Assembly: GCA_965227515.1 (NCBI GenBank)
Contig: CBDDFZ010000001.1
Coordinates: 800,001 to 864,000, forward strand
DNA length: 64,000 nucleotides
Direction of reading: 5' to 3'
From: Alphaproteobacteria bacterium
GTDB lineage: Bacteria > Pseudomonadota > Alphaproteobacteria > CALKHQ01
The translations under genes and the position numbers were made by a program. This document shows positions 1 through 64,000 of this stretch, one piece after another. The notes under the pieces were generated by a model, which worked only from the letters and a program-made list of their open reading frames with translations, did not search any database and was not told the origin of the DNA. How positions within the stretch are numbered: the stretch's first letter is position 1; each line of letters begins with the position of its first letter.

Positions 1-630
1 ATGGCCGGGCCAGCCCCATACGCGCTCGCCCAGGATCGGATGGAACGCGGAACGGATGGTCAGCGGCAGGCCGCGGTTGTAGGAGAAGAACGCCAGTGCC
101 AGCGCCACCACCGCATAGATCGCCCACGGGTGCAGGCCCCAGTGGAAGATGGTCGCCGCCATGCCGATGGCGCGGGCCGCTTCCTGGTCGGCCGCGTCGA
201 CACCCAGCGGTGGGTCCAGGAAGTGGTTCACCGGCTCCAGCACGCCGAAGAACATCAGGCCGATGCCCATGCCGGCGGCGAACAGCATGGCGAACCAGCC
301 GGCATAGGAGTAGTCCGGTTTGGCATCCGCGCCGCCCAGCCTGACCTTGCCCAGCGGGGAGAAGATCAGCACCACGCAAAAGATCACGAATAGGTTGGCC
401 GCGATCATGAACACCCAGTCGAAGGTGGATGTCAGCCAGGGCCGCAGTTCGGACAGGAAGGTGCCGACGGTCTCCTGAAAAATGATCGTGACCGCCACGA
501 AGACGATGATGGTGATCCCGGAGATCAGAAAGACAGGATTATGGATATCAAGTCCCAGGAACTGGACGTTGTCCTGACCGACCTCGTAGTCGGTATCCTG
601 CGGGTCGGGAATATTGGTTTGGTCTGTCAC
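1..630 (-). CDS. BCCT family (betaine/choline/carnitine) transporter, N-terminal part, runs off the window start
   Basis: Manual minus-strand translation from GTG at 630 (GGGAG RBS) gives WFAMLFAAGMGIGLMFFGVLEP and FHWGLHPWAIYAVVALALAFF, hallmark BCCT motifs. It is absent from the ORF track because the stop lies outside the window. Confidence 0.9.
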   Translation of the reverse strand, partial: MTDQTNIPDPQDTDYEVGQDNVQFLGLDIHNPVFLISGITIIVFVAVTIIFQETVGTFLSELRPWLTSTFDWVFMIAANLFVIFCVVLIFSPLGKVRLGGADAKPDYSYAGWFAMLFAAGMGIGLMFFGVLEPVNHFLDPPLGVDAADQEAARAIGMAATIFHWGLHPWAIYAVVALALAFFSYNRGLPLTIRSAFHPILGERVWGWPGH

Positions 631-822
631 GGAACCGGACTCCCATAGCCTGGACGGGCCTGAAGTCCGGGGGACCTTGCCGGCAAGGACGCTAAGGCGG
701 TTCCTGCCTCACCGCTACTTTGCCGAGATTGGAGCCTCAGGCATCGTGCGCGATTCGTTATGTTTCAATTCAGTTGCAGATGCGAACGCGCCTGTCCAGG
801 CGCACTGCCGCTTTTTTGGGCA

Positions 823-2862
823 TCATGTGGCGGGAATGCCGACCCTGAACGTCGTGCCGGCGCCAGGCGTGCTGTCCACATCCAGGGTCAGGCCGTGGCT
901 GGAGACGATCTCGTCGACGATGGCGAGCCCCAGCCCGGCGCCCTGGGACTGCGGTCCCTGGGCGCCTTCGCGCCGGTAGGCGGCGACCTGCTCCGGCGTC
1001 ATGCCGGGGCCGGAGTCGGCGATCTCGACCACCACCCGGTCGCCGTCGCGGGTGGCGGAGACCGAAACGCTGCCCTCCTCGGTATATTTCACCGCGTTCG
1101 ACACCAGGTTGTTGACCAGCCGCATCATCGGCAGCGGCGGCACGGCGATGGCGGCGTCCAGCCCCTTGCAGTGGAATTCCAGGCCCTTGGCGTTGGCCTC
1201 CTCGCGGAACATTTGGTCGACCGTGTCGGTGATCAGGGTCAGCGCATAGGGGTCGACGGCGGTGCCGGCATCGTCCCGGGTCGCGGTGTCCGCCCCGACA
1301 CCATCGTCGCCGTCGGTCTCGTCGTCTTCGTCCGGCAGCGTGTCCGATTTCGCATCGGCGATGTAGGCGCCGGTCAGGCCCTCCAGATAGTCGAACGCCT
1401 CGGCCAGCCGCGCCCGCGTTTCCTCGCTGCCCTCGGTGGTCAGCGCGCGCATCGACAGGCGTAGCGAGGCCAGTGGCTGGCGAATGTCGTGGGAGGCGGT
1501 GGCCAGTTGGCGTTGCCGCTGCTGGGCCAGGTCGCGGGCGCGGGCATAGTTCTTCTCGGTCTCGAACAGCTCCCGGTTCAGCGCCGCGTCGCGCTGCGCC
1601 GCCTCCACCTCGCGCTCCAGCGCGGCCTCGTACTCGCGCCGCAACTGCAGCATGTAGCCGGCGAACGTGGTCATGGTGGTGATGCTGATGAACAGGTAGA
1701 GCACGCGCTGGAAATTGCTGAGCAGGAACGCCGGCAGCGCGATGTCGAGCGCGACCGACCCGGCGATGGCCAGCACGGCGATGACCAGGATCGCAGCACC
1801 GATCAGGGCGGGCCAGCCGGGATCGCGCCGCCGGTGCACGGCCGGCAGCATCACGATGACGTGGCTGCCCAGCATCAGGAAGTTCAGCGCGTAGCCGACC
1901 AGCAGCAACGGCTCGGTGATGTCCAGCGGCACCAGGGCGTTCAGCGCCATGCTCAGGATCGCCAGGCCGTAGAGGGCCCGGACAAGCCGCTCGCCGCCCG
2001 GCTGTTCCCGCCGCAACTCTGCGGCGACATAGAAGCCGAAGCCGGCCATGACGAACAATTCCGGCACCGCCGCGATCATGTTCCATTCCGGCCATCCCGG
2101 CCAAAGGAACTGGAACGCGAAACCCTCCGACTGCGCGATCAGCAGCAGCGCCAGCGCGAACAGCGCCGCATAGAGCAGGCCGACCCGCGCGCGCATCGCG
2201 ATGTTGAACAGCACGAAGAACACCAGCGACGCCAGGGCGAACGCGTAGAAGATCGCCGATACGGTTGCGTCGTCGATAAGGATCGAGCGCAGGCTGTCGG
2301 CTGTCTCGATGGTGAATTCCAGGAAGTCCGGGCCGCCGGCCTGGTGCTCGATCATGATCAGCGAGGTCTCGCCGGGCCGCACGCCGAAGGAGTCGCTCTG
2401 CAACAGGCGGCTGGCGATCGGCCGGGTGTCGAACGGCGTGTCCGCGGCGCTGTCCAGCAGCGTGACCGGCGGGTCCCCCTCCGCCACCATGTACATGCGC
2501 AGGACCGGGCGGTAGGGAATGCGGGTGGAGACGTACCACTCGCCGATCTTGACGCCGGTGTTGGTCACTTCCAGCGCCAGCCAGTAATGGGAGTTGTTGT
2601 GGCCGAAATTGAGGTCGGCGCCGTCAACGTCGACGCCGCCGCCCGCCGCCAGCACCTCGAGCGCCTCGTCCAGGGTGAGTTGGCGGTCCTGGTCGGCAAT
2701 GTAGGTCAGCGTGGCGCCGCCGATCTGGGCCGGTTCGCCCGGCGACAGGTCGAGCGCGATCGCTGTCGTCACCGCGGTGGCCAGCGTCAGCATCAGCGCG
2801 GTCAGGGACATGGAGCCACCGAGGGCTCGCCATATCGGCCGGATCAGGCGAGAATGGCTCAT
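823..2862 (-). CDS. Sensor histidine kinase with 7TM-DISM extracellular and 7TM domains
   Basis: N-terminal LNFGHNNSHYWLAL (DISMED2-like), several TM helices, H-box SHDIRQPL, NLVSNAVKYT, DSGPGM and GAGLGLAIV. The start may be 2811. Confidence 0.9.
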   Translation of the reverse strand: MSHSRLIRPIWRALGGSMSLTALMLTLATAVTTAIALDLSPGEPAQIGGATLTYIADQDRQLTLDEALEVLAAGGGVDVDGADLNFGHNNSHYWLALEVTNTGVKIGEWYVSTRIPYRPVLRMYMVAEGDPPVTLLDSAADTPFDTRPIASRLLQSDSFGVRPGETSLIMIEHQAGGPDFLEFTIETADSLRSILIDDATVSAIFYAFALASLVFFVLFNIAMRARVGLLYAALFALALLLIAQSEGFAFQFLWPGWPEWNMIAAVPELFVMAGFGFYVAAELRREQPGGERLVRALYGLAILSMALNALVPLDITEPLLLVGYALNFLMLGSHVIVMLPAVHRRRDPGWPALIGAAILVIAVLAIAGSVALDIALPAFLLSNFQRVLYLFISITTMTTFAGYMLQLRREYEAALEREVEAAQRDAALNRELFETEKNYARARDLAQQRQRQLATASHDIRQPLASLRLSMRALTTEGSEETRARLAEAFDYLEGLTGAYIADAKSDTLPDEDDETDGDDGVGADTATRDDAGTAVDPYALTLITDTVDQMFREEANAKGLEFHCKGLDAAIAVPPLPMMRLVNNLVSNAVKYTEEGSVSVSATRDGDRVVVEIADSGPGMTPEQVAAYRREGAQGPQSQGAGLGLAIVDEIVSSHGLTLDVDSTPGAGTTFRVGIPAT

Positions 2863-2912
2863 CGGTCGGCGCCCGCGCCGCGCCGCGACACAACGAGCCG
2901 CCGGAGCCGCAT

Positions 2913-3575
2913 TTGAGTGCCAGCGATCCCTTCGTTCGACGCGTCGTCATCGCCGACGATCACAAGATCGTCCGTGCCGGCCTGCGCGCCGCGTTGGAGG
3001 CGCCGGGCACAATGGCGGCGGCACCCATCGAGGTGGTCGAGGAAGCGGGCGACGGCCTCGCCGCCATCGCCGCGGTCAAGCGCCACCAGCCGCACCTGCT
3101 GTTGCTGGACGTGTCCATGCCCCACGCCGGCGGGGTGGAGGTGCTGCTGGAAGTGCGGCGCTGGAGTCCGGATACCGCCGTGGTGGTGTTCACCGGCGTC
3201 ACCGCGCCCGGCCTGATCAGCGACCTGATCGACGCCGGTGTCGATGGCCTGTTCTCCAAGGCCTCCGACGACACCGAGCTGTTCGAGAAGCTGCCGCTGA
3301 TCCTGCACGGCGGGCGCCATATCTCGCAGACGTTCGTCGACCGGCTTGAGGCGCGGCCGGCGCGCACCGAACTGACCGACCGGGAGCGCCAGACCCTGAA
3401 CATGATCATCGCCGGCCGGTCCAACAAGGAGATCGCCAGCGGGCTCGGCATCAGCATCAAGACGGTGGACAAGCACCGCACCAGCCTGATGCAGAAGCTG
3501 AACGTCTCGTCGGTCGCGCAACTGATGGCGCTCGCCCTGAAGGAAGGGCTGATCGATCCGGCGCAGGAACTGTGA
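2913..3575 (+). CDS. NarL/LuxR-family DNA-binding response regulator
   Basis: Receiver domain (IADDH, LLDVSMP) plus LuxR HTH (LTDRERQTL, SNKEIA, SIKTVDKHRTSLMQKL). Divergent from the kinase. Confidence 0.93.
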   Translation: MSASDPFVRRVVIADDHKIVRAGLRAALEAPGTMAAAPIEVVEEAGDGLAAIAAVKRHQPHLLLLDVSMPHAGGVEVLLEVRRWSPDTAVVVFTGVTAPGLISDLIDAGVDGLFSKASDDTELFEKLPLILHGGRHISQTFVDRLEARPARTELTDRERQTLNMIIAGRSNKEIASGLGISIKTVDKHRTSLMQKLNVSSVAQLMALALKEGLIDPAQEL

Positions 3576-3686
3576 ACGGGCAATCATCGCGGGAATCCTA
3601 GCACGGCGTGCCGTTTTGGGAGACGGGCTTGGCGGGATGGTTCGCACCACCCCGCCGCGCACCGCCTGCGTTGTGTCGGTTGAAAG

Positions 3687-4040
3687 TCAGCTTCCCAGGT
3701 CCTCGGCCGCCATCATCGGCCCGAAGGGTCCGCCGGACTGGCAGGCCTGGTTGCTGCGCACGTCGAAGATGGTCCGGTCCGAACCTGCGGGGCAGGAGAA
3801 GCAGCGCCCAAGCCCGATATCCCAGAAGCCCTGACCGCCATTGCTGCCGACACGCTGCGTGCACTGGGGCGTGTAGCTGGGCGGCGGGTTGACGCCGATA
3901 CCGCCGCCGCCCCCACCACCGCCGCCACCGTTGCCGGGCGCCACGGTGACGCAGGCCGACAGGCCGCTGGCGGCGGCGAAGACGATGGCCGACAGGATGG
4001 CGCCCCGGCGCTTCGCGGAGGTCTTGGAGATACGGTTCAT
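3687..4040 (-). CDS. Small Gly-linker, Cys-rich putative lipoprotein
   Basis: ATG at 4040 after GGGAG. Basic N-region, hydrophobic stretch and LSAC lipobox, then poly-Gly and a domain with 4 Cys (CFSCP). Confidence 0.7.
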   Translation of the reverse strand: MNRISKTSAKRRGAILSAIVFAAASGLSACVTVAPGNGGGGGGGGGGIGVNPPPSYTPQCTQRVGSNGGQGFWDIGLGRCFSCPAGSDRTIFDVRSNQACQSGGPFGPMMAAEDLGS

Positions 4041-4120
4041 GGTTGTGCTCCCTTGAATTGGCCGCGCTGAGGCGACCGTGTTGCGATGGGGGAGATGTGA
4101 GGGCGCGGGCGCACTTTCTG

Positions 4121-4140
4121 TATGGGGTCGATCCCCCATA
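4121..4140. promoter_or_regulatory. Palindromic operator TATGGGG-N6-CCCCATA
   Basis: Perfect 7-bp arms, about 80 bp upstream of the 4040 start. A second copy lies at 4740-4759. Confidence 0.6.
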
Positions 4141-4201
4141 TTGGCCGGCCCCGGCGCGCAGGTCGGGGAGCGGGGACGCGCCGGGGCCTTTAGGCCGGGG
4201 G

Positions 4202-4663
4202 TCAGGACCCGGCCGTCATGAACATGACCGGCTGATAGATCGGCTGCTGCGGGTAGCCGTAGCCGGGGGCACCCACCGGATTGCCATAGCCGGGATTCCC
4301 GTAGCCGGGATTGCCGTAGCCCGGGTTCCCATAGCCCGGATTTCCGTAACCGGGGTTCCCGTAGCCCGGATTGCCATAGCCGGGGCCCGGGTTGATCACT
4401 CCGGGACCGCCGATCCCCGGATTGCCGATCCCCGGATTCCCGATTATCGGATTGCCGATGATCGGGGCGCCGATTGGCGGCTGCAGCCCTGGCGGCACCG
4501 GCTGACCGACGATCGGCGGCGCCAGGCCGGGATTGTTGGCCATCGGCACGCAGGCCGACATGGCACTGCCGACGGCAAGCACGAGGGCGGCGGCGACGCC
4601 CATTTTGCTGCGGTGGGCGCGGGTGCGGCTGGAACGGGACTTGGTGTGCGTATTGCGGGTCAT
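4202..4663 (-). CDS. Pro/Gly-rich putative lipoprotein with (GYGNP)7 repeats
   Basis: ATG at 4663 after AGGAG. MSAC lipobox, then IGNP-type and GYGNP repeats. Confidence 0.7.
   Translation of the reverse strand: MTRNTHTKSRSSRTRAHRSKMGVAAALVLAVGSAMSACVPMANNPGLAPPIVGQPVPPGLQPPIGAPIIGNPIIGNPGIGNPGIGGPGVINPGPGYGNPGYGNPGYGNPGYGNPGYGNPGYGNPGYGNPVGAPGYGYPQQPIYQPVMFMTAGS
4277..4381 (-). repeat. 7 x 15-bp coding tandem repeat (GYGNP)
   Basis: Units differ only at synonymous positions, so the peptide rather than the DNA is conserved. Confidence 0.9.
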
Positions 4664-4739
4664 CGTTGGCTCCTGATGTTGGCCGCTGCGGCGGCCGTGT
4701 TTCGATGACCCAAACCTATTCACCGCCAGCCACCCGCAG

Positions 4740-4759
4740 TATGGGGCCGACACCCCATT
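4740..4759. promoter_or_regulatory. Palindromic operator TATGGGG-N6-CCCCATT
   Basis: Second copy of the 4121 motif, about 77 bp upstream of the 4663 start. Confidence 0.6.
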
Positions 4760-4781
4760 CTGCCCTGCTGCCAGCGCGCGA

Positions 4782-4810
4782 TTGACGACAGACCGACCAG
4801 TTGGTATGTC
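4782..4810 (+). promoter_or_regulatory. Sigma70-like promoter TTGACG-N17-TATGTC with an overlapping TetR-type imperfect palindrome (4788-4809)
   Basis: ACAGACCGACCAGTTGGTATGT is 16/22 self-complementary and sits directly upstream of the TetR gene. Confidence 0.6.
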
Positions 4811-4829
4811 CTCAATCGAGGAGATAGCG

Positions 4830-5564
4830 ATGTCGACGACGGCCCCGGCCAAAGGCAAGAGCGCGCGGCGGGCGGCACACGCCGCTGCGGACGACGGCGG
4901 CAATGCGCGCACGAAGCTGCTGAACGCCGCGCTCAATGTGATCCGCGCTCAAGGCTACGCCGGCACGACGGTGGACGACCTGTGCAGCGCCGCCGGGGTG
5001 ACCAAGGGGGCGTTCTTCCATCATTTCGACAGCAAGGCGGACTTCGGCGTCGCGGCGGCCGATCACTGGTCGCGGGTAACCGGCGCACTGTTCGCCGCCG
5101 CGCCCTATCACGCCCATGACGACCCGCTGGACCGCGTGCTGGCCTACATCGATCTGCGCAAGGCGCTGCTGACCGGGGCGTTGGAAGAGTTCACTTGCCT
5201 GGTCGGCACCATGGCGCAGGAGACCTTCGCCACCCAGCCCGAAATCGCCGCCGCCTGCGGCGCCTGCATCGGCGGCCATGCCGGCACGATTGCCGAGGAC
5301 ATCCAGGCGGCGATGGACCGGTACGGCATTGCCGGGGACTGGACCGCAGAGAGCCTGGCCCTGCACACCCAGGCCGTGCTGCAGGGCGCCTTCATCCTGG
5401 CCAAGGCCAAGCCCATCATCAATCCCGCCACTAAGCCCACCGGCAAGGACGCGGCCGCCATCGCAGCGGACAGCGTCGACCATCTGCGCCGCTACGTCGA
5501 ACTGCTGTTCGGCCGCGGTACGCGAACCGCCGCGACAGCCACGAAGGGAAAGGACACGCCATGA
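4830..5564 (+). CDS. TetR/AcrR family regulator (NemR-like)
   Basis: HTH GYAGTTVDDLCSAAGVTKGAFFHHFDSK and C-terminal CLVGTMAQE. GAGGAG RBS before ATG 4830. Confidence 0.92.
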   Translation: MSTTAPAKGKSARRAAHAAADDGGNARTKLLNAALNVIRAQGYAGTTVDDLCSAAGVTKGAFFHHFDSKADFGVAAADHWSRVTGALFAAAPYHAHDDPLDRVLAYIDLRKALLTGALEEFTCLVGTMAQETFATQPEIAAACGACIGGHAGTIAEDIQAAMDRYGIAGDWTAESLALHTQAVLQGAFILAKAKPIINPATKPTGKDAAAIAADSVDHLRRYVELLFGRGTRTAATATKGKDTP

Positions 5565-6049
5565 AAGACATCTCCCCCTGCCTCTGGTTCGATGGCAACG
5601 CGCGGGAAGCGGCCGAGTTCTATGTCGGCCTGTTCCCCGACAGCCATATCGACCAGGTCATCGCATCGCCTGCCGACACCCCGTCGACCGCCAAGGGCGA
5701 GGAGCTACTGGTCGTCTTCACGCTGCGGGGCCGGCAGTTCATCGGGCTCAACGGTGGGCCTGTCTTCACGTTCAGCGAGGCGGTCTCGTTCAGCATCGAC
5801 TGCGACGACCAGGCCGAGGTCGACCGCTACTGGGATGCGCTGACCGCCGACGGCGGCAGCCCCAGCGTCTGCGGCTGGTGCAAGGACCGGTTCGGGCTGT
5901 CGTGGCAGGTGGTCCCGCGCCGGATGATGGAGCTGATGGCGTCCGACGACCGCGACGCCGCCGAACGCGCCATGCTGGCGATGCTGGCCATGGGCAAGCT
6001 CGACATCGCCGCCCTGGAGGCGGCCGCCGCCGGCGAACGGGCGGCCTGA
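5561..6049 (+). CDS. VOC family protein (PhnB / 3-dmu-9_3-mt-like)
   Basis: ISPCLWFDGNAREAAEFY, LNGGP and CGWCKDRFGLSWQVVP. ATGA overlap with tetR. Confidence 0.9.
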   Translation: MKDISPCLWFDGNAREAAEFYVGLFPDSHIDQVIASPADTPSTAKGEELLVVFTLRGRQFIGLNGGPVFTFSEAVSFSIDCDDQAEVDRYWDALTADGGSPSVCGWCKDRFGLSWQVVPRRMMELMASDDRDAAERAMLAMLAMGKLDIAALEAAAAGERAA

Positions 6050-6077
6050 GCCGCATCACCACGTGGAGGATACGACC

Positions 6078-6431
6078 ATGACGTATATCGATGGCTTCCT
6101 GGCCGCGGTGCCGACCGGCAAGCGCGCCGAGTACCTGGATTTCTGTGAGAAGGCCGCGCTGGTCTTCAAGGACCACGGCGCACTCAGCGTCGTCGACGGC
6201 TGGGGCGACGACGTGCCCGACGGCGAGGTCACCTCGTTTCCGCTGGCGGTGAAGTGCCAGGATGATGAGACGGTCGCGTTCGGCTGGGTGATCTGGCCGT
6301 CGAGGGAAGCGCGCGACGCCGGCATGGAAAAGGTGATGGCCGATCCGCGCATGGCGCCGGACGCGATGACGATGCCGTTCGACGGCAAGCGGATGGTGTT
6401 CGGCGGCTTCGAGACGATCTACGAGACCTAG
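6078..6431 (+). CDS. DUF1428 (YbaA-like) protein
   Basis: YIDGFLAAVP, WGDDVPDGEVTSFPLAVK and MPFDGKRMVFGGF. Confidence 0.9.
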   Translation: MTYIDGFLAAVPTGKRAEYLDFCEKAALVFKDHGALSVVDGWGDDVPDGEVTSFPLAVKCQDDETVAFGWVIWPSREARDAGMEKVMADPRMAPDAMTMPFDGKRMVFGGFETIYET

Positions 6432-6556
6432 ATCGGGATCAGCTTACGCTGAATCTGCACCAGCCCTCACCCCCACCCGGCCACCCACGAAAGTATCCTG
6501 TCTGGGTGGCCGGGTGGGGGTGAGGGCTGGCGCCGACTGAAATGATCATGCTCTAG
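6428..6556. repeat. About 129-bp CTAG-bounded MITE-like element with a long internal hairpin (copy A)
   Basis: Flanks match the reverse complement of 61412-61539. Both begin and end with CTAG. The core hairpin recurs at 29941 and 35762. Confidence 0.85.
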
Positions 6557-6641
6557 GCCGTGCGCGGCCAGCGAAACTGGTGTGCCCGTCTGCGCCACCA
6601 CCGTCATGGCCGCAGCGGCGGCGATTTGAGGTACAACGGCC

Positions 6642-6672
6642 GGTGCGGATTCAGCGTAAGCTGATCCCGATC
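6642..6672. repeat. Isolated end of the CTAG element; 31-bp inverted repeat of 6431-6461
   Basis: 30/31 identity to the reverse complement of 6431-6461. Confidence 0.8.
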
Positions 6673-6689
6673 GAAAAGGGGAGGGCCAT

Positions 6690-7640
6690 ATGAGTGCCGA
6701 ACCGATCGCTGCAACCGCCATGGACAGTGACGAAGCACGGCAGCACCTGAACGCGCACGGCTATGTGGTGCTGGAGAACGCGATCGACCGTGCCGCGGCG
6801 CGCGAGCTGAAGGCGCTGGTCGACCGCCGCATGGCGATTGAGCGCGCGCAGCCGTTCGATCCGGGCGACGGCCCGTCCCACCCTGACGATGCTTTCTTCG
6901 CCGAGGAGGTCGGCCCTTTCACCGCCGGCAAGGCCGAGCGCGCGCGCGTCGTGCAGCGCATCCGGGCCGATCGCGCCCGCGAGTTCGACACGCCCTGGCC
7001 GGTGGAGCCGGAGCACGTCTGCATCAGCTTCTTCCACATCCCGACATTGTTCGACGACGGCCGCTCGCAGCGGGTGTTCAACCTGATCAACAAGGAGCCG
7101 GCGTTCGCGCCGCTGATCGAGCACCCGGCGGTCATGAACATCATTGACGCTGAACTGGGCCGCGACGCGGTGCTGCTGGACGTCAGCATCAACAATGTCG
7201 GCGCCCACACCGAGAGCGGCGGTTGGCACGTGGACTCCCCGCTCAGCATGGCGCCCGAGCCGCTGCCCGACTTCACCCTGTCGATCCAGACGGTATGGAT
7301 GCTGGACGACTTCACGGCCGAGAACGGCGCCACCCTGGTGGCGCGCGACAGCAATCTGACCCGCCGCCAGCCACCGCCGAACGCGGCGGACGTGGCCAAC
7401 CCGGTGGTGCTGGAGGGCCCGGCGGGCTCGGTCGCGATCTGGCTGTCGCAGACCTGGCACCAGCACGGCGGCAACAGGACCGACACCCCGCGCACCGGCG
7501 CCATCGTCCAGTACGGCCGGGCGTGGATCAAGCCGTTCGTCGACCTGCGCACGCCGATGACGGCGGACCAGGCGGCGCAGTTCTCGCCGCGCCTGCGCTA
7601 CATGATGGGCTGCAACGCCAACGCCCCGGTGCGGGGATAA
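6690..7640 (+). CDS. Phytanoyl-CoA dioxygenase (PhyH) family Fe/2OG enzyme
   Basis: HGYVVLENAI, WHVD, FTAENGAT and WHQHGGN (HxD...H). Confidence 0.88.
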   Translation: MSAEPIAATAMDSDEARQHLNAHGYVVLENAIDRAAARELKALVDRRMAIERAQPFDPGDGPSHPDDAFFAEEVGPFTAGKAERARVVQRIRADRAREFDTPWPVEPEHVCISFFHIPTLFDDGRSQRVFNLINKEPAFAPLIEHPAVMNIIDAELGRDAVLLDVSINNVGAHTESGGWHVDSPLSMAPEPLPDFTLSIQTVWMLDDFTAENGATLVARDSNLTRRQPPPNAADVANPVVLEGPAGSVAIWLSQTWHQHGGNRTDTPRTGAIVQYGRAWIKPFVDLRTPMTADQAAQFSPRLRYMMGCNANAPVRG

Positions 7641-7690
7641 GCTCGAAGTTTTTTTGCGTCATGCCCGCACTTGTCGAGCCTACGTTCAGT

Positions 7691-7774
7691 CGTAGCCCGG
7701 GTGGAACGTAGTGAAACCCGGGGACATACCTTCACCTCTCTGTGCCCCGGATTGCGCTGCGCTCCATCCGGGCT
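7691..7774. repeat. GTAG-family REP doublet (REPIN); right REP interrupted by IS110
   Basis: CGTAGCCCGGGTGG...AACCCGGG and CCCGGATTGCGCTGCGCTCCATCCGGGCT. The terminal ACG is displaced to 9195-9197. Confidence 0.85.
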
Positions 7775-7799
7775 TCTGTAACGGGCCATTGTTGGTCAA

Positions 7800-8038
7800 T
7801 CCCTTTTTCGTCGTCCCGGCGCCTGGGTCATGCTTCTGTACGGGGTCGGCGCAGGGCCGCCGCCAAGATGGATATGCGAGGATCGGTCGGTCCAATCTAC
7901 GGAAGCGTGCTCTCATGCGAGGCGACATCCCGGATGGCGGCCTGACCTGATCCATCGTCCCGGCGCGGGACGGCGCTCGACGGGCCGGTGTCGGTGCCCG
8001 TCGAAGCTCGTGTGTCGGTTCTCCTTATGCCGCGGCCA
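7800..8038 (-). ncRNA. Putative bridge RNA / seekRNA of the IS1111-type element
   Basis: The 3' non-coding region contains, in sense orientation, CCATCCGGG and CCGTAG (target halves) and CCATCTT and TACAGAAG (donor junction halves). Boundaries are approximate. Confidence 0.78.
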
Positions 8039-9082
8039 TCATGCTGTCGCCATCGCCGGGCGCACCGGTCCGGCATGGTTGAACGGTGTGCCGTCAACCC
8101 ACATCCGGTGCATGATCACGGCGAGCCGGCGCGCCAGCGCGACCTTCGCCTTCCTCATGCCCGCACGCCTGGCCAGCTTCATCGCCCAGCTCTTCAGCCA
8201 GCCGCCCTCGATCGGCCGGGTCAGAACCACGTGTGCCGCCTCATAGAGGGCCGAGCGCACATCGGCGTCCCCTACCTTCGATATCCGCCCCATCACCTCG
8301 CTCTCGCCCGACTGGCGCTTGGTCGGCGTCAGGCCGAAGTGCGCACCCACCAGGCGCGACGAGGCAAACCGCCCGGGGTCGTCCACTCCCGACAAGTAGG
8401 TCAGTCCGACAATGCTCCCCACGCCCGGCACCGTCATCAGCAGGCGAGCGCGATCGTCGGCCTGCGCCGCCGCCCGGACCTGCCGGTCCAGCGCCGTGAA
8501 CGATAGCAACAGGCCATCGCGTGCCGACAGCAGCGCCCCCGCCACCGCCTCCAGTACCGGATGCCCCGCCACAAGCTCCGAAATACGTGTCGAAAAGCTG
8601 CGCCTGGTGGTGTGCCCTACCTTCAGCCCGAAGTTCCGCAGCTGACCACGAAGGTGCATCTCAAGATCGTGCAGCTTCGCGCGGAGCTGGTCGCGACCCT
8701 TCAAAAGGGCCCGCATCTCCTGGGCCGCCAAAGACTTGCAGTGAACCGGACGAAACCAGCCCACACGCATCAGCTGAGCAATCCCGCGTGCGTCCGAGCG
8801 GTCCGACTTCACCGGCATCGTCGAAAGGGCCCGCGCAACATGACGCGTCTCCAGCAACTCAACCGAAAGACCGCCCTGCGCGCACTCCCGCACAAGCCAT
8901 TGCGACAACGGCCCCGCCTCAAGACCAATCCGCTCAACCGAAATCCCCAAAGACCCAAACCACAACAACAAACCCGCCGGCGTGCTCGCAATACGAGCCT
9001 CGCAGACAATCCCGCCCGCGCCGTCAACAACGCATACCGATGACCATTCCAAAGAAACGTCAATCCCGGCATAGTAGTTCAT
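8039..9082 (-). CDS. IS110 family transposase/recombinase
   Basis: DEDD RuvC-like motifs YAGIDVS, GLEAG and KSDRSDARGIA. C-terminal TVPGVG, RQSGE and ISKVGD. Confidence 0.96.
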   Translation of the reverse strand: MNYYAGIDVSLEWSSVCVVDGAGGIVCEARIASTPAGLLLWFGSLGISVERIGLEAGPLSQWLVRECAQGGLSVELLETRHVARALSTMPVKSDRSDARGIAQLMRVGWFRPVHCKSLAAQEMRALLKGRDQLRAKLHDLEMHLRGQLRNFGLKVGHTTRRSFSTRISELVAGHPVLEAVAGALLSARDGLLLSFTALDRQVRAAAQADDRARLLMTVPGVGSIVGLTYLSGVDDPGRFASSRLVGAHFGLTPTKRQSGESEVMGRISKVGDADVRSALYEAAHVVLTRPIEGGWLKSWAMKLARRAGMRKAKVALARRLAVIMHRMWVDGTPFNHAGPVRPAMATA

Positions 9083-9244
9083 GGTCGTCTCTCCTCGATG
9101 TCTTGGAGCGGCAAACCCGACTCCGTGTATGACACCGACATCTTGAGGGACGACCACTCATGCACGCCACCAAACAAGGGCCGTTAGCCCATCTACGGGT
9201 TTTCTTGCCAATGGCATCTTGAGGTCGCGGCTGATTGCGCCGCG

Positions 9245-9309
9245 CCCCTCACCTTCCCAGCCTATGGCTGGGCCCCTTCCTCTCCCGCACCGCTTCGCGG
9301 CGGGGAGAG
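9245..9309. repeat. CCCTCACC/CTCTCCC...GGGAGAG hairpin repeat
   Basis: Same style as 31909-32086 and 59902-59930. Confidence 0.6.
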
Positions 9310-9346
9310 ATGATTTGGACGCGCTTCGCGATGACGATGTAGGCAC

Positions 9347-12300
9347 CTACCGCTGGTCGAGCTTGATCTCGATGCGGCGGTTCTGGCGCAGGGACTCGTC
9401 GTCCTCGCCCTCGCTGAGCGGCTGATATTCGCCGAAGCCGGCGGCGACCAGCCGGTTGGGCGGAATGCCGCGCGAGATCAGGTATTCCACCACCGAGATC
9501 GCGCGCGCCGACGACAGCTCCCAGTTCGACGGGAACTCGCGGGTGTTGATCGGCACCACGTCGGTGTGGCCGTCGACCCGCAGCACCCACTGGATGTCGT
9601 CGGGAATGGTATCGGCGATGCCGAGCAGTGTATCGGCGATCTGGTCCAGTTGCGCCCGGCCTTCCGGGCCGATTCGCGCGTCGCCCGAGGCGAACAGCAC
9701 CTCCGACTGCAGCACGAAGCGATCGCCGACGATGCGGATGTCCTCGCGGTTGCCGATGGCCTCGCGCAGGCGGCCGAAGAACTCGGACCGGTAGCTCGCC
9801 AGCTCCTCCACCCGGTCGATCAGCGCGGTGTTGAGCCGGTTCGACAGGTTGACGATTTCCACGTCCTGCTCGGCGATATGAAGTTCGGCCCGGTCCAGTG
9901 CACCGGTCAACCGTTCCAGTTCGGCGCGCAGCGCCATCAGTTCCTCGTTAAGGGCGCTGATCCGCTCCGCCGCCTCCTCATAGCGGGTTTCGGCCACCAC
10001 CAGGTCGGCTTCCAGGCTGCGGTTCTCGTCCCGCGTGGCCGTCAGGTCGCGATAGAGCTGGCCGGTGTCGGCGCTGGCGTCGGCCAGATCGCTGGCCATG
10101 GCGGCAAGGTCGGCGGCGAGCCGCGCGCGTTCTTCCTCGCTCAGAGCAAGCGCGTCCTCGGCTTCCTGCAGCCCCGCCGACAGCTCGGTGATCTGGGTGC
10201 GCAAGGCATCGCGCAGCGCCGTCAGTTCGCCGATTTCGACCAGCCGCGCCTCAAGCGTGGCGTCGCGGGCCGACAGGTCGGCTTCCTGGGAGGCAATCTC
10301 GTCCTGCAGCTCCTCGGTGCGGGCCAGCAGCAGCGCGATCTCCGAATCCCGCTCCTCCATGTCGGCGAGCAACTGGTCGCGCAGGGCCAGCAAGGCGGCG
10401 ATCTCCGACTCCCGGCCGGCGAGGTCGCTGTTGAGTTGCGTGCGCAGGGCGACCAGGGCCGCCAGCTCGCCACGCACCGCGGCCAGCTCGCGCTCCCGCG
10501 CGGCCACGGCCTCGTTCAGTTCGGCGACATAGGCTTCAAGGTCCAGTACCTCGGCCTCGGCAGCACTCAGGTCTTGGCGCAGTTCGTCACGCTCGCCAAC
10601 TGCCGCCGCCAGCGCGGCGTCGCGCTCGGCCAGCGTCTGGGCCAGTTGCTCCTGCTCGCGGGTCAGTGCGTCCAGCGCCGCCTCGCGCTCGGCAAGCGCC
10701 TGGGCCAGCAGCTCGCGCTGTGCCTGGGCCTGGGCGGCCAGGGCAGTCTGCTCGTCGATGGAGTCGGCGAGCGCGGTCTCGGACTGCTCCAGTTCGCTGA
10801 TGGAGGCTTCCGCCAAGGCGGCCCGCGCCAACGCGGCATCGCGCTCGGCCAGCGCCGTTGCCAGGTCGTCGCGCACCTGGGCCAGTTCGGCCAACTCGGC
10901 GACCTGTGCCGCCATGTCGTCCTCGAGTGCGGCGCGCGCCAGTTCCAGTTCGGCGATCGCGGCATCGCGTGCGTCCAGGGTCTGGCTCAAGAGGTCGTAC
11001 TGGTCGGCGGCCAGCGCCAGCGCCGCGTCGCGTTCCGCCAGCGCATCGGCCAGCGCCTCGCGCGCGGCCTCCAGCGATGCCAGGTCGCCCTCTGTCTCCG
11101 CCAAGGTGCCGGCAAGCTCATCGCGCTCGGCGGTCAACGACGACAAGGCGGCATCGCGCTCCGCGACGGCGGCCGCCAGTTCGGCGCTGCGCTGCTGGGC
11201 CAGCGCCAGGGCGGCGTTACGCTGCGCCAGCGTCTCCGCCAGCGCATCGCGGGACTGCGCGGCCTGGGCCAGTGCTGCCTCGGTTTCCGCCAGTGCCGCG
11301 GTCTGGGTGTCCAGGCGCTCGGTCAACGCATCGGCCTGGCCGGAGGCGGCGTCCATCTCGGCTTCCAGGCCGCTGATCGTTTCGGTCTGGTTCGCCATCG
11401 CGGTCTCGAGCGCCTCGGCCATCGCCCCGACCTCGTCCAGCGCCTCGTCGCGCGCCGCCAGGTCGGCGGCCAGGGTATCGGTGCGCGCTTCCAGTTCGGC
11501 GATCAGCGCGTCGCGCTCGGCCAGCACCTCGGCCAGTGCCGCGCTCCGTTGCTCGGCCGCCGCCAGCGCCGCGTCGCGCTCGGCCAGCAGCGCTTCCAGT
11601 TCGGTCTCGCGGGTGGCGAACGCGAGGATCTCGTCCTCGCGTTGCTCCAGCTCGGCGTTCAGCGCGTCGCGCAGCGCCATCAGCGCCACCACCTCCTTGC
11701 GCAGGTCGCCGATGACGCGACGGTCGCCGGCCAGCGACTGCTCCAGGTCGGTGGCCTCGGCCAGCAGACCCTCGATCTGCAACCCCTGTTCGTCGAGCGA
11801 GGCCTGCAGCCGGTCGCGCAGCGCGGTGAGGGTGACGATTTCCTCGCGCAGCTGATCGCGCTCGGCCTCGGTCTCCGCCAGCGAGCCGGTCAGGGTTTCG
11901 GCCTGGGCGGTCAGCGCCGCGATCTCCTCGTCGCGCCCCGCAAGTTCGGATTCCAGCTCGTCGCGGATGGCGTAGAGGACCGCGATCTCCTCGCGCATGT
12001 CGGCGACAGTCTCGTCGCGCGCGGCCAGGTCGGCGGCGGTCTCGTCGACCTGCAGCTCCAGTGCGAGAATGCGCTCCTGCTGCTCGCGGCTGAGCGCGGA
12101 AAGCTGCTCGTTCGAGGCCTGGGCATCGGCAAGCTGGCCCTCGAGCGCGCTGAGCTCCTGGCGCAACTGGTCGCGCAGGGCGGACAGCGCGGCGGTTTCC
12201 TGGCGCACATCGGCAAGCTGGTTGGTGCGCTCCAGAAGCTGGGTGTTGAGCTGCTCCGAGAGTTGGTTGAGATCGGCGATGGAGCCGTCGCGCGCGGCCA

Positions 12301-13111
12301 CCTGCGCACGCAGGTCGTCGCGCAGTACGATGAGCGCCGCCACCTCGGTGACCGCATCCTCCAGGTCGGCGGCGAGCGCATCGCGTTCCGCTTCCGCGGT
12401 GGCCAGGCTCTCGGACAAGTCGTTGCGGTTGGCGTTGGCGTCGGCGAGTGCTGCCTGCAGGGCCGCGATATTGGCTTCGCGGCCCCCCAACTCGGCCTCC
12501 AGACCGGCGGCGCGCTCTTCCTGTGCTTCCAGCAACGCCGCCAGTTCCACCACCCGGTTCTCGAGCTGGCCGCGCACGTCGGTCAGGGTCGCGATGTCCT
12601 GCTCAAGTGCGGCGAGGTCCAGGGCCTGCTGGCTGATGGTCGCATCGCTCTCCGCGATCGTCTGCTCGGCCTCGGCAAGCTGTTGCTCGGCGGAGTCGGC
12701 GCGCGCGGTCGCCGCCGCCAGCCGGCCTTGCAGGCCGACCCGGTCGGTCTCCGCGGCTTCCAGGGCAGCCGTCAGCTCATCGCGGGTGGCGGTCAGGTCG
12801 CTGACCTGGGCGCTCAGTTGGTCGCGCGCGTCGTTGGCATCGGCCAGGTCGGCGGTCAGGGAGTCGACATTCAGGCGCAGGTCGGCATTGGACTGGCGTT
12901 CCAGCACCAGCATGCTGTTGAGCTCGTCGACCAGCTCGTTGAGTTCGCTCAGCCGCTCGTCGCGCCCGATCAGCGCGTCGTTCAGGAAGAACTGGGAGAT
13001 GGTGAAGATCAGCAGCAGGAAGATGATGACCATCAACAGCGTGGCCAGGGCATCCACGAAGCCCGGCCAGATGTTGGGGCTCGACCGCCGTGTCCGTGTC
13101 AGGCCTGGCAT
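9347..13111 (-). CDS. MotB/OmpA-family peptidoglycan-binding protein with a giant coiled coil
   Basis: N-terminal WPGFVDALATLL TM (MotB-type Asp), about 1,050 aa of A/L/E-rich heptads, and a C-terminal OmpA domain (VLFASG, VDGHTD, NWELSSARA, NRRIEI). Confidence 0.88.
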   Translation of the reverse strand: MPGLTRTRRSSPNIWPGFVDALATLLMVIIFLLLIFTISQFFLNDALIGRDERLSELNELVDELNSMLVLERQSNADLRLNVDSLTADLADANDARDQLSAQVSDLTATRDELTAALEAAETDRVGLQGRLAAATARADSAEQQLAEAEQTIAESDATISQQALDLAALEQDIATLTDVRGQLENRVVELAALLEAQEERAAGLEAELGGREANIAALQAALADANANRNDLSESLATAEAERDALAADLEDAVTEVAALIVLRDDLRAQVAARDGSIADLNQLSEQLNTQLLERTNQLADVRQETAALSALRDQLRQELSALEGQLADAQASNEQLSALSREQQERILALELQVDETAADLAARDETVADMREEIAVLYAIRDELESELAGRDEEIAALTAQAETLTGSLAETEAERDQLREEIVTLTALRDRLQASLDEQGLQIEGLLAEATDLEQSLAGDRRVIGDLRKEVVALMALRDALNAELEQREDEILAFATRETELEALLAERDAALAAAEQRSAALAEVLAERDALIAELEARTDTLAADLAARDEALDEVGAMAEALETAMANQTETISGLEAEMDAASGQADALTERLDTQTAALAETEAALAQAAQSRDALAETLAQRNAALALAQQRSAELAAAVAERDAALSSLTAERDELAGTLAETEGDLASLEAAREALADALAERDAALALAADQYDLLSQTLDARDAAIAELELARAALEDDMAAQVAELAELAQVRDDLATALAERDAALARAALAEASISELEQSETALADSIDEQTALAAQAQAQRELLAQALAEREAALDALTREQEQLAQTLAERDAALAAAVGERDELRQDLSAAEAEVLDLEAYVAELNEAVAARERELAAVRGELAALVALRTQLNSDLAGRESEIAALLALRDQLLADMEERDSEIALLLARTEELQDEIASQEADLSARDATLEARLVEIGELTALRDALRTQITELSAGLQEAEDALALSEEERARLAADLAAMASDLADASADTGQLYRDLTATRDENRSLEADLVVAETRYEEAAERISALNEELMALRAELERLTGALDRAELHIAEQDVEIVNLSNRLNTALIDRVEELASYRSEFFGRLREAIGNREDIRIVGDRFVLQSEVLFASGDARIGPEGRAQLDQIADTLLGIADTIPDDIQWVLRVDGHTDVVPINTREFPSNWELSSARAISVVEYLISRGIPPNRLVAAGFGEYQPLSEGEDDESLRQNRRIEIKLDQR

Positions 13112-13179
13112 GCCGTGGTCACTCCGCCATCATCCTTCGCGTGGTGTATGAACATGCGGTGCCCGCCGCTCGGCAGGAC

Positions 13180-14325
13180 TTAGCTTCGCGAATCGTCCGC
13201 CAGGGCCGCGATGGTGCGTGTCAGCGTCTTGATCTCGCTGCGGATCTCCTGCACCGCGTCGCTGCGGCCGGCCGCCAGCTCGTCAAGCAGCCGGGCGGCA
13301 TAGATCTCGATGTTGCGAATGTGCGAGCGAGACGCATCGTCGAAGCCCATGTTGCCGCTGGACATGCTATCCGACAATCGGGCCAAAATCGGACGCAGTT
13401 CCACCTGGGCCTCGGCCAGCCGCACCATCAGCGCCTGCTCGGCCTTCATCTGGTCGGTCAGCGTGGTCAGCCGCTCGGTCAGCGCCATCAAATTGGCGTT
13501 GGTCTGCGACCGCCCTTCCTCGCCGCGCACGATGGTGCGCTGCAGGCTCTCCAGGCTTTCCGCCGACTGCTCAAGAAGGGCCTGGATGTAGGCCGGCACC
13601 GACCCTTCGCCCTCGGCCAGCAGCGAGCCGCTGGACAGCCGGGTGACGCTGGAGAGCCACTCCTCCAGGTCATTGTAGAAACGGTTCTGCGCCTGGCCGG
13701 CCTGCAGTTCGAGAAACCCAAGGGCGAGCGAGCCGGCAAGGCCGAACAGGGACGAGCTGAACGCTGTCCCCATGCCCGAGATCGGTTCCTCCAGCCCGCG
13801 CTTCAGGTCGTCGAAGATCGACGGCAGGTCGGCGCCGCCGGTCACTTCCATCGCCTCGATCACGTCGCCGATGGCCCCCACCGTCTGCAACAGGCCCCAG
13901 AAGGTGCCCAGCAGGCCGAGGAAGATCAGCAGGCCGATAAAGTAGCGCGAAATATCCCGCGACTCGTCCAGCCGCGAGCCGATGGTGTCCAACAGCGAGC
14001 GCATCGACGCGGTCGACAGGCTGACACGCCCCACCCGCTCGCCGAGCAGCGTCGCCATCGGCGACAACAGCTTCGGTGGCTTGGTGATCGGCGTGTCCAC
14101 CTTCATCTGGCGGTAGTTGTCCAGCCACGCCACCTCAGGCCCTAGCAGAACGACCTGGCGGAAAATGTGAATGATGCCCAGCACCAGCACGCCCAGGATC
14201 ATGCCGTTCAGCACCGGGTTGGCCATGAAGGCATCGACCAGCGCGCCATAGATCAGCGCGACGCCAATGGCGAACAGCGCCACGAAGGCGGCCATGCGAA
14301 CCAGGTAGCGGTATGGCTTCGTCAT
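13180..14325 (-). CDS. MotA/TolQ/ExbB-family membrane protein
   Basis: FLGLLGTFWGLL and GMGTAFSSSLFGLAGSL TM motifs. Directly upstream of the MotB-like gene. Confidence 0.88.
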   Translation of the reverse strand: MTKPYRYLVRMAAFVALFAIGVALIYGALVDAFMANPVLNGMILGVLVLGIIHIFRQVVLLGPEVAWLDNYRQMKVDTPITKPPKLLSPMATLLGERVGRVSLSTASMRSLLDTIGSRLDESRDISRYFIGLLIFLGLLGTFWGLLQTVGAIGDVIEAMEVTGGADLPSIFDDLKRGLEEPISGMGTAFSSSLFGLAGSLALGFLELQAGQAQNRFYNDLEEWLSSVTRLSSGSLLAEGEGSVPAYIQALLEQSAESLESLQRTIVRGEEGRSQTNANLMALTERLTTLTDQMKAEQALMVRLAEAQVELRPILARLSDSMSSGNMGFDDASRSHIRNIEIYAARLLDELAAGRSDAVQEIRSEIKTLTRTIAALADDSRS

Positions 14326-14496
14326 CGGTTCCGACCGGGCACCGGGGTGGCTTCAGGCGCGCGGGAACATGCGCAACGGTGGACGGCGGCCACGGGAGTC
14401 GACCGCCACCGACCGTTCATGCCCTGGACGGCTGGCAATGGCAATGTCGGAACGGGGGCAATGACGGAGCGGGTGCGCTGACACCTACCGGGCCGC

Positions 14497-15999
14497 CTAC
14501 TGGCTGACCAGCTCCAGGTCGACCCGGTCCTGCGGCGCTTCGGTGCGGTGGCCGAGCGCGCGCACGTCCATGCGCGGCCCGCGCACGCCCTGCTCGATCA
14601 GATAGGACCGCACGGCCAGCGCGCGCGACAGCGACAGGCGCCGGGCGACACTGGCGGTGTCGACGGTGCCGGCCGCATAGGCGCGGATGGTGAGCCTGAG
14701 GCTGTCGTCGCTCAACAACTGCTGCGCCACACCGCGCAGCTCATCGAGCGACTCCTGCGGCAACTCGCTCTCGCCGTTCGGGAACGCCACCGAGACTGCG
14801 ATGCCACCCACCGAGGCCACGTCAGGCGGCGGCGGGGGCGGGTCTTGTGCCGGTGGGTCTTGGGCCGGCGGATCGGGCACCACCGGGTCCGGCGGCGGCG
14901 GCAAGTTGTCGTCGCCACTGGCCGTCTCGGTGGGCGGCGGCGTGGGTGTCGGTGTGGGCGGCGGCGTCACGTCGACCACGTCGTCGTCGCGCGTGCCGGG
15001 TGGCGGTGGCGGCGGCGTGATCTGCGGGTCCGGCGGCGGCGGTGGGTCGGCCGGCGGCGTTGCGCTGGCGATTGCCGGCGGGTCCGGCGGCGCCGCGGGT
15101 GGGTCGGGCTGAAGCGCCGGTGTCGGCGGCGGGGTGGTCGGCTCGTCGACGATGGTCGGCGGCACGAAGTCGCTGTCCGCGGCGGCGGTGTCCTGGCTCG
15201 GCGCCTGCGGCGGCGCGGGTGGCGGCGTCACGTCGGCGGAGGCCGGCACATCCGTGCGCTCGACGATCACCGGAACGGCCGGCACGTCGGCCGGTGCCGG
15301 CGGCAGGTCCGGCGGTGCCGGAGGGGTGGCCGAGGCGACCTGCGGCGTCTGTGTCTGGACCGGTTGGGTAACCTGGGGCTGGACGACCTGCGGCTGCGCC
15401 ACCTGCGGCGGGGTCGCCGGCAGCACGGCGGTGCCGTAGCTCAGTTGCGCCTGGGCATTGCCCGGGGCCGGCACGCCTGGCTGGATATAGAGTTGCGACC
15501 CTGGGGCCACCGGTCCCGGCACGTTCAGGCCGCCGGCCTGGCCATAGACACCGCGCGGGTAACCGGGCGCGCCCTGCTGGCCATATGGCTGCGCATAGCC
15601 TTGGCCGTATTGCTGCGGCGGCGCATAGGCGGCCACGCCGCCCTGGTTCGCGTAATATGGCGGCTGGTAACCGCCGCCGAGCACGCTGGGGTCGTACATG
15701 ATGCTGCCGCCGCTGCCGACGACCGCGCCGCCACCGTAGGGCTGGCCGTAGGCCTGGCCATAGGCAGGCTGACCGTACGGCTGACCGTAGGCCGGCTGGG
15801 GCGCGGCACCGCCCTGCTGCAGCGCCGAATAGGGCACCGGACCGCCGGCGAACGGATCGACGACCCCGTAGCCCTGGGGCTGGCCGTACTGCGCCTCGGC
15901 CGCGGCACTGACCAGAACCATCGCGGCCGATCCCAGAAGGGCGGCCTTGCAGATGCGCAGGCGCCCTGTCGCTGTGTTGGTCGTCGCTTTGTCGGTCAT
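14497..15999 (-). CDS. Secreted Pro-rich, low-complexity OmpA-domain protein
   Basis: Signal peptide (AAAEA), YGQP repeats, Pro/Asp-rich linker, C-terminal LSLSRALAVRSYLIEQGV and DRVDL. Confidence 0.8.
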   Translation of the reverse strand: MTDKATTNTATGRLRICKAALLGSAAMVLVSAAAEAQYGQPQGYGVVDPFAGGPVPYSALQQGGAAPQPAYGQPYGQPAYGQAYGQPYGGGAVVGSGGSIMYDPSVLGGGYQPPYYANQGGVAAYAPPQQYGQGYAQPYGQQGAPGYPRGVYGQAGGLNVPGPVAPGSQLYIQPGVPAPGNAQAQLSYGTAVLPATPPQVAQPQVVQPQVTQPVQTQTPQVASATPPAPPDLPPAPADVPAVPVIVERTDVPASADVTPPPAPPQAPSQDTAAADSDFVPPTIVDEPTTPPPTPALQPDPPAAPPDPPAIASATPPADPPPPPDPQITPPPPPPGTRDDDVVDVTPPPTPTPTPPPTETASGDDNLPPPPDPVVPDPPAQDPPAQDPPPPPPDVASVGGIAVSVAFPNGESELPQESLDELRGVAQQLLSDDSLRLTIRAYAAGTVDTASVARRLSLSRALAVRSYLIEQGVRGPRMDVRALGHRTEAPQDRVDLELVSQ

Positions 16000-16277
16000 G
16001 GTGTCAATCCTGTCGCGTCGACTGCATTGATGCGGTGGGGCATCGTCACCCGCCTCGCGGGCCCCGCGATGGCGGCCAACGCCGCACATGAGCCCTCATC
16101 AAGGGCGCCGAATGTATTCGATCTGGCGTCGCCTACCCTACGCATACCCTATTCTCGGCTGGAATGCGGCAAATCTTGGACACGGCCGCACGAAACCTAA
16201 CCGAATCGTCATCAACCCACCATAACGGGCGAACATGGTTAACGAAACGTTTTGCCGGTCGGTTCGCCGCGGCGGTG

Positions 16278-17099
16278 TTATCCCGCCGTCTTCAGCACCT
16301 TCCTGAGCGCATTGTGCACATTATCGTTGCCCGCCAGGATGCTGAGCTTGCCGATCGGGTCCGGCCCGCCGGCGACGTCGGAGACCATGCCGCCCGCCTC
16401 GCGCACCAGAACGATGCCGGCCGCCATGTCCCAGGGCGAGATCGTGCCTTCCCAGAAGCCGTCGAACCGGCCGGCCGCGGTGTAGGCGAGGTCGATGGCA
16501 GCCGAACCGAAGCGGCGGATGGTGGCCCCGGCATCCGATACCTTGTCGAACTCGGCCAGGAAGCGGGCCCGCTTGTCCGGCGCCAGCGCGGATCCGGGAT
16601 TCAGCCCGGTCGCCAGCAGGCAGTCGGTCAGCTTCACCCGGCTGGCCACCCGCAGCCGCCGGTCGAGCGCGCGCCGGTCGGCGACATAGGCGCCGACGCC
16701 GCGTTCGGCCCAGAACAGCTCGTCGCGGATCGGGTCGTAGACGACGCCGGCAATCACCTCCTTGTCGCGCTCCAGCCCGATGGAGATCGCCCAGTGCGGA
16801 ATGCCGTGCAGGAAGTTGTTGGTGCCGTCCAGCGGGTCGACCAGCCAGCGGTGCTGGCCGTCGCCGGCCACCTCGCCGCCCTCTTCCAGCAGGAAGCCGT
16901 ATTCGGGGCGCGCGCGCTCCAGCTCCTCGCGGATGATCTTTTCGGCACGGAAATCGGCCTGGCTGACGAAATCGCCCGGCCCCTTGCGCGAGACCTGCAG
17001 GTTCTCGACCTCGCCGAAGTCGTGCAGCAGGCTGCGGGCAGCCTTCAGCGCCGCCTTGGCCATGACATTGATGGTGGGCGACCGGCGCGACGTGGCCAT
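16278..17099 (-). CDS. suhB: Inositol monophosphatase family protein
   Basis: WLVDPLDGTNNFLHG, RRFGSAAIDL and PWDMAAG. AGGAG RBS before ATG 17099. Confidence 0.93.
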   Translation of the reverse strand: MATSRRSPTINVMAKAALKAARSLLHDFGEVENLQVSRKGPGDFVSQADFRAEKIIREELERARPEYGFLLEEGGEVAGDGQHRWLVDPLDGTNNFLHGIPHWAISIGLERDKEVIAGVVYDPIRDELFWAERGVGAYVADRRALDRRLRVASRVKLTDCLLATGLNPGSALAPDKRARFLAEFDKVSDAGATIRRFGSAAIDLAYTAAGRFDGFWEGTISPWDMAAGIVLVREAGGMVSDVAGGPDPIGKLSILAGNDNVHNALRKVLKTAG

Positions 17100-17176
17100 G
17101 ACGGACTCCTGGAACGAGAGAATGGCCCGGCGGCAGCCGCCGGGATGGGCGCGGAACGAGAGCGGGCTGGCGCGCC

Positions 17177-17746
17177 CTAGTCCTTCGCGCGCTCCACATA
17201 GGTGAAGTCGACGGTGTTGACCACCACGCGGGTGCCGCTCTCGATGTGCGGCGGCACCATCACGCGCACGCCGTTCTCCAGCACCGCCGGCTTGTAGGAC
17301 GACGACGCGGTCTGGCCCTTGACCACCGCATCCGCCTCCACGATCTCCATGGTCACGTGCTGCGGCAGGGTCACCCCCAGCGTCGAGCCCTCGTGGCTTT
17401 CCACCGTCACCATCATGCCTTCCTGCAGGAACTTGGCGTGCTCGGCGCCGATCAGGTCTTCGCCGACGGTGATCTGCTCGTAGGTCTCGTTGTCCATGAA
17501 GGTGTGCTGGTCGCCCTCGGCGTAGAGATATTGATATTCCTTCTCGTCCAGCCGCGCGCGCTCGACCGTTTCCGACGCGCGGAACCGCTCGTTCAGCTTG
17601 GTGCCGTCGCGCAGGTTCTTCAGCTCGACCTGCATATAGGCCGGACCCTTGCCCGGCTTGACGTGCTGCACCTTGACCGCGCGCCACAGGCCGTCCTGGT
17701 GCTCGATGACGTTGCCCGGACGGACCTCGTTGCCATTGATCTTCAT
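17177..17746 (-). CDS. efp: Elongation factor P
   Basis: [10 protein letters not shown] and [12 protein letters not shown]. Confidence 0.97.
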
Positions 17747-17810
17747 GGATTGGGTTCAGTGGTGGTTGGAGTTGCGCGGCTTATAGCGGTGAGAACCGCA
17801 TGGTTCAATG

Positions 17811-18692
17811 CTAGCGGTTATGATGGTCCTGCTGCACCAGCGCCATCAGCCCGGCCTTGTAGGTCGGGTATTGCGGCGCCCAGCCCAGCTCGCGTTTCAG
17901 CTTGGCGTTGCTGACGCGCCGGTTGGCGGCCCAGAACGAGCGCTTCATGGCGCTCATCTCGGCGGTGTCGAAGTCTTCCTCCGGCGGCGGGTCGATGCCG
18001 AGGAGTGCCGCGGCATAGGCGATCACCTCCGGCTGCGGCGCCGGCGCGTCGTCGCAGACGTTGAAGGTGCGCAGGCCGCTCGGGCTGGCAATGCACAGCT
18101 TCAAGGCCGCGACGATGTCGTCGACATGGATGCGCGAGAACACCTGGCCCGGCTTGACGAGGCGGCGCGCGGTGCCGTCGCGCACCTGATCCAGCACCGA
18201 GCGGCCCGGCCCGTAGATGCCGGCGAGCCGCAGGATATCGACCGCGATGCCGGTGTCGGCCTGAAACCGCGCCCAGGCCGCCTCCGCCGCCACACGTCGC
18301 CTGGACCGTGCATTCGGCGGCGCGACGGGCGTGTCCTCGTCGACCCAGGCCCCGCCGGCATCGCCATAGACGCCGGTGGTGGCGAGGTAGCCGACCCAGC
18401 CCAAGGCGGCACGCGCGGGCTGCGATCGCAGTGCGGCCAGGGCCACGTCGGGCGTGTCGGACTCATCGTCGGGCGGGGTCGACACCAGCACGTGGGTCGC
18501 CTCGGCCAGCGCCGCCGCCATCGGCTCGTCGGGCGTGCCGCCATCGAAGACATGGGGCTGGAAGCCGGCGCGGCGCAGTCCGGCGAGCCTTTCGGTGCTG
18601 CGGGTGGTGCCGTGGACCGTCCAGCCCTCGGCCAGTAGCGCGCGGCCCAGCCGGGCCGCCACGTAGCCAAGCCCGAAACAAAAGAGCTTCAT
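17811..18692 (-). CDS. NAD-dependent epimerase / atypical SDR (YeeZ-like)
   Basis: FGLGYVA, TTGVYGD, RLAGIYGPGR and FSRIHVDDI. Confidence 0.88.
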   Translation of the reverse strand: MKLFCFGLGYVAARLGRALLAEGWTVHGTTRSTERLAGLRRAGFQPHVFDGGTPDEPMAAALAEATHVLVSTPPDDESDTPDVALAALRSQPARAALGWVGYLATTGVYGDAGGAWVDEDTPVAPPNARSRRRVAAEAAWARFQADTGIAVDILRLAGIYGPGRSVLDQVRDGTARRLVKPGQVFSRIHVDDIVAALKLCIASPSGLRTFNVCDDAPAPQPEVIAYAAALLGIDPPPEEDFDTAEMSAMKRSFWAANRRVSNAKLKRELGWAPQYPTYKAGLMALVQQDHHNR

Positions 18693-19393
18693 CAGTTGCG
18701 ACTAAGCGCCAGTTCGCCGAGCGCCTTGGCGATCTCCCGGTTGAAGGCGCGCACCGCCTCGGCCGGGCCGTCCGCGTAGTCCCACACCGCCGTCACCACG
18801 GCGATGAAGTCGGCACCGGCGCGCACCAGCCCGCCGCAATTGGCCTGGGTGATGCCGCCGATGGCCACGCACGGCACCTCGAAGATGTCCTGCCACCAGG
18901 TCAGCAGCTCGGGCTCGGGCGCGAACTTGCGCGGCTTGGTCTCGGTGGGGAAGAACGCGCCGAAGGCGACATAGTCGGCGCCGCCCTCCGCCGCCTCCAT
19001 CGCCAGATGGCGGGAATCGTGGCAGGTCACGCCGACGATGGCGTCCTCGCCAAGCCAATCGCGGGCATCGACCAGCGACGCATCGGACTGGCCGACATGT
19101 ACGCCGTCGCAGCCGGTTTCGGCCGCCAGGTCGGGCCGGTCGTTCATGATGAACGCCACGTCGCGCGACTGCGCGATCGGCGCCAGACGCTCCGCAGCCC
19201 GGCGCACGGTGTCGTCATCGACATCCTTCAGGCGAAGCTGCACGCAGGCGACGTCATCGGCGTCCAGCGCCGCCGCCAGCGGGTCGGCGAACGCGTCCGG
19301 GTCCAGCGCCGGCGGCGTGACAAGATAGAGCCGGCAGGTGCGCGGGTCGCTGCCCGTGTTCGGGTCAGACCCCGCGCCCTGAACCTTGCTCAT
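18692..19393 (-). CDS. thiE: Thiamine phosphate synthase
   Basis: [31 protein letters not shown] and AIGGIT. Confidence 0.92.
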
Positions 19394-20313
19394 TCCTTGC
19401 CCTGGTAGATGTCGATCAGCTTGGCGAGCAGCTCCTTGGCGTCGTCGTAGGAACGCTGGAAGCTGTTGCGGCCGATGATCGAGCCGTTGCCGCCGCCGTC
19501 GCGGATGTCGCGGGCGTCCTGGAACACGGCGTCGGCGCCCTTGGCCGAGCCGCCGGAGAACACCACGATGCGGCGGCCGTCGAAGCAGCATTGCATGATG
19601 TGCGCCACGCGCTCGGCCTGGGTCGCGAACGCGATCTTGTGCTCGCGATAGACCTTGGCGGCCTCGTCCTGCTCCAGGTGGTCGGTCGGCAGCTTGACCT
19701 TGACGATGTGCGCCCCGAGCAGACAGGCCATGTGCGCGCCGTAGCCGATGACGTCGATGCCGGTCTCGCCGGCCGTCGACATGGCGCCGCGCGGGTAGGA
19801 CCAGACCACGGAGGCGAGGCCAACCGCCTTCGCCTCGGCGATCATGTCGCGCACTTCCTCGTACATGTCATAGGTGTGGTCTGAGCCGGGGTAGATGGTG
19901 AAGCCGACCGCGACGCAGCCCAGCCTGAGCGCATCGTCGATGCCGGCGGTGATCGCCTGGTCGTGGCCGGCGCCGGCGGCCAGCGTGTTGGCGCTGTTCA
20001 TCTTCAGGATCAGCGGCACCTGGCCGGCATAGGTGGAGGCACCCGCCTCCAGCGCGCCCAGCGGCGCGGCGTAGGCGTTGAGGCCGGCGTCGACGGCCAG
20101 CTTGAACAGATAGTGCGGGTCGTAGGCGACGGGGTTGGGCGCGAAGCTGCGCGCCGGTCCGTGCTCGAAGCCCTGGTCGACCGGCAGGATGATCATCTTG
20201 CCGCTGCCGCCCAGCCGGCCGTTCATCAGCAGGCGGGCGAGGTTGGTCTTGGTGCCCGGATTGTCGCTCTCGTAGTTGTCGAGGATCCGGCGCACCTTCT
20301 GTGTCACGCGCAT
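19390..20313 (-). CDS. fbaB: Class I fructose-bisphosphate aldolase (DhnA type)
   Basis: [18 protein letters not shown] and IIGRNSFQR. Confidence 0.93.
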
Positions 20314-20370
20314 GGCGGAACTCCAAATCGGTCGTAGGGGGTCTGGATAATTCGCGGACGCGAAAGTGCG

Positions 20371-20832
20371 TCAAATGTCGCCGGCGCGCAACCAGTCACG
20401 ACATGCGCCGCCCGGGTCCTTTTGCAATCGCAGGTCGAGCACGGGTGGGGCGCTTGCCAGAAGCTCCGCGCCGCAGATGCGCGCCAGGGCTTGCAGACTG
20501 GCCGCGGCCGGACCGTCGTAGACGAGGCGCCCGGCGCCCAATTCCAGCGCCAGCATGGCCCGCCCGGCGGCACCGCCGCTGTCGAACATGCAGTCGGCGT
20601 CGACGTCGGGCCAATTGGCCTGCGCCTGGCGCGTCATGTCGAGGAACCACGCCGGCCCGGCGAACAGCGCGGCGTCGGCATGGTTGATCAGGGTGACCGG
20701 CACGCCCTCGAGTGCGGCGGCCTGCAATGCGAGTTCGGCCTCGGCGAGCCCGTGGACAACGACGGCACGACCCGATGTCGGCTTGGACCCGGAGTCACGA
20801 TCGGTTGACCGCGTGGCGCGAGACTTGCCCAT
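20371..20832 (-). CDS. Hypothetical protein
   Basis: Plausible coding frame (AVVVHGLAEA, AGPAWF) immediately upstream of fbaB. Start uncertain. Confidence 0.6.
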   Translation of the reverse strand: MGKSRATRSTDRDSGSKPTSGRAVVVHGLAEAELALQAAALEGVPVTLINHADAALFAGPAWFLDMTRQAQANWPDVDADCMFDSGGAAGRAMLALELGAGRLVYDGPAAASLQALARICGAELLASAPPVLDLRLQKDPGGACRDWLRAGDI

Positions 20833-21051
20833 CGGGCGTGTTCGCCACGCGGCTGCGCCTTGCGACAGGTGAAGTCCGGGTGGTTTGGCAGGTCCGGTCA
20901 TCGGTGCAACCGACCATACCACCGGCATTCCGGCTGTGCACCCTGCGGGTGAGCGGCGTGGCACTCCCCTGCGCGCGCCAGGACCGCCCCGTGAAAGAGG
21001 GGCGGAAACCGGAGCGGCTTCGGCTACGCGAACCGCGTAGCAATGTAGATG

Positions 21052-21267
21052 TTAGTGGGCTGCGTGCACACCATTCTGGCCGCGGGCGTCATGACCACGC
21101 GTGAGGGCGGACCACAGCATCATCGGCGCGCGAAACACGGCGCGCATGGCGCGGGACATGCCGGCGCCCACGGCGTCTGCCTGCATCTGACGGGCACGGT
21201 GGATGTGAAACTGTATCTCGGCATCTGTAGGCACGGAATCGATCTCCAAGTTCGTGTGGTGCAACAT
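21052..21267 (-). CDS. Small protein, RSP_7527-like (71 aa)
   Basis: Strong GGAGGT RBS. The IHRARQMQADAV motif resembles the RSP_7527-type family (recalled, not searched). Confidence 0.6.
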   Translation of the reverse strand: MLHHTNLEIDSVPTDAEIQFHIHRARQMQADAVGAGMSRAMRAVFRAPMMLWSALTRGHDARGQNGVHAAH

Positions 21268-21582
21268 CGGGGCACCTCCTTTTCACGGGCAGGTTTCGGC
21301 AGAATTGCCAATCAGGCTGCTGAACGAAACACTTGGATATAGTTGGGGACTACTGACCTATTGTGCAGCGCAATATGCGCATGGCTTCCATGCGCTGAGC
21401 GCGGATGGAAAGGCCATCCGCGCGCCCGCCATTAACTCTGTTTCCACACTTCGGTGATCCACACGACTTATCGTGCACGCAGGAGCTGCCGGGCGGTCAC
21501 CGTTGGCGGTACCGCGAAATGAGGAGTGTCGGCACACGTGTGGTCGGTTCCGCCGGGTGCAAAAATCGATTAGATTGGGGCC

Positions 21583-22305
21583 ATGAACGATCGGACACCG
21601 CCTCTGCCGAAGTTCATGTATGTCACGCCGCCCCGGCCGTGCCCCTATCTGCCCGGCCGGATCGAGCGCGACATCTTCATGGAGCTGAACGGCGACGACC
21701 CCGACGGCATGCACGTGCGGCTTGCCCGGCTGGGCTTCCGCCGCAGCCATAATGTGGTCTACCGGCCCGATTGCCCGGGCTGCCGCGCCTGCGTCTCCGT
21801 GCGCGTGGTCGCCAACGAGTTCCGCCCCCAGCGCAGCCTGCGCCGGATCTGGCAGCGCAATGCCGACCTGCACGTCACCGCGCGTCCCGCCATCGGCAAT
21901 GCCGAGCAGTTCGCCCTGTTCAGCGCCTACCAGAACGCCCGCCATGGCGAGGGCGAGATGTCGTACATGACACTGGACGACTATTGCGGCATGGTCGAGA
22001 ACACGGTGGTCGACAGCCGGGTGTTCGAGTTCCGCGACAGCAGCCACCGGCTTGTGGCCGCCTGCCTGGCTGATGTGATGCGCGACGGCTATTCCGCCGT
22101 CTACAGCTTCTTCGATCCGGACCTGGCCGACCGCAGCCTGGGCACGCACGTGATCTTGTGGCTGATCGAAACCGCGCGCCGCGAGCAGCAGCCATACGTC
22201 TATCTCGGCTACTGGATCGGGCGCAGCGCCAAGATGGCCTACAAGACCCGGTTTCGGCCCATCGAGGCGCTGAACGGCCAGTCCTGGCGCCGGCTGGATA
22301 GTTAG
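21583..22305 (+). CDS. bpt: Aspartate/glutamate leucyltransferase (arginyltransferase family)
   Basis: PCPYLPGR, GFRRSH, YRPDCPGCRAC, SAVYSFFDPD, YVYLGYWI and KMAYK. Confidence 0.92.
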   Translation: MNDRTPPLPKFMYVTPPRPCPYLPGRIERDIFMELNGDDPDGMHVRLARLGFRRSHNVVYRPDCPGCRACVSVRVVANEFRPQRSLRRIWQRNADLHVTARPAIGNAEQFALFSAYQNARHGEGEMSYMTLDDYCGMVENTVVDSRVFEFRDSSHRLVAACLADVMRDGYSAVYSFFDPDLADRSLGTHVILWLIETARREQQPYVYLGYWIGRSAKMAYKTRFRPIEALNGQSWRRLDS

Positions 22306-22513
22306 CACCGTCGCCGGTCTTGCACGCTGAGGCGTACGCAAGGCTGCCCACGCTCCGCAGTTGCGCAAGAGTGCCGCGCGCCTATACTCCTGCCGATGAC
22401 ATTGACATGACGCCGCCGCGCGCTCGGGGCGCGGGGCAGAGAATTAAGGGCCAGTGCCGCCGACGGGCGCCCACCGCCCACAAACAAGCCTACACACGAC
22501 AGGGAGATACCAC

Positions 22514-23623
22514 GTGAAACGCCGCAATTTCCTCGCCACCGGTGCGGTGGCCGGTGTCGCCGCAGCAGCGAGCAACCTGCCGAAGCCGGCAATCGCCCAG
22601 GACGTCCGCGAGATCAAGCTGGTCACCACCTGGCCGAAGAACTTCCCGGGCCTAGGCACCGGCGCGCAGCGCTTCGCCGACCGGGTGACCGCGATGACCG
22701 GCGGCCGGCTGAACGTCACCCTCTACGCCGCGGGCGAGCTGGTGCCGCCGTTCGAGTCCTTCAACGCCGTCTCCAACGGCGACGCGGAGATGTATCACGG
22801 CGCCGCCTATTACTGGCAGGGCAACTCGACCGCGTTCAACTTCTTTGCCGCGGTGCCGTTCGGGCTCACCGCCAGCGAGCTTAACGCCTGGATCTATCAC
22901 CTCGGCGGCCAGGAGCTGTGGGACGAGCTGGCCGGCCGCTTCAACATCAAGTGCATGATGTGCGGCAACTCCGGCGTGCAGATGGGCGGCTGGTTCAACA
23001 AGGAAATCAACAGCCTGGACGACATGCAGGGCCTGAAGATCCGCATGCCGGGCCTGGGCGGCGAAGTGCTGCGCAAGGTCGGTGCGGCGGCGGTGTCGCT
23101 GCCGGGCGGCGAGATCTATCCGGCGCTGGAATCCGGCGCCATCGATGCCACCGAGTGGGTCGGGCCGTGGAACGACCTGGCGTTCGGCTTCTACAAGGTC
23201 ACCCAGTACTACTACTATCCCGGCTTCCACGAGCCCGGCACCGCGCTGGACCTGGGCATCAACCTGGACTTCTGGAACAGCCTGTCGTCCGAAGACCAGG
23301 ACATCATCTCGGCCGCCGCGCAGGCCGAGACCACCAACATCCTGGCCGAGTTCGACGCCCGCAACTCCGATGCGCTGGCCACCCTGCTGGACGAGCACGG
23401 CGTGGAGCTGCGCCGCTTCTCCAACGACGTGCTGAACGCCATCGGCGAGAAGTCCGGCGAGGTGCTGACCGAGGTGGCGGAAGCGGGCGACGACCTGACG
23501 AAGCGCATCTACGACAGCTTCATGAACGCGCGCCAGATCGCCATCGGCTGGACCAAGCTGTCCACCGGTGCGTTCACCGACGCCCGCCTGCTGCCGTTCC
23601 CGTACGGCCGCGCGCCGGAATAG
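22514..23623 (+). CDS. TRAP transporter substrate-binding protein (TakP-like, Tat signal)
   Basis: GTG start, KRRNFL Tat motif, GVQMGGWF, KIRMPGLGG, DATEWVGP and YPGFHEPG. Confidence 0.93.
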   Translation: MKRRNFLATGAVAGVAAAASNLPKPAIAQDVREIKLVTTWPKNFPGLGTGAQRFADRVTAMTGGRLNVTLYAAGELVPPFESFNAVSNGDAEMYHGAAYYWQGNSTAFNFFAAVPFGLTASELNAWIYHLGGQELWDELAGRFNIKCMMCGNSGVQMGGWFNKEINSLDDMQGLKIRMPGLGGEVLRKVGAAAVSLPGGEIYPALESGAIDATEWVGPWNDLAFGFYKVTQYYYYPGFHEPGTALDLGINLDFWNSLSSEDQDIISAAAQAETTNILAEFDARNSDALATLLDEHGVELRRFSNDVLNAIGEKSGEVLTEVAEAGDDLTKRIYDSFMNARQIAIGWTKLSTGAFTDARLLPFPYGRAPE

Positions 23624-23717
23624 GCGCCGGTCCCGACGGCACGACGTGACGCCCACCTGGCCGCGCGCCGGGTGGGCCTTGCCCATATGAGGCGCACACG
23701 ATGCTTCGACCATCTCC

Positions 23718-24269
23718 ATGATCGAAGGCCTTCAGTGTATCCACCGCCTGATTGACCGCATGAGCCGCGTGATCGGGCTGGTCATCGCCTGGTACGCGGT
23801 GTGGATGGTGGTCATCCAGTTCGCCGTGGTCATCATGCGCTATGTGTTCGGCTACGGGTCGATCCAGATGCAGGAGTCCATCGTCTACCTGCACGGTGTC
23901 CTGTTCATGATCGGCGCGGGATACACCCTGATGGTCGGCGGCCATGTGCGCGTCGACATCTTCTACCGGGACGCCCGCCCGACCCGGAAAGCCATCGTCG
24001 ACCTTGCCGGCGTCTGCCTGCTGCTGCTGCCGTTCTGCGTCATCGTGATCATCGTGTCGTGGGGCCCGGTGCTGCAGTCGTGGGAGACCATGGAGGGCTC
24101 GCGCGAGACCAGCGGTATCCAGGCGGTCTACCTGCTGCGCACGGTGATCCCGATCTTCGCCCTGCTCGTCGGCTTACAGGGCATCTCGGTGGCGGTGCGC
24201 GCGATCCTGACCCTGCTGGGCCACGAGCCGAGGCCGATCGCGTCCGACGCGGCGCGCGAGGGCGCATGA
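23718..24269 (+). CDS. dctQ: TRAP transporter small permease
   Basis: 4 TM helices and GHVRVDIFY. Confidence 0.9.
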   Translation: MIEGLQCIHRLIDRMSRVIGLVIAWYAVWMVVIQFAVVIMRYVFGYGSIQMQESIVYLHGVLFMIGAGYTLMVGGHVRVDIFYRDARPTRKAIVDLAGVCLLLLPFCVIVIIVSWGPVLQSWETMEGSRETSGIQAVYLLRTVIPIFALLVGLQGISVAVRAILTLLGHEPRPIASDAAREGA

Positions 24270-24333
24270 CGGGCTGGAACGCACAGGGCCGCAAGCCAGG
24301 CCGAAAGCCGGGCCGAAAGCCAGGCCACTTGCC

Positions 24334-25899
24334 ATGGAGCTGATCGCCGGCGCGATGTTCCTGGTCGCCATCGTCGTGCTGATGGCGGGCTTCCCGGTTG
24401 CCTTCACCCTGGGCGGGACCGCGCTCGCCTTCGCGCTAGGCGGCCTGGTCGCCGGCGTGTTCGATATGTCATTCGTCGGCTTTCTGCCGGCCCGCATCTT
24501 CGGCACCATGACCAACGAGGTGCTGATCGCGGTGCCCCTGTTCGTGTTCATGGGGGTGACGCTCGAACGCTCCAAGGTTGCCGAGGAACTGCTGGAGACC
24601 ATGGGCCAGCTCTTCGGCCGCATGCGTGGCGGGCTCGGCATCTCGGTCACTGTCGTCGGCGCGCTGCTGGCGGCGTCGACCGGCATCGTCGGCGCGACCG
24701 TGGTGACGATGGGGCTGCTGGCGCTGCCGACCATGCTGAAACGCGGCTACAGCGCGCCGCTCGCCTGCGGGTCCATCGCCGCTGCCGGCACCCTGGGCCA
24801 GATCATCCCGCCTTCCATCGTGCTTGTGCTGCTGGGCGACCAGATTTCCAACGCCTATGTCGACGCGCAGCGCGAGTTCGGCAACTGGTCGCCGGAGCCG
24901 GTGTCTGTCGGCGACCTGTTCGCCGGCGCGCTGCTGCCGGGGCTGATGCTGGTCGGCCTCTACCTGCTCTATCAGCTCGCAATGGCGCTGTTCCGGCCGT
25001 CCTCCTCGCCGGCGATGCCGGCCGCCGAGGGCGACGGGCTGACGATCGGCCGCGTCATGCACGCGCTGGTGCCGCCGCTGGTGCTGATCGTCGCCGTGCT
25101 GGGCTCGATCCTGACCGGCATCGCGTTCCCCACCGAGGCCGCCGGTGTCGGCGCCGTCGGCGCCCTGCTGCTGGCGGGCATGCGCCAGCCGGGCAAGTCG
25201 AAGCTGCCGATCTATGCGGCGTTCTTGGCCCTGCTCGCCTTGCTTTTCCTGCAATCGGCCGCCGACCTGCGGGTGACCCGCGATGAGATTTCCTCCGGCG
25301 ACTACGTCTGGATCGTGGTCGCCATGGTGCTGTGCGCGGTCGTCGCCTGGGGCCTGCTGGTGGCGCTGTGGCGCACCTTGCTCAACGACATCCTGGGCAA
25401 GGTCGCGATCTCGACCATGGAAATCAGCTCCATGGTCTTCATCATCCTGATCGGCGCGGCCCTGTTCAGCCTGGTGTTCCGCGGCTATGGCGGCGACGAG
25501 GCGGTGAAGGACCTGTTGATCAACGAGGGCACCGACGCCGACATCGTGCGCTCCATCGCCCTGGTCATGCTGGTGATGTTCGTCCTCGGTTTCTTCCTGG
25601 ATTTCCTGGAGATCACGTTCGTGGTGGTGCCGGTGGTGGCACCCGCCCTGCTGGCCAACGACTTCATCAGCCCGGTCTGGCTCGGTGTGCTGATGGCGAT
25701 GAACCTGCAGACCTCGTTCCTGACCCCGCCATTCGGCTTCGCGCTGTTCTACCTGCGTGGGGTGGCGCCACCCCAGGTCTCGACGATGCAGATTTATCGC
25801 GGCGTATTGCCGTTCATCGTCATCCAGATCATCGGGCTCGGCATCCTGGCGCTGTTCCCGGAACTGGCGACCTGGCTGCCCGAGGTCCTGTTCGCGTGA
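24334..25899 (+). CDS. dctM: TRAP transporter large permease
   Basis: GTLGQIIPPS, PTEAAGVGA and NLQTSFLTPPFG. Confidence 0.93.
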   Translation: MELIAGAMFLVAIVVLMAGFPVAFTLGGTALAFALGGLVAGVFDMSFVGFLPARIFGTMTNEVLIAVPLFVFMGVTLERSKVAEELLETMGQLFGRMRGGLGISVTVVGALLAASTGIVGATVVTMGLLALPTMLKRGYSAPLACGSIAAAGTLGQIIPPSIVLVLLGDQISNAYVDAQREFGNWSPEPVSVGDLFAGALLPGLMLVGLYLLYQLAMALFRPSSSPAMPAAEGDGLTIGRVMHALVPPLVLIVAVLGSILTGIAFPTEAAGVGAVGALLLAGMRQPGKSKLPIYAAFLALLALLFLQSAADLRVTRDEISSGDYVWIVVAMVLCAVVAWGLLVALWRTLLNDILGKVAISTMEISSMVFIILIGAALFSLVFRGYGGDEAVKDLLINEGTDADIVRSIALVMLVMFVLGFFLDFLEITFVVVPVVAPALLANDFISPVWLGVLMAMNLQTSFLTPPFGFALFYLRGVAPPQVSTMQIYRGVLPFIVIQIIGLGILALFPELATWLPEVLFA

Positions 25900-27116
25900 G
25901 CGACGGCGCCAGTTCGACCGGTTCCGGTCCGACGGGCCCCAAGCCGTCCGGGCCATCGCGCATCGTCCTTTTCAAGTCCGGGTTCCAGTACGGCGCCATC
26001 AACATCTTCGTCGACGGCCTGGCGCGCGGGTTCGCTGGCCTCGGCTACCGGACCGACATCGTCCAGGCCGACGCCGACGAGGACCAGGTGCGCGCGGATC
26101 TGCGGGCCGCGCTGGCCCAGCCGCAGGACGTGTTTGCCGTGGTCGGGGCTGGCGGCACGCTCTGCGATCTCGGCTCCGGCGGCCAGAACCTGTACGTGCG
26201 GCTTGGCGTGCCGTACGTGGCGTACATCACCGACCATCCCAGCTATGCGCTGCAACGGCTGTCGCGGGGCGGCAATCTGGTGGTGACCTGCGTCGACCGC
26301 CAGCACGTGCCGTTCCTGCAAGCGGCCGGTTTCCGGCACGTACACTTCGTGCCCCACGGCGCCGACCCGCCGGCAGCGCCGCCGCCACCCTTCGCGGCCC
26401 GCACCCAGGGCATGATGCTGGCCGCCACCGCAGCGGACCCTGGGCCGATACTGGCCGAGTGCCTTGAGGAGCGCGAGGGCATCGCGCGCGACCTGTTCCG
26501 GGACATCGCCACCCGCGAGGACCTTGCCACCATGGCGGATGTCGAGGCCGCGCTGGACGCCGACCCGCGCACGGCACAGGTGCCCGATCTCGCCCGGTTC
26601 TCCGGCACCCGGATCATCTGGCTGAACGATTTCGAGCGTCTGATCCGGCTGGTCCGCCGGCTCGCCCTGGTCAAGGCGCTCGACCGCCCCGGCACCGCGC
26701 TGGACCTCTTTGGCAAGGGGTGGGACGCGTTCGGGTTCGCCCATCATCGCGCACACGGCCCGGTACCGTTCGACCAGATCCTGGCGCTGCACGCAGACTA
26801 CCGGTTCACGCTGCATCCGAACCCGTTGTTCACCGAGTCACCGCACGAGCGCCCGCTCTATGCGGCGCTGGCCGGCTCGGTGGTGGTGACAGACGGCAAC
26901 CCGCTGCTGCGCGCGTTGCTGCCGTTCGGCAAGGCCGCCATCGGTTTCGACCCGGCCGAGCCCGATTGGCCGGCGCAACTGGCCGCGCGCCTGACCGACA
27001 GGGGCACCGATTTCCAGGCCATCGCCGATGAAGGGCGCCGCATCGTTGCCGAAGGGCACACATGGGCCCATCGCGCCGCCGCCATCGTCGAAGCCGTGAA
27101 GGCATTTACGGCATGA
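25896..27116 (+). CDS. Putative glycosyltransferase (GT-B, CgeB/Glyco_trans_1_2-like C-terminus)
   Basis: GTG start overlaps the dctM stop. TDHP, FGKGWD, HERPLYAALAG and HTWAHRA. Confidence 0.65.
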   Translation: MSDGASSTGSGPTGPKPSGPSRIVLFKSGFQYGAINIFVDGLARGFAGLGYRTDIVQADADEDQVRADLRAALAQPQDVFAVVGAGGTLCDLGSGGQNLYVRLGVPYVAYITDHPSYALQRLSRGGNLVVTCVDRQHVPFLQAAGFRHVHFVPHGADPPAAPPPPFAARTQGMMLAATAADPGPILAECLEEREGIARDLFRDIATREDLATMADVEAALDADPRTAQVPDLARFSGTRIIWLNDFERLIRLVRRLALVKALDRPGTALDLFGKGWDAFGFAHHRAHGPVPFDQILALHADYRFTLHPNPLFTESPHERPLYAALAGSVVVTDGNPLLRALLPFGKAAIGFDPAEPDWPAQLAARLTDRGTDFQAIADEGRRIVAEGHTWAHRAAAIVEAVKAFTA

Positions 27117-27170
27117 CGATAGTGGTTGGATGCAACCAACTGTGCTGACGACGAGATGCATTTCTTTGCG

Positions 27171-27258
27171 CGTAGCCTGGGTGGAGCGCAACAGAACCCG
27201 GGTCTGACTGGCACAGGACCCTTGTCCCCGGGTTTCGTTTCACTTCGCCCGGGCTACG
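27171..27258. repeat. GTAG-family REP doublet (intact)
   Basis: CGTAGCCTGGGTGG...CCCGGG and CCCGGG...CCCGGGCTACG between convergent genes. Confidence 0.85.
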
Positions 27259-27270
27259 ACTGGAGCGCGT

Positions 27271-27975
27271 TCAATCGCGCAAGCCGTCGCGCAACCATGC
27301 GGTGACGCGGCGCCTCAGGTCCGGGTCGCCGCCCAGCCGGGCTGCGAAATCCTCCAGCGCGTGGTCCGGCGCGAAATGGCCGGCGACCCGGCGCAGGATG
27401 TCGGCGGTCGTCGATTGCGGCGTCGTGCGGCCCTCGGCGATAACGGCGGCCAGCGCCACGGGCGCGCCGCCTGCTTGCAGAATGTCCCCGCCGCCCAGAT
27501 AGGCCTGGGCCTCGGCACGCTGTACGCCATCCGTGGTGGTGACAGACCCGACCGGCAACGCGGCGCGCTCATAGTTGCCGCCCTCGCTGGCATCCATCCG
27601 CTTGAGTTGGGCGGGCGACAGCCATGTCACCGCGACCCGCACGGTCACGCTGGCGTGCTCGACGATGCGGGCGGGCACCGCGCCATAGCTGGTGATGCGG
27701 GCGGCATAGACCACGTCCCAGCCGGCCAGCTCCACCGGCTCGACCAGGATGCCGTCGTCGACGGGCAGGTCCGGGAATTTCAGGGCAAGCTGCTGCGGGG
27801 CGCGGTTGGACCCGTAGGCGACCACCGGCACCCGTCCGGCGCGGTGGGCCGCGATCTGGTCGGCCGCCTCCAACGCTTCCAATCCGCCGCCATGGTGCAG
27901 ATAGGCGTGGTCGGGTGCGCTGTAGGGGTAGTGGAGGGCGCGGACGACCGCATCGAACCGGCCGTGCACGCTCAA
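27271..27975 (-). CDS. Hypothetical protein with gamma-glutamylcyclotransferase-like motifs
   Basis: VVAYGSN and LKRMDASEG.NYER resemble GGCT/AIG2 signatures. Confidence 0.6.
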   Translation of the reverse strand: MSVHGRFDAVVRALHYPYSAPDHAYLHHGGGLEALEAADQIAAHRAGRVPVVAYGSNRAPQQLALKFPDLPVDDGILVEPVELAGWDVVYAARITSYGAVPARIVEHASVTVRVAVTWLSPAQLKRMDASEGGNYERAALPVGSVTTTDGVQRAEAQAYLGGGDILQAGGAPVALAAVIAEGRTTPQSTTADILRRVAGHFAPDHALEDFAARLGGDPDLRRRVTAWLRDGLRD

Positions 27976-27978
27976 GTC

Positions 27979-29832
27979 CTATTCGTCGTCGCCACCGTCG
28001 CCGTCAGACTCGGCGTCGTCGCCTTCGCCCTCGTCCTCGGCTGCATCCGCCACCCGGGTCGGGTCGCAGCGCTGGGTGGAGATGTTGACCGCCACGTCCT
28101 GGGCGCCGAGATAGCTGGTCAGCGCATTGCTGGCGATGGCGTAGGAGACGTGGCCGACCTCATTGGCGTCGACGTTGATGAAAGTGTTGATGCCGACCAC
28201 CCGGCCGCAGCGGTCGACCAGCGGGCCGCCGCTGTTGCCGCTGGAAATGACGGCGGTGTGCGCCACCACCGGCAGGCCGCCGCGCAGGGTCTGCATCACG
28301 CTGACCTCGCCGCTGGTGATCGCCAGGTCCGGCATTGCCGACAGATCGCCGCCCAGAAGCAGGTTCATGTTCTGGTCGTTGAGCACGATCAGTGCAGGGA
28401 AGCCGGCGGAGACCACGCTGTCCAGCTTCTCGACCGAGGTGGTGAACGACAGCGTCGTCGCCACGTTGGCGCCCTGCACCCGCAGCAGCGCGAAATCGGG
28501 CGTGCCCGGCTCGTTGGTCTCGGTGCGCGCCACCACGGTCGCCTGGGCAAGATGGCCCAGCGCCTGGCTGGCGACGAAAATCTCGTTCGGGCGTGCGCTC
28601 GCGACGACGTGGCTGTTGGTGGCCAACAGATCGGGCGCGACCCAGAACGCGGTGCCCATCTCGAAACCGGTACCGCGCGGCGTGGTGATGACCAAGGCGG
28701 CGGCCGCCTCCAGCAGGTCGACCAGGGTGCCGCTGTGCACCGGGCCGGCAGCCCCTTCCGGCGGCACCACTGGCGTGGTGGTCACCGGGGGGCCGAGCGG
28801 ATCGGCGATGCTGCACACATCCTCGTCCAGCGCGTCGCGCAGCCGGGCGATCTGGTCCTCGAGCTGCTCGTTGATCGCCTGCTGCACGGCGACCAGTTCC
28901 TCGACCTCCTCGGTGGTCAGGTCGGTCTCGTCGCCCTCATCGGCATCGGCAAGCGCGCCGCCGTTGCCATCATTGCCGTTGCTGCCATCGGCCCCGCCGG
29001 TCTGGCCGGGTGGGGTGTTGTCGGCCACCTGCTCGGCGCCATTGCCGGCGAACTCGCGGAAGGCGAGCCACGCGGCAACGCCGATCAGCAGGATCACGGC
29101 GGCACTGAACGCCCAGAACCAGGGCTGGCGATGCCACGGCCGGCGCTCCACCGGCGGTGGAGGCGGCGGCGGGAACGCGCCCAGCGGTGCGGCACCCCCC
29201 GGTTGACCCGGCTGTGCGGCTTGTGCGGCACCAGCCCCCATGCCAGCGGCAGCGGCACCCCCGGCCACGGCGGCACCGGTCGCGATGCCCGCGGCACCGC
29301 GGCGGCGCCCGGTCGACGGAATGCCGTGCTTCGGACGCTCCGCGGTCTGGTAGCGGCCCAGGGTCGCCTGGAAGTGGCGCTGCTGCGCGTCGGGATCGTC
29401 GCCGACGGCGGCGGGGACGAAGCCCCAGTTGGTCAGCACCACCTCGCCGTCGATGTAGTAGATGTCGGACTCGCCCGGCACCATCGTCGCCTGGCGCAGC
29501 AGCGGCCCGACCTCGGGATCGCGATAGTACTTGCCTATCTTGGCCAGCCGGTCGGCGAGCTGCGCCTCGGCCGCCGCGCGCGCGGAGCCTTCCAGTTCGG
29601 CGAAACTGACCATGTCGCCGCGCTGCGCGCTGTACCAGGAGATCTTGTCGCCGATACCGCCGTGCTCCTGCGCCATCACCGGCTCGGCGAACATGGTCGC
29701 GGCATCCGGGCCCAGCTTCTTGGTCAGGAACGCCTTCATCTGCTCATAGGCGCGCACGGCCGGGCGCCCGGCGGCCTGAAGGGCGTGGACATCGACGGTG
29801 GATGTCTTGCGAACGATACGTGGGTCAGCCAT
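27979..29832 (-). CDS. Membrane-anchored trypsin-like serine protease with SrfA-like N-terminal domain
   Basis: Catalytic triad ATNSHVV / PDFALL / GNSGGP, a central TM, and N-terminal FAEP...ISWY...VLTNWGF. Confidence 0.8.
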   Translation of the reverse strand: MADPRIVRKTSTVDVHALQAAGRPAVRAYEQMKAFLTKKLGPDAATMFAEPVMAQEHGGIGDKISWYSAQRGDMVSFAELEGSARAAAEAQLADRLAKIGKYYRDPEVGPLLRQATMVPGESDIYYIDGEVVLTNWGFVPAAVGDDPDAQQRHFQATLGRYQTAERPKHGIPSTGRRRGAAGIATGAAVAGGAAAAGMGAGAAQAAQPGQPGGAAPLGAFPPPPPPPVERRPWHRQPWFWAFSAAVILLIGVAAWLAFREFAGNGAEQVADNTPPGQTGGADGSNGNDGNGGALADADEGDETDLTTEEVEELVAVQQAINEQLEDQIARLRDALDEDVCSIADPLGPPVTTTPVVPPEGAAGPVHSGTLVDLLEAAAALVITTPRGTGFEMGTAFWVAPDLLATNSHVVASARPNEIFVASQALGHLAQATVVARTETNEPGTPDFALLRVQGANVATTLSFTTSVEKLDSVVSAGFPALIVLNDQNMNLLLGGDLSAMPDLAITSGEVSVMQTLRGGLPVVAHTAVISSGNSGGPLVDRCGRVVGINTFINVDANEVGHVSYAIASNALTSYLGAQDVAVNISTQRCDPTRVADAAEDEGEGDDAESDGDGGDDE

Positions 29833-29940
29833 CGCCGGGACGACCTTTCAATGAGTAGTCAGTCTATTTTGCCGCGTGGGGCCGGACGATGGTCAAGGAA
29901 TATGGTGGGAATGAGGCGCCAAGTACCCTGACTGACAAGC

Positions 29941-30024
29941 CTGCACCAGCCCTCTCCCCCACCCGACCGCCCGCTGAGCATACTGTCGTCGGGTGGCCGG
30001 GTGGGGGAGAGGGCCGGCGCCGAT
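29941..30024. repeat. Hairpin core of the CTAG/MITE-like family (copy B)
   Basis: CTGCACCAGCCCTCTCCCCCACCCG...CGGGTGGGGGAGAGGGCCGGCGCCGA. Confidence 0.8.
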
Positions 30025-30125
30025 TTCGTGATTGCAACAGGCAATCAATGCGAAGCGTCACCAACGCTTGAGCGGTGCCCGGTTCACCCGTAGTTTGCCG
30101 CAAACAGTAGGCGCAAGGAAACACC

Positions 30126-31883
30126 ATGGCAGATCGCGATCCGCAAACCCCCTCCCGCACCCGGTTGCAGCCGGAACAACTGCGCAGCCACCGCTGGTAC
30201 GGGGTGAAGGACCTGCGGTCGTTCGGCCACCGCTCGCGCACCAAGCAGATGGGCTTCGCCGCCGCAGACTATGCCGGGAAGCCGGTTATCGGCATCGTCA
30301 ACACGTGGTCCGACATCAATTCCTGCCATTCCCACTTCCCGCAGCGGGTGCAGGAGATCAAACGCGGCGTGTGGCAGGCCGGCGGCTTCCCCATCGAGCT
30401 GCCGGCAATGTCGCTCGGCGAGCCGTTCGTGAAGCCGACGACCATGCTCTATCGCAACTTCCTGGCGATGGAGACCGAGGAACTGCTGCGCTGCCACCCG
30501 ATTGACGGCGTGGTGCTGATGGGCGGCTGCGACAAGACCACGCCGGCGCTGTTGATGGGTGCCGCCTCGATGAACCTGCCGACGATCTATTTCCCGGCCG
30601 GGCCGATGCTGCGGGGCAACTGGCGCGGCAACACCCTGGGCAGCGGGTCGGACGTCTGGAAGTACTGGGCCGAGCTGCGCGCCGGCAACATCGACGAGGA
30701 CGAGTGGGCGGAGATCGAGGACGGCATCGCCCGCGCGCCGGGCACCTGCATGACCATGGGCACGGCGGCGACCATGATGTCGCTGGCCGATGCGCTGGGC
30801 ATCACCTTGCCGGGCCTGTCGTCGGTGCCCGCCGCCGACAGCCGCCACGCCCAGGGCGCCTCCATGACTGGGCGGCGGATCGTCGACATGGTGTGGGAGG
30901 ATGTGAAGGCGCGCGACATCCTGACCGCCGCCGCGTTCCGCAACGCGATCACCGTCGACATGGCCATCGGCGGGTCGACCAACGCCATCATCCACCTGAT
31001 GGCGATGGCGGGGCGCGCCGGGGTCGACCTGAAGCTCGACGACTTCGACGCCATCAGCCGCACCACGCCGCTGCTGGGCAATGTGCGCCCTTCCGGCAAG
31101 TACCTGATGGAGGACTTCTACTATGCCGGCGGCATCTCCGCGCTGATGAAGCAGCTCGGCGACGCGCTCGACCTCTCCTGCCGCACCGTGAACGGCAAGA
31201 CGCTGGGCGAGAACATCGCCCGCGCCGAGGTGTGGGAGGAGGACGTGATCCGCACCCCCGACCGCGCCATGGGCAAGGAGGGCGGCACCGCCATCCTGCG
31301 CGGCAACCTCGCCCCCGACGGTGCGGTGATCAAGCAGTCGGCGGCCGAACCGCACCTGCTGACCCACACCGGCCCGGCGGTGGTGTTCAAGGACTACAAC
31401 GACATGGCCGCGCGCATCGACAGCGACGACCTGGACGTGACGCCGGACAGCGTGCTGGTGCTGCAGTCGGCCGGTCCGCTGGGCGGCCCCGGCATGCCCG
31501 AATGGGGCCAGCTGCCGATCCCGCGGAAGATCCTGAAGCAGGGCGTGCGCGACATGGTGCGGATTTCCGACGCGCGGATGAGCGGTACGTCATACGGCAC
31601 CTGCGTGCTGCACGTGGCGCCGGAGAGCTTCGTCGGCGGGCCGCTGGCGCTGGTGCAAGACGGCGACATGATCACGCTTGACGTGCCGAACCGCGCGCTG
31701 ACGCTAAACATCAGCGACGAGGAGCTGCAGGCGCGCAAGGCGGCCTGGACCGCCCCGCCGCGCCAGTACCCGCGCGGCTATGGCGCCCTGTTCTCGCAGC
31801 ACGTGACCCAGGCCAACCAGGGCTGCGACTTCGACTTCCTGCACGAGACCGAGGAGGCCGTCACGGAACCGGAGATTCATTAG
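30126..31883 (+). CDS. IlvD/Edd-family sugar-acid dehydratase (L-arabinonate dehydratase-like)
   Basis: [31 protein letters not shown] and DARMSGT. Confidence 0.9.
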
Positions 31884-31908
31884 GTCCGATTCCGCCTGAA
31901 CGAGTTGG

Positions 31909-32086
31909 CCCTCACCCTCCCGTCCGGCCTTGCCGGCCGGGCCCCTCCCTCTCCCACTGCACGGGAGAGGGGTTGGAGGGCCGCCCTTCGCCCTCTCCCC
32001 TCGTGGGAGAGGGCGGGCCCCAAACCTGACCTTGGGCCGGCCTTCGGCCGGTCCCGAGGGCCGCTAGGTTTGGGAGGGTGAGGGGG
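31909..32086. repeat. Composite CCCTCACCC...GGGTGAGGG nested-hairpin repeat
   Basis: Terminal IR with internal CCCTCTCCC/GGGAGAGGG hairpins between convergent genes. Confidence 0.75.
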
Positions 32087-32094
32087 ACAATACG

Positions 32095-33039
32095 TTACGC
32101 TGCGGCCGAGGTAGGCAATTGTGCCTGGACCTCGACGTTGTCCGCTTCATCCTCCACCGACTCGTCTAACTTCAGTTGCGCCCGTTTCAGTGACCGCAAG
32201 TGGCCATGCAGCGCCTCGGCGTCGTAGCCGTGCATCATCAGCCGGAAGCCGGTCTGCAGGCTGGGCAGCGGCACCAGCGGATGGCGGTTCTTGACCAGCG
32301 CCAAGTGGTCGCCGGTGCCGAGAATGCGCGCGACGTAGATCGCGATGGTCTCGTCGAGTTGCAACGAATTGGCCGCGCGCTCGAACCCGCTGCGGCTGAG
32401 CAGCAGCAGGTAGAGCGGCGTGTAGAGCTCGATCGCGGTCTGCACGTCGATGAATCGCCACCAGCGCTTCGGCGGCACCTTGAAGTCGAATGCGCCATCG
32501 GTGATCGCCGAGAAGTTCACCCGGTCCGCAGGCACGATCTCGCGCTTTTGCGCCTTCAGCCCGGCGTTCAACTCGATGATGAAGTTGTAGAGGTTGAGGT
32601 CGTGCTGGACGAAGGTGTTGCCGAGCAGGTCCTCCAGACCGCGCGGGCGCAGCGGGTGGGCCTGGATGTCGACACCCGCCACGTTGTCGCGGATGAAGCC
32701 CAGGATCTCGGTGCCGACGTGGAAGTGGCGCAGGATCAGCATATTGGCTTCCGGCGTGCCGAACGCCTTCAGCCCCCAGTAGATCAGCCGGTGCAGCAGG
32801 CGCGGTGCCTGCGGCCAGCGCGGCATGATCCAGCGGAACACGTGGATCAGCACGAAGAAGGTCAGGATCAGCGGGCGGACAGCCGGCAGGAACCAGCGCC
32901 GGCACCAGCTCGCATTGCCTGAGATCAGCGCGTGCTTGGCCTGTGCGTCGACCGGCAGGCTTTCGTCCAGGGTCAGGGCCAGCCAAGGGTCGGGGTCGGT
33001 GCGGTCGAACCCGGCGATGCCGCTCTCGCGATCAGACAT
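32095..33039 (-). CDS. Conserved hypothetical protein (probably DUF6999-type)
   Basis: Overlaps the upstream oxidase gene. Motifs ILRHFH, HDLNLYNF, ANSLQLDE and MHGYDAE.LH. Family name recalled, not searched. Confidence 0.7.
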   Translation of the reverse strand: MSDRESGIAGFDRTDPDPWLALTLDESLPVDAQAKHALISGNASWCRRWFLPAVRPLILTFFVLIHVFRWIMPRWPQAPRLLHRLIYWGLKAFGTPEANMLILRHFHVGTEILGFIRDNVAGVDIQAHPLRPRGLEDLLGNTFVQHDLNLYNFIIELNAGLKAQKREIVPADRVNFSAITDGAFDFKVPPKRWWRFIDVQTAIELYTPLYLLLLSRSGFERAANSLQLDETIAIYVARILGTGDHLALVKNRHPLVPLPSLQTGFRLMMHGYDAEALHGHLRSLKRAQLKLDESVEDEADNVEVQAQLPTSAAA

Positions 33040-33724
33040 TGTCGATCTCCTCCAGCTGCAGCACGTAGAGTCGCGCCGTCACCTTGGCGGTCTTGACCAC
33101 AGCGGCCGCGGTCGCTTCATCGGTCACCGCCTCGCCCAGGGCCGCCTGGAACTCGCCCATGTGGTCGCCGTCGTGGGCGCCATGGTGGAGCAGGAAGCTC
33201 ACCGCATCGTCGCCGAGGCCGAGCTGGTCGCGGATCGCCTCGCCCCACGCCTGTGCCTTGTGCGCGCCCAGCCCCTCGATCACGAACATCGCGCCCAAGA
33301 GGTCGAACGGATCGGGGCGGGAGGCGCGGTGATACATCCAGGCGGACAGCGCCTCGGCCCCGATGTTCTTCGGCGCCGCGCGGATGTCGTCCAGAGCGCC
33401 GCCGACCGCGACGTAGTTGTCCTCCAGCATGCGGAAGTCGCGGTGCTCGGTCAGCGCGTGGCGCAGGAAGCGGGTGCGCAGCGTGCCGCGCACGGGGTCG
33501 ATGTTGCTGGCCGCGCGCGCGATCCAGCCCGCGCCCTCCACCACCTGCTGGCGATGGTTGCGCAGGAACGCCAGATAATCGGCACGCCTCAGCGCGCCGC
33601 GGTTGAGGCGCTCGATCAGCGGCACCCGGTCGAGCGCGGCTTCCATGTCGGCCCAGACCACCGCCAGCCCGCGCATGAGGGCAGGGATCGACGGTGCGGC
33701 GCACTTCTTTTCCATATGAGTCAT
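33032..33724 (-). CDS. Heme-oxygenase-like iron-containing redox enzyme (HDO / TenA-PqqC-CADD fold)
   Basis: QVVEG, RHALTEHRD, FVIEGLG and HGAHDGDH form an E/H/E/H/D/H-type diiron ligand pattern. Confidence 0.8.
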   Translation of the reverse strand: MTHMEKKCAAPSIPALMRGLAVVWADMEAALDRVPLIERLNRGALRRADYLAFLRNHRQQVVEGAGWIARAASNIDPVRGTLRTRFLRHALTEHRDFRMLEDNYVAVGGALDDIRAAPKNIGAEALSAWMYHRASRPDPFDLLGAMFVIEGLGAHKAQAWGEAIRDQLGLGDDAVSFLLHHGAHDGDHMGEFQAALGEAVTDEATAAAVVKTAKVTARLYVLQLEEIDNV

Positions 33725-33725
33725 C

Positions 33726-34874
33726 TCAAACCACCGTCAGCAGCATGAACGAGACGATGCCGCGCCCGCTCTCCGGCACCACGCACAGGATGCGCTGCCC
33801 GGCCTCGAGCGCGCCGGAATAGAACAGCTCCTCGATCATGATGAAGAGGGCGGCGGCCCCGGTGTTGCCCTTGGTCGCCAGGTTGGAGAACCAGCGCTCC
33901 TCCGGGACCATCGCGTCGGTGGCGCTGAGCAAGCGCACCAGTTCCTCGCGCAGCGAATGCGCGGAGTAGTGGCAGAGCTTCCAGTCGATGGCGTCGGGCT
34001 CGATATGGCCGTCGTCGACCGCGCGCAGGTACTCGCCGACCCAGGCGCGCATCATCCGTTTCAAGAGCGCGAAGTCCTGCAACAGCATGACCGCGCCGTC
34101 CCGCGCCGCGTCTGCAGGGCTGGCATAGTGGCTCCACGGCTGGCCCGGCACCTCGGCGCTGGCCGGCGCGCGGCCGGCGTACATGCAGGGCTCGAACCGG
34201 TCGGCGAGCGAGACCAGGCTCATCCAGTCGACCCTGAGCGACGGCCCGTGCTCGTTCGGCGTCGGCTCCATCACCAGCGCGCCGGCGCCGTCCGACAGCG
34301 TCCAGCGCAGGAACTCCGCCGACATCCGCGTGGCGTCGTCGGCCAGCACGGGTGCGGCGTCGTGATAGAAGCCGGGCTGGAACCAGCGGCTGGAGAACTC
34401 GCTGCCGGTGACGACGGCGGCCTGGCGCTCGCCCGCGCCGACCATCAGCGACGCCATCCGCACCGCCATCATCGAACTGGCGCACACGCTCTGGAAGCTC
34501 GCCACTTCCAGGGCACCAATGCCCATCTCGGCCCCCATCTCAGCATGAACGGCACTGGCATGCCCCGGCACCAGGGCATCGCCCTGGGTAGTGGCGGCGG
34601 CCAGGAAGTCGACCTCGCCGCGCGCGACTTCGGCCCGGCCGAGCGCGGCGTTGGCCGCCCGCGCCGCCATTCCGGCATTGGTGTGGCACGTCGTGCCGTC
34701 CGGCTTGATGGCGTAGTGGCGGGTGGCGATCCGGTTCTGGCGCAGGACCATGCGGCCCAGCCGTTGCGAGCGGTCGTCTATCGCGCCGATGTAGTCGATC
34801 ATGCGCTCGTTCGTCACCGGCGCGCCGGGCAGGTACCTGCCGGCCGCGGTGATGTAGCAATGGGTGTTTCTCAT
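33726..34874 (-). CDS. 3-oxoacyl-ACP synthase III-like condensing enzyme (DarB/StlD-like)
   Basis: Cys-His-Asn triad (QSVCAS, LCHYSA, KGNTGA), EFLRWTLSDGAGA and VPESGR. GAGG RBS before ATG 34874. Confidence 0.88.
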   Translation of the reverse strand: MRNTHCYITAAGRYLPGAPVTNERMIDYIGAIDDRSQRLGRMVLRQNRIATRHYAIKPDGTTCHTNAGMAARAANAALGRAEVARGEVDFLAAATTQGDALVPGHASAVHAEMGAEMGIGALEVASFQSVCASSMMAVRMASLMVGAGERQAAVVTGSEFSSRWFQPGFYHDAAPVLADDATRMSAEFLRWTLSDGAGALVMEPTPNEHGPSLRVDWMSLVSLADRFEPCMYAGRAPASAEVPGQPWSHYASPADAARDGAVMLLQDFALLKRMMRAWVGEYLRAVDDGHIEPDAIDWKLCHYSAHSLREELVRLLSATDAMVPEERWFSNLATKGNTGAAALFIMIEELFYSGALEAGQRILCVVPESGRGIVSFMLLTVV

Positions 34875-34890
34875 GCCGTCCTCGACCAAA

Positions 34891-34939
34891 TGAACAACGT
34901 TCAGTTTTGCCATATAGGTATAATTGAACGTTGTTCAAT
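34891..34939. promoter_or_regulatory. Two TGAAC-N3-GTTCA operators, likely TetR sites
   Basis: TGAACAACGTTCA at 34891-34903 and its exact reverse complement at 34925-34937, in the AT-rich KAS III promoter region. Confidence 0.72.
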
Positions 34940-35011
34940 AACGGAGCCGCGTCAGGCATGAGGAATTTTCGTGGCCGAATGGGGCAGCGATAGGAGCGGC
35001 CCGGGGCCGCC

Positions 35012-35632
35012 TCAGAGAGCTGGTGCCCGGCGGGCGGCAAGACCGGGCAAATAGGCCTCGATCAGCGCGTCGATCAGGCTGTCGACGCTATCCTCGCGAT
35101 GCATGCCGCCCTGGGCGGCGAGGATGCAGATGCCGTGCAGCGCGCTCCACAGCACGCGGGCGTGGCGGCGCAATGCCGCGCGTTCCGCCGGGTCGTCGTC
35201 GGGCCGGAAATATCCCGCGATGGCCCGCTCGGCCAGCGCCAGCGGGCGCTCGACCTTTTCGCCGTACCAGTCGGCAAGCGGCAGGTCGCGGGTGGAGGGC
35301 GCCTCGATCACCGCACCCCAGCGGCCCGGGTTGTGTGCGATGAAGGCGACGTAGCGCCGTGCCAGCTCGCGCAACTGCTCCTCGGCCGTCTCGCCCGCCG
35401 GGGTTGCGGTCAGCGCGGCATAGAGGTCGTCCAGCGTGCGCGCGTTCGCCCGCGCGATCAGCTCGTCGAGGTTGTCGTAGATGTTGTAGAGGGTGCCGAT
35501 GGTGTAGCCCATGCGCTCGGCGACCGCGCGGGCGGTGACGGCACGCAGCCCGCCCTGTGCCGCCAGCGCGGTGGCGGCATCCAGGGCCAGATCGCGTTTC
35601 TGTTCCAAGGTGTGGTCGGACCGGCGGGCCAT
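35012..35632 (-). CDS. TetR family regulator with WHG-type C-terminal domain
   Basis: VTARAVAERMGYTIGTLYN and LWSALHGI. Confidence 0.9.
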   Translation of the reverse strand: MARRSDHTLEQKRDLALDAATALAAQGGLRAVTARAVAERMGYTIGTLYNIYDNLDELIARANARTLDDLYAALTATPAGETAEEQLRELARRYVAFIAHNPGRWGAVIEAPSTRDLPLADWYGEKVERPLALAERAIAGYFRPDDDPAERAALRRHARVLWSALHGICILAAQGGMHREDSVDSLIDALIEAYLPGLAARRAPAL

Positions 35633-35761
35633 GGGACTCCTTGAAGGCGATGATGCGCCAGCCTAGCCGGTTCGGCCTGCCGCCGTCACTGTTGGCCGCA
35701 TCGCGGCGGCCGAAAACGAAACGGCACGGCCGAAGCCGTGCCGATTGTTGCCAATGCGCAG

Positions 35762-35857
35762 TCTGTGCCAGCCCTCTCCCCCACCCGGCCACCCAGCAAG
35801 CATACTGTCGTTGGGTGGCCGGGTGAGGAGAGGCCCGATGCGGACTTCAATGACTAG
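35762..35857. repeat. Hairpin core of the CTAG/MITE-like family (copy C)
   Basis: CCAGCCCTCTCCCCCACCCGGCCACCCA...TGGGTGGCCGGGTGAGGAGAGG, ending near a CTAG. Confidence 0.8.
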
Positions 35858-35860
35858 AAC

Positions 35861-37921
35861 CTATCCGGCGCGCACCTTGGCGACGAAGGCATCGACCTCA
35901 TAGGCCAGGGTCTCGGCCTGCTGCGACAGGTCGGTCGCGGCCTCCACCATGGTTCCGGCGGCTTGCCCGGCGTCCTCTGCCGACATGCTCACCTGGCCGA
36001 TGTTGTCGGTCACCTCCTGGGTGCCCTGGGCCGCGTCCTGCACGCTGCGTGCGATCTCCTGGGTCGCCGAGCCCTGCTCGTTCATCGCCGCGGCGATCGC
36101 CGACGCGATCTCGCTGACCTCGCCGACGGTCTGTCCGATCGCGCGGATCGCTTCCGCCGCATTGCCGGTGGCGCTTTGGATCGAGGCCACTTGCTGCGAG
36201 ATGTCGTTGGTAGCTCGCGCGGTCTGGTTGGCCAGGCTCTTCACCTCGCTGGCTACCACCGCGAAGCCCTTGCCGGCCTCGCCAGCGCGCGCCGCCTCAA
36301 TGGTGGCGTTCAGGGCCAGCAGGTTGGTCTGCTCGGCGATCTCGCCGATCAGGCGCACGACCTCGCCGATCTCCTGCGCGGCGTCGACCAGACTGGTCAC
36401 TTCGGCATCGGTCTGCTCGGCCTTGCGCGCACCTTCCGCGGCGATCTCCGAGGCGCGGGTGACCTGGCTGCCGATCTCGGTCACCGAGGCATTCAGCTCC
36501 TCGGTGGCACTGGCAACCGTCTGGACGTTGCCGCTCATCTGCTGCGCCGCGGTCGCGACGGAGCCGGAACGGTTCTTGGTGTCCTCCGCGTTGCCGGCGA
36601 CCGATTCCGCCATCGCCTTCACCTCGGTGAAGGCGGCGGCCACGGCGTCGACCACGCCCTTCACCGACGACTCGAAACTGTCGGCCAATTCGGTGACGGC
36701 ACGGCGGCGCTCGGCCTCGGTGCGCTTCTCGGCCTCCGCCTGCTCCGCGCGCAGGCGATCCATCTCGATCATGTTGTCGCGGAACACGACCACGGCGCGC
36801 TCGATATCGGCCACCTCGTCACGCCCGGTCGGCTGCTCGATGCCGATATCGGTATTGCCGTCGGCAAGCTCGGTGACCGCCGCCGTGACACGCCCCAGCG
36901 GACGGGTGATGCTGCGCACGATCACGACGCACAGAAACGCCGTCACGACAAGCAGCACGGCCGAGAGCCCGAGCTTGAACACGACCATCTCATTGGCGGC
37001 GTCCTCGAGCACAGTGGCCTCGTGAGACAGGTCGCCGGCGACATGGTCCTCGACCTCTTTCATCAGGTCGATCTTGCCGGTCATGGCCGCCAACCACGCC
37101 ACAGCCTCGACGCCGCCGGTGTGGCCGACCTCGACGCTTTCCAGTGCCGCTTGCCGCATCGCCTCGACCTCGCCGACGACGGGATCGGACATGGCATGCT
37201 CCATGTGCTCGACTTCGGCGGGCAGCGCATGGGTCACGAAGACATCCTGGAACGTCTCCTGCATGGCGATCAGGCTCACGAAGTTGCGATAGAGTGCCGG
37301 ATTGAATTCACCGGCCGCGAACCCAGCCGCGCCCATCGCGCGTTCCTGTCCGGCCCGTTCCTTGGCCTGCAGATAGGCGGTGTACGCCGCGATCTCGTTC
37401 AGGACGGTCACGTCGCTGGCGAGCGCCTTCATCGACTCAACGATGTCCAGGAGGTCAGAAATCGTTCCGGTGTAGTAGCCCGCCATCTCCGGCACGGTCG
37501 CGGCGGTGTCGGACACGGCACCGCGCATGTTGTCCAGCTCCGTCAGCCGGGCCATTGCAACGTCGATGCGACGGGCGAACTCGGCGTCGTAGCCATCGAA
37601 TTCGAACGCCGCGAGCGCGCCCTCAAGGTTGGCAATCCGCTGATCGGTCGCGTCGCGTTGCCCCGGCAGGCTGTCGGCAAAGCTGGCGCCGCCGCTACTG
37701 ATGAAACCGGCGGACATGCCGCGTTCCTTCTGCAGCTCGTGCACGACCTCGCTGACGCTGGGCGCCAGATCGGTCAGCTTATGAAGACGCGCCATGCGAC
37801 TGGATTCGCTCAATGCGTCCATCACCTGCATGGCTGTGAACACCAACATGGCCAAGACCGGGACCAGGATCGCGACCGCGATACGCGTGCCGATCTTGAA
37901 CCGGGACAGTACTTTCGTCAT
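35861..37921 (-). CDS. Methyl-accepting chemotaxis protein with NIT (nitrate/nitrite-sensing-type) domain
   Basis: [11 protein letters not shown] and [10 protein letters not shown] (NIT), HAMP, and [34 protein letters not shown]. Confidence 0.92.
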
Positions 37922-38073
37922 CGAGATATCAACCTTTCCGCAACGTCGGGGAGGCGTCTGCACCTACGCTGGCTGCACACCGCGCGGCATCGCCAATCCC
38001 TGGAACACATGCGGGGCGGACCATCGCTCAGTGGCCTCACTCCCCCATCGAACGGGGGTCGTATCACTGGGCC

Positions 38074-38090
38074 GGTTAAGGACTGCCTAA
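38074..38090 (-). promoter_or_regulatory. CtrA-like box TTAG-N7-TTAACC upstream of the MCP
   Basis: One mismatch to TTAA-N7-TTAAC. CtrA controls chemotaxis genes in alphaproteobacteria. Confidence 0.5.
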
Positions 38091-38255
38091 ATAATAGTCA
38101 AACGAGCACTGCGTGGTAATACGAACGACCTCTCTGACACGGTAAAGTTGGCTATTGCTGCGGGGTATACGATCAATGCGTGTATCATGAATTGGGGCGG
38201 CCCCTGATTGCCGCCCCAATGAATGCTTGCGGTATGGAAGTCTTGAGTGGGTCCG

Positions 38256-39233
38256 TTACTTCAGCACGAGTTCCACTCTGCGGTTCTGGGCCTGGCCCAG
38301 GTCGCTGGCGTTGCTCGCCATCGGTGCTGCCATGCCCACGCCGACCGGGATCAGCATGCCGGCATCGACGCCGTAGCCGCTGGCAAGCGCCTGGACCACG
38401 GCCTCCGCGCGCTGCTGCGACAGCGCGAGGTTGTAGGCGACGCCGCCCTGATTGTCGGTGTGGCCGACGACGATGAACTCGGCGTCGGGCCGGGCCTGGA
38501 TGTGCGCCGCCATCTCGGCCAACTGGTCGTTCGCCTCCGGGCGCAGGACCGCGCTGTCGAACTCGAACATGATGGCATGCAGCGCGACATGGCCGGTGGC
38601 CGACAACTCGTCGGCGATCTGGGCGCTGTCGATGATCTGGATGTTGATGTCCATCGCTTCGAGCTCGATCAGGTCCAGCTTGGCATAGGTATAGCCGCGG
38701 GTGGGGCCGCCGCTGTTGTTGTTCGCGGTGACGTAGAGCGACAGATAGACCTGGTGCTCGCCCTTGTTCAGCACCGCGGCGACGTAGCGCTGTTCGCCGT
38801 AGTTGTCGCCCAGGCCCTCCACATAGGGGACGGCGGCATGGTTGAAGTTGCGCCCGCCGCATTCCTCGGCCGCGCACTGGTAGATGATCTCGAAGCCGAG
38901 CCCGTCGAGCGCCAGCACGTAGTTGCGCATCACCTCCAGCGGCGACCGGTCCTCGGGCAGCAGGTAGGTGATCTCGGTGACCTCGCCTTCCAGCGGCAGG
39001 GTGTGCTGCAGGTTGTCGTTGATGCCGCCATAGGCCGTCGCCGCCTCGAACAACAGGTGATAGGCATCGTATGACGCATGGTCGTAACGGACGATCTCCG
39101 CGCCTTCGTACCGCGGAAGGATCGGGTGGTCGGAACTGCCGGCCACGTCGGCCGCCATCGCGCCGGCGGTCGCCGCACCGCTCAGCACCAGCCCGGCCAG
39201 AATGGCCGAGGTCTTCATCGCACGCTTGGACAT
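38256..39233 (-). CDS. OmpA family protein with DUF4892-like N-terminal domain
   Basis: Signal peptide, GSSDHPILPRYEG, SPLEVMRNY, CGG, VGHTDNQG, NLALSQQRA and NRRVEL. Confidence 0.88.
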   Translation of the reverse strand: MSKRAMKTSAILAGLVLSGAATAGAMAADVAGSSDHPILPRYEGAEIVRYDHASYDAYHLLFEAATAYGGINDNLQHTLPLEGEVTEITYLLPEDRSPLEVMRNYVLALDGLGFEIIYQCAAEECGGRNFNHAAVPYVEGLGDNYGEQRYVAAVLNKGEHQVYLSLYVTANNNSGGPTRGYTYAKLDLIELEAMDINIQIIDSAQIADELSATGHVALHAIMFEFDSAVLRPEANDQLAEMAAHIQARPDAEFIVVGHTDNQGGVAYNLALSQQRAEAVVQALASGYGVDAGMLIPVGVGMAAPMASNASDLGQAQNRRVELVLK

Positions 39234-39439
39234 TGACCTTCTCCTGATGAGGGTAGTGTCCATGGGTGTCGCGGCGGGCAGGCGCGATGTTCAATCGCTG
39301 TGCGGGACGCTGGCCGGGCGCGGCGGCCAGTTTCTCGGCGCAGATCGCGCGCCGCCTTGCCTCGGGGCCGGTTTTTCGGCACTGTCCGCGCGGTTCCTCA
39401 CCGTAGCCGACCGATGCCCCAACACGCCGGAGACTTTCC

Positions 39440-40849
39440 ATGGCCGACACCGATTTCGACGTCATCTACATCGGGGCCGGCCCCGGCGGGTATGTCTCCG
39501 CCATCCGGGCCGCCCAGCTCGGGCTTGAGGTCGCCGTCGTCGAGAAGCGCGGTGCGCTGGGCGGCACCTGCCTGAACGTCGGCTGCATCCCGTCGAAGGC
39601 GATGCTGCAATCCTCAGAGCTCTATGCCGAGGCGGCGCACGGGCTGGAGGCCCATGGCGTCAAGCTGGGCAAGGTCACGCTGGACCTGAAGACCATGCTC
39701 GCACGCAAGTCGAAGGTGGTGAAGGACCTGACCAAGGGCATCTCGTTCCTGTTAGACAAGAACGAGATCGAGTGGATCGAGGGCACCGGCAAGATCCTGG
39801 AGCCCGGCAAGGTGCAGGTGACCGACGACGACGGCGAGACCTCCACCATCACCGCCGATTCCATCGTGATCGCGACCGGCTCGGAATCGACGCCGCTGCC
39901 GGGCGTGGACGTCGACGAGAAGCAGATCGTCACCTCCACCGGCGCGCTGGAGTTCGACAAGGTGCCGAAGCACCTGGTGGTTATCGGCGCCGGCTATATC
40001 GGCCTGGAGCTGGGCTCGGTCTGGCGGCGGCTGGGCGCGGAAGTCACCTGCGTGGAGTTCCTGGACCGCATCACCCCCGGCATGGACGGCGAGATCGCCA
40101 AGGCGTTTCAGCGCGTGCTGACCAAGCAGGGCATCAAGTTCAAGCTGGGCACCAAGGTGACCGGCGCGAAGACGACCAAGACCCAGGTGACCCTGACCCT
40201 GGAACCGGCCAAGGGCGGCGACGAGGAGACCCTGAAGGCCGATGCCGTGATGGTGTCGATCGGCCGCCGGCCCTACACCGAGGGCCTGGGGCTGGAGGAC
40301 GTCGGCGTCGAGATGGACAAGCGCGGCGTGATCCAGGTCGACGAGGCGTTCCAGACCTCGGTCGAGGGCATCTACGCCATCGGCGACTGCATTCCCGGCG
40401 CCATGCTGGCCCACAAGGCCGAGGAGGAGGGCGTGGCGCTGGCCGAGATCCTGGGCGGCGAAAAGGGCCACGTGAACTACGACGTCATCCCCGGCATCGT
40501 CTACACGTGGCCGGAGGTGGCCTCGGTCGGCAAGACCGAGGAGGCCTGCAAGGACGAAGGAATCGAGATCAAGGTCGGCAAGTTCCCGTTCACCGCCAAC
40601 AGCCGCGCGCGCGCCAACGCCGACACCGACGGCATGGTCAAGATCATCGCCGATGCCGAGACCGACCGGGTGCTGGGCTGCCACATCATGGGGCCGGACG
40701 CCGGCACGATGATCCACGAGGTGGTGGCGGCGATGGAGTTCGGCGCCTCGTCGGAGGACATCGCGCGCACCTGCCACGGCCACCCGACGCTGAACGAGGC
40801 GGTCAAGGAGGCCGCGCTGGCGGTCGACGGACGGGCGCTGCACATCTAG
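39440..40849 (+). CDS. lpdA: Dihydrolipoyl dehydrogenase
   Basis: GAGPGGY, GGTCLNVGCIPSK, GAGYIGLE and HPTLNE. Confidence 0.96.
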   Translation: MADTDFDVIYIGAGPGGYVSAIRAAQLGLEVAVVEKRGALGGTCLNVGCIPSKAMLQSSELYAEAAHGLEAHGVKLGKVTLDLKTMLARKSKVVKDLTKGISFLLDKNEIEWIEGTGKILEPGKVQVTDDDGETSTITADSIVIATGSESTPLPGVDVDEKQIVTSTGALEFDKVPKHLVVIGAGYIGLELGSVWRRLGAEVTCVEFLDRITPGMDGEIAKAFQRVLTKQGIKFKLGTKVTGAKTTKTQVTLTLEPAKGGDEETLKADAVMVSIGRRPYTEGLGLEDVGVEMDKRGVIQVDEAFQTSVEGIYAIGDCIPGAMLAHKAEEEGVALAEILGGEKGHVNYDVIPGIVYTWPEVASVGKTEEACKDEGIEIKVGKFPFTANSRARANADTDGMVKIIADAETDRVLGCHIMGPDAGTMIHEVVAAMEFGASSEDIARTCHGHPTLNEAVKEAALAVDGRALHI

Positions 40850-40886
40850 GGTGTTTGCTAGGCGCGTCTGGCACGGAGGGATCGAC

Positions 40887-41762
40887 ATGACGATGGCAAG
40901 CAGCGCAGGCCGATGGACCGGTATCTCGATGGCTGCGGCCTTCGCAATGTTCGCCCTGGCGCCCGACGCCAAGGCCGAGACCTACTATTTGGTCTGCGCG
41001 AACGGCGGCCAGATGCAGATCGACATCTCGGACGACTTCGCGACCGCGGAGGCATTCCACAACAACACCAGCAGCGGCCTGCTGGAGCGCGTGCCCACCG
41101 CCAATGGCATGCGCTATGGCTACGGCGCGTTCCAGGTGTTCCTGAACGGCCAGTTGACCGAGGCCCAGGTCGACTGGAACGGCCTGGAGACCACTTGCGT
41201 CCGCGACACCGGCACCACTGGCCCGTCCTCGAATATCGAAAGCGCCAACAGCCAGAACGGCAACGCATCCGGCAATGCATCCGGCAATGCCTCGGGCGGC
41301 GGCGCCAACCTGCCGCGTTGGACCGACGACGGCACCTACGAGCTGGAAGGCGGGGAGACGGTGTCCGCCGCCTCGGTGACCCACCAAGGCGTCATTCTCG
41401 TCGCCAGGTGCACCCCCGGCGGCAGCACCGTCGGTGTAGAACTCCTGGCGACCGGCGACTTCGCGCCCACCTGGGACGCCGTCATGGTCGATGCGACCGC
41501 GGGCGACGATCCCGACACCTTCGTGGCGTTTTCCGGTGGGGCGATCGGGCCGTTCGGGTCGAGCTTCGCCGCGTTCGACGGCAGCGTCGGAATCTCGCCG
41601 GCCTTTGCCGTGGGCAGCCCGGTGGTTTCAGGCCTGATTGTCGAGTCCGCCGTCACCTTCACGTTCAAGGATCAGTCCTGGAGCTTCCCGCTCGGCGGAT
41701 CGAAGGCAGCCATCTGTGCCGCGTTGGCCCGCTGCGGCCTGTCGCAGCCCAATTGCGTCTGA
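40887..41762 (+). CDS. Secreted hypothetical protein with MliC-like N-terminal domain
   Basis: Signal peptide. C..G...LERVPTANGMRY...TTC resembles MliC/PliC. An NASG linker precedes a second domain. Confidence 0.6.
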   Translation: MTMASSAGRWTGISMAAAFAMFALAPDAKAETYYLVCANGGQMQIDISDDFATAEAFHNNTSSGLLERVPTANGMRYGYGAFQVFLNGQLTEAQVDWNGLETTCVRDTGTTGPSSNIESANSQNGNASGNASGNASGGGANLPRWTDDGTYELEGGETVSAASVTHQGVILVARCTPGGSTVGVELLATGDFAPTWDAVMVDATAGDDPDTFVAFSGGAIGPFGSSFAAFDGSVGISPAFAVGSPVVSGLIVESAVTFTFKDQSWSFPLGGSKAAICAALARCGLSQPNCV

Positions 41763-41780
41763 CGTAGGGTCCGCCGCGCC

Positions 41781-42806
41781 ATGGACCCGTTCTCCACCCG
41801 CAGCCTGGGCAAGTGCGGTGTCGACCTGCCACTCCTGGGTCTTGGCGGCGCGCCGCTGGGCGATCTCTACGACACCCTGGATGACAAGGCGGCCGCCGCG
41901 ACCCTGGACGGTGCCTGGCAGGCCGGGGTCCGCTTCTACGACACCTCGCCGTGGTACGGGCGCGGCCAGTCAGAGCACCGCATGGGCCGCGCGCTCTATC
42001 GCCGGCCGCGCGACCAGTTCATCCTGTCGACCAAGGTCGGCCGCGTGTTCCGCGCGCCGCTGGACCCGCCCGCGTTCGACACCGGGTTCTGGGCCGGCGG
42101 GCTGCACTTCGAGCATGTGTTCGACTACAGTTATGACGGCGTCATGCGGTCCTACGAGGACAGCCTGCAACGGCTGGGCATGAACCGCATCGACCTGTTG
42201 CTGATCCACGATCTGGACATCGCCCACCACCAGACGGACGCGCGCGTCACCGCCTATCTGACCGAGATGGCGAATGGCGGCTGGCGCGCGCTGGAGGAAC
42301 TGCGTAGCGCCGGGCTGATCGGCGGCATCGGCGCCGGCATCAACGAGACCGGCATGATCCCGCGCTTCCTGGACCTGGTCGACATCGACTTCTTCCTGGT
42401 GGCGCTGCCCTACACCCTGATGGACCAGGACGCGCTGGAGGTCGACTTCGCCCAGTGCGCCGCGCGCGAGGTGGGGATCGTCATCGGCGCGGTCTACGCC
42501 TCCGGCATCCTGGCCACCGGGCCCACGCCGGACGCCTACTACCGTTACCAGCCGGCGACGCCGCACGCGCTGGACAAGGCACAGCACATGGAAGCGGTGT
42601 GCAAGCGCCATGGCGTGTCGCTGGCGGCCGCCGCGATCCAGTTCCCGTTCGGCCATCCCTCGGTCGCCTCGGTGATCCCGGGCGCGGTGTCTGCCGACCA
42701 GGTGCGCTGGAACGTGGAGAACATGCGCCGCGACATTCCCGCCGACCTGTGGGCCGAGCTGCGCGCCGAGGGCCTGATCCACCCCAACGCGCCGGAGCCT
42801 GGCTGA
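41781..42806 (+). CDS. Aldo/keto reductase (D-threo-aldose dehydrogenase-like)
   Basis: GLGGAPLG, YDTSPWYG, LSTKVGR, FDYSYDG and LLIHD. Confidence 0.9.
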   Translation: MDPFSTRSLGKCGVDLPLLGLGGAPLGDLYDTLDDKAAAATLDGAWQAGVRFYDTSPWYGRGQSEHRMGRALYRRPRDQFILSTKVGRVFRAPLDPPAFDTGFWAGGLHFEHVFDYSYDGVMRSYEDSLQRLGMNRIDLLLIHDLDIAHHQTDARVTAYLTEMANGGWRALEELRSAGLIGGIGAGINETGMIPRFLDLVDIDFFLVALPYTLMDQDALEVDFAQCAAREVGIVIGAVYASGILATGPTPDAYYRYQPATPHALDKAQHMEAVCKRHGVSLAAAAIQFPFGHPSVASVIPGAVSADQVRWNVENMRRDIPADLWAELRAEGLIHPNAPEPG

Positions 42807-42865
42807 CCGATCATTCCACTGCCGGTTTGGTTTCCAATATTGAATGCATCTAGAAGCATCGAGAG

Positions 42866-42894
42866 TTGACATTCGTTGTCATATTTGACAACAT
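42866..42894 (+). promoter_or_regulatory. TA promoter TTGACA-N17-CAACAT with operator palindrome GTTGTCA-N4-TGACAAC (42875-42892)
   Basis: Perfect 7-bp IR in the promoter spacer. The ATG lies 6 nt after the -10 with no RBS, suggesting a leaderless transcript. Confidence 0.7.
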
Positions 42895-42900
42895 CAGTCG

Positions 42901-43254
42901 ATGGAAAATGACACGCGGCCGATCGGCTGGATCAAGGCTGCGTTGAAAGACTTCAAGAAGTTTCCTGATCCGGTCAGAGACCGCATCAATGCCGCCCTCA
43001 CGATCGCAGCGGAGGGCCGTAAGGCTGACATCGCCAAGCCGATGAAAGGCCTGGGCATCGGTGTGATGGAAGTCGCGCTACGCCACCATACCGGCGCCTA
43101 CCGCGCCGTTTATGTGACTGAGATCGCCGGGTCGTTGTGGGTGGTGCATGCTTTCCAAAAGAAGTCCAAGACCGGGATCAAGACACCGAAGTTCGAGGTC
43201 GATTTGATCCGTAACCGGCTGAAGCGGTTGCGAGAGGAGTTGTTGGATGAGTGA
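42901..43254 (+). CDS. Type II TA toxin, RelE/ParE (Gp49/HigB-like)
   Basis: AKPMKGLG, GAYRAVY, VVHAFQKKS and GIKTP. Confidence 0.9.
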   Translation: MENDTRPIGWIKAALKDFKKFPDPVRDRINAALTIAAEGRKADIAKPMKGLGIGVMEVALRHHTGAYRAVYVTEIAGSLWVVHAFQKKSKTGIKTPKFEVDLIRNRLKRLREELLDE

Positions 43255-43576
43255 CGACAATGAGCTGGTACACGGCAGCGGCAATGTTTACCGCGATTTG
43301 GACGACAGGGATGCCGATGTGAAGCAGGCCAAGGCTATCCTGGCGGCCCGCATCATTGGCGTGCTTGATGACCGCAAGCTGAGTGTGCGCAAGGCCGGCA
43401 GTCTGACCGGCTTCACGCCAGCCGATTTCTCGCGGGTGAGAGGAGCCGATCTCGGCCGGTTCACAGTCGACCGCCTCATGAAAATGCTGCGAGCGTTGGA
43501 TGACAGCATTGAGGTCAGTATTCAGTTCTCTCGGCGCGCATCCAGGTCGGTGGAAGCACCGGTGCCTTCCAGCTGA
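43247..43576 (+). CDS. Type II TA antitoxin, XRE HTH
   Basis: GSGNVYRDL and DFSRVRGADLGRFTVDRL. Overlaps the toxin gene. Confidence 0.88.
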   Translation: MSDDNELVHGSGNVYRDLDDRDADVKQAKAILAARIIGVLDDRKLSVRKAGSLTGFTPADFSRVRGADLGRFTVDRLMKMLRALDDSIEVSIQFSRRASRSVEAPVPSS

Positions 43577-43671
43577 AACGCGCGGACTGCCCCCTGCCCG
43601 TATTGCGCGTGGCGGAACCCGCCCATTCGGCCTACCATCGCGCCAAACTAGAACCGTGGACGGGGAGAGAG

Positions 43672-44691
43672 ATGCTCAAGACGACCGTGGCCGGCAGCCT
43701 GCCGAAGCCGGCATGGCTGGCCGAGCCGGAGAAGCTGTGGGCGGCCTGGAAGCTGGATGGCGACGGCCTGGCTGAGGGCCAGCAGGACGCAGCACTCGCC
43801 TGGCTGAAGCTGCAGGAAGACTGCGGCATCGACATCGTCTCCGACGGAGAGCAGTTCCGCCGCCACTTCGTCCATGGCTTCCTTGAATCGATCGAGGGCA
43901 TCGACTGGGAACGGATGACCACCATGGGCATCCGCAACAACCGCTATGACGCGCAGGTGCCGACGGTGACCGACCAGGTGCGCCGGCCGACCCCGGTCCA
44001 TGTCGCGCAGGCCAAGTTCTGCCGCGCCCACACCGGACATCAGCTCAAGTTCACCCTGCCCGGCCCGATGACGATCTGCGACACCATCGCCGACGCCCAC
44101 TACGGCAAGCGCGCCGACATGGCGATGGCGTTCGCCGAGCTGCTGAACGACGAGGCGCGCGAGCTGGAGGCCGCGGGCGTCGACGTGATCCAGTTCGACG
44201 AGCCGGCCTTCAACGTGTTCATGGACGAGGTGAAGGACTGGGGCATCGCCGCCCTCCACCGCGCCATCGAGGGGCTCAAGTGCACCACCGCCGTGCACAT
44301 CTGCTACGGCTACGGCATCCAGTCCAACATCGACTGGAAGAACTCGCTGGGCGCGGAGTGGCGCCAGTACGAGGAAATCTTCCCGGCCCTCAACGACAGC
44401 CGCATAGGCCAGGTGTCGCTGGAATGCGCCAACTCCCATGTGCCGCTGGAGCTGATCGGCCTGCTCAAGGACAAGGACGTGCTGGTGGGCGCCATCGACG
44501 TCGCCACCAACGACGTCGAGACGCCGGAACAGGTGGCGGCCAATTTGCGCGCGACCCTGGAGTTCGTGGCGCCGGAGCGCACGGTGGCCTGCACCAATTG
44601 CGGGCTGGCGCCGCTGCCGCGCCACGTCGCCGAGGGCAAGCTGAAGGCGCTGGGCGCGGGTGCGGCCCTGTTGCGCCGCCAACTTGGCTAA
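43672..44691 (+). CDS. Cobalamin-independent core methionine synthase (MesD-like)
   Basis: AGSLPKP.WLA, QFDEPAFN, and Zn ligands HICYGYG, SLEC and TNCG. Single barrel only. Confidence 0.85.
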   Translation: MLKTTVAGSLPKPAWLAEPEKLWAAWKLDGDGLAEGQQDAALAWLKLQEDCGIDIVSDGEQFRRHFVHGFLESIEGIDWERMTTMGIRNNRYDAQVPTVTDQVRRPTPVHVAQAKFCRAHTGHQLKFTLPGPMTICDTIADAHYGKRADMAMAFAELLNDEARELEAAGVDVIQFDEPAFNVFMDEVKDWGIAALHRAIEGLKCTTAVHICYGYGIQSNIDWKNSLGAEWRQYEEIFPALNDSRIGQVSLECANSHVPLELIGLLKDKDVLVGAIDVATNDVETPEQVAANLRATLEFVAPERTVACTNCGLAPLPRHVAEGKLKALGAGAALLRRQLG

Positions 44692-44880
44692 TAGTTGCGG
44701 CGTCAATCCACCGGCGACCCATTGGCGTTAAGTATTATGAAGCGACGTTAAGTGTCGCGACCAGGCCATTATCTGGCAGAGTTCATGACAAGTAGTTCAT
44801 GAGTACGGTGGGCGAAGGGCGAAAAGACCCGCGCGCCGCAATATAGCGTTTTGGTCAACCGAAGTTGGGAGGAGACTGAA

Positions 44881-46179
44881 ATGACATATCTGAAGCGATA
44901 CACATCCGCCGCCTTGGCAGCCGGGCTTGCGGCCACGCTCGCTGTCACCGCCTGGGCCGACGAATGGACGTATGTCGAGCCCGAAAAGGTCGGCATGTCC
45001 AGCGAGCGTCTGCAACGCCTGACCGACCACATGCAGGCCTATATCGACAGCGGCGACATCGCGGGCATGGTCATTCTGATCGCGCGCGATGGCGAGGTGC
45101 CCTACGAGAAGGCGCTGGGCTTCCAGGACCTGGAGTCTGAGACGCCGATGCAGGCCGACACCATCTTCCGCATCGCGTCGCAGACCAAGGCCATCGTTTG
45201 CGCCGGCATCATGGTGCTGCAGGAAGAGGGCCTGCTGCTGGTCGACGAGCCGCTGGGCAAGTACCTGCCGGAGTGGATGGAGACCACCGTCGCGGTCGCC
45301 AACGACAGCGGCGGCTATGACGTGGTGCCGGCCGACCGGCCCATCACCATTCGCGACTTGCTGACCCACACGTCCGGCATCCCGTACGGCGCGTGGATCA
45401 ACGGGCTGACCGACGATGCGTGGGCAGAGGCCGGCTTCTCCGGCTGGTATTTCGCCAGCGACGACCAGCCGATCCGCGAGCTGGTCCGCCAGATGGCCGA
45501 CCTGCCGATGATCGCGCAGCCGGGCACCGAGTGGATCTACGGCTACAACATCGACGTCCTGGGCGCGCTGATCGAGGAGGTCTCGGGCCAGACGCTCGAC
45601 GTGTTCCTGCAGGACCGGTTCTTCGACCCGCTCGGCATGGCCGACACCCAGTTCTACCTGCCGGCCGACCAGGCCGACCGGCTGGCGACCGTGTACGACC
45701 GCAACGAGCCGGGCGTGCTGACCCGCGCGTCCGACGAAGGCGCGATGTGGGATCAGGGCAAGTACATCATCGGCGAGGGGCCGAACGTCACCCTGTCGGG
45801 CGGCGCCGGCCTGCTGTCGACCGCGCACGACTACTCCGTCTTCCTGGAGATGCTGCGCCGAGGCGGCCAGTCGATGGACGGCGCGCAGATCATGTCGCCG
45901 ATGTCGGTCAAGCTGATGACGACCGACCACACCGGGGACATTCCGTTCCGCCCCGGCGCCGGTTTCGGTTACGGCTTCCAGGTGGCGCTCGACCAGGGCG
46001 TGCTCGGCATTCCCGGCAATGAGGGCGAATACCGCTGGGGCGGCGCGTACCACTCGACCTACTGGGTCGACCCGGTGGCCAACATGGTGGTGACCGCGTT
46101 CACCCAGTTCGGCGAGACCGGTGGCATCGACGACCAGGGCAAGCTGCGCGCGCTGGTCTATCAGGCGATTCTGGACTGA
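44881..46179 (+). CDS. Secreted serine hydrolase (beta-lactamase class C / EstB family)
   Basis: FRIASQTK (SxxK), LLTHTSG, WIYG and WGGAY. Confidence 0.9.
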   Translation: MTYLKRYTSAALAAGLAATLAVTAWADEWTYVEPEKVGMSSERLQRLTDHMQAYIDSGDIAGMVILIARDGEVPYEKALGFQDLESETPMQADTIFRIASQTKAIVCAGIMVLQEEGLLLVDEPLGKYLPEWMETTVAVANDSGGYDVVPADRPITIRDLLTHTSGIPYGAWINGLTDDAWAEAGFSGWYFASDDQPIRELVRQMADLPMIAQPGTEWIYGYNIDVLGALIEEVSGQTLDVFLQDRFFDPLGMADTQFYLPADQADRLATVYDRNEPGVLTRASDEGAMWDQGKYIIGEGPNVTLSGGAGLLSTAHDYSVFLEMLRRGGQSMDGAQIMSPMSVKLMTTDHTGDIPFRPGAGFGYGFQVALDQGVLGIPGNEGEYRWGGAYHSTYWVDPVANMVVTAFTQFGETGGIDDQGKLRALVYQAILD

Positions 46180-46201
46180 CGCCTGTCAGTTGAACCACGC
46201 G

Positions 46202-46234
46202 ATGGCGCCAACGCCTGTGTTGGCGCCATTTTTT
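46202..46234 (+). terminator. Rho-independent terminator
   Basis: ATGGCGCCAAC/GTTGGCGCCAT stem plus a T-run after the hydrolase gene. Confidence 0.8.
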
Positions 46235-46260
46235 GTCCGGTGATGTCCACATCCCTCGCC

Positions 46261-46480
46261 GTCATTGCGAGCGAAGCGAAGCAATCCAGGCGATGGCCCA
46301 ACTACTCTTGTCATTCTTGGCCCGAGCCCCAAGCAGGGGCGAGGCGCCGAGAATCCATCGCTGGGCCAGGTCCAGAGTTCGCCTGCTTATTCAACGGCCT
46401 AACGGCCAACTGCAGGCGTATTGGACAGGAATGGACCCTCGAAGCGCCGCGCCCAACTGGCGCGCCGGTCAAGGGTGACA
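46261..46480. repeat. Degenerate GTCA...TGAC REP-like elements
   Basis: GTCATTGCGAGCGAAGCGAAGCAATCCA and a TGTCATTCT...ATCCAT / ATGGACC...GGTGACA pair. Confidence 0.55.
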
Positions 46481-46504
46481 CGTGTGTTTACGAGGGGTGG
46501 GCCC

Positions 46505-48307
46505 CTACTCCGCCGCTTTGGCCGGCGTTGTGCGGTCAAACTGGAGTGCTGCGAGGCGGGCGTAGAGGTCGTTGTCGGCGACCAGCTCCTCGTGGGTGCC
46601 CTGGGCGACCACGCGGCCCTCGTCCAGCACCACGATGCGGTCGGCATCGCGCACGGTGGCGAGGCGGTGGGCGATGACCAGGGTGGTCCGCCCGGTGCGC
46701 AGCTTGGCAAGTGCGGCCTGCACCTTGGCCTCGCTCTCCGAGTCGAGCGCGCTGGTCGCCTCGTCCAGCAGCAGGATCGCCGGGTCGCGCAGCATGGCGC
46801 GCGCGATGGCGATGCGCTGGCGCTGGCCGCCCGACAGCCGCACCCCACGCTCGCCGAGCTGGGTGGCGTAGCCCTCCGGCAGCAGGCGCACGAAGTCGTC
46901 GGCGGCGGCGGCGACGGCGGCGGCCTCCACATCGGCGTCGCTGGCATCGGGCCGGCCGTAGCGGATGTTGTCGGTGACCGAGGCGGCGAAGATCACCGGC
47001 TCCTGCGCCACCAGGCCGATGCGCGCGCGGATATCGGCGGGGTCGGCGGTGCGCAGGTCGACGCCGTCGATGCTGACCGCGCCCTCGGCCGGGTCGTAGA
47101 ACCTGAGCAGGAGCTGGAACACCGTGGTCTTGCCGGCGCCTGAGGGGCCGACCAGCGCCACGGTCTCGCCGGGCTGGGCCTCCAGGGTCAGGCCGTGCAG
47201 CGCCGAGGTGTCGGGCCGCGACGGATAGGCGAAGGTCACCCCGTCGAACCGCACCCGCCCCTCGCCCGGCGCGGGCAGCGGCACCGGCGACGCAGGCGGC
47301 GCGATCTCGGCCGGCGCGTCGATCAGCTCGAACAGCCGCTCGCTGGCGCCGGCGGCACGCTGCAGGTCGCCCATCACCTCGCTCAGGCCGCCCACGGCGC
47401 TGGCGGTGATGATGGCGTAGAACACGAACGCCGACAGGTCGCCGGCCGAGAGGTCGCCGTCGATCACGCCCTGGCCGCCCATCCACAGCATCGCCACCAC
47501 CGCGCCGAACACCAGCGCGATCACGGTCGCCGCCATCATGCCGCGCACCTTGGTCTGCTTCAGGGCGGCGCGAAACGCGGCATCGATGCGCGCGGCGAAG
47601 GCATCCCTGTCCAGCGGCTCGTGGTTGAACGCCTGCACGGTGCGGATCGCGTCCAGGCTTTCGTGGGCGTAGGCGCTGGCGTTGGCCAGCTCGTCCTGTG
47701 CGGCGCGCGACATGGCACGCACCTTGCGTCCGAAATAGATGATCGGCGCCACGATCAGCGGCACCAGCAGCAACACGATGCCCGTCAGGCTGACGTTGGT
47801 GATGATCAACAGGATCACACCGCCCAACAACATCAGCCCGTTGCGTATGGTTGTCACCGCCGTGGTGCCGATCACCAGATGCAGGACGCTGGCGTCGCCG
47901 GTCAGGCGCGCCAGCACCTCGCCGGTCTTGGTCGCCTCGAAATAGGTGACCGATTGCCGGAGCACGTTCTCATAGGCCGCGCGGCGGATGTCGGCCGCCA
48001 CCCGCTCGCCGATCCAGTGCACCAGATAGGCGCGGAAGAAGGTGGCCCCCGCCAGCACAGCCACGATGACGCAGAGCGCGATGACGATGCCGCCGAAGGT
48101 GCCCTCGTCCTCCGGCGCGATGCCGTCGTCGATCAGCGTGCGCAGCATCAGGCCGACCGAGAGCAGGCTGCCGGTCGACGCCAGCAGCGCCAGGAAGGCG
48201 AGCCCGACCCGCATCTTGTAGGGGCGCACATAGCTGAACAGGCGGCTCAGCGCGCGGACGTTGCGCGAGCGGTCGCGGTCGCCGGCCTGTTGCGACAGGC
48301 GGCTCAA
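46505..48307 (-). CDS. ABC exporter, fused permease/ATPase (MsbA-related)
   Basis: 6 TM helices, GPSGAGKT, LSGGQRQR and LLDEATSALD. Confidence 0.93.
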   Translation of the reverse strand: MSRLSQQAGDRDRSRNVRALSRLFSYVRPYKMRVGLAFLALLASTGSLLSVGLMLRTLIDDGIAPEDEGTFGGIVIALCVIVAVLAGATFFRAYLVHWIGERVAADIRRAAYENVLRQSVTYFEATKTGEVLARLTGDASVLHLVIGTTAVTTIRNGLMLLGGVILLIITNVSLTGIVLLLVPLIVAPIIYFGRKVRAMSRAAQDELANASAYAHESLDAIRTVQAFNHEPLDRDAFAARIDAAFRAALKQTKVRGMMAATVIALVFGAVVAMLWMGGQGVIDGDLSAGDLSAFVFYAIITASAVGGLSEVMGDLQRAAGASERLFELIDAPAEIAPPASPVPLPAPGEGRVRFDGVTFAYPSRPDTSALHGLTLEAQPGETVALVGPSGAGKTTVFQLLLRFYDPAEGAVSIDGVDLRTADPADIRARIGLVAQEPVIFAASVTDNIRYGRPDASDADVEAAAVAAAADDFVRLLPEGYATQLGERGVRLSGGQRQRIAIARAMLRDPAILLLDEATSALDSESEAKVQAALAKLRTGRTTLVIAHRLATVRDADRIVVLDEGRVVAQGTHEELVADNDLYARLAALQFDRTTPAKAAE

Positions 48308-48418
48308 CGGCGGTGGGCCTTCGAGGCGGCGGGCAAAGAGCTGGGCAAAGCGGCAGGCAAGGCTTGCAACCCGTGCCCGGGTTCGTTATGAACCCCGCTT
48401 CCTTGCAAGGGGTATGAG

Positions 48419-48643
48419 ATGAAAAAGGACATTCATCCAGACTATCACGAAATCACCGTGGTGATGACCGACGGGACCGAGTTCAAGACACGCTCGACCT
48501 GGGGCAAAGAAGGCGACACCATGAAGCTGGATATCGACCCGACCACCCATCCGGCGTGGACGGGCGGTGGCCATCGCCTGATCGACACCGGTGGACAATT
48601 GGCCCGATTCAACCGGCGTTTCAAGAATCTCGGCCTCGGCTGA
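48419..48643 (+). CDS. rpmE: 50S ribosomal protein L31
   Basis: [17 protein letters not shown] and RFNRRF. Confidence 0.96.
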
Positions 48644-48765
48644 CGCGATTTTGAGAGCGGCGTAACGTCGCCGCTCTCTCAAGGGCATCGGTAACGCCCT
48701 CGCGCCCGACGCGGGGGCGTTTGCTTGTGGGCGGTGCGGTTGTGCCGTTCCCCCCATTCCTTTCC

Positions 48766-48944
48766 TTGACGCCCTCGGCCCCCGTGCCGAGGGCCCATGG
48801 TTTTGGCAGGCTCTGCGAGCGGTCAACGGGCGCTGGCATGCGAGCAGGCGCATCCGCCATTCATGCCGACCATGCCAGATGAAACCCGCAAGCCGTAGCG
48901 TGTTGGACCGAAATGGGCCCTCGGCACAAGGCCGAGGGCGTCAA
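48766..48944. repeat. REP-like doublet (TTGACGCCCTCGG...CCGAGGGCCCAT / ATGGGCCCTCGG...CCGAGGGCGTCAA)
   Basis: Two inverted hairpin units. Related doublet at 61603-61783. Confidence 0.75.
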
Positions 48945-48957
48945 ATCTATTGAAGCG

Positions 48958-50478
48958 CTACTCCGCGGCTTCCGCCGTTGGCTCCTCCGGGGTCCAGCGC
49001 AGCACCGGCTGGCGGGCGGCGCGGGTCTCGTCCAGCCGGCGGCGCGGCGACATGCGCGGCGCGTCGTGGAAGAAGTCGGCGTCGCCGGATTTCGCCCGCT
49101 CGGCCAGCGCCCGCATCGAGCCGATGAGCGTGTCGAGGGCCGCCTTGGACTCGGTCTCGGTCGGCTCCACCAGCAGCGCGCCGTGCACCACCAGCGGGAA
49201 ATAGACCGTCGGCGGATGGAAGCCTTCGTCGATCAGCCCCTTGGCGATGTCGAGCGTGGAGACATCGGTGCCCTTCAGGAAGCGGTCGTCGAACAGCGCT
49301 TCGTGCATGCAGGTGCCCTCGAACGCCGGCGTCATCACATCGGCCAGCGAGGCCTGGATGTAGTTGGCATTCAGCACCGCGTCGCCGGAGACCTGGGCCA
49401 GCCCGTCGCGGCCATGGCTCATCATGTAGGCGAGCGCGCGGGTGAACATGCCCATCTGGCCGAAGTAGGCTTTCAAGCGGCCGAAGGGATGCGCACCCCC
49501 GGCATCGGCCGCGTGCTCGACCGGCTCGAAGTTGTCGCCGTCGCGCGCAACCCAAGCAAGCGGCGCGTAGGGCGCCAGCGCTTCTGAGAACACCACCGGC
49601 CCCGCGCCCGGACCGCCGCCGCCATGGGGCGTCGAGAACGTCTTGTGCAGGTTGATGTGCATGGCGTCGATGCCGAGGTCGCCGGGCCGCACCCGCCCGA
49701 CGATGGCGTTGAAGTTGGCGCCGTCGCAGTAGAAATAGCCGCCGACGCCGTGGATCGCCTCGGCGATCTCGATGATCTCGTTTTCGAACAGCCCGCAGGT
49801 GTTGGGGTTGGTGATCATGCAGCCGGCAACGTCGTCGCCCAGCTTGTCCTTGAACGCGGCAAGGTCGACCCGGCCACGGTCGTCGCCAGGCACCGCATCC
49901 ACCGTATAGCCGCACGCGACCGCCGTCGCCGGATTGGTGCCGTGGGCGGACTCCGGCACCAGCACGCGCTTGCGGGGGTTGCCGCCCGCCTCGTGCGCGG
50001 CGCGGATCGCCAGCATGCCGCAGAGCTCGCCATGGGCGCCGGCGGCGGGCGACAGAGCCACCGCCGGCATGCCGGTCAGGGTCTTCAGCCAGTGGGCCAG
50101 CCGGTCCAGCACCTCATAGGCGCCCTGCACGGTGGCGGCGGGCTGCAACGGATGCACGTCGGCGAAGCCGGGCAGGCGTGCCACCTTCTCGTTGATGCGC
50201 GGGTTGTGCTTCATGGTGCACGAGCCGAGCGGGAACAGCCCGCTGTCGATGCCGTAGTTCCACTGGCTGAGCCGGGTGAAGTGGCGCACCACCACCGGCT
50301 CCGACAGGTCCGGCAGGCCGATCTCGCCCTTGCGCTCCAGCCCGCCGAGCTTGTTGTCGGAGAGGTCGGTGTCAGGCCAGTCGACGCCGCACTGGCCGGG
50401 GCTGCCCTGCTCGAAGATCAGCGGCTCTTCGAGCTGCAGGGCGCGATGCCCGCTGGAGGTCTCGATATCGGTCATCAC
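48958..50478 (-). CDS. gcvPB: Glycine dehydrogenase subunit 2
   Basis: [11 protein letters not shown] and [18 protein letters not shown]. Confidence 0.96.
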
Positions 50479-51818
50479 AGCACCTCCTTCAGCGCCTTGG
50501 CGAAGGCGGCGATGTCGTCGTCGGTCGTGGTCTCGGTCGCGGCGACCAGCAGCAAGTCGGCCACATCAGGGTTGTCCGGCAGCAGGCGGCTGACCGGCAC
50601 CCCGCCCAGCACGTCATGGCCGACCAGGGCGTCGACCACCCCGGCGGCCGGCTTCGGCAGCCTGACCGTGAACTCGTTGAAGAAGGTCTGGTTGATGACC
50701 TCGACACCTTCAATACCGCCCAGCGCCTCCGCCGCGCGCATGGCGGTGGCGTGGTTCAGCGCCGCCAGCCGCCGGAGCCCGGTCTCGCCCAGCAACGTCA
50801 TGTGGATGGTGAAGGCCAGCGCGCACAGGCCGGCATTGGTGCAGATGTTGGAGGTGGCGCGCTCGCGCCGGATGTGCTGCTCGCGGGTGGAGAGTGTCAG
50901 CACGAAGCCGCGCTTGCCGTCGGCATCCACCGTCTCGCCGCACAGCCGGCCGGGCATTTGGCGGATGTACTTCTGGCGGGTGGCGAACAGGCCGACATGG
51001 GGGCCGCCGAAATTGACCGGGTTGCCGATGGACTGGCCCTCGGCGACCACGATGTCGGCGCCCATCTCCCCCGGCGCGGCCAGCAGGCCGAGTGACACCG
51101 TTTCGGTGACGACGGCGATCAGCAGCGCCCCGGCCTCTTGGCAGGCCTTGGCGAGCGGGCGCAGGTCGTGCAGCTCGCCGAACAGATCGGGCGTCTGCAC
51201 CACCACGCACGACGTATTGCCGTCGATGGCACCGGCCATATCCTCGGCAGCGCCCGGCGCGGCATCCTGCGCCGCCACCTCGAAGCCCAGGAAGTGGGCG
51301 TGGGTCTCGACGATCTCGCGATAGTGCGGGTGCAGCGCGCCGGAGAGCACGGCCCGGCCGCGCCTGGTCGCCCGGTTGGCCATCATCACCGCCTCGGCGC
51401 ACGCGGTCGATCCGTCGTACATGGAGGCGTTGGCCACATCCATGCCGGTCAGCAGCGCGACCTGGGTCTGGAACTCGAACAGCACCTGCAGCGTGCCCTG
51501 GGCGATCTCCGGCTGATAGGGCGTGTAGGCGGTCAGGAACTCGCCGCGCTGGATCAGATAGTCGACGGCGGCCGGCACATGGTGGCGGTAGACCCCGGCA
51601 CCGACGAAGAACGGCCCGTCGCCCGCCGGCCTATTCTTGCCGGCCAGCAGGCGCATGGCGCGCTCGACCGACAGTTCGTCCTGATGGTCCGGCAGGTCGA
51701 GCGGCGCTTTCAGGCGGCCCGCCGCCGGCACGTCGGCGAACAGGTCGTCGACGGTATCGACCCCGATCGCGGCCAGCATGGCCGCCCGGTCGCCCTCGCT
51801 GTGCGGCAGGTAGCGCAT
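50475..51818 (-). CDS. gcvPA: Glycine dehydrogenase subunit 1
   Basis: [13 protein letters not shown] and [17 protein letters not shown]. Confidence 0.96.
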
Positions 51819-52186
51819 CAGTCGAGGCCCTTCACGTAGTCGGCATAGGCGCCGTCGTCCATCAGCCGCTCGAGGTCGCCCTTGTCGGCCAGCTTCAGCT
51901 TGACGAACCAGCCGCTGCCCTCGGCGTCCTCGTTGACCATGGCCGGCGTCTCGTCCAGCGCGCTGTTGACCTCGATCACCTCGCCCGACACCGGGGAATA
52001 GATCTCGCTGGCGGCCTTCACCGATTCGACCACGGCCACCTCATCGAACTGGCCCACGGTCTTGCCGACCTCCGGCAGCTCCACATAGACCACGTCGCCA
52101 AGCTGTTCCTGGGCGTAGGTGGAAATGCCGATGGTGGCGGTGTCGCCGTCGATGCGGACCCATTCATGCTCTTTCGAATAATGCAT
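51818..52186 (-). CDS. gcvH: Glycine cleavage system H protein
   Basis: EHEWV and lipoyl site [13 protein letters not shown]. Confidence 0.96.
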
Positions 52187-52216
52187 ATGCCTACTCCGGT
52201 GGGTGTGCGGTCAGTT

Positions 52217-53329
52217 TCAGCGGTGGTAGCGGTGGGGTGCGAACGGCAGCCGGACGACCTCGGCCGGCAACGGCTTGCCGCGCACGATGACGTCGACCTC
52301 GGTGCCGACCTTGGCGTGGTCGCTGGCGACGTAGCCCATGGCGACCGGGTGCTCGACCGTGGGGCCGAAGCCGCCGCTGGTCACCTCGCCGATGGCGTTG
52401 CCGGCCTTGTCGTGGATCTCGCTGTGGGCGCGCACCGGCGCGCGGCCGGTGGGCTTCAGCCCGACGCGCTTGCGCGGCGCGCCGTCGGCGATCTGGCGCA
52501 GGATCGTGTCGGCGCCGGGGAAACCGCCTTCTTCGCGCCGCTGCTTGCCGATGGTCCAGGTGAGTGCGGCTTCCACCGGCGTGGTGGTGGTGTCGATGTC
52601 GTTGCCGTAGAGGCAGAGGCCCGCCTCCAGGCGCAGGCTGTCGCGCGCGCCCAGTCCGGCCAGCTCGACCTCCGGCTCGGCCAGCAGCGCCTCGACCACG
52701 CGCACCGCGCCGTCCGCGGCGATCGAGATCTCGTAGCCATCCTCGCCGGTGTAGCCGGAGCGGGTGGCGAAGCACGGCACGCCGGCAATCTCGGCATCGG
52801 CGCAGGTCATGAAGGCCATGTCGCGCAGACCGGGCGCCAGCCGCGCCACCGCGTCCGCCGCCTTCGGGCCCTGTACCGCCACCAGTGCGCGGTCGGGCAG
52901 CGGCGTCACCGTGCAGGTGCCCGCCATCGCCGCCGTCATGTGCTGAATGTCCTCGGCCTTGCGGCTGGCATTGACCACGGCGAAGTAGTGGTCGCCGCGA
53001 TTGGTGACCATCAGGTCGTCCAGGATGCCGCCATTGTCGTCGGTCAGCAGGCAATAGCGCGTGTGCCCGACCTCCAGCCCCTTGATGTCGGCCGGCACCA
53101 GGGTCTCCAGCGCGGTGGCCGCCTTGGCCTGATCGGCCGCGCGAATTTCGACCTGGCCCATGTGCGAGACGTCGAACAGGCCGGCCGCGGTGCGGGTCTG
53201 GCGGTGCTCGGCCATGATGCCGTCGGCGTACTGCAACGGCATGGCATAGCCGGCGAACGGCACCATCTTGGCGCCATGAGCGCGGTGCAGCGCGTCCAGC
53301 GGCGTGGTTTCCAGATTTTCTTCGGTCAA
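52217..53329 (-). CDS. gcvT: Glycine cleavage aminomethyltransferase
   Basis: FDVSHMG, RSGYTGEDGYE and GLGARDSLRLEAG. TTG start at 53329 after GGAGG. Confidence 0.95.
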   Translation of the reverse strand: MTEENLETTPLDALHRAHGAKMVPFAGYAMPLQYADGIMAEHRQTRTAAGLFDVSHMGQVEIRAADQAKAATALETLVPADIKGLEVGHTRYCLLTDDNGGILDDLMVTNRGDHYFAVVNASRKAEDIQHMTAAMAGTCTVTPLPDRALVAVQGPKAADAVARLAPGLRDMAFMTCADAEIAGVPCFATRSGYTGEDGYEISIAADGAVRVVEALLAEPEVELAGLGARDSLRLEAGLCLYGNDIDTTTTPVEAALTWTIGKQRREEGGFPGADTILRQIADGAPRKRVGLKPTGRAPVRAHSEIHDKAGNAIGEVTSGGFGPTVEHPVAMGYVASDHAKVGTEVDVIVRGKPLPAEVVRLPFAPHRYHR

Positions 53330-53385
53330 GGCCGCCCTCCGCACAACAGGTTGGTACGCCACGCCGGCCGTGGCCCGCGCGCATA

Positions 53386-53597
53386 CCCCGCTCTGTCGGA
53401 GGACCTGAGAGATTGCCCGCGCCGCCCATCACGATGCCGGTAGCGCAGGTTTCCCCGTCGGTGGACCGGCTTGTGGGCCGGCCGCTTTCCAGAGGTGCCT
53501 CGATCTGCGGTCCGTTGGCCTGAGAGTTTCCGGGGCGGTTGCTCCTTCGGCGCCGGCGCAAGGTGTTACCCTCTCACCGGACTCTCCCACAGACGTC
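53386..53597 (-). promoter_or_regulatory. Tandem glycine riboswitch
   Basis: GGGAGAG...CGCCGAAGGAGCAA...AACTCTCAGG then CTCTGGAAAG...CACCGACGGGG...TCTCTCAGG...GACAGAG, upstream of gcvT. Confidence 0.93.
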
Positions 53598-53614
53598 AGT
53601 GGCGATGTCTGGTC

Positions 53615-53642
53615 AGACTAACCGGCTGGCGGAGAGTGTCAA
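53615..53642 (-). promoter_or_regulatory. Sigma70 promoter of the gcv operon (TTGACA-N16-TAGTCT)
   Basis: Consensus -35 and good -10 just upstream of the riboswitch. Confidence 0.65.
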
Positions 53643-53734
53643 TGCGGCTGCGCCCGTCCGTTGTGTTAGTCTGAGAGGGCTGTGATGCGAGTCGTCTAAA
53701 CGCCCAACGCTCAGGAACTACCACTTAAGAATCA

Positions 53735-54166
53735 ATGGCAATTGCAGAGCACCCACGACCTGGCACAATTCTGTTGTGTGATTTTGATACTGGGTTTCTT
53801 CCTCCCGAGATGGTCAAAAGAAGGCCTGTGGTTGTAATTAGCCCAAAGATATCTGTTCGCGCCCGATTGTGCACAATAGTTCCAATTAGTACTGAGGCGC
53901 CACGACCGCAAATGGCGTATCACTACGAACTTCGCGACCTTGACCCGCCACTCCCTCCGCCGTGGGATGTTGGTCCAAACTGGATCAAAGGCGACATGAT
54001 CTATTCGGTTAGATTCGAGCGACTGGATTTCTTCCGCTACGGAAGGGATGCGAACGGAAAGCGCATTTACCGATACGAGATACTTCCAGAGGAAGATCTA
54101 AAGGCAGTGAGACGTTGCGTCCTCAGTTCCCTTGGCTTAGCCAGCTTGACAAAGCACCTTCCCTAA
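53735..54166 (+). CDS. Orphan PemK/MazF-family endoribonuclease toxin
   Basis: PGTILLCDF, PPEMVKRRPVVVISP and CTIVPIST. Visibly AT-richer than the flanks, with no adjacent antitoxin ORF. Confidence 0.85.
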   Translation: MAIAEHPRPGTILLCDFDTGFLPPEMVKRRPVVVISPKISVRARLCTIVPISTEAPRPQMAYHYELRDLDPPLPPPWDVGPNWIKGDMIYSVRFERLDFFRYGRDANGKRIYRYEILPEEDLKAVRRCVLSSLGLASLTKHLP

Positions 54167-54174
54167 CTCATATC
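54145..54174 (+). promoter_or_regulatory. Sigma70-like promoter embedded in the 3' end of pemK (CTTGACA-N17-CATATC)
   Basis: The -35 TTGACA at 54146-54151 lies in the codons for L-T of the C-terminal LTKHLP. Confidence 0.6.
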
Positions 54175-54180
54175 TTGATA

Positions 54181-54312
54181 CGAGTGCTGCTCTCGCCGCA
54201 AGGCGATCAGCGTCTAAGACCCTTCGGGGCACGCCGCGCACCAAGCGACACCAAGCTTTCGCGCGGCGTCGAGCAAGCCGGGCGGCACAAGGACTGTGTC
54301 GCCCTTTTTTTT
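54181..54312 (+). ncRNA. Putative structured ncRNA downstream of pemK (candidate RNA antitoxin)
   Basis: GCAA- and UUCG-tetraloop hairpins, a 9-bp GC-rich stem, five CAAG motifs, and its own promoter and terminator. Inferred; boundaries approximate. Confidence 0.55.
54280..54312 (+). terminator. Rho-independent terminator
   Basis: GGGCGGCACA/TGTGTCGCCC stem followed by T8. Confidence 0.85.
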
Positions 54313-54362
54313 GTTAATGTCGGTGCAAGCATTCTGCCGGTGCCACGCGCCTCCACTCTGGC

Positions 54363-54935
54363 CTACCCGCCACCAAGCCGGTTGTACTGCAGCTCGTCGG
54401 ACGAAAGCTGGAAGCCGACATAGACCGTGTAGCCGCGCCCGCTGTCGACCCCGCCGGGTAGCGGGATCGTCTCGCCCACCACCTCGCGCAGGCCGATGCG
54501 GTTCTCGCCGTCGTCGAACGACACGGTCTGGTCGAACACCTGCTTGCCGATGATGGTCTGGTCCGGCCGCGCCACCGCGACATAGAACTGGATCGCCTGG
54601 CTGTCGGCCGCCATGCCGGTGTTGCGGTCGAACACCATGGTCAGCGCGGTTTCGACGAAGACGTCCTCGTCGGAATAGTCGCAGTCGACCAGCACCTCCA
54701 CGATCTCGCCACGCACCGCGACCTCGTCGGGCGTCGCCACCGCGCCGCCGAACCGGATCAGTTTGGAGGTTTCGGCCACCAGCACCACATCCGGGCAGCC
54801 GATGGTGATCGCGTCGCTCTCCGTCCCGCCGCAGGCCGCCAGTGCCGACGCCGCGGCGGCCATCGCAACGAAAGGTGCGACCTTGCGAACCGCCCGCTGC
54901 ATCGCGGGCTTGCCTTGCCAACGCTGAAACTTCAT
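54363..54935 (-). CDS. Conserved hypothetical lipoprotein
   Basis: LAAC lipobox, CP...C, and C-terminal VGFQL..EL.YNR. Divergent from ispH. Start uncertain. Confidence 0.7.
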   Translation of the reverse strand: MKFQRWQGKPAMQRAVRKVAPFVAMAAAASALAACGGTESDAITIGCPDVVLVAETSKLIRFGGAVATPDEVAVRGEIVEVLVDCDYSDEDVFVETALTMVFDRNTGMAADSQAIQFYVAVARPDQTIIGKQVFDQTVSFDDGENRIGLREVVGETIPLPGGVDSGRGYTVYVGFQLSSDELQYNRLGGG

Positions 54936-55096
54936 CTTCCGATCGTCACGACTGGTGTGCCCCGATGGTTGGCGCGGACCCGGCGGTGCGGTGAGTTGCC
55001 CGCGAAGGCGCGGAGTCTAGTTGCCCCGGCGGCTACCTGCAATGGCCCCTGGCAGCAATGAACCGCCGGCCGCAAGCGACGAGAGCAAACGACACG

Positions 55097-56074
55097 ATGC
55101 CGCCCGACACGTCCAAGCCGAAGCTTCCCGATACGGCAAAGCCGAAACTTAGGGTGCTGCTGGCCGCGCCCCGCGGCTTCTGCGCCGGCGTCGATCGTGC
55201 GATCCGCATCGTCGAGCTGGCCCTGGAGAAGTTCGGCGCGCCGGTCTATGTGCGTCACGAGATCGTGCACAACCGCTATGTGGTGGCGGGCCTGGAGCAG
55301 AAGGGGGCGGTGTTCGTGGAGGAGCTGGACGAGGTGCCGGACGACGCGCCGGTCATCTTCTCCGCCCACGGGGTGCCGAAGGCGGTGCCGGCCGAGGCGC
55401 GGCGCCGCGCGCTGACCTATGTCGACGCGACGTGCCCGCTGGTCAGCAAGGTCCACCGCGAGGCCGAGCACCACCACGCCAACGGCTGCCACATCGTGCT
55501 GATCGGCCATGCCGGCCACCCCGAAGTCGTCGGCACCATGGGCCAGTTGCCCGACGGCGCTACCACCCTGGTCGAGACGGTGGACGACGTGGCCGGGCTC
55601 GCCTTCACCGGCGGCCAGGACTTGGCCTTTGTCACCCAGACCACGCTGTCGGTGGACGACACCGCCGCCATCGTCGCCGCTCTGCGCGCGCGCTATCCGG
55701 CGATCCAGGGGCCGAAGCGCGAGGACATCTGCTATGCCACCACCAACCGGCAGCAGGCGGTGAAGGCGATCGCACCGCGCTGCGACGCCCTGATCGTGGT
55801 CGGTGCGCCGAACTCGTCCAACTCGCGCCGGCTGGTCGATGTCGCCGCGCGTGCCGGCTGCGCCGACGCCATGCTGGTGGAGCGCGGCGGCGACGTGCCG
55901 CTGGACCGGCTCGCCGGCATTGCCACCCTGGGCATCAGCGCCGGGGCCTCCGCGCCCGAGATCCTGGTCGACGAGGTCATCGATGCCTGCCGCGCCCGCT
56001 TCGACATCACGGTGGAGCATGTCGACGTCGTGCGCGAGGACGTGACCTTCAAGCTGCCGCGCGCGGTGGCCTGA
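55097..56074 (+). CDS. ispH: 4-hydroxy-3-methylbut-2-enyl diphosphate reductase
   Basis: [33 protein letters not shown] and NSSNS. Confidence 0.96.
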
Positions 56075-56209
56075 GCGCGATGGCCCGACCCATGCTCGAC
56101 CTGCCCGCAGCCCTGCCCGGCGCCCGAAACGCCAGTAGTATGTCTGGGCGGCCGGGTGGGGGTATGGGCCGGCGCCGAATTCGGCGCACGCCAGTGCGCC
56201 TGATTTAAG

Positions 56210-57208
56210 ATGGCGGTTTATACCGAGGTCACCGACGAGGACCTGGCCACGTTCGTCGCCGACTACGACATCGGCGAGGTGGTCTCGGCCAAGGGCATCG
56301 CAGAGGGGGTGGAGAACTCCAACTACCTGCTGCAGACCACCGGCGACAGCTACATCCTGACCCTCTACGAGAAGCGGGTGAAGGAGGAGGACCTGCCGTT
56401 CTTCCTCGGCCTGATGGACCATCTGGCCGGCGCCGGCTTTACCTGCCCGACCCCGATCAGGGCCCGCGACGGCGTGGCGCTCAGGGCACTTGCCGGCAGG
56501 CCCGCCGTCATCATCTCCTTCCTGAAGGGCATGTGGCCGCGCCGGGTGCAGCCTTATCACTGCGCCGAGGTCGGCACCGCGATGGCGCGCATGCACGTCG
56601 CGACCGAGGACTTCACCATGACCCGCGCAAACGCGCTGTCGGTGGATTCCTGGCGGCCGCTGTTCCAGTCGTGCCGGGACCAGGCCGACAAGGTGTGGGC
56701 CGGCATCGGCGATACGCTCGATACGGAGCTGGCCGTGCTGGAGGCGGAGTGGCCGCAGACCCTGCCCACCGGCGTCATCCACGCCGACCTGTTCCCCGAC
56801 AATGTGTTCTTCCTCGGCAAGGCGCTGTCGGGCGTGATCGATTTCTACTTCGCATGTACCGACTGCCTGGCCTATGACGTGGCGATCTGCCTTAACGCCT
56901 GGTGCTTCGAGCAGGACGGCAGCTTCAACGTCACCAAGGCGCGCCGTTTCCTGGCCGGTTATTGCGAGGTGCGCCCGTTTACCGATGCCGAACTCAACGC
57001 GCTGCCGTTGCTGGCGCGCGGGGCTGCAATGCGCTTCTTGCTCACCAGGCTCTACGACTGGCTGAACCTGCCGCCCGGCGCCATGGTGCAACCGAAGGAT
57101 CCGATGGAATATCTCTACAAGCTGAAGTTCCACGCCAAGGTCAACGACCCCGGCGAGTATGGGCTGGACGCACGCCGGGTGGCCGGCTTCGTCTCACCAT
57201 GGCTGTGA
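56210..57208 (+). CDS. thrB: Homoserine kinase type II
   Basis: [21 protein letters not shown] and IDFYFAC. Confidence 0.95.
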
Positions 57209-57696
57209 GCGCCGCGAGCATGGTCGAGGCCTTTACCGACGGTGCCTGCTCGGGCAACCCCGGCCCCGGCGGCTGGGGCGTGCTGCTGCGCTACAAGGGC
57301 GTGGAAAAGGAGCTGAACGGCGGCGCGCCCGAGACCACCAACAACCGGATGGAGCTGATGGCGGCGATCTCCGCCCTGGAGGCGCTGAAGCGCCCGACAC
57401 GCATCGCCATCCACACCGACAGCACCTATGTGCGCGACGGCATCACTCGCTGGATCGAGGACTGGAAGCGGCGCAACTGGCGCACCGCCGCCAAGAAGCC
57501 GGTGAAGAACGCCGACCTGTGGATGCGCCTGGAAGAGGCCACCGATGGGCACGACGTGAGCTGGCACTGGGTGAAGGGCCACGCCGGCCACCCGGAGAAC
57601 GAACGCGCCGACGCGCTGGCCCGCGCCGGTATTCCGCGCTTCGACGGGGGCGACGAAGGCGAGGCGTTCGAGGAGGCGGACAATGAGCATGCTTGA
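57199..57696 (+). CDS. rnhA: Ribonuclease HI
   Basis: [23 protein letters not shown] and [15 protein letters not shown]. Start at 57199 or 57205. Confidence 0.95.
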
Positions 57697-58452
57697 CCGT
57701 TTCCGTCTCGACGGCCGGGTGGCGCTGGTCACCGGTGGCGGGCGCGGCATCGGGGCCGCGACCGCGCGGGCGCTGGCCGATGCCGGCGCGATTGTCGTGG
57801 TCACCGACGCCGATGGCGACGCGGCCGGCGCGGTGGCCGCCGAACTGGAGCTCGGCGAGGGCCATGCCATGGACATCACCAGCGACGAAGGGGTCGCTGC
57901 CGTGTTCGCCTCGGTGGCCGACCGCCATGGCCGGCTCGACATCCTGGTCAACAACGCCGGGCGCGGCGCGCGCATGCCGGCGGTCGACATGAGCCTCGAC
58001 ACCTGGGAACAGGTGATGGCGGTCAACCTGACCGGCAGCTTCCGCTGCGCCCAGGCCGCGGCCCAGCTGATGCAGACCGGCGATGGCGCCCCGGTCGGCG
58101 GCTCGGTGATCAACGTCGCCTCGATCATGGGCCTGGTCGGCGGCGGGCTCTACCCCAATGCCGCCTACCAGACCAGCAAGGGCGGGGTGGTCAACATGAC
58201 CCGCACCCTGGCGCTGGAATGGGCGCCCGACAACATCCGGGTCAACGCCGTGGCCCCCACCTTCGCCCGCACCGCGCTGACCGAAAAGCTGCTGTCCGAC
58301 GGCGAGATGGAGCGTGCCATCGTCGACAACACGCCGATGGGCCGGCTGGCCGAGCCGGAGGAGGTGGCGTCCGCCATCCTGTTCCTTGCCGGTGACGGCG
58401 CCTCGATGATCACCGGGGCCATCCTGCCGGTCGACGGCGGCTGGACCGCCCG

Positions 58453-58456
<4 letters not shown>
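57683..58456 (+). CDS. Short-chain dehydrogenase/reductase
   Basis: [17 protein letters not shown] and VDGG. Confidence 0.92.
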
Positions 58457-59329
<873 letters not shown>

Positions 59330-59355
<26 letters not shown>

Positions 59356-59893
59356 GGGACGCCGGCTGGAGGTTCCGGCCGGCATGGACGTACGCCCCAC
59401 CACGGACCGTACGCGCGAGGCGATCTTCTCCATGTTGCAATCGGGCCGGTTCGCCGGAGAGTCAGGCGGCGACCGGGTCGCCGGTGCGGTCGTGGCCGAT
59501 GTGTTCGCCGGTTCCGGCGCGCTGGGGCTGGAGGCCCTGTCGCGCGGCGCCGCGTTGGCGGTGTTCGTCGACAACGGCCAGCCGGCCCTGCGCGCCCTCC
59601 AGGCCAACATCGCCATGCTCGGCGAGGCCGCCTCCTGCCGGGTGATCCGCGCCGATGCCCGCCGCCTGCCGACGGCGCCACAGGCCTGCGACCTCGTGTT
59701 CCTGGACCCGCCCTATGGACGCGGCCTGCTGGAGCCGGCGTTGCAGTCGCTGGCCAATGCGGGCTGGCTGACTGCCGATGCGCTGCTGGTCTGCGAGGCC
59801 GAGAGCGGGCTCGACGCCCCGGAGGGATATTCTGTCCTCGACCGGCGCACCTACGGACGCAGCGCCATTACCTTGATGATCCGCAGTGTTTGA
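59330..59893 (+). CDS. rsmD: 16S rRNA m2G966 methyltransferase
   Basis: MRIVAG, RPTTDRTRE, FAGSGALGLEALSRGA and DPPY. Confidence 0.94.
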
Positions 59894-59997
59894 ACGCGAA
59901 AAGCCCTCCCCCATGGGACTGGGGGAGGGCACATGATCGAGCGCAGTTGCGGGGTTCGATACTCGATCACGTAGCTCGCGTGTTTGATCGTTCACCC

Positions 59998-60327
59998 TTA
60001 CTCGATCACCAGGGTGTCGTTGGCGCAGAAGTCGAAGCCGTAGCCGTCCATCTCGTAGCCGTCGGCCCAGACAACCAGCACGTCGTAGATGCAGTGGTCG
60101 CCGTTGGAGCTCAGCTCATAGACGCCGCCGGCCGGCAGGATGTCGTTGCCCAGCACGTCGGTGCCCCAGTCGGCGGCGTAGTCCGGCGAGATGTAGACGT
60201 AGTGGATGTCCATGCCGCTGGCGTTTTCCAGGGACAGGTTCGACGCGGCCTGGGCGGCGGTGGCGGCGGCCAGCACGCCGGCGGCGGCGATCGTTGCGAC
60301 GGCGGTATTCCGGATGGTCTTGAACAT
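59998..60327 (-). CDS. Small secreted hypothetical protein
   Basis: Signal peptide AQA, then VYISP...WG.DVLG..IL and C.YD...DFC. Confidence 0.75.
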   Translation of the reverse strand: MFKTIRNTAVATIAAAGVLAAATAAQAASNLSLENASGMDIHYVYISPDYAADWGTDVLGNDILPAGGVYELSSNGDHCIYDVLVVWADGYEMDGYGFDFCANDTLVIE

Positions 60328-60584
60328 GATGGTTGCTCCCGTTTTCCCCGAGGGGTGATCCAAGTGGCTGTGGGCTGTTTGCCCTGCCGATGAGTTGGAT
60401 TTGGGAACGCTTGAGACCCCTACCTGTGAACCAGATCACCGGGCATGCGCATTTGACTGAACCGCCCGAACGCGGGCTGCACGCGACACGCCACGACGAC
60501 AATCGGGCCAGCCGCCCCGCCGTTCGTGTAAGCTGGCGGCAAGGCCGTGCCCATGGGCCGGGCAAACAAGATGGGGAGGCAGCG

Positions 60585-61415
60585 ATGGCGACGTCCGAAG
60601 CGGTGGATGGGATGCCGCGACCGCTGAGCGCCGACGAGGTCGCGCGTTACCACGAGCGCGGCTACGTCACGCCATCGGTCAGGTTGCCTGACGATACCCT
60701 GGCGGCGCTGACCGCGGCCACCGATGCCCTGATCGCGGCCAATCCGGAGACGCGGCCGGAGGACCTGGCTGTCCCGCACGTGGCAGGCGGGGCCAGCGGC
60801 CGGCTGAACACGCCGGCAGACCTGCGCGAGACGTTCCTGGAGATCGGCCGGCATCCCAGCCTGGTCGGCGCCGCGGCCCAACTGATCGGACCCGACATCA
60901 TCCTGTGGTCGAGCCATGCCTTCTGCAAGCCGCCGTCCACCGGGGCCGCCGTGCCGTGGCACCAGGATGGCGCCTACTGGCCGATCAAGCCGATGGCGAC
61001 GTGCTCGGTCTGGATCGCCATCGATGCATCAGGGCCCGAGAACGGATGCCTGCGCGTGGTCCCGGGCAGCCATGCCGAGGGCCTGCTCGCCCACGGCCGC
61101 GAGGCCGACAAGGCGCTTGCGCTCGACTCCGCCGTCGACCCGCAGGCGTTCGACAGCGCGGCGGCCGAGGACGTGGTGCTGGCGCCGGGGGCGCTGTCGT
61201 TCCACGACGTCCATCTGGTGCACGGCTCGGAGCCGAACCGCTCCAGCCGGTCGCGCCGCGCGATGGTCTACCGCTACATGCCCGCGCACGCGCACTACGA
61301 CCGCGCGACGCCGGACTATGTGATGGGCAATGGCGGGGTGATGCACTGGGCCGACCGGCCGATCTGGCTGGTGCATGGCCAAAACCGCCACCCGGGCAAC
61401 GTGGTGCAGGCCTAG
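60585..61415 (+). CDS. Phytanoyl-CoA dioxygenase (PhyH) family enzyme
   Basis: PWHQD, ENGCLRVVPGSH and LVHGSEPNRS. GGAGG RBS. Confidence 0.9.
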   Translation: MATSEAVDGMPRPLSADEVARYHERGYVTPSVRLPDDTLAALTAATDALIAANPETRPEDLAVPHVAGGASGRLNTPADLRETFLEIGRHPSLVGAAAQLIGPDIILWSSHAFCKPPSTGAAVPWHQDGAYWPIKPMATCSVWIAIDASGPENGCLRVVPGSHAEGLLAHGREADKALALDSAVDPQAFDSAAAEDVVLAPGALSFHDVHLVHGSEPNRSSRSRRAMVYRYMPAHAHYDRATPDYVMGNGGVMHWADRPIWLVHGQNRHPGNVVQA

Positions 61416-61539
61416 AGCATGATCACTTAAGTCGGCACCGGCCCTCTCCCCCACCCGGCCACCCACGAGAGTATCCTGCTGGGTGGCCGGGTGGGGGAGA
61501 GGGCTGGCGCAGATTCAGCGTAAGCTGATCCCTGTCTAG
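61412..61539. repeat. About 128-bp CTAG-bounded MITE-like element (copy D)
   Basis: Reverse-orientation counterpart of 6428-6556. The first CTAG includes the PhyH stop codon. Confidence 0.85.
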
Positions 61540-61602
61540 GAACGCCAGTTCCCACCACCTCCCGTCGTCATGAGCGTTGTCAGTTGCGTTACAACACACA
61601 CC

Positions 61603-61783
61603 ATTGTCGCCCTCGCGCTTGTCGCGAGGGCCCATTTGCGGGGCGGTTCAGACCTGTGCCAAAGGGAGATGGTTGCGTTGACCCATCGAAACTGGGCGTT
61701 TGCCACATAGGGAGTCAAACCACTCTGACCTATTGATATACTGGACAAGAATGGGTCCTCGCCACAAGGGCGAGGACGACAAT
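61603..61783. repeat. REP-like doublet (TTGTCGCCCTCG...GGGCCCAT / ATGGGTCCTCG...GACGACAA)
   Basis: Same family as 48766-48944, with an AT-richer spacer. Confidence 0.75.
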
Positions 61784-61871
61784 TTCTTCTTGTTGCGAGG
61801 GTCGAGCGAACGCGCACCAAAATGTGCAAGCTGCGCGGGCCGCAAAAAAGCGCGTTACGCCGGCCCTGACA

Positions 61872-62414
61872 TCAAGGATCGTCGCCGAAGATGCGGCCGA
61901 TCGGGATCGAGTAGTTGACGCTGATGATCTCGGTGCCGGGGTTGCGGTCGCCGAGGTCGGCGTTTGAGATGTGGCTGAACCCGACCGACAGGCGCGAGTA
62001 GTTGTCGAACCGGTAGCCAAGCTCGACGCCGGACCGGAACTCCAGCGCGTAGCCCAGGTCGGGCCCGTCGCCGTTGTTGTAGTAGCCGGCGCCAACGCTG
62101 CCGGTCAGCACCACGCGGTTGCCGAAGTAGATGTCGACAAGGCTGCCGGCACCGATCCAAATGGCCGAATCGCTGGTCACTTCCACGCCGGCCCAAGGCT
62201 TCAAGTAGAAGAGGTCGTCGTCGTGTCGGTACTCGATGCGGAAGTCGCCGGCCGAGTTGTCGTTGCGGATCACGTCGAAGGCACCGACACCCAGCGTCAG
62301 GAACGCTGGATCCTCGGCCGATGCCGACCCGACGGTCATGGGCGCCGCCGTGGCGGTGAGTAGCGCGCCCGCCAGCACGGTGCGCGCCAGGAGCATGGGT
62401 GCGAATCGGGTCAC
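61872..62414 (-). CDS. pagL: Lipid A 3-O-deacylase / acyloxyacyl hydrolase (PagL family)
   Basis: Beta-barrel pattern with LEFRS and SHISNA...NPGTE catalytic motif. Confidence 0.85.
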   Translation of the reverse strand: MTRFAPMLLARTVLAGALLTATAAPMTVGSASAEDPAFLTLGVGAFDVIRNDNSAGDFRIEYRHDDDLFYLKPWAGVEVTSDSAIWIGAGSLVDIYFGNRVVLTGSVGAGYYNNGDGPDLGYALEFRSGVELGYRFDNYSRLSVGFSHISNADLGDRNPGTEIISVNYSIPIGRIFGDDP

Positions 62415-62509
62415 TGGAGCATTCTCCCTGTTTCGCGGGGGATCATAAGCGGGCCGGGGCGTGTTGCAAGCCGCGATGGGCGAACCGCGATGCGCACGGG
62501 GCCATGCCG

Positions 62510-62854
62510 TTATTCCACGCGGTTTGCCGCATGGGCCACGATCTCGCCGAACTCGGACAGGAATACGGAGCCGCGCACCGTGCGTTGCAACAGCACGTTG
62601 CGCCGGTCGGCCGGGTCGCGGCGCCGCTTGACCAGGCCGAGATAGGACAGGCGGTCGATGGCGCGGGTGATCACCGGCTTGGTGACGCCCAGGTCGGCCG
62701 CGAGCCCGCGCACCGTGTGCGGCGGCTCGGTCTTGTAGATGGCCAGGATCACCGCCATCTGGCGCGCGGTCAGGTCGGGACCGTCGCGGCGCACCGATTC
62801 CGAAATCGACAGCCGCCATACGTCAAGCGCCTGCTGGGGCGACAGCTCGGGCAT
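62510..62854 (-). CDS. MarR-family winged-helix regulator
   Basis: DLTARQ, TVRGLAA.L.V.KP.ITRA and DRRNV. Confidence 0.88.
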   Translation of the reverse strand: MPELSPQQALDVWRLSISESVRRDGPDLTARQMAVILAIYKTEPPHTVRGLAADLGVTKPVITRAIDRLSYLGLVKRRRDPADRRNVLLQRTVRGSVFLSEFGEIVAHAANRVE

Positions 62855-62916
62855 GCGAGAGTCCTAGAGTACTTTCCGTGTGGGCTGGCGCCGGTTCAGC
62901 GTAACCGACAAACGAT

Positions 62917-64000
62917 CTAGCGCCCGCGCGCGTCGACCGGCCAGATCGCCTCCAGCGCCTCGCCGCGCACGCAGTGATAGGCATTGTGCAGGTTCACGGT
63001 CGGGTCGCAGTGCGGCACCACGCATTCGACCATGTGGCCGGGCTCCAGCGGCGGCAGCGCCTCCCCCAGCTCCAGCCGGCCGTGCTCGTCGCCCATGAAG
63101 CCATAGGCGATGTCGGTCGGTGCGCCGCGGGCCACCCGGGGCGGCGGGCCGTCGGTGGCGAACGCCTTCAGGCCGCCATCGGTGGTCGCGGCATTGTGCC
63201 GGTTGGCGCTGACCACGGCGGCGGCCACGAACAGGGCCGGCTCGAACGGCCAGGCATTGCCGCGCGGGCCGACGTCGATGTACTGGACGTCCATGAACGG
63301 GTAGGAGCCAACCTGCAGCTCGGTGAAGACGCCGAGCTCGGTCACCAGGTCGAAAGTGCCGGTGCCGCCGCCGCTGATGATGGCGGGAGGCAGGCCGGCG
63401 CCGGACAGGTCGTCGCGCACCTCGCTGACGACACGGCCCAGCTCGTCGGTGGCGGCGGTGCGGGCATCCACCCCCTCGATGTGCTGATGATGGCCGGCAT
63501 AGGCCTGGATGCCCTCGAACGTCAGCGCGGGCGCGGCGTCGATCGCGCGTGCCAGCGCCACCATATCCGCCGGTGCGGCCCCGGTGCGGTCCAGCCCGAC
63601 GTCCAGGTCGACGATCAGGCGCAGCGTCAGCCCGGCGGCGGTGGCGGCATCGTTCAGCACCGGCGTCATCCGCGCATCGTCGATCACGCACATCGCGTCG
63701 GGAGCGCGGCCGGCCAGGGCGATCAGACGGTCGATCTTCACCTTGGTGGTGACCGGCGAGGTGATCAGCACGCCGGCGACGCCGCCGTTCACCATCGCCT
63801 CGGCCTCGCCCATGGTCGCGCAGCAGATGCCGACCGCGCCCGCCGCCGCCTGGCGTCGCGCGATCTCGACCGATTTGTGCGACTTGGCGTGCGGCCTGAT
63901 CTTGATGTTGTTGCGCGCGGCATAGTCCGCCATCGCCGCCAGATTGCGCTCGAACGCATCCATGTCCAGCACCAGCGCCGGGGTGTTCAGCCGGCCGCGG
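62917..64000 (-). CDS. DSD1 / D-threonine aldolase family PLP enzyme, 5' end outside the window
   Basis: TPALVLD, RPHAKSHKS, GGGTGT, EHG and HCDPTVN. Confidence 0.9.
   Translation of the reverse strand, partial: RGRLNTPALVLDMDAFERNLAAMADYAARNNIKIRPHAKSHKSVEIARRQAAAGAVGICCATMGEAEAMVNGGVAGVLITSPVTTKVKIDRLIALAGRAPDAMCVIDDARMTPVLNDAATAAGLTLRLIVDLDVGLDRTGAAPADMVALARAIDAAPALTFEGIQAYAGHHQHIEGVDARTAATDELGRVVSEVRDDLSGAGLPPAIISGGGTGTFDLVTELGVFTELQVGSYPFMDVQYIDVGPRGNAWPFEPALFVAAAVVSANRHNAATTDGGLKAFATDGPPPRVARGAPTDIAYGFMGDEHGRLELGEALPPLEPGHMVECVVPHCDPTVNLHNAYHCVRGEALEAIWPVDARGR

What the first reader, a model, noticed from the sequence alone, without database searches (positions are those of the whole stretch)
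7800..8038. Readable bridge/seekRNA guides in the IS1111-type element that match both the REP target and the IS junction
Seen: reading the 3' non-coding region in transposase sense gives four segments in order. CCATCCGGG (7937-7929) matches target flank 7764-7772. CCGTAG (7902-7897) matches the other target flank plus core, 9198-9193. CCATCTT (7871-7865) is complementary to the predicted circle junction AAGATGG. TACAGAAG (7840-7833) matches the IS end plus core, 7780-7773. Each pair addresses opposite strands. Established: IS110-family recombinases use a non-coding RNA with separate target- and donor-binding loops, and in IS1111-type elements it lies downstream of the transposase. Inference: a complete, potentially reprogrammable recombinase-RNA pair aimed at this genome's GTAG REPs.
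Basis: partly seen in the sequence, partly recalled or inferred. Interest (0 to 1): 0.78.

Follow-up and report, generated by a model that had tools for sequence, protein, structure and literature searches.

The report
IS1111-type insertion sequence with bridge RNA
This is an ordinary but very clear example of a jumping gene whose own small RNA reads both its insertion site (a repeated palindrome of this genome) and its own ends; the class has been known since 2024.

Summary
All four short matches are in the sequence at the stated coordinates.

- **What the element is.** It is an IS110-family, IS1111-type insertion sequence on the minus strand, spanning 9194-7773. The genome holds 21 copies. 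All are inserted between GTAG and CCNGGNTGG of a REP, and 114 such sites remain empty.
- **RNA structure.** The 3' non-coding region folds into a scaffold conserved in relatives whose transposases are 43-68% identical. 88% of pair cells form pairs, against 48% or less in slid controls, and 23 of 38 pairs show compensatory changes.
- **Where the segments sit.** In the window's copy all four segments fall in unpaired stretches. Two flank one hairpin inside a long stem (the target loop). Two flank a second hairpin closed by only three base pairs (the donor loop).
- **Guide-target covariation.** Guides track their targets across 14 distinct elements (0 of 20000 permutations), in three named plasmid elements, and between two guide variants within this genome (Fisher p = 0.0005).
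- **Not shown.** Transcription of the RNA, its binding to the transposase, and reprogramming were not tested.

Verdict: a new member of the known bridge RNA/seekRNA kind, well supported and of modest interest.

The parts
7773..9194 (-). Whole insertion sequence, with the AG core copy at each end (9194-9193 and 7774-7773). The body is 9192-7775. The left non-coding end is 107 nt and the right one 264 nt.
   Evidence: Sharp ends shared by the 21 genome copies. Uninterrupted GTAG|CCNGG sites exist elsewhere in the genome.
9195..9198 (-). Left target flank CCGT, the end of the REP arm ..CGTAG
   Evidence: C precedes GTAG in 16 of 21 copies.
7764..7772 (-). Right target flank CCCGGATGG, the REP arm
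8039..9085 (-). Transposase gene, 348 aa, DEDD/IS110 family
   Evidence: Pfam PF01548 and PF02371. NCBIfam NF033542, 239 bits against a cut-off of 140. C-terminal match to IS621 and ISCro4 chains.
9081..9157 (-). 5' UTR stem-loop that pairs the GAGGAG ribosome-binding site
   Evidence: MFE -39.9 kcal/mol, z = -5.29, 0 of 200 shuffles fold as well.
9178..9186 (-). Left subterminal inverted repeat TAACGGCCC
   Evidence: It is 8 of 9 complementary to the right repeat. Homologues have 10 of 10.
7779..7787 (-). Right subterminal inverted repeat GGCCCGTTA
7973..8007 (-). Hairpin H0 upstream of the modelled RNA
   Evidence: MFE fold. A hairpin stands at the same place in both homologue groups.
7825..7976 (-). 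Bridge/seekRNA scaffold as matched by covariance model R1
   Evidence: 110.4 bits. Structure counts.
7957..7971 (-). Hairpin H1 (GUCCC..GGGAC)
7938..7953 (-). 5' strand of outer stem S2, which encloses the target-binding loop
   Evidence: It pairs with 7880-7894.
7880..7894 (-). 3' strand of outer stem S2
7929..7937 (-). [quoted passage not shown]
   Evidence: Unpaired in the consensus. Covaries with flanks.
7907..7926 (-). Inner hairpin H3 of the target-binding loop
7897..7902 (-). Left target guide CCGUAG (same sequence as the left flank plus core), followed by an invariant AUUG
   Evidence: Unpaired. Covaries with left flanks.
7877..7879 (-). 5' strand of the short helix closing the donor-binding loop; pairs with 7828-7830
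   Evidence: Compensatory U-A/G-C changes in homologues. U-A, C-G and G.U in this copy.
7865..7871 (-). Right donor guide CCAUCUU (pairs with AAGATGG of the circle junction, or AGATGG of the integrated left junction)
   Evidence: Unpaired. Same position as the conserved CCCAU of homologues, with a GG-to-CC change on both sides in L070.
7842..7863 (-). Hairpin H4 between the two donor guides
   Evidence: 96% of cells paired, 5 of 7 pairs with compensatory changes.
7833..7840 (-). Left donor guide UACAGAAG (same sequence as the right IS end plus core)
   Evidence: Unpaired. Three covarying states in homologues: ACAGAAG, AGAGAAG, AGCGAAG.
7828..7830 (-). 3' strand of the donor-loop closing helix

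Best explanation
Window 9194-7773 (minus strand) is an intact IS1111-type member of the IS110 family. Its 264-nt right end encodes a bridge RNA, also called a seekRNA.

Reading the RNA 5' to 3':
- Two small hairpins (H0, H1) come first.
- A long bulged stem (S2) then encloses an internal loop.
- The 5' side of that loop carries a 9-nt guide complementary to the top strand of the REP arm CCCGGATGG.
- The 3' side carries CCGUAG, identical to the left flank plus the AG core.
- A hairpin (H3) caps the loop.
- Directly after S2 comes a second module: CCAUCUU, hairpin H4, then UACAGAAG, closed by a 3-bp helix.
- CCAUCUU is complementary to the core plus the IS left end. UACAGAAG is identical to the IS right end plus core.

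The inferred mechanism follows IS621 and ISEc11. The transposase binds this RNA. One loop pairs with both strands of a GTAG|CCNGGNTGG REP. The other pairs with the joined ends of the excised circle. Strand exchange at the shared AG core then inserts the element without a longer duplication. In the integrated state the same four guides fit the two IS-flank junctions, so they could also serve excision.

Shown here: the element and its boundaries, the target, the conserved structure, and the guide-target and guide-end covariation. Inferred: transcription and processing of the RNA, its binding to the protein, and the chemistry.
For: **Family.** Pfam DEDD_Tnp_IS110 and Transposase_20 both match. 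NCBIfam 'IS110 family RNA-guided transposase' scores 239 bits against a cut-off of 140. The GLTPTKRQSG motif aligns to the IS621 serine region, and Asp/Glu/Asp/Asp align in the N-terminal segment (the N-terminal segment scored low).

**Activity.** All 20 full-length copies have open frames of 370-372 aa. 13 copies have an identical RNA region.

**Target.**
- All 21 copies lie between (C/A/T)GTAG and CC(C/T)GG(A/G)TG.
- 114 uninterrupted sites exist in the genome.

**Structure.**
- Two homologue groups folded separately give the same architecture.
- On 10 sequences, 94.8% of cells pair, against 35-53% in slid controls.
- On the model-fitted alignment of 24 distinct sequences, 88.0% pair against 48% or less. 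23 of 38 pairs have changes on both sides, and 0 of 500 shuffles reach any of the five measures.
- The model also found elements outside its seed: L064, L065, L075, L079 and three named plasmid elements.
- The pairs include many G.U pairs, such as 20 of 24 at one S2 pair. These would be A.C on the other strand, which fixes the RNA sense.

**Guides.**
- All four segments are unpaired in the window's row.
- Right target guide: cognate complementary runs average 7.6 nt against 3.8 for 182 non-cognate pairs. They reach 7 or more in 10 of 14 elements. 0 of 20000 permutations match this.
- The three named plasmid elements give runs of 9, 7 and 9 nt.
- Left target guide: 4.45 against 2.55, 2 of 20000 permutations.
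- Within the genome, 7 of 7 copies with guide CCAUCCAGG sit at CCT.. flanks. 11 of 13 copies with CCAUCCGGG sit at CCC.. flanks (p = 0.00046).
- 9 of 13 of the latter sit at the perfectly matching CCCGGATG, which makes up only 18 of 114 empty sites (p = 0.0001).

**Order of guides.** It matches the published IS1111 rule.
Against: - No RNA evidence exists. No RNA run holds the sequence, no sigma-70-like promoter lies inside the element, and no Rfam family matches.
- The unconstrained single-sequence fold pairs the guides with other parts of the RNA and is not better than shuffles (z = -1.58).
- The donor loop is closed by only 3 bp. Those pairs form in 70-80% of cells.
- The right donor guide has little variation to test. 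One informative change (L070) and a nearly invariant ATGGG are all there is.
- In this copy the right target guide pairs with only one of the two core bases.
- 4 of 14 elements do not match their resident right flank well. These are L054, L060, L077 and, by exact match only, the variant-B copy, which needs a G.U pair.
- Left-guide matches are short in several elements.
- The A4 alignment was fitted to the tested structure, which favours it.
- For ISEc11 a short 82-nt seekRNA containing only the target matches was sufficient for movement. The donor half may therefore not be required.
Confidence: 0.85

Rival explanations
1. Only the target-binding half is a functional guide RNA, a short seekRNA. 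On this view the two 'donor' matches are not RNA guides. They would be conserved for another reason, for example DNA sites for the transposase near the right end, or they would be dispensable.
For: For ISEc11 the 82-nt seekRNA with only the two target matches moved a mini-IS better than the 154-nt form (PMC11187229 section 10). Here the donor loop has only a weak 3-bp closure. The right-donor match is not above chance on its own: 1284 of 3000 shuffles reach it.
Against: Hairpin H4 between the two donor segments is the best-supported helix, with 96% of cells paired and 5 of 7 pairs compensatory. That points to RNA rather than a DNA site. The left donor guide tracks the IS end through three states, and L070 changes GG to CC in both guide and end. 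Durrant et al. predict donor-binding nucleotides in IS1111 bridge RNAs.
Confidence: 0.12
2. The matches are DNA-level leftovers with no RNA role. They would be fragments of REP and of IS ends captured or duplicated inside the non-coding region, or protein-binding repeats.
For: A guide necessarily looks like a copy of its target. There is also a 12-nt direct repeat GCGCCGGGACGA inside the right end, and no RNA data exist.
Against: Relatives with unrelated targets carry different sequences at exactly the same scaffold positions, matching their own flanks. The helices around them keep pairing through compensatory and G.U changes in one strand sense only.
Confidence: 0.02
3. Chance: short GC-rich matches in a GC-rich genome.
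For: Two of the four matches are common in shuffles, at 805 and 1284 of 3000.
Against: All four together occur in 0 of 3000 shuffles. The permutation tests across homologues give 0 and 2 of 20000. The within-genome variant-to-flank association has p = 0.0005.
Confidence: 0.01

Closest known systems
IS1111-family seekRNA elements ISEc11, ISPa11, ISKpn4 and ISPst6 (Siddiquee et al. 2024, PMC11187229; sections 6, 9, 10 and 13 read)
   Same: - DEDD transposase of about 340 aa with a GL-P----SG motif.
- Subterminal inverted repeats.
- Long non-coding region downstream of the gene.
- Two short target matches to opposite strands, with the top-strand match 5' of the bottom-strand match.
- A site-specific target.
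   Different: This element's target is a GTAG-type REP of an alphaproteobacterium-like genome. The paper's short seekRNA description does not include donor guides, whereas here a conserved donor module follows directly.
IS621 bridge RNA (Durrant et al. 2024, PMC11208160, passages read; Hiraizumi et al. 2026, PMC13626964, abstract read; PDB 8wt6)
   Same: - Four guides (left/right target, left/right donor) addressing opposite strands.
- A shared core dinucleotide in target and donor.
- A REP target of about 14 bp.
- A two-module RNA.
- The recombinase C-terminal domain matches at E = 2.5e-11.
   Different: | Feature | IS621 | This element |
|---|---|---|
| RNA position | Left end, upstream of the gene | Right end, downstream of the gene |
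| Guide order | Left guide first | Right guide first (reversed) |
| Core | CT | AG |
| Guide lengths | 9-nt left guide, 4-nt right guide | About 5-nt left guide, 9-nt right guide |
| Inverted repeats | 2-3 bp | 9-10 bp subterminal |

In this element the donor loop is only weakly closed. Overall protein similarity is low.
Predicted bridge RNAs of the IS1111 group (Durrant et al. name six elements in all, among them ISCARN28, ISAzs32 and ISPa11; which three belong to this group is recalled, not in the passages read)
   Same: The bridge RNA is predicted in the right end. The text says donor-binding nucleotides often sit in a multi-loop rather than a simple internal loop, which fits the weak closure seen here.
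   Different: The figures and supplementary tables could not be seen. Whether this element or a near relative is already among their predictions is unknown.
ISPpu9 and ISPpu10 of Pseudomonas putida (PMC12288879; abstract and section 13 read)
   Same: IS110-family elements inserted in REP sequences in several copies per genome. ISPpu9 has a small RNA gene downstream of the transposase.
   Different: [quoted passage not shown] Here the RNA model finds only the 21 IS-linked copies and no orphan.

Membership tests
IS110 family, IS1111 group | N-terminal DEDD (RuvC-like) domain and C-terminal PF02371 domain with a GL-P----S/TG motif | tested here: met
   PF01548 at 1.6e-12 and PF02371 at 2.3e-20. 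NF033542 at 239 bits against a cut-off of 140. GLTPTKRQSG appears in the translation and aligns to IS621.
IS110 family, IS1111 group | Subterminal inverted repeats of 7-17 bp (as stated in PMC11208160) | tested here: met
   TAACGGCCC at 9186-9178 against GGCCCGTTA at 7787-7779, 8 of 9 complementary and set 4-6 nt in from the core. Relatives have 10 of 10, and the repeat changes on both ends together: TAACGGGCC in one group and TAATCGGCC in the other.
IS110 family, IS1111 group | Longer non-coding region downstream of the transposase gene | tested here: met
   The left end is 107 nt and the right end 264 nt.
IS110 family, IS1111 group | Sequence-specific target with no duplication beyond a short shared core | tested here: met
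   All 21 of 21 copies lie between GTAG and CC(C/T)GG. 114 uninterrupted sites exist. Only AG is shared between the flank and the IS end.
IS110 family, IS1111 group | Circular intermediate with joined ends | not testable with these tools
   No read data were laid. The junction sequence is predicted only.
Bridge RNA / seekRNA | Structured non-coding RNA encoded in an IS end, with the structure supported by covariation | tested here: met
   On A4, 88% of cells pair against 48% or less in slid controls, and 23 of 38 pairs are compensatory. A4 was fitted to the model, which favours it. A2 was not, and gives 94.8% against 35-53%.
Bridge RNA / seekRNA | Internal loop with two guides that pair with opposite strands of the target and change with the target | tested here: met
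   0 of 20000; 2 of 20000; 3 of 3 named elements; within-genome variants, p = 0.0005. The segments are unpaired between S2 and H3.
Bridge RNA / seekRNA | Second loop with two guides matching the IS ends (donor) | tested here: met
   The left donor guide shows three covarying states. The right donor guide shows one informative compensatory change (L070) plus a conserved position. H4 is strongly supported, but the closing helix is only 3 bp.
Bridge RNA / seekRNA | Core dinucleotide included in all four guide pairings | tested here: inconclusive
   AG is included in the left target, left donor and right donor guides. The right target guide of this copy continues ..GGGAU, which pairs with the A but not the G of the core. 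In group-2 relatives it pairs with the whole core.
Bridge RNA / seekRNA | The RNA is made and binds the recombinase | not testable with these tools
   No RNA run is listed. No biochemical data exist.
Rfam families | Match to a curated covariance model | tested here: not met
   0 matches at E up to 1 over 7500-9500. Release 15 gave no match to this RNA.

The most novel reading that the evidence does not exclude
Two guide variants of one insertion sequence live side by side in this genome and divide its REP population between them. A single G-to-A change in the right target guide goes with a C-to-T change in the occupied sites. A G.U pair at another guide position is tolerated.

This would be natural retargeting caught in progress. 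It would also be a ready-made data set of 20 insertions against 114 empty sites for the mismatch rules of an IS1111-type bridge recombinase.

Relatives whose guides do not fit their resident flank (L054, L060, L077) would then reflect mobilisation by a sibling's RNA or guide drift after insertion.
Probability: 0.55. Interest if true: 0.45.

Novelty: new member of a known kind. Interest (0 to 1): 0.33.

Why it matters
This adds a well-documented natural example to a class of RNA-guided recombinases that is being developed for genome editing. It is an intact, recently active IS1111-type element from a GC-rich genome. Its full guide set can be read from the sequence, and its target is about 14 bp.

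The genome supplies 20 independent insertions, 114 unused sites and two guide variants. Together these show which mismatches the system accepts in nature.

For annotation, it explains a 21-copy repeat and its fixed position in REP elements. It does not change what is known about how such elements work.

Tried and rejected
- **Single-sequence folding.** Folding 8038-7773 gave z = -1.58 and paired the guides with other parts of the RNA. It was rejected as a test of the loops. The comparative structure was used instead.
- **Rfam.** No match.
- **Whole-genome search in the window's family and order.** Only 4 genomes were held, and none of the 3 other genomes had a match. Homologues came from the search for related loci instead.
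- **First combined alignment.** A1 with RNAalifold recovered only parts of the structure, because H1 and H3 were misaligned. It also proposed a long-range GGG/CCC pairing. I rejected that pairing in favour of H1 and H4, which show compensatory changes.
- **5' segment pairing with the right-end tail.** I considered that the segment 5' of H1 pairs with the tail to close a multiloop. I rejected this because that segment forms hairpin H0 in both homologue groups.
- **Second pair of inverted repeats.** GTCGTCCC/GGGACGAC, about 45 nt from each end, looked like one. The left copy is part of the 5' UTR hairpin, and the motif is not conserved in group 2. No claim is made.
- **RNA expression.** No RNA holder was listed.
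- **Promoter scan.** Nothing was found inside the element.
  - Two paper searches timed out. Later ones worked.
  - Two scripts stopped on my own coding errors.
  - Two scripts got no answer from the machine and were rerun in parts.
- **Material not seen.** I therefore cannot say whether this element already has a name or a published bridge-RNA prediction.

Full report
**What is in the sequence.**

The minus strand of window 9085-8039 encodes a 348-aa protein.
- It has the Pfam domains DEDD_Tnp_IS110 and Transposase_20.
- It passes the NCBIfam equivalog model 'IS110 family RNA-guided transposase', at 239 bits against a cut-off of 140.
- Its C-terminal domain, with the motif GLTPTKRQSG, matches the solved IS621 and ISCro4 recombinases at E about 2.5e-11.
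- In the weaker N-terminal alignment, the Asp, Glu, Asp and Asp of IS621 face identical residues.

**Boundaries and target.**

The window's genome has two contigs and 5.5 Mb. It holds 21 copies: 20 full length at 88-100% DNA identity, and one with an internal deletion.

Aligned at their ends, all 21 read as follows in transposase sense:
- variable flank
- (C/A/T)GTAG
- ATGGGCTAACGGCCC ... GGCCCGTTACAGAAG
- CC(C/T)GG(A/G)TG..

The right flank is a REP arm whose palindromic partner ..CCACCCGGGCTAC follows some 40-70 nt further on.

The uninterrupted form GTAGCC[CT]GG[AG]TG occurs 114 times elsewhere in the genome. The element is therefore inserted between GTAG and CCNGG. Only the dinucleotide AG is common to the left flank and the right IS end, so AG is taken as the core.

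Other features:
- The element runs from 9194/9192 to 7773.
- The left non-coding end is 107 nt and the right one 264 nt.
- Subterminal inverted repeats TAACGGCCC and GGCCCGTTA lie a few bases in from the ends.

These are the features the two 2024 papers use to define the IS1111 group.

**Roles of the four segments.**

The definitions come from Durrant et al.. A left guide has the sequence of the top strand and so pairs with the bottom strand. A right guide is complementary to the top strand.

| Segment | Window coordinates | Role | Pairs with or matches |
|---|---|---|---|
| CCAUCCGGG | 7937-7929 | Right target guide | CCCGGATGG |
| CCGUAG | 7902-7897 | Left target guide | CCGT plus AG |
| CCAUCUU | 7871-7865 | Right donor guide | A, core AG, and ATGG of the left end |
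| UACAGAAG | 7840-7833 | Left donor guide | Right IS end plus core |

The top-strand match lies 5' of the bottom-strand match. Siddiquee et al. report that order for IS1111 elements, and it is the reverse of the IS110 type (abstract; section 9).

Taken alone, only two of the four matches are rare in shuffles. All four together were reached in 0 of 3000 shuffles.

**Relatives.**

A scan of one genome per prokaryote species returned 29 loci with transposases 43-68% identical. Most come from alphaproteobacterial metagenome bins.

How the loci were used:
- 17 loci plus three of the window genome's own variants entered alignment A1.
- L057, L072, L078 and L080 are cut or partial.
- L063 has no similar downstream region.
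- L056, L066 and L069 duplicate others.
- L064, L065, L075 and L079 were picked up later by the model.

The downstream regions share a scaffold with invariant blocks, among them GGGACGAUGG, AGAUUG, GCCGA and AGAAG.

**Structure.**

The relatives fall into two groups. Group 1 has 7 sequences, including the window. Group 2 has 10. Folded separately, both give the same architecture:
- hairpin H0
- hairpin H1
- a long stem S2 enclosing an internal loop capped by hairpin H3
- then hairpin H4

My dot-bracket on the plain MAFFT alignment of group 2 paired 94.8% of 440 cells, against 35-53% when partners were slid by 1-3 columns. It included a 3-bp helix that closes the second loop and switches between U-A and G-C.

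I built covariance model R1 from 18 sequences.
- It matched 27 places in the window and loci. These included four elements outside the seed, and later three elements on named plasmids.
- In the window's genome it matched exactly the 21 IS copies, so there are no orphan RNA genes.

On the resulting alignment of 24 distinct rows:
- 88.0% of 848 cells pair, against 48.3% or less when slid.
- 23 of 38 pairs show changes on both sides, in 93 cells.
- None of 500 shuffles reached any of the five measures.

That alignment was fitted to the structure, which favours it. The unfitted count and the two independent group folds are the safeguard.

In the window's row all four guide segments fall in unpaired columns. 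When the four segments are simply forbidden to pair, RNAfold on the window's sequence alone recovers H1, S2 with its bulges, and H3 as in the comparative model. The unconstrained fold does not.

**Guide-target covariation.**

*Right target guide.* I compared 14 elements with distinct guides and a known right flank.
- Rows dropped: oursC, L061, L062 and L067, whose guides repeat or nearly repeat others. L052 and L068 were also dropped, because no right end could be found.
- The longest exact complementary run between each guide window and its own flank was 9, 5, 9, 4, 8, 8, 9, 10, 11, 4, 9, 10, 7 and 3 nt, mean 7.6.
- The mean for 182 non-cognate pairs was 3.8.
- No permutation in 20000 reached the cognate sum.
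- The poor fits are L054, L060 and L077. The variant-B copy scores 5 by exact match but pairs over 9 positions with one G.U.

*Left target guide.* This lies just 5' of the invariant AGAUUG. For 11 elements with a known left flank, the cognate anchored identity was 4.45 nt against 2.55, with 2 of 20000 permutations reaching it. Several matches are only 2-4 nt.

*Named plasmid elements.* Acidiphilium multivorum pACMV1, Methylocystis iwaonis and Sinorhizobium terangae carry the RNA at 90, 96 and 78 bits. Their guides match their own right flanks over 9, 7 and 9 nt.

*Donor guides.*
- The left donor guide and the right IS end change together through three states: ACAGAAG, AGAGAAG and AGCGAAG.
- In L070 the left end reads ATGCC instead of ATGGG, and the right donor guide changes correspondingly.
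- The IS ends vary little, so this is thinner evidence than for the target loop.

**Covariation inside one genome.**

The 20 full-length copies come in two RNA variants that differ at four positions. One of those positions lies in the right target guide.
- The 13 'A' copies (CCAUCCGGG) sit at CCC.. flanks in 11 cases.
- The 7 'B' copies (CCAUCCAGG) sit at CCT.. flanks in all 7 cases (Fisher p = 0.00046).
- 9 of 13 A copies occupy the perfectly matching CCCGGATG class. That class makes up only 18 of the 114 empty sites (p = 0.0001).
- 6 of 7 B copies sit at CCTGGGTG, which needs one G.U pair.

These are insertions at different loci, so they are largely independent events. REP-mediated rearrangement cannot be excluded for two copies that share a long identical right flank.

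**Mechanism.**

The best reading is the published one. The recombinase holds the RNA. The target loop pairs with both strands of a REP end. The donor module pairs with the joined IS ends. Exchange happens at the AG core.

The same guides also fit the integrated junctions: left target guide plus right donor guide on CCGT-AG-ATGG, and left donor guide plus right target guide on TACAGA-AG-CCCGGATGG. This is how the IS621 excision complex is described as binding 'across both loops' (abstract of PMC13626964).

None of the biochemistry was or could be tested here. No RNA data set holds the sequence.

**Comparison with known systems, and novelty.**

The element meets every tested defining feature of the IS1111 group and of bridge/seekRNAs. 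Two exceptions apply: full core pairing by the right target guide was not met, and expression and protein binding were untestable.

It differs from IS621 in the ways already described for IS1111 elements: RNA in the right end, reversed guide order, and long subterminal repeats. It also has a long right guide with a short left guide, and a donor module with minimal closure. The last point fits Durrant et al.'s remark that IS1111 donor-binding nucleotides often sit in a multi-loop.

Durrant et al. predict bridge RNAs in 93% of IS1111 elements, so a specialist would not be surprised. Whether this very element is already catalogued could not be checked, because figures, supplements and ISfinder were not available.

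I rate it a new member of a known kind. The interest is modest and comes mainly from the clean within-genome evidence on guide specificity.

Noticed in passing
window 9081-9157 (minus strand): The transposase 5' UTR folds into a strong stem-loop (-39.9 kcal/mol, z = -5.29) that pairs the GAGGAG ribosome-binding site and reaches the start codon. Relatives have a stem at the same place built from different sequences. This is probably translational repression of read-through transcripts.
   Followed up: partly
window 7794-7799 plus 7773-7776 and 9191-9192 (minus strand): An outward-facing TTGACC lies 17 nt before the IS end. After circle formation GAAG|AT would stand at the -10 position. A TTGAC at the same distance from the end is present in most relatives whose right end was identified, in both groups. 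This may be a junction promoter, as described for other IS110 elements.
   Followed up: no
window 9204-9300: The left flank of this copy is another repeat family of about 97 bp, found at 10 or more other places in the genome at 82-94% identity. Its nature was not examined.
   Followed up: no
genome C1:998352-999180 (locus L021): One IS copy has an internal deletion running from about transposase residue 240 to the 3' strand of stem S2, at a shared TGGACCG. It keeps the donor module but has lost the target loop.
   Followed up: yes
L068:2767-2839: A Hyphomicrobium relative carries a second, partial copy of the target-loop module (model positions 28-100, 22 bits) about 40 nt after its full RNA, with different guide letters. 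It may be a duplicated or alternative target loop.
   Followed up: no
L054, L060, L077: In these relatives the right target guide does not fit the resident right flank (runs of 4, 4 and 3 nt). L060's left guide fits perfectly (8 nt), and L054's flank fits the guide of the Methylocystis plasmid element L082. This suggests mobilisation by a sibling RNA or guide drift after insertion.
   Followed up: partly
window 7955-7966 and 7811-7822 (minus strand): A 12-nt direct repeat GCGCCGGGACGA occurs once in hairpin H1 and once in the tail between the left donor guide and the IS end. It is unexplained.
   Followed up: no
window 9347-13111 (minus strand): A 1254-aa ORF next to the IS appears, by eye, to be made almost entirely of Ala/Glu/Leu-rich coiled-coil-like repeats, with a globular C-terminal end. 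It was not analysed.
   Followed up: no
plasmid collection: 218 plasmid records hold relatives of the whole element at 60-90% DNA identity, mostly from Sinorhizobium, Bradyrhizobium and Rhizobium. This IS and RNA subfamily is therefore widespread in Alphaproteobacteria.
   Followed up: partly

Follow-up and report, generated by a model that had tools for sequence, protein, structure and literature searches.

A predicted structured RNA gene coupled to an antitoxin-less PemK/MazF gene is a candidate RNA antitoxin

To our knowledge, MazF/PemK proteins are textbook type II toxins that have always been described with protein antitoxins, and the RNA-neutralized toxins of type III that we know of are all ToxN-like proteins accompanied by repeat arrays. 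What, then, might hold in check a PemK/MazF-fold protein whose gene has no protein partner? The question is raised by a locus within a 64-kb stretch of alphaproteobacterial DNA (the window), for which an initial annotation had suggested a toxin gene followed by an antitoxin or decoy RNA. The 143-amino-acid ORF of PemK/MazF fold was present as claimed, in the ORF listing and by Pfam, and all other sequence elements named in that annotation are found where it had placed them. Its remark that no protein antitoxin ORF adjoins the gene was also borne out, since the window holds neither room nor an ORF for one. The gene is indeed AT-rich, with a G+C fraction of 0.475 to 0.53 versus 0.67 to 0.76 in most flanking segments of 200 nt. 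A glycine riboswitch lies on the opposite strand only 135 nt upstream of the toxin ATG, and on the 3' side the gene is followed by the RNA and then by a convergent gene; the module is an islet of about 600 bp amid housekeeping genes. In the ORF list for positions 51000 to 57000, nothing stood out as an integrase, and ARAGORN found no tRNA or tmRNA in the window. When an empty insertion site was sought in three genomes from the same family, the DNA around the riboswitch and the gene 3' of the module were on separate contigs.

The protein showed a single Pfam match, PF02452 (PemK_toxin; E = 9.6e-12). Its AlphaFold2 model had a pLDDT of 94.5, and the structural matches listed by Foldseek were all of the MazF type (probability 1.00; TM-scores of about 0.75 to 0.83, normalized to the target), headed by MazF of S. 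aureus and B. subtilis (target-normalized TM-score of about 0.8). The modeled chain is about 30 residues longer than MazF and has two C-terminal helices. In E. coli MazF chains, the Arg of HRPAVV corresponded to Arg30 and the PCTT Thr to Ser52; across 100 sequences Arg30 was invariant, and Ser52 was present in at least 90%. We take the positions aligned with Arg30 and Ser52 to be catalytic residues of MazF. From the MazF fold and the retained Arg and Ser positions, the protein looks catalytically competent, and we infer that it may be toxic. The equivalent Arg and Thr of K. pneumoniae MazF are termed critical in an excerpt of a published study (PMC8086154). PADLOC returned no match at this locus.

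The downstream RNA is predicted to have a promoter of its own inside the last codons of the toxin gene. Both CTTGACA within the final codons (54145-54151) and CATATC after a 17-nt spacer (54169-54174) were confirmed. Relatives of the protein numbered 481 among 185,579 species genomes, and the best 80 of these 481 genome loci were examined. When the conservation of the C terminus encoded by TTGACA was checked, as had been recommended, TTGAC stood at the Leu-Thr codons in 76 of the 80 loci. Of 75 distinct genes, 62 had ACA as the Thr codon; at other positions of these genes, TTG made up 19% of the Leu codons and ACA 20% of the Thr codons. TTGACA lies on or past the stop codon in E. coli yifN and in some of the other loci, which indicates that the promoter, and not the peptide, is the conserved feature. 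Over the 75 distinct loci, the -10 consensus was (C)T-A-T-A-T, with the A in 68 and the T in 62 of the 75. A generic sigma-70 scan returned no sites and did not call this promoter, because CATATC resembles TATAAT poorly; it fits the (C/T)TATAT-type -10 kept across the homologous loci. Among RNAs on viral contigs, TTGAC occurred 30 to 45 nt before the RNA in 42 of 54 distinct sequences. These comparisons strongly support a promoter that has been conserved at synonymous sites, together with its -10 element, from which the RNA would be transcribed with a predicted 5' end near 54181 ± 2.

The secondary structure was examined in the same manner. The hairpins TCGCC-GCAA-GGCGA (54193-54206) and CCC-TTCG-GGG (54220-54229) were confirmed, as were a third stem, in which ACGCCGCGC (54231-54239) pairs with GCGCGGCGT (54261-54269) and encloses ACCAAGC twice (54240 and 54250), and a terminator hairpin (54280-54304) followed by T8. 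The 154-nt sequence folded at -63.8 kcal/mol (z = -3.30), a stability reached by none of 200 shuffles. The opposite strand of the same sequence folded about equally well (z = -2.93); the strand was assigned from the promoter, the terminator, and the G-U-containing pairs. The covariation check proposed in the initial annotation was passed, as 17 of the 20 pairs given by RNAalifold for an alignment of 74 sequences showed compensatory changes. Paired cells amounted to 95.1%, versus 36 to 49% when the partners were slid, and the covariation score was 0.605, versus at most 0.165 in the slid controls; neither the observed score nor the percentage paired was matched by any of 500 shuffles. The covariance model R1 scored 72.3 bits on the window, and across the source genome it found the window site alone at E ≤ 1, with no second or partial copy. 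No other terminator-like site was found on the plus strand of 53300-55100, and the homologous loci have analogous G+C-rich hairpins with T runs at the end. The Rfam search that had been called for was run on 54167-54320 and gave no Rfam 15 family at E ≤ 10; in 11 homologous or RNA-only loci, the only matches at gathering score were tRNAs and a TPP riboswitch located elsewhere in those sequences. Kinship with tmRNA was considered and dropped, as the permuted tmRNA of the source genome (G000:C1:305198-305515) differs in sequence and is unmatched by R1. The features of the module are given in Table 1.

Table 1. Sequence features of the module, with positions in the window
Feature	Position	Strand	Basis or remark
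YifN-type PemK/MazF-fold gene, putative endoribonuclease toxin	53735..54166	+	ORF, PF02452, GC, AlphaFold2, Foldseek
Predicted -35 box TTGACA	54146..54151	+	Leu138-Thr139 codons; TTGAC in 76/80 genome loci
Predicted -10 box TCATAT	54168..54173	+	16 nt past TTGACA; overlaps CATATC; column counts, 75 distinct loci
Conserved RNA core	54182..54273	+	74-sequence alignment, RNAalifold, covariance model R1
P1 outer stem	54186-54189 with 54208-54211	+	
P1 internal loop	CUCU 54190-54193 opposite AU 54206-54207	+	
P1 inner stem	54194-54197 with 54202-54205	+	GCAA loop
Linker GUCUAAGA	54212-54219	+	between P1 and P2
P2	54220-54222 with 54227-54229	+	UUCG loop
P3	54232-54239 with 54261-54268	+	
P3 apical stem	54244-54246 with 54255-54257	+	closes loop GACACCAA, 54247-54254
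Predicted intrinsic terminator	54280..54312	+	10-bp stem, 7 G-C, T8; would serve the RNA and protein-gene read-through

The five CAAG motifs of this region were confirmed (54199, 54242, 54252, 54274, and 54288). CAAG occurs 434 times in the 64 kb on both strands, which corresponds to about 0.44 expected per 130 nt of one strand versus the five found. The suggestion that CAAG is the recognition site of the toxin did not hold as a family feature, because only one of the five is conserved. This is the motif at 54252 in the apical loop of P3, where CAAG was present in 49 and CAA in 70 of the 74 sequences. The positions aligned with 54199 and 54242 were unconserved, and the motifs at 54274 and 54288 fall within variable sequence.

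The DNA downstream of the homologs was inspected, and the RNA lay directly 3' of the gene in all 80 genome loci (the best of 481). In 80 loci from viral contigs, where the proteins were 37 to 63% identical, R1 placed the RNA beside the gene in 59, including two (L213 and L216) in which the RNA runs convergently from the other strand and has a TTGACA of its own. In the remaining 21 viral loci, variant RNAs with a GAUAACAA-type hairpin were recognized by eye in 14, and two loci end at a contig edge. A toxin gene without a visible RNA was found in 7 of the 80 viral loci and in none of the 80 genome loci. No conserved neighbor protein was detected, since no other ORF cluster occurred in more than nine of the 80 loci once the toxin gene, the shadow frames over it, and translations of the RNA region had been set aside; the cluster present in nine loci is a transposase. 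The 5' flanks of the toxin genes were mutually unrelated. A 5'-leader motif, GTCTAAA, located 40 nt before the ATG in the window, had similar counterparts in only 3 of 75 loci and was rejected as a chance occurrence. By sequence comparison, the linkage of RNA and protein is tight and evidently ancient. Together with the promoter, terminator, and covariation results, it strongly supports the prediction of a separate, self-promoted, terminated, structured RNA gene coupled genetically to an antitoxin-less PemK/MazF gene.

The hairpins could instead be purely cis-acting elements for stability or termination of the PemK mRNA, with the boxes incidental, or a protein antitoxin could be encoded elsewhere. 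The hairpins do belong to the 3' end of that mRNA, as there is no terminator in between. A purely cis role is at odds with the retention of TTGAC at synonymous sites and of the -10 element, with the convergent orientation of the RNA in two loci, and with RNA copies that have their own promoter but no upstream gene. As for a distant antitoxin, the source genome (99.67% complete) gave no match to the MazE-type family PF04014; it likewise gave no second match to PF02452 besides this gene. We regard this pair of explanations as the least probable of those considered here.

RNA copies separated from the protein gene were sought in metagenome contigs probed with a 17-nt RNA motif. The protein gene was upstream of the RNA at 44 metagenome loci. 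A further 20 true R1 RNAs, each with 520 nt or more of DNA on the 5' side, had no detectable PemK gene there; remnants of the final codons of the toxin are kept in 3 of those 20 RNA-only copies. TTGAC was located at the right distance in 8 of 20 RNA copies (17 RNA-only and three at contig ends), and some RNA-only copies adjoin tRNA genes or phage-like genes. RNA-only copies are common and toxin-only loci rare, which is the asymmetry expected of a toxin-antitoxin pair. The same RNA-only copies with their own promoters could equally signal an independent function of the RNA, and in this respect they count against an antitoxin role. In one locus, L139, a long ORF without a Pfam match lies 5' of the RNA; its C-terminal part resembles an out-of-frame read-through, and it was dropped.

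Such an independent function would be that of a trans-acting sRNA with other targets or a role in the phage or host, for which the PemK gene merely shares the cassette and the terminator. Besides the copies without a detectable PemK gene, some of them with a TTGAC box or beside tRNA or phage-like genes, the architecture fits this explanation: sRNAs derived from 3' untranslated regions likewise start from a promoter within the final part of the preceding gene and share a terminator with the mRNA. Those sRNAs base-pair with other mRNAs and are not known to be co-inherited with one protein family across phyla, whereas the RNA and the protein in this study form a co-transferred unit. The protein is almost never without the RNA, down to 37% identity and in several bacterial phyla, and hitchhiking does not explain a near-constant RNA beside such divergent proteins. 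Type I-like antisense pairing with the translation start of the toxin gene was also rejected. In RNAduplex comparisons of the RNA core with the cognate -50 to +30 region against 100 mononucleotide shuffles, a crude test that yields unrealistically long duplexes, the mean z was -0.31, and 4 of 73 loci fell below -2; the RNA thus showed no excess complementarity to the start of its own neighboring gene. A trans-acting sRNA is, in our assessment, distinctly unlikely.

The module is found on several kinds of mobile DNA. In Vibrio, it is located at the end of PM2-like prophages, and in integrase-bearing Vibrio prophage records it is no more than about 800 nt away from one terminus. It is also carried in 26 plasmid records and matches a PHROG family, and a transposase gene is located upstream in some loci; in several, this transposase gene ends at the start codon or a few nucleotides from it. 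tRNA and tmRNA genes act as integration targets. The RNA gene could similarly be chiefly a landmark of mobile DNA, an integration target or the end of an element, with the PemK gene as cargo at the edge; the position in the prophages, the RNA-only copies next to tRNA genes, and the tRNA-like fusions described below would agree with this. In the window, the module is a small islet without a noted integrase-like gene nearby, and the source genome has no second or partial copy of the RNA. Moreover, the covariation reflects selection on the RNA fold rather than on a DNA site, and the promoter is conserved. We consider a landmark role very improbable.

We also examined E. coli yifN (b3777, annotated as a PemK/MazF-family toxin), a more remote relative within the protein family. 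This gene is solitary, located between rep and ppiC, and has no annotated antitoxin. TTGACA lies over its stop codon, GATAAT comes after a 17-nt spacer, and a short stretch able to form a hairpin, with CUAAGU in it, precedes a terminator. The stretch is shorter than the RNA in the window, lacks the third hairpin, and is unmatched by R1; both findings blur what belongs to the core of the RNA and count against an antitoxin role. In K-12, yifN is a pseudogene, yet the promoter-like boxes and the short terminated RNA-like stretch persist, in line with the asymmetry noted above; the gene was intact in the one other strain inspected. The yifN region was found in 4016 of 5426 complete E. coli genomes. 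Titles and abstracts of the literature gave no report on the function of yifN or on an RNA there.

In four loci (L016, L033, L035, and L095), the RNA is joined to a domain that resembles a circularly permuted tRNA, including CCA and a G-U pair of the Ala type. These extensions were called neither by ARAGORN nor by the Rfam tmRNA and tRNA models. A plain antitoxin would not need such fusions, and they speak against that role to this extent. They hint at the tRNA or translation machinery and are consistent with a dedicated ribonucleoprotein, in which the protein processes or binds the RNA, or the RNA serves as a cofactor or specificity subunit, for another role such as phage defense sensing or translation-linked surveillance. 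The linkage and covariation serve this explanation as well as they serve an antitoxin, and yifN is widespread in E. coli chromosomes without an annotated antitoxin. Against it, the protein retains the Arg and the Ser/Thr at the positions that are catalytic in true MazF toxins, the mobile, patchy, and decaying copies are typical of toxin-antitoxin cassettes, and no further conserved component was found in the 80 loci. We consider a dedicated ribonucleoprotein unlikely, although it deserves more weight than the other alternatives.

Next, the module was compared with known systems. ToxN has a Kid/MazF-like fold, and in type III loci the RNA gene precedes the toxin gene with a terminator in between. 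Like the type III systems ToxIN, CptIN, and TenpIN, the module sets an endoribonuclease-type protein beside a small noncoding RNA gene with no protein antitoxin; its layout would yield RNA in excess over the toxin, and it is carried on phages and plasmids. In contrast to those systems, the toxin belongs to the PemK/MazF proteins proper (PF02452) and is not of the ToxN/AbiQ type. The RNA is a single three-hairpin molecule: Tandem Repeats Finder returned no rows on 53400-54500, and the sole short duplication, ACCAAGC twice within P3, is not conserved. In addition, the RNA gene follows the toxin gene, its promoter is inside the toxin coding sequence, and the sole terminator follows the RNA. Regarding the proposal of a type III locus in reversed order, the mode of working may stand, but membership in the class does not, because the toxin, the repeats, and the order all differ. 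That none of the defining anatomy of type III is present is also an observation against an antitoxin role. In an excerpt of a paper on this class, a noncoding RNA inhibits a protein toxin, with multiple RNA repeats and a cyclic complex (PMC8860590). With the type II systems MazEF and PemIK (Kis-Kid), the module shares the toxin fold, the Pfam family, and the aligned Arg and Thr/Ser positions; unlike them, it has no conserved protein antitoxin gene upstream or downstream in the 80 loci or the window, and the position of the partner is held by a conserved RNA gene. At the level of titles and abstracts, the literature contained no description of the RNA or of the pairing, and supplementary tables of surveys might list the family. 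The sole related mention in the available part of PMC2701414 is the solitary MazF of Myxococcus.

Altogether, we propose a compact two-gene module in which a YifN-type, MazF-fold, endoribonuclease-like protein is followed by a dedicated, structured RNA about 130 nt long. Two sources would supply this RNA: the 3' end of the mRNA of the protein itself, because no terminator separates the two genes, and, in excess, a strong sigma-70-type promoter of its own, with the Leu-Thr codons as the -35 box. The RNA would most likely bind the protein and hold it inactive, acting as an antitoxin by the logic of type III. Its build would be unlike that of the known systems, with a single, nonrepetitive, three-hairpin RNA placed after the gene for a genuine PemK/MazF-family toxin. 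The conserved unpaired segments, namely, the CUCU/AU internal loop, the GUCUAAGAC linker, and the GAnnnCAA(G) apical loop, are candidate contact or pseudo-substrate sites. The module moves with prophages, plasmids, and insertion sequences in the manner of addiction or defense cassettes. An antitoxin function fits the absence of a conserved neighbor protein and of a MazE-type gene and the finding that RNA-only copies are common and toxin-only loci rare; we give it a probability of roughly 45%. More tentatively, but still as a real prospect, the module may represent a large overlooked class of RNA-neutralized MazF proteins that includes yifN and ranges over Alpha-, Gamma-, and Deltaproteobacteria, Planctomycetes, plasmids, insertion sequences, and temperate phages; RNA-only copies in phage-like DNA would then be immunity or anti-defense decoys, and the tRNA-like variants would tie the class to translation.

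If the antitoxin role is true, a toxin of the MazF family with one structured RNA as its partner would link type II with type III, and the "orphan" PemK/MazF annotations in this YifN-type family would be explained. RNA databases would gain a new family with strong covariation, and the use of two sense codons as a -35 box would be an unusual case of dual coding. Because a relative, yifN, is present in most E. coli chromosomes, direct testing in a model organism is possible. The phage and insertion sequence contexts point to roles of the module in addiction or phage defense.

The PemK/MazF-fold gene forms a low-GC islet: its GC is 0.475-0.53, whereas most 200-nt windows on either side are at 0.67-0.76. 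The leader of a glycine-cleavage operon, which carries the riboswitch, adjoins it; the operon is an ordinary one, comprising gcvT and, after it, ORFs resembling gcvH and gcvP (50475-53362, minus strand). On the 3' side, the gene is followed by a structured stretch and then by a convergent ORF of 190 aa, whose 3' end is ~50 nt from the RNA terminator. Because the gap between riboswitch and PemK ATG is 135 nt and the downstream side is taken by the RNA and the convergent ORF, a conventional antitoxin gene would not fit. All sequence elements named in the initial annotation were present where it had placed them. The 154 nt 3' of the stop codon folded more stably than 200 of 200 shuffled sequences (z -3.30), and the opposite strand was comparable (z -2.93). 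CTTGACA-N17-CATATC was not called as a promoter by a generic promoter scan.

Features of the PemK/MazF-fold locus
Feature	Position	Strand	Remarks
gcvT	52217-53362	-	Upstream neighbour of the PemK gene
Tandem glycine riboswitch	53391-53494 and 53498-53599	-	67 and 39.9 bits
PemK/MazF-fold ORF, 143 aa	53735-54166	+	PF02452 PemK_toxin, E 9.6e-12, residues 9-130
-10 box TCATAT	54168-54173	+	Counterpart of the conserved (C)TATAT box
Intrinsic terminator with T8	54280-54304	+	Sole plus-strand terminator-like site within 53300-55100
Convergent ORF, 190 aa	54363-54935	-	Signal-peptide/lipobox-like N-terminus; no Pfam match

Scanning a single genome from each species gave 481 relatives, and the best 80 of the 481 loci were fetched. 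The conserved RNA sought downstream of the homologs was kept in all 80 of these loci; anchored alignments displayed it in 76, and the other four, which have no TTGAC anchor (L065, L067, L068, and L082), were found by R1, a covariance model of the RNA core with 91 positions. R1 also matched three loci outside its training alignment (L019, L023, and L062). In the 74-sequence alignment (A2), the core consists of three hairpins. P1 contains a nearly invariant asymmetric internal loop, with GCUCU opposite AUC, and is followed by the conserved linker GUCUAAGAC. P2 is short, its stem consisting of four G-C pairs, and P3 is long, with a 3-bp apical stem closing the 8-nt loop GAnnnCAA. The intrinsic terminator 3' of the core is variable. 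Covariation, proposed as a check on the fold, was found at 17 of the 20 pairs predicted by RNAalifold, which showed compensatory changes in A2. With the structure fixed, standard pairs occupied 95.1% of 1458 cells, compared with 36-49% when the 3' partners were slid by 1 to 3 columns. The covariation score was 0.605 versus at most 0.165 in the slid controls, and none of 500 shuffles reached the observed score. These results show that the gene encodes a structured RNA whose fold is maintained by purifying selection. No Rfam 15 family was found at E <= 10 in the window RNA, and none matched the RNA at the gathering score in 11 related loci; the RNA would make a new family. In its own genome, R1 found exactly one site at E <= 1. 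A lookalike of the linker, GTCTAAACG (53695-53703, 40 nt 5' of the PemK start), was set aside; something similar occurred in only 3 of 75 loci, and the resemblance to GUCUAAGAC is probably due to chance.

The CAAG repeats, five in ~130 nt of RNA against ~0.44 predicted from the window-wide rate, had been put forward as the recognition site of the toxin. This proposal did not hold across the family, as just one of the five is conserved, the copy at 54252 in the apical loop of P3. The aligned position reads CAAG in 49 and CAA in 70 of the 74 sequences. The positions aligned with 54199 and 54242 showed no conservation in these sequences, and the copies at 54274 and 54288 lie within variable sequence. 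Eighteen of the 74 cores contain no CAAG and 33 contain one. Instead, the conserved unpaired elements are GCUCU/AUC, GUCUAAGAC, and GAnnnCAA.

The promoter signals of the RNA are conserved and either overlap the last codons of the protein gene or lie immediately 3' of it, and the terminator is common to both genes. The conserved C-terminal Leu-Thr pair was encoded by TTGAC in 76 of the 80 genome loci, and its Thr codon was ACA in 62 of 75 distinct genes; among the remaining codons of the same genes, TTG accounts for 19% of Leu and ACA for 20% of Thr. A -10 box of the (C)TATAT type lies 16 nt past the -35 element (A in 68 and T in 62 of 75). The transcript start near 54181 predicted in the initial annotation agrees in its placement with this conserved -10 position. 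TTGAC also stood 30-45 nt 5' of the RNA in 42 of 54 distinct sequences from viral contigs.

The RNA is coinherited with a MazF-fold protein that keeps its catalytic positions. Public names of the relatives include "YifN (PemK superfamily)," "mRNA interferase MazF," and "type II TA system PemK/MazF family toxin." The protein matched no NCBIfam or PADLOC model; PHROGs returned phrog_15698 (E 9e-20), a family of unknown function, and a weaker match to a MazF-like family. The AlphaFold2 model (100-sequence alignment; mean pLDDT, 94.5) matched MazF-type structures from S. aureus, B. subtilis, M. tuberculosis, E. coli, and D. radiodurans among the Foldseek matches listed (probability 1.00; TM about 0.7-0.83, normalised to target). 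In a profile search of PDB sequences, the invariant Arg30 and near-invariant Ser52 aligned with Arg and Thr of E. coli MazF; in K. pneumoniae MazF, the corresponding residues are described as critical (PMC8086154). Compared with MazF, the protein has ~30 additional residues, and two helices form its C-terminal end in the model. It is the one PF02452 match in its own genome (99.67% complete), where PF04014 (MazE) had no match. The protein was absent from all 60 related genomes searched, which fits a putative horizontal acquisition of the gene.

Furthermore, the protein has no conserved protein partner. When ORFs of at least 45 aa within ~1.5 kb of the PemK gene were clustered across the 80 genome loci, no cluster occurred in more than 9 loci besides the PemK gene, shadow frames, and the translated RNA region. 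The largest neighbour cluster (9 loci) was a transposase, and the upstream sequences were unrelated to each other.

The module has mobile-element contexts. The transposase gene shares the strand of the PemK gene and precedes it (L009, L017, L018, L022, L026, L030, L038, L052, and L080), in most cases directly, and is IS1-like/HTH by Pfam (L017 and L080). At several of these loci its stop codon is at or within a few nucleotides of the PemK start codon. At L028 (1765-2832), an IS1595-type transposase gene ends ~170 nt upstream. This adjacency suggests that the module may ride as insertion-sequence cargo. Relatives were also found in 26 plasmid records, and IMG/VR contigs gave a further 91 relatives, of which 80 loci were fetched (proteins 37-63% identical). 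R1 matched just 3' of the PemK gene on the same strand in 57 of these 80; in 2 others (L213 and L216) the match was on the convergent strand. Among the other 21, inspection by eye found a variant RNA with the same GAUAACAA-type hairpin and a terminator in 14, two were cut by the contig end, and five (L222, L224, L226, L227, and L239) had no obvious RNA. On two viral contigs R1 matched twice, at sites separated by 1-3 kb (L175:2425-2509 and 3445-3529; L188:230-317 and 3437-3525). A PemK-like gene occurs in eleven PM2-like temperate Vibrio phage records. In the one inspected (PQ189296; L253:1-1426), it is the outermost gene at one end of the genome, and the final 380 nt hold a divergent RNA copy (weak R1 match, E 0.0025) and terminator. 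The gene lies downstream of cro-like and LexA/S24-like genes, opposite the integrase end, and a GGTCATTGAAG-like repeat occurs three times 5' of the RNA promoter. In E. coli K-12, yifN is a pseudogene (L250:2890-3470, minus strand) whose stop codon is overlapped by TTGACA, followed by 17 nt, GATAAT, a short hairpin-forming stretch with CUAAGU, a terminator, and ppiC; R1 did not match this locus. Of 5426 complete E. coli genomes, 4016 contain the yifN region. The gene is intact in O157:H7 (L252:1210-1857), the only other strain inspected, where rep and ppiC flank it and no antitoxin is annotated.

The RNA also occurs without the protein. The exact 17-nt linker motif retrieved 80 metagenome contigs, a sample biased by the choice of motif. 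The PemK gene was directly upstream in 44 (35 full-length, 9 partial), 5 had too short an upstream sequence to judge, and 31 had at least 520 nt upstream with no tblastn match to the gene. These 31 comprised 20 true R1 matches (18 distinct sequences; L099 is weak and partial) and 11 chance 17-mers inside other sequence. The gene's last codons persist as remnants in 3 of the 20 RNA-only copies (L093, L095, and L139), and TTGAC stood at the right distance in 8 of 20 RNA copies (17 RNA-only and three at contig ends). The third hairpin is simpler in several. The L118 RNA (61-140) lies directly 3' of a tRNA-Lys gene and the partial L099 RNA (7349-7415) between tRNA-Met and tRNA-Thr genes. Further free-standing RNAs were found in L087-L089, L094, L105, L106, L115, L119, L127, L129, L146, and L153. 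Antisense control of the PemK translation start was rejected, as a crude duplex test gave no signal. RNA-only copies were frequent in this motif-biased sample, and protein-only loci are rare, as would be expected of an RNA that protects against the protein.

Four RNA cores (L016:3530-3650, L033:3538-3650, L035:3530-3640, and L095) are followed directly by a circularly permuted tRNA-like domain rather than a terminator. Its order is T-arm, 3' acceptor strand ending in CCA, short linker, GGGG-type 5' acceptor strand whose third pair is G-U, D-like arm, and then a terminator. In L033 (z -5.25) and L016 (z -3.56) the fold is a four-way junction, and none of the four was called by ARAGORN or Rfam.

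Altogether, we favour at a probability of about 0.45 the reading in which the RNA would be transcribed separately and in excess over the protein, would bind it, and by binding would block it. A dedicated ribonucleoprotein with another role is a good deal less probable, though slightly ahead of an independent sRNA that shares the cassette with the PemK gene. An integration landmark is improbable, and so is a purely cis-acting element or else a distant protein antitoxin, the least probable of these readings. Both the RNA-only copies that have promoters of their own and the two convergent loci count against a purely cis role. The type III-like working proposed in the initial annotation may apply, but the module departs from the anatomy of that class in every respect tested: the toxin family of type III systems differs from its PemK/MazF family, their tandem repeats were not found in it, and their gene order differs. 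With type II MazEF it shares the toxin type, whereas the MazEF antitoxin is missing. No published description of the module was found in the literature at the level of abstracts and of passages from PMC2701414. Since it pairs a type II toxin with no type II antitoxin and does not have type III anatomy, the module is set apart as a variant with a new RNA family.
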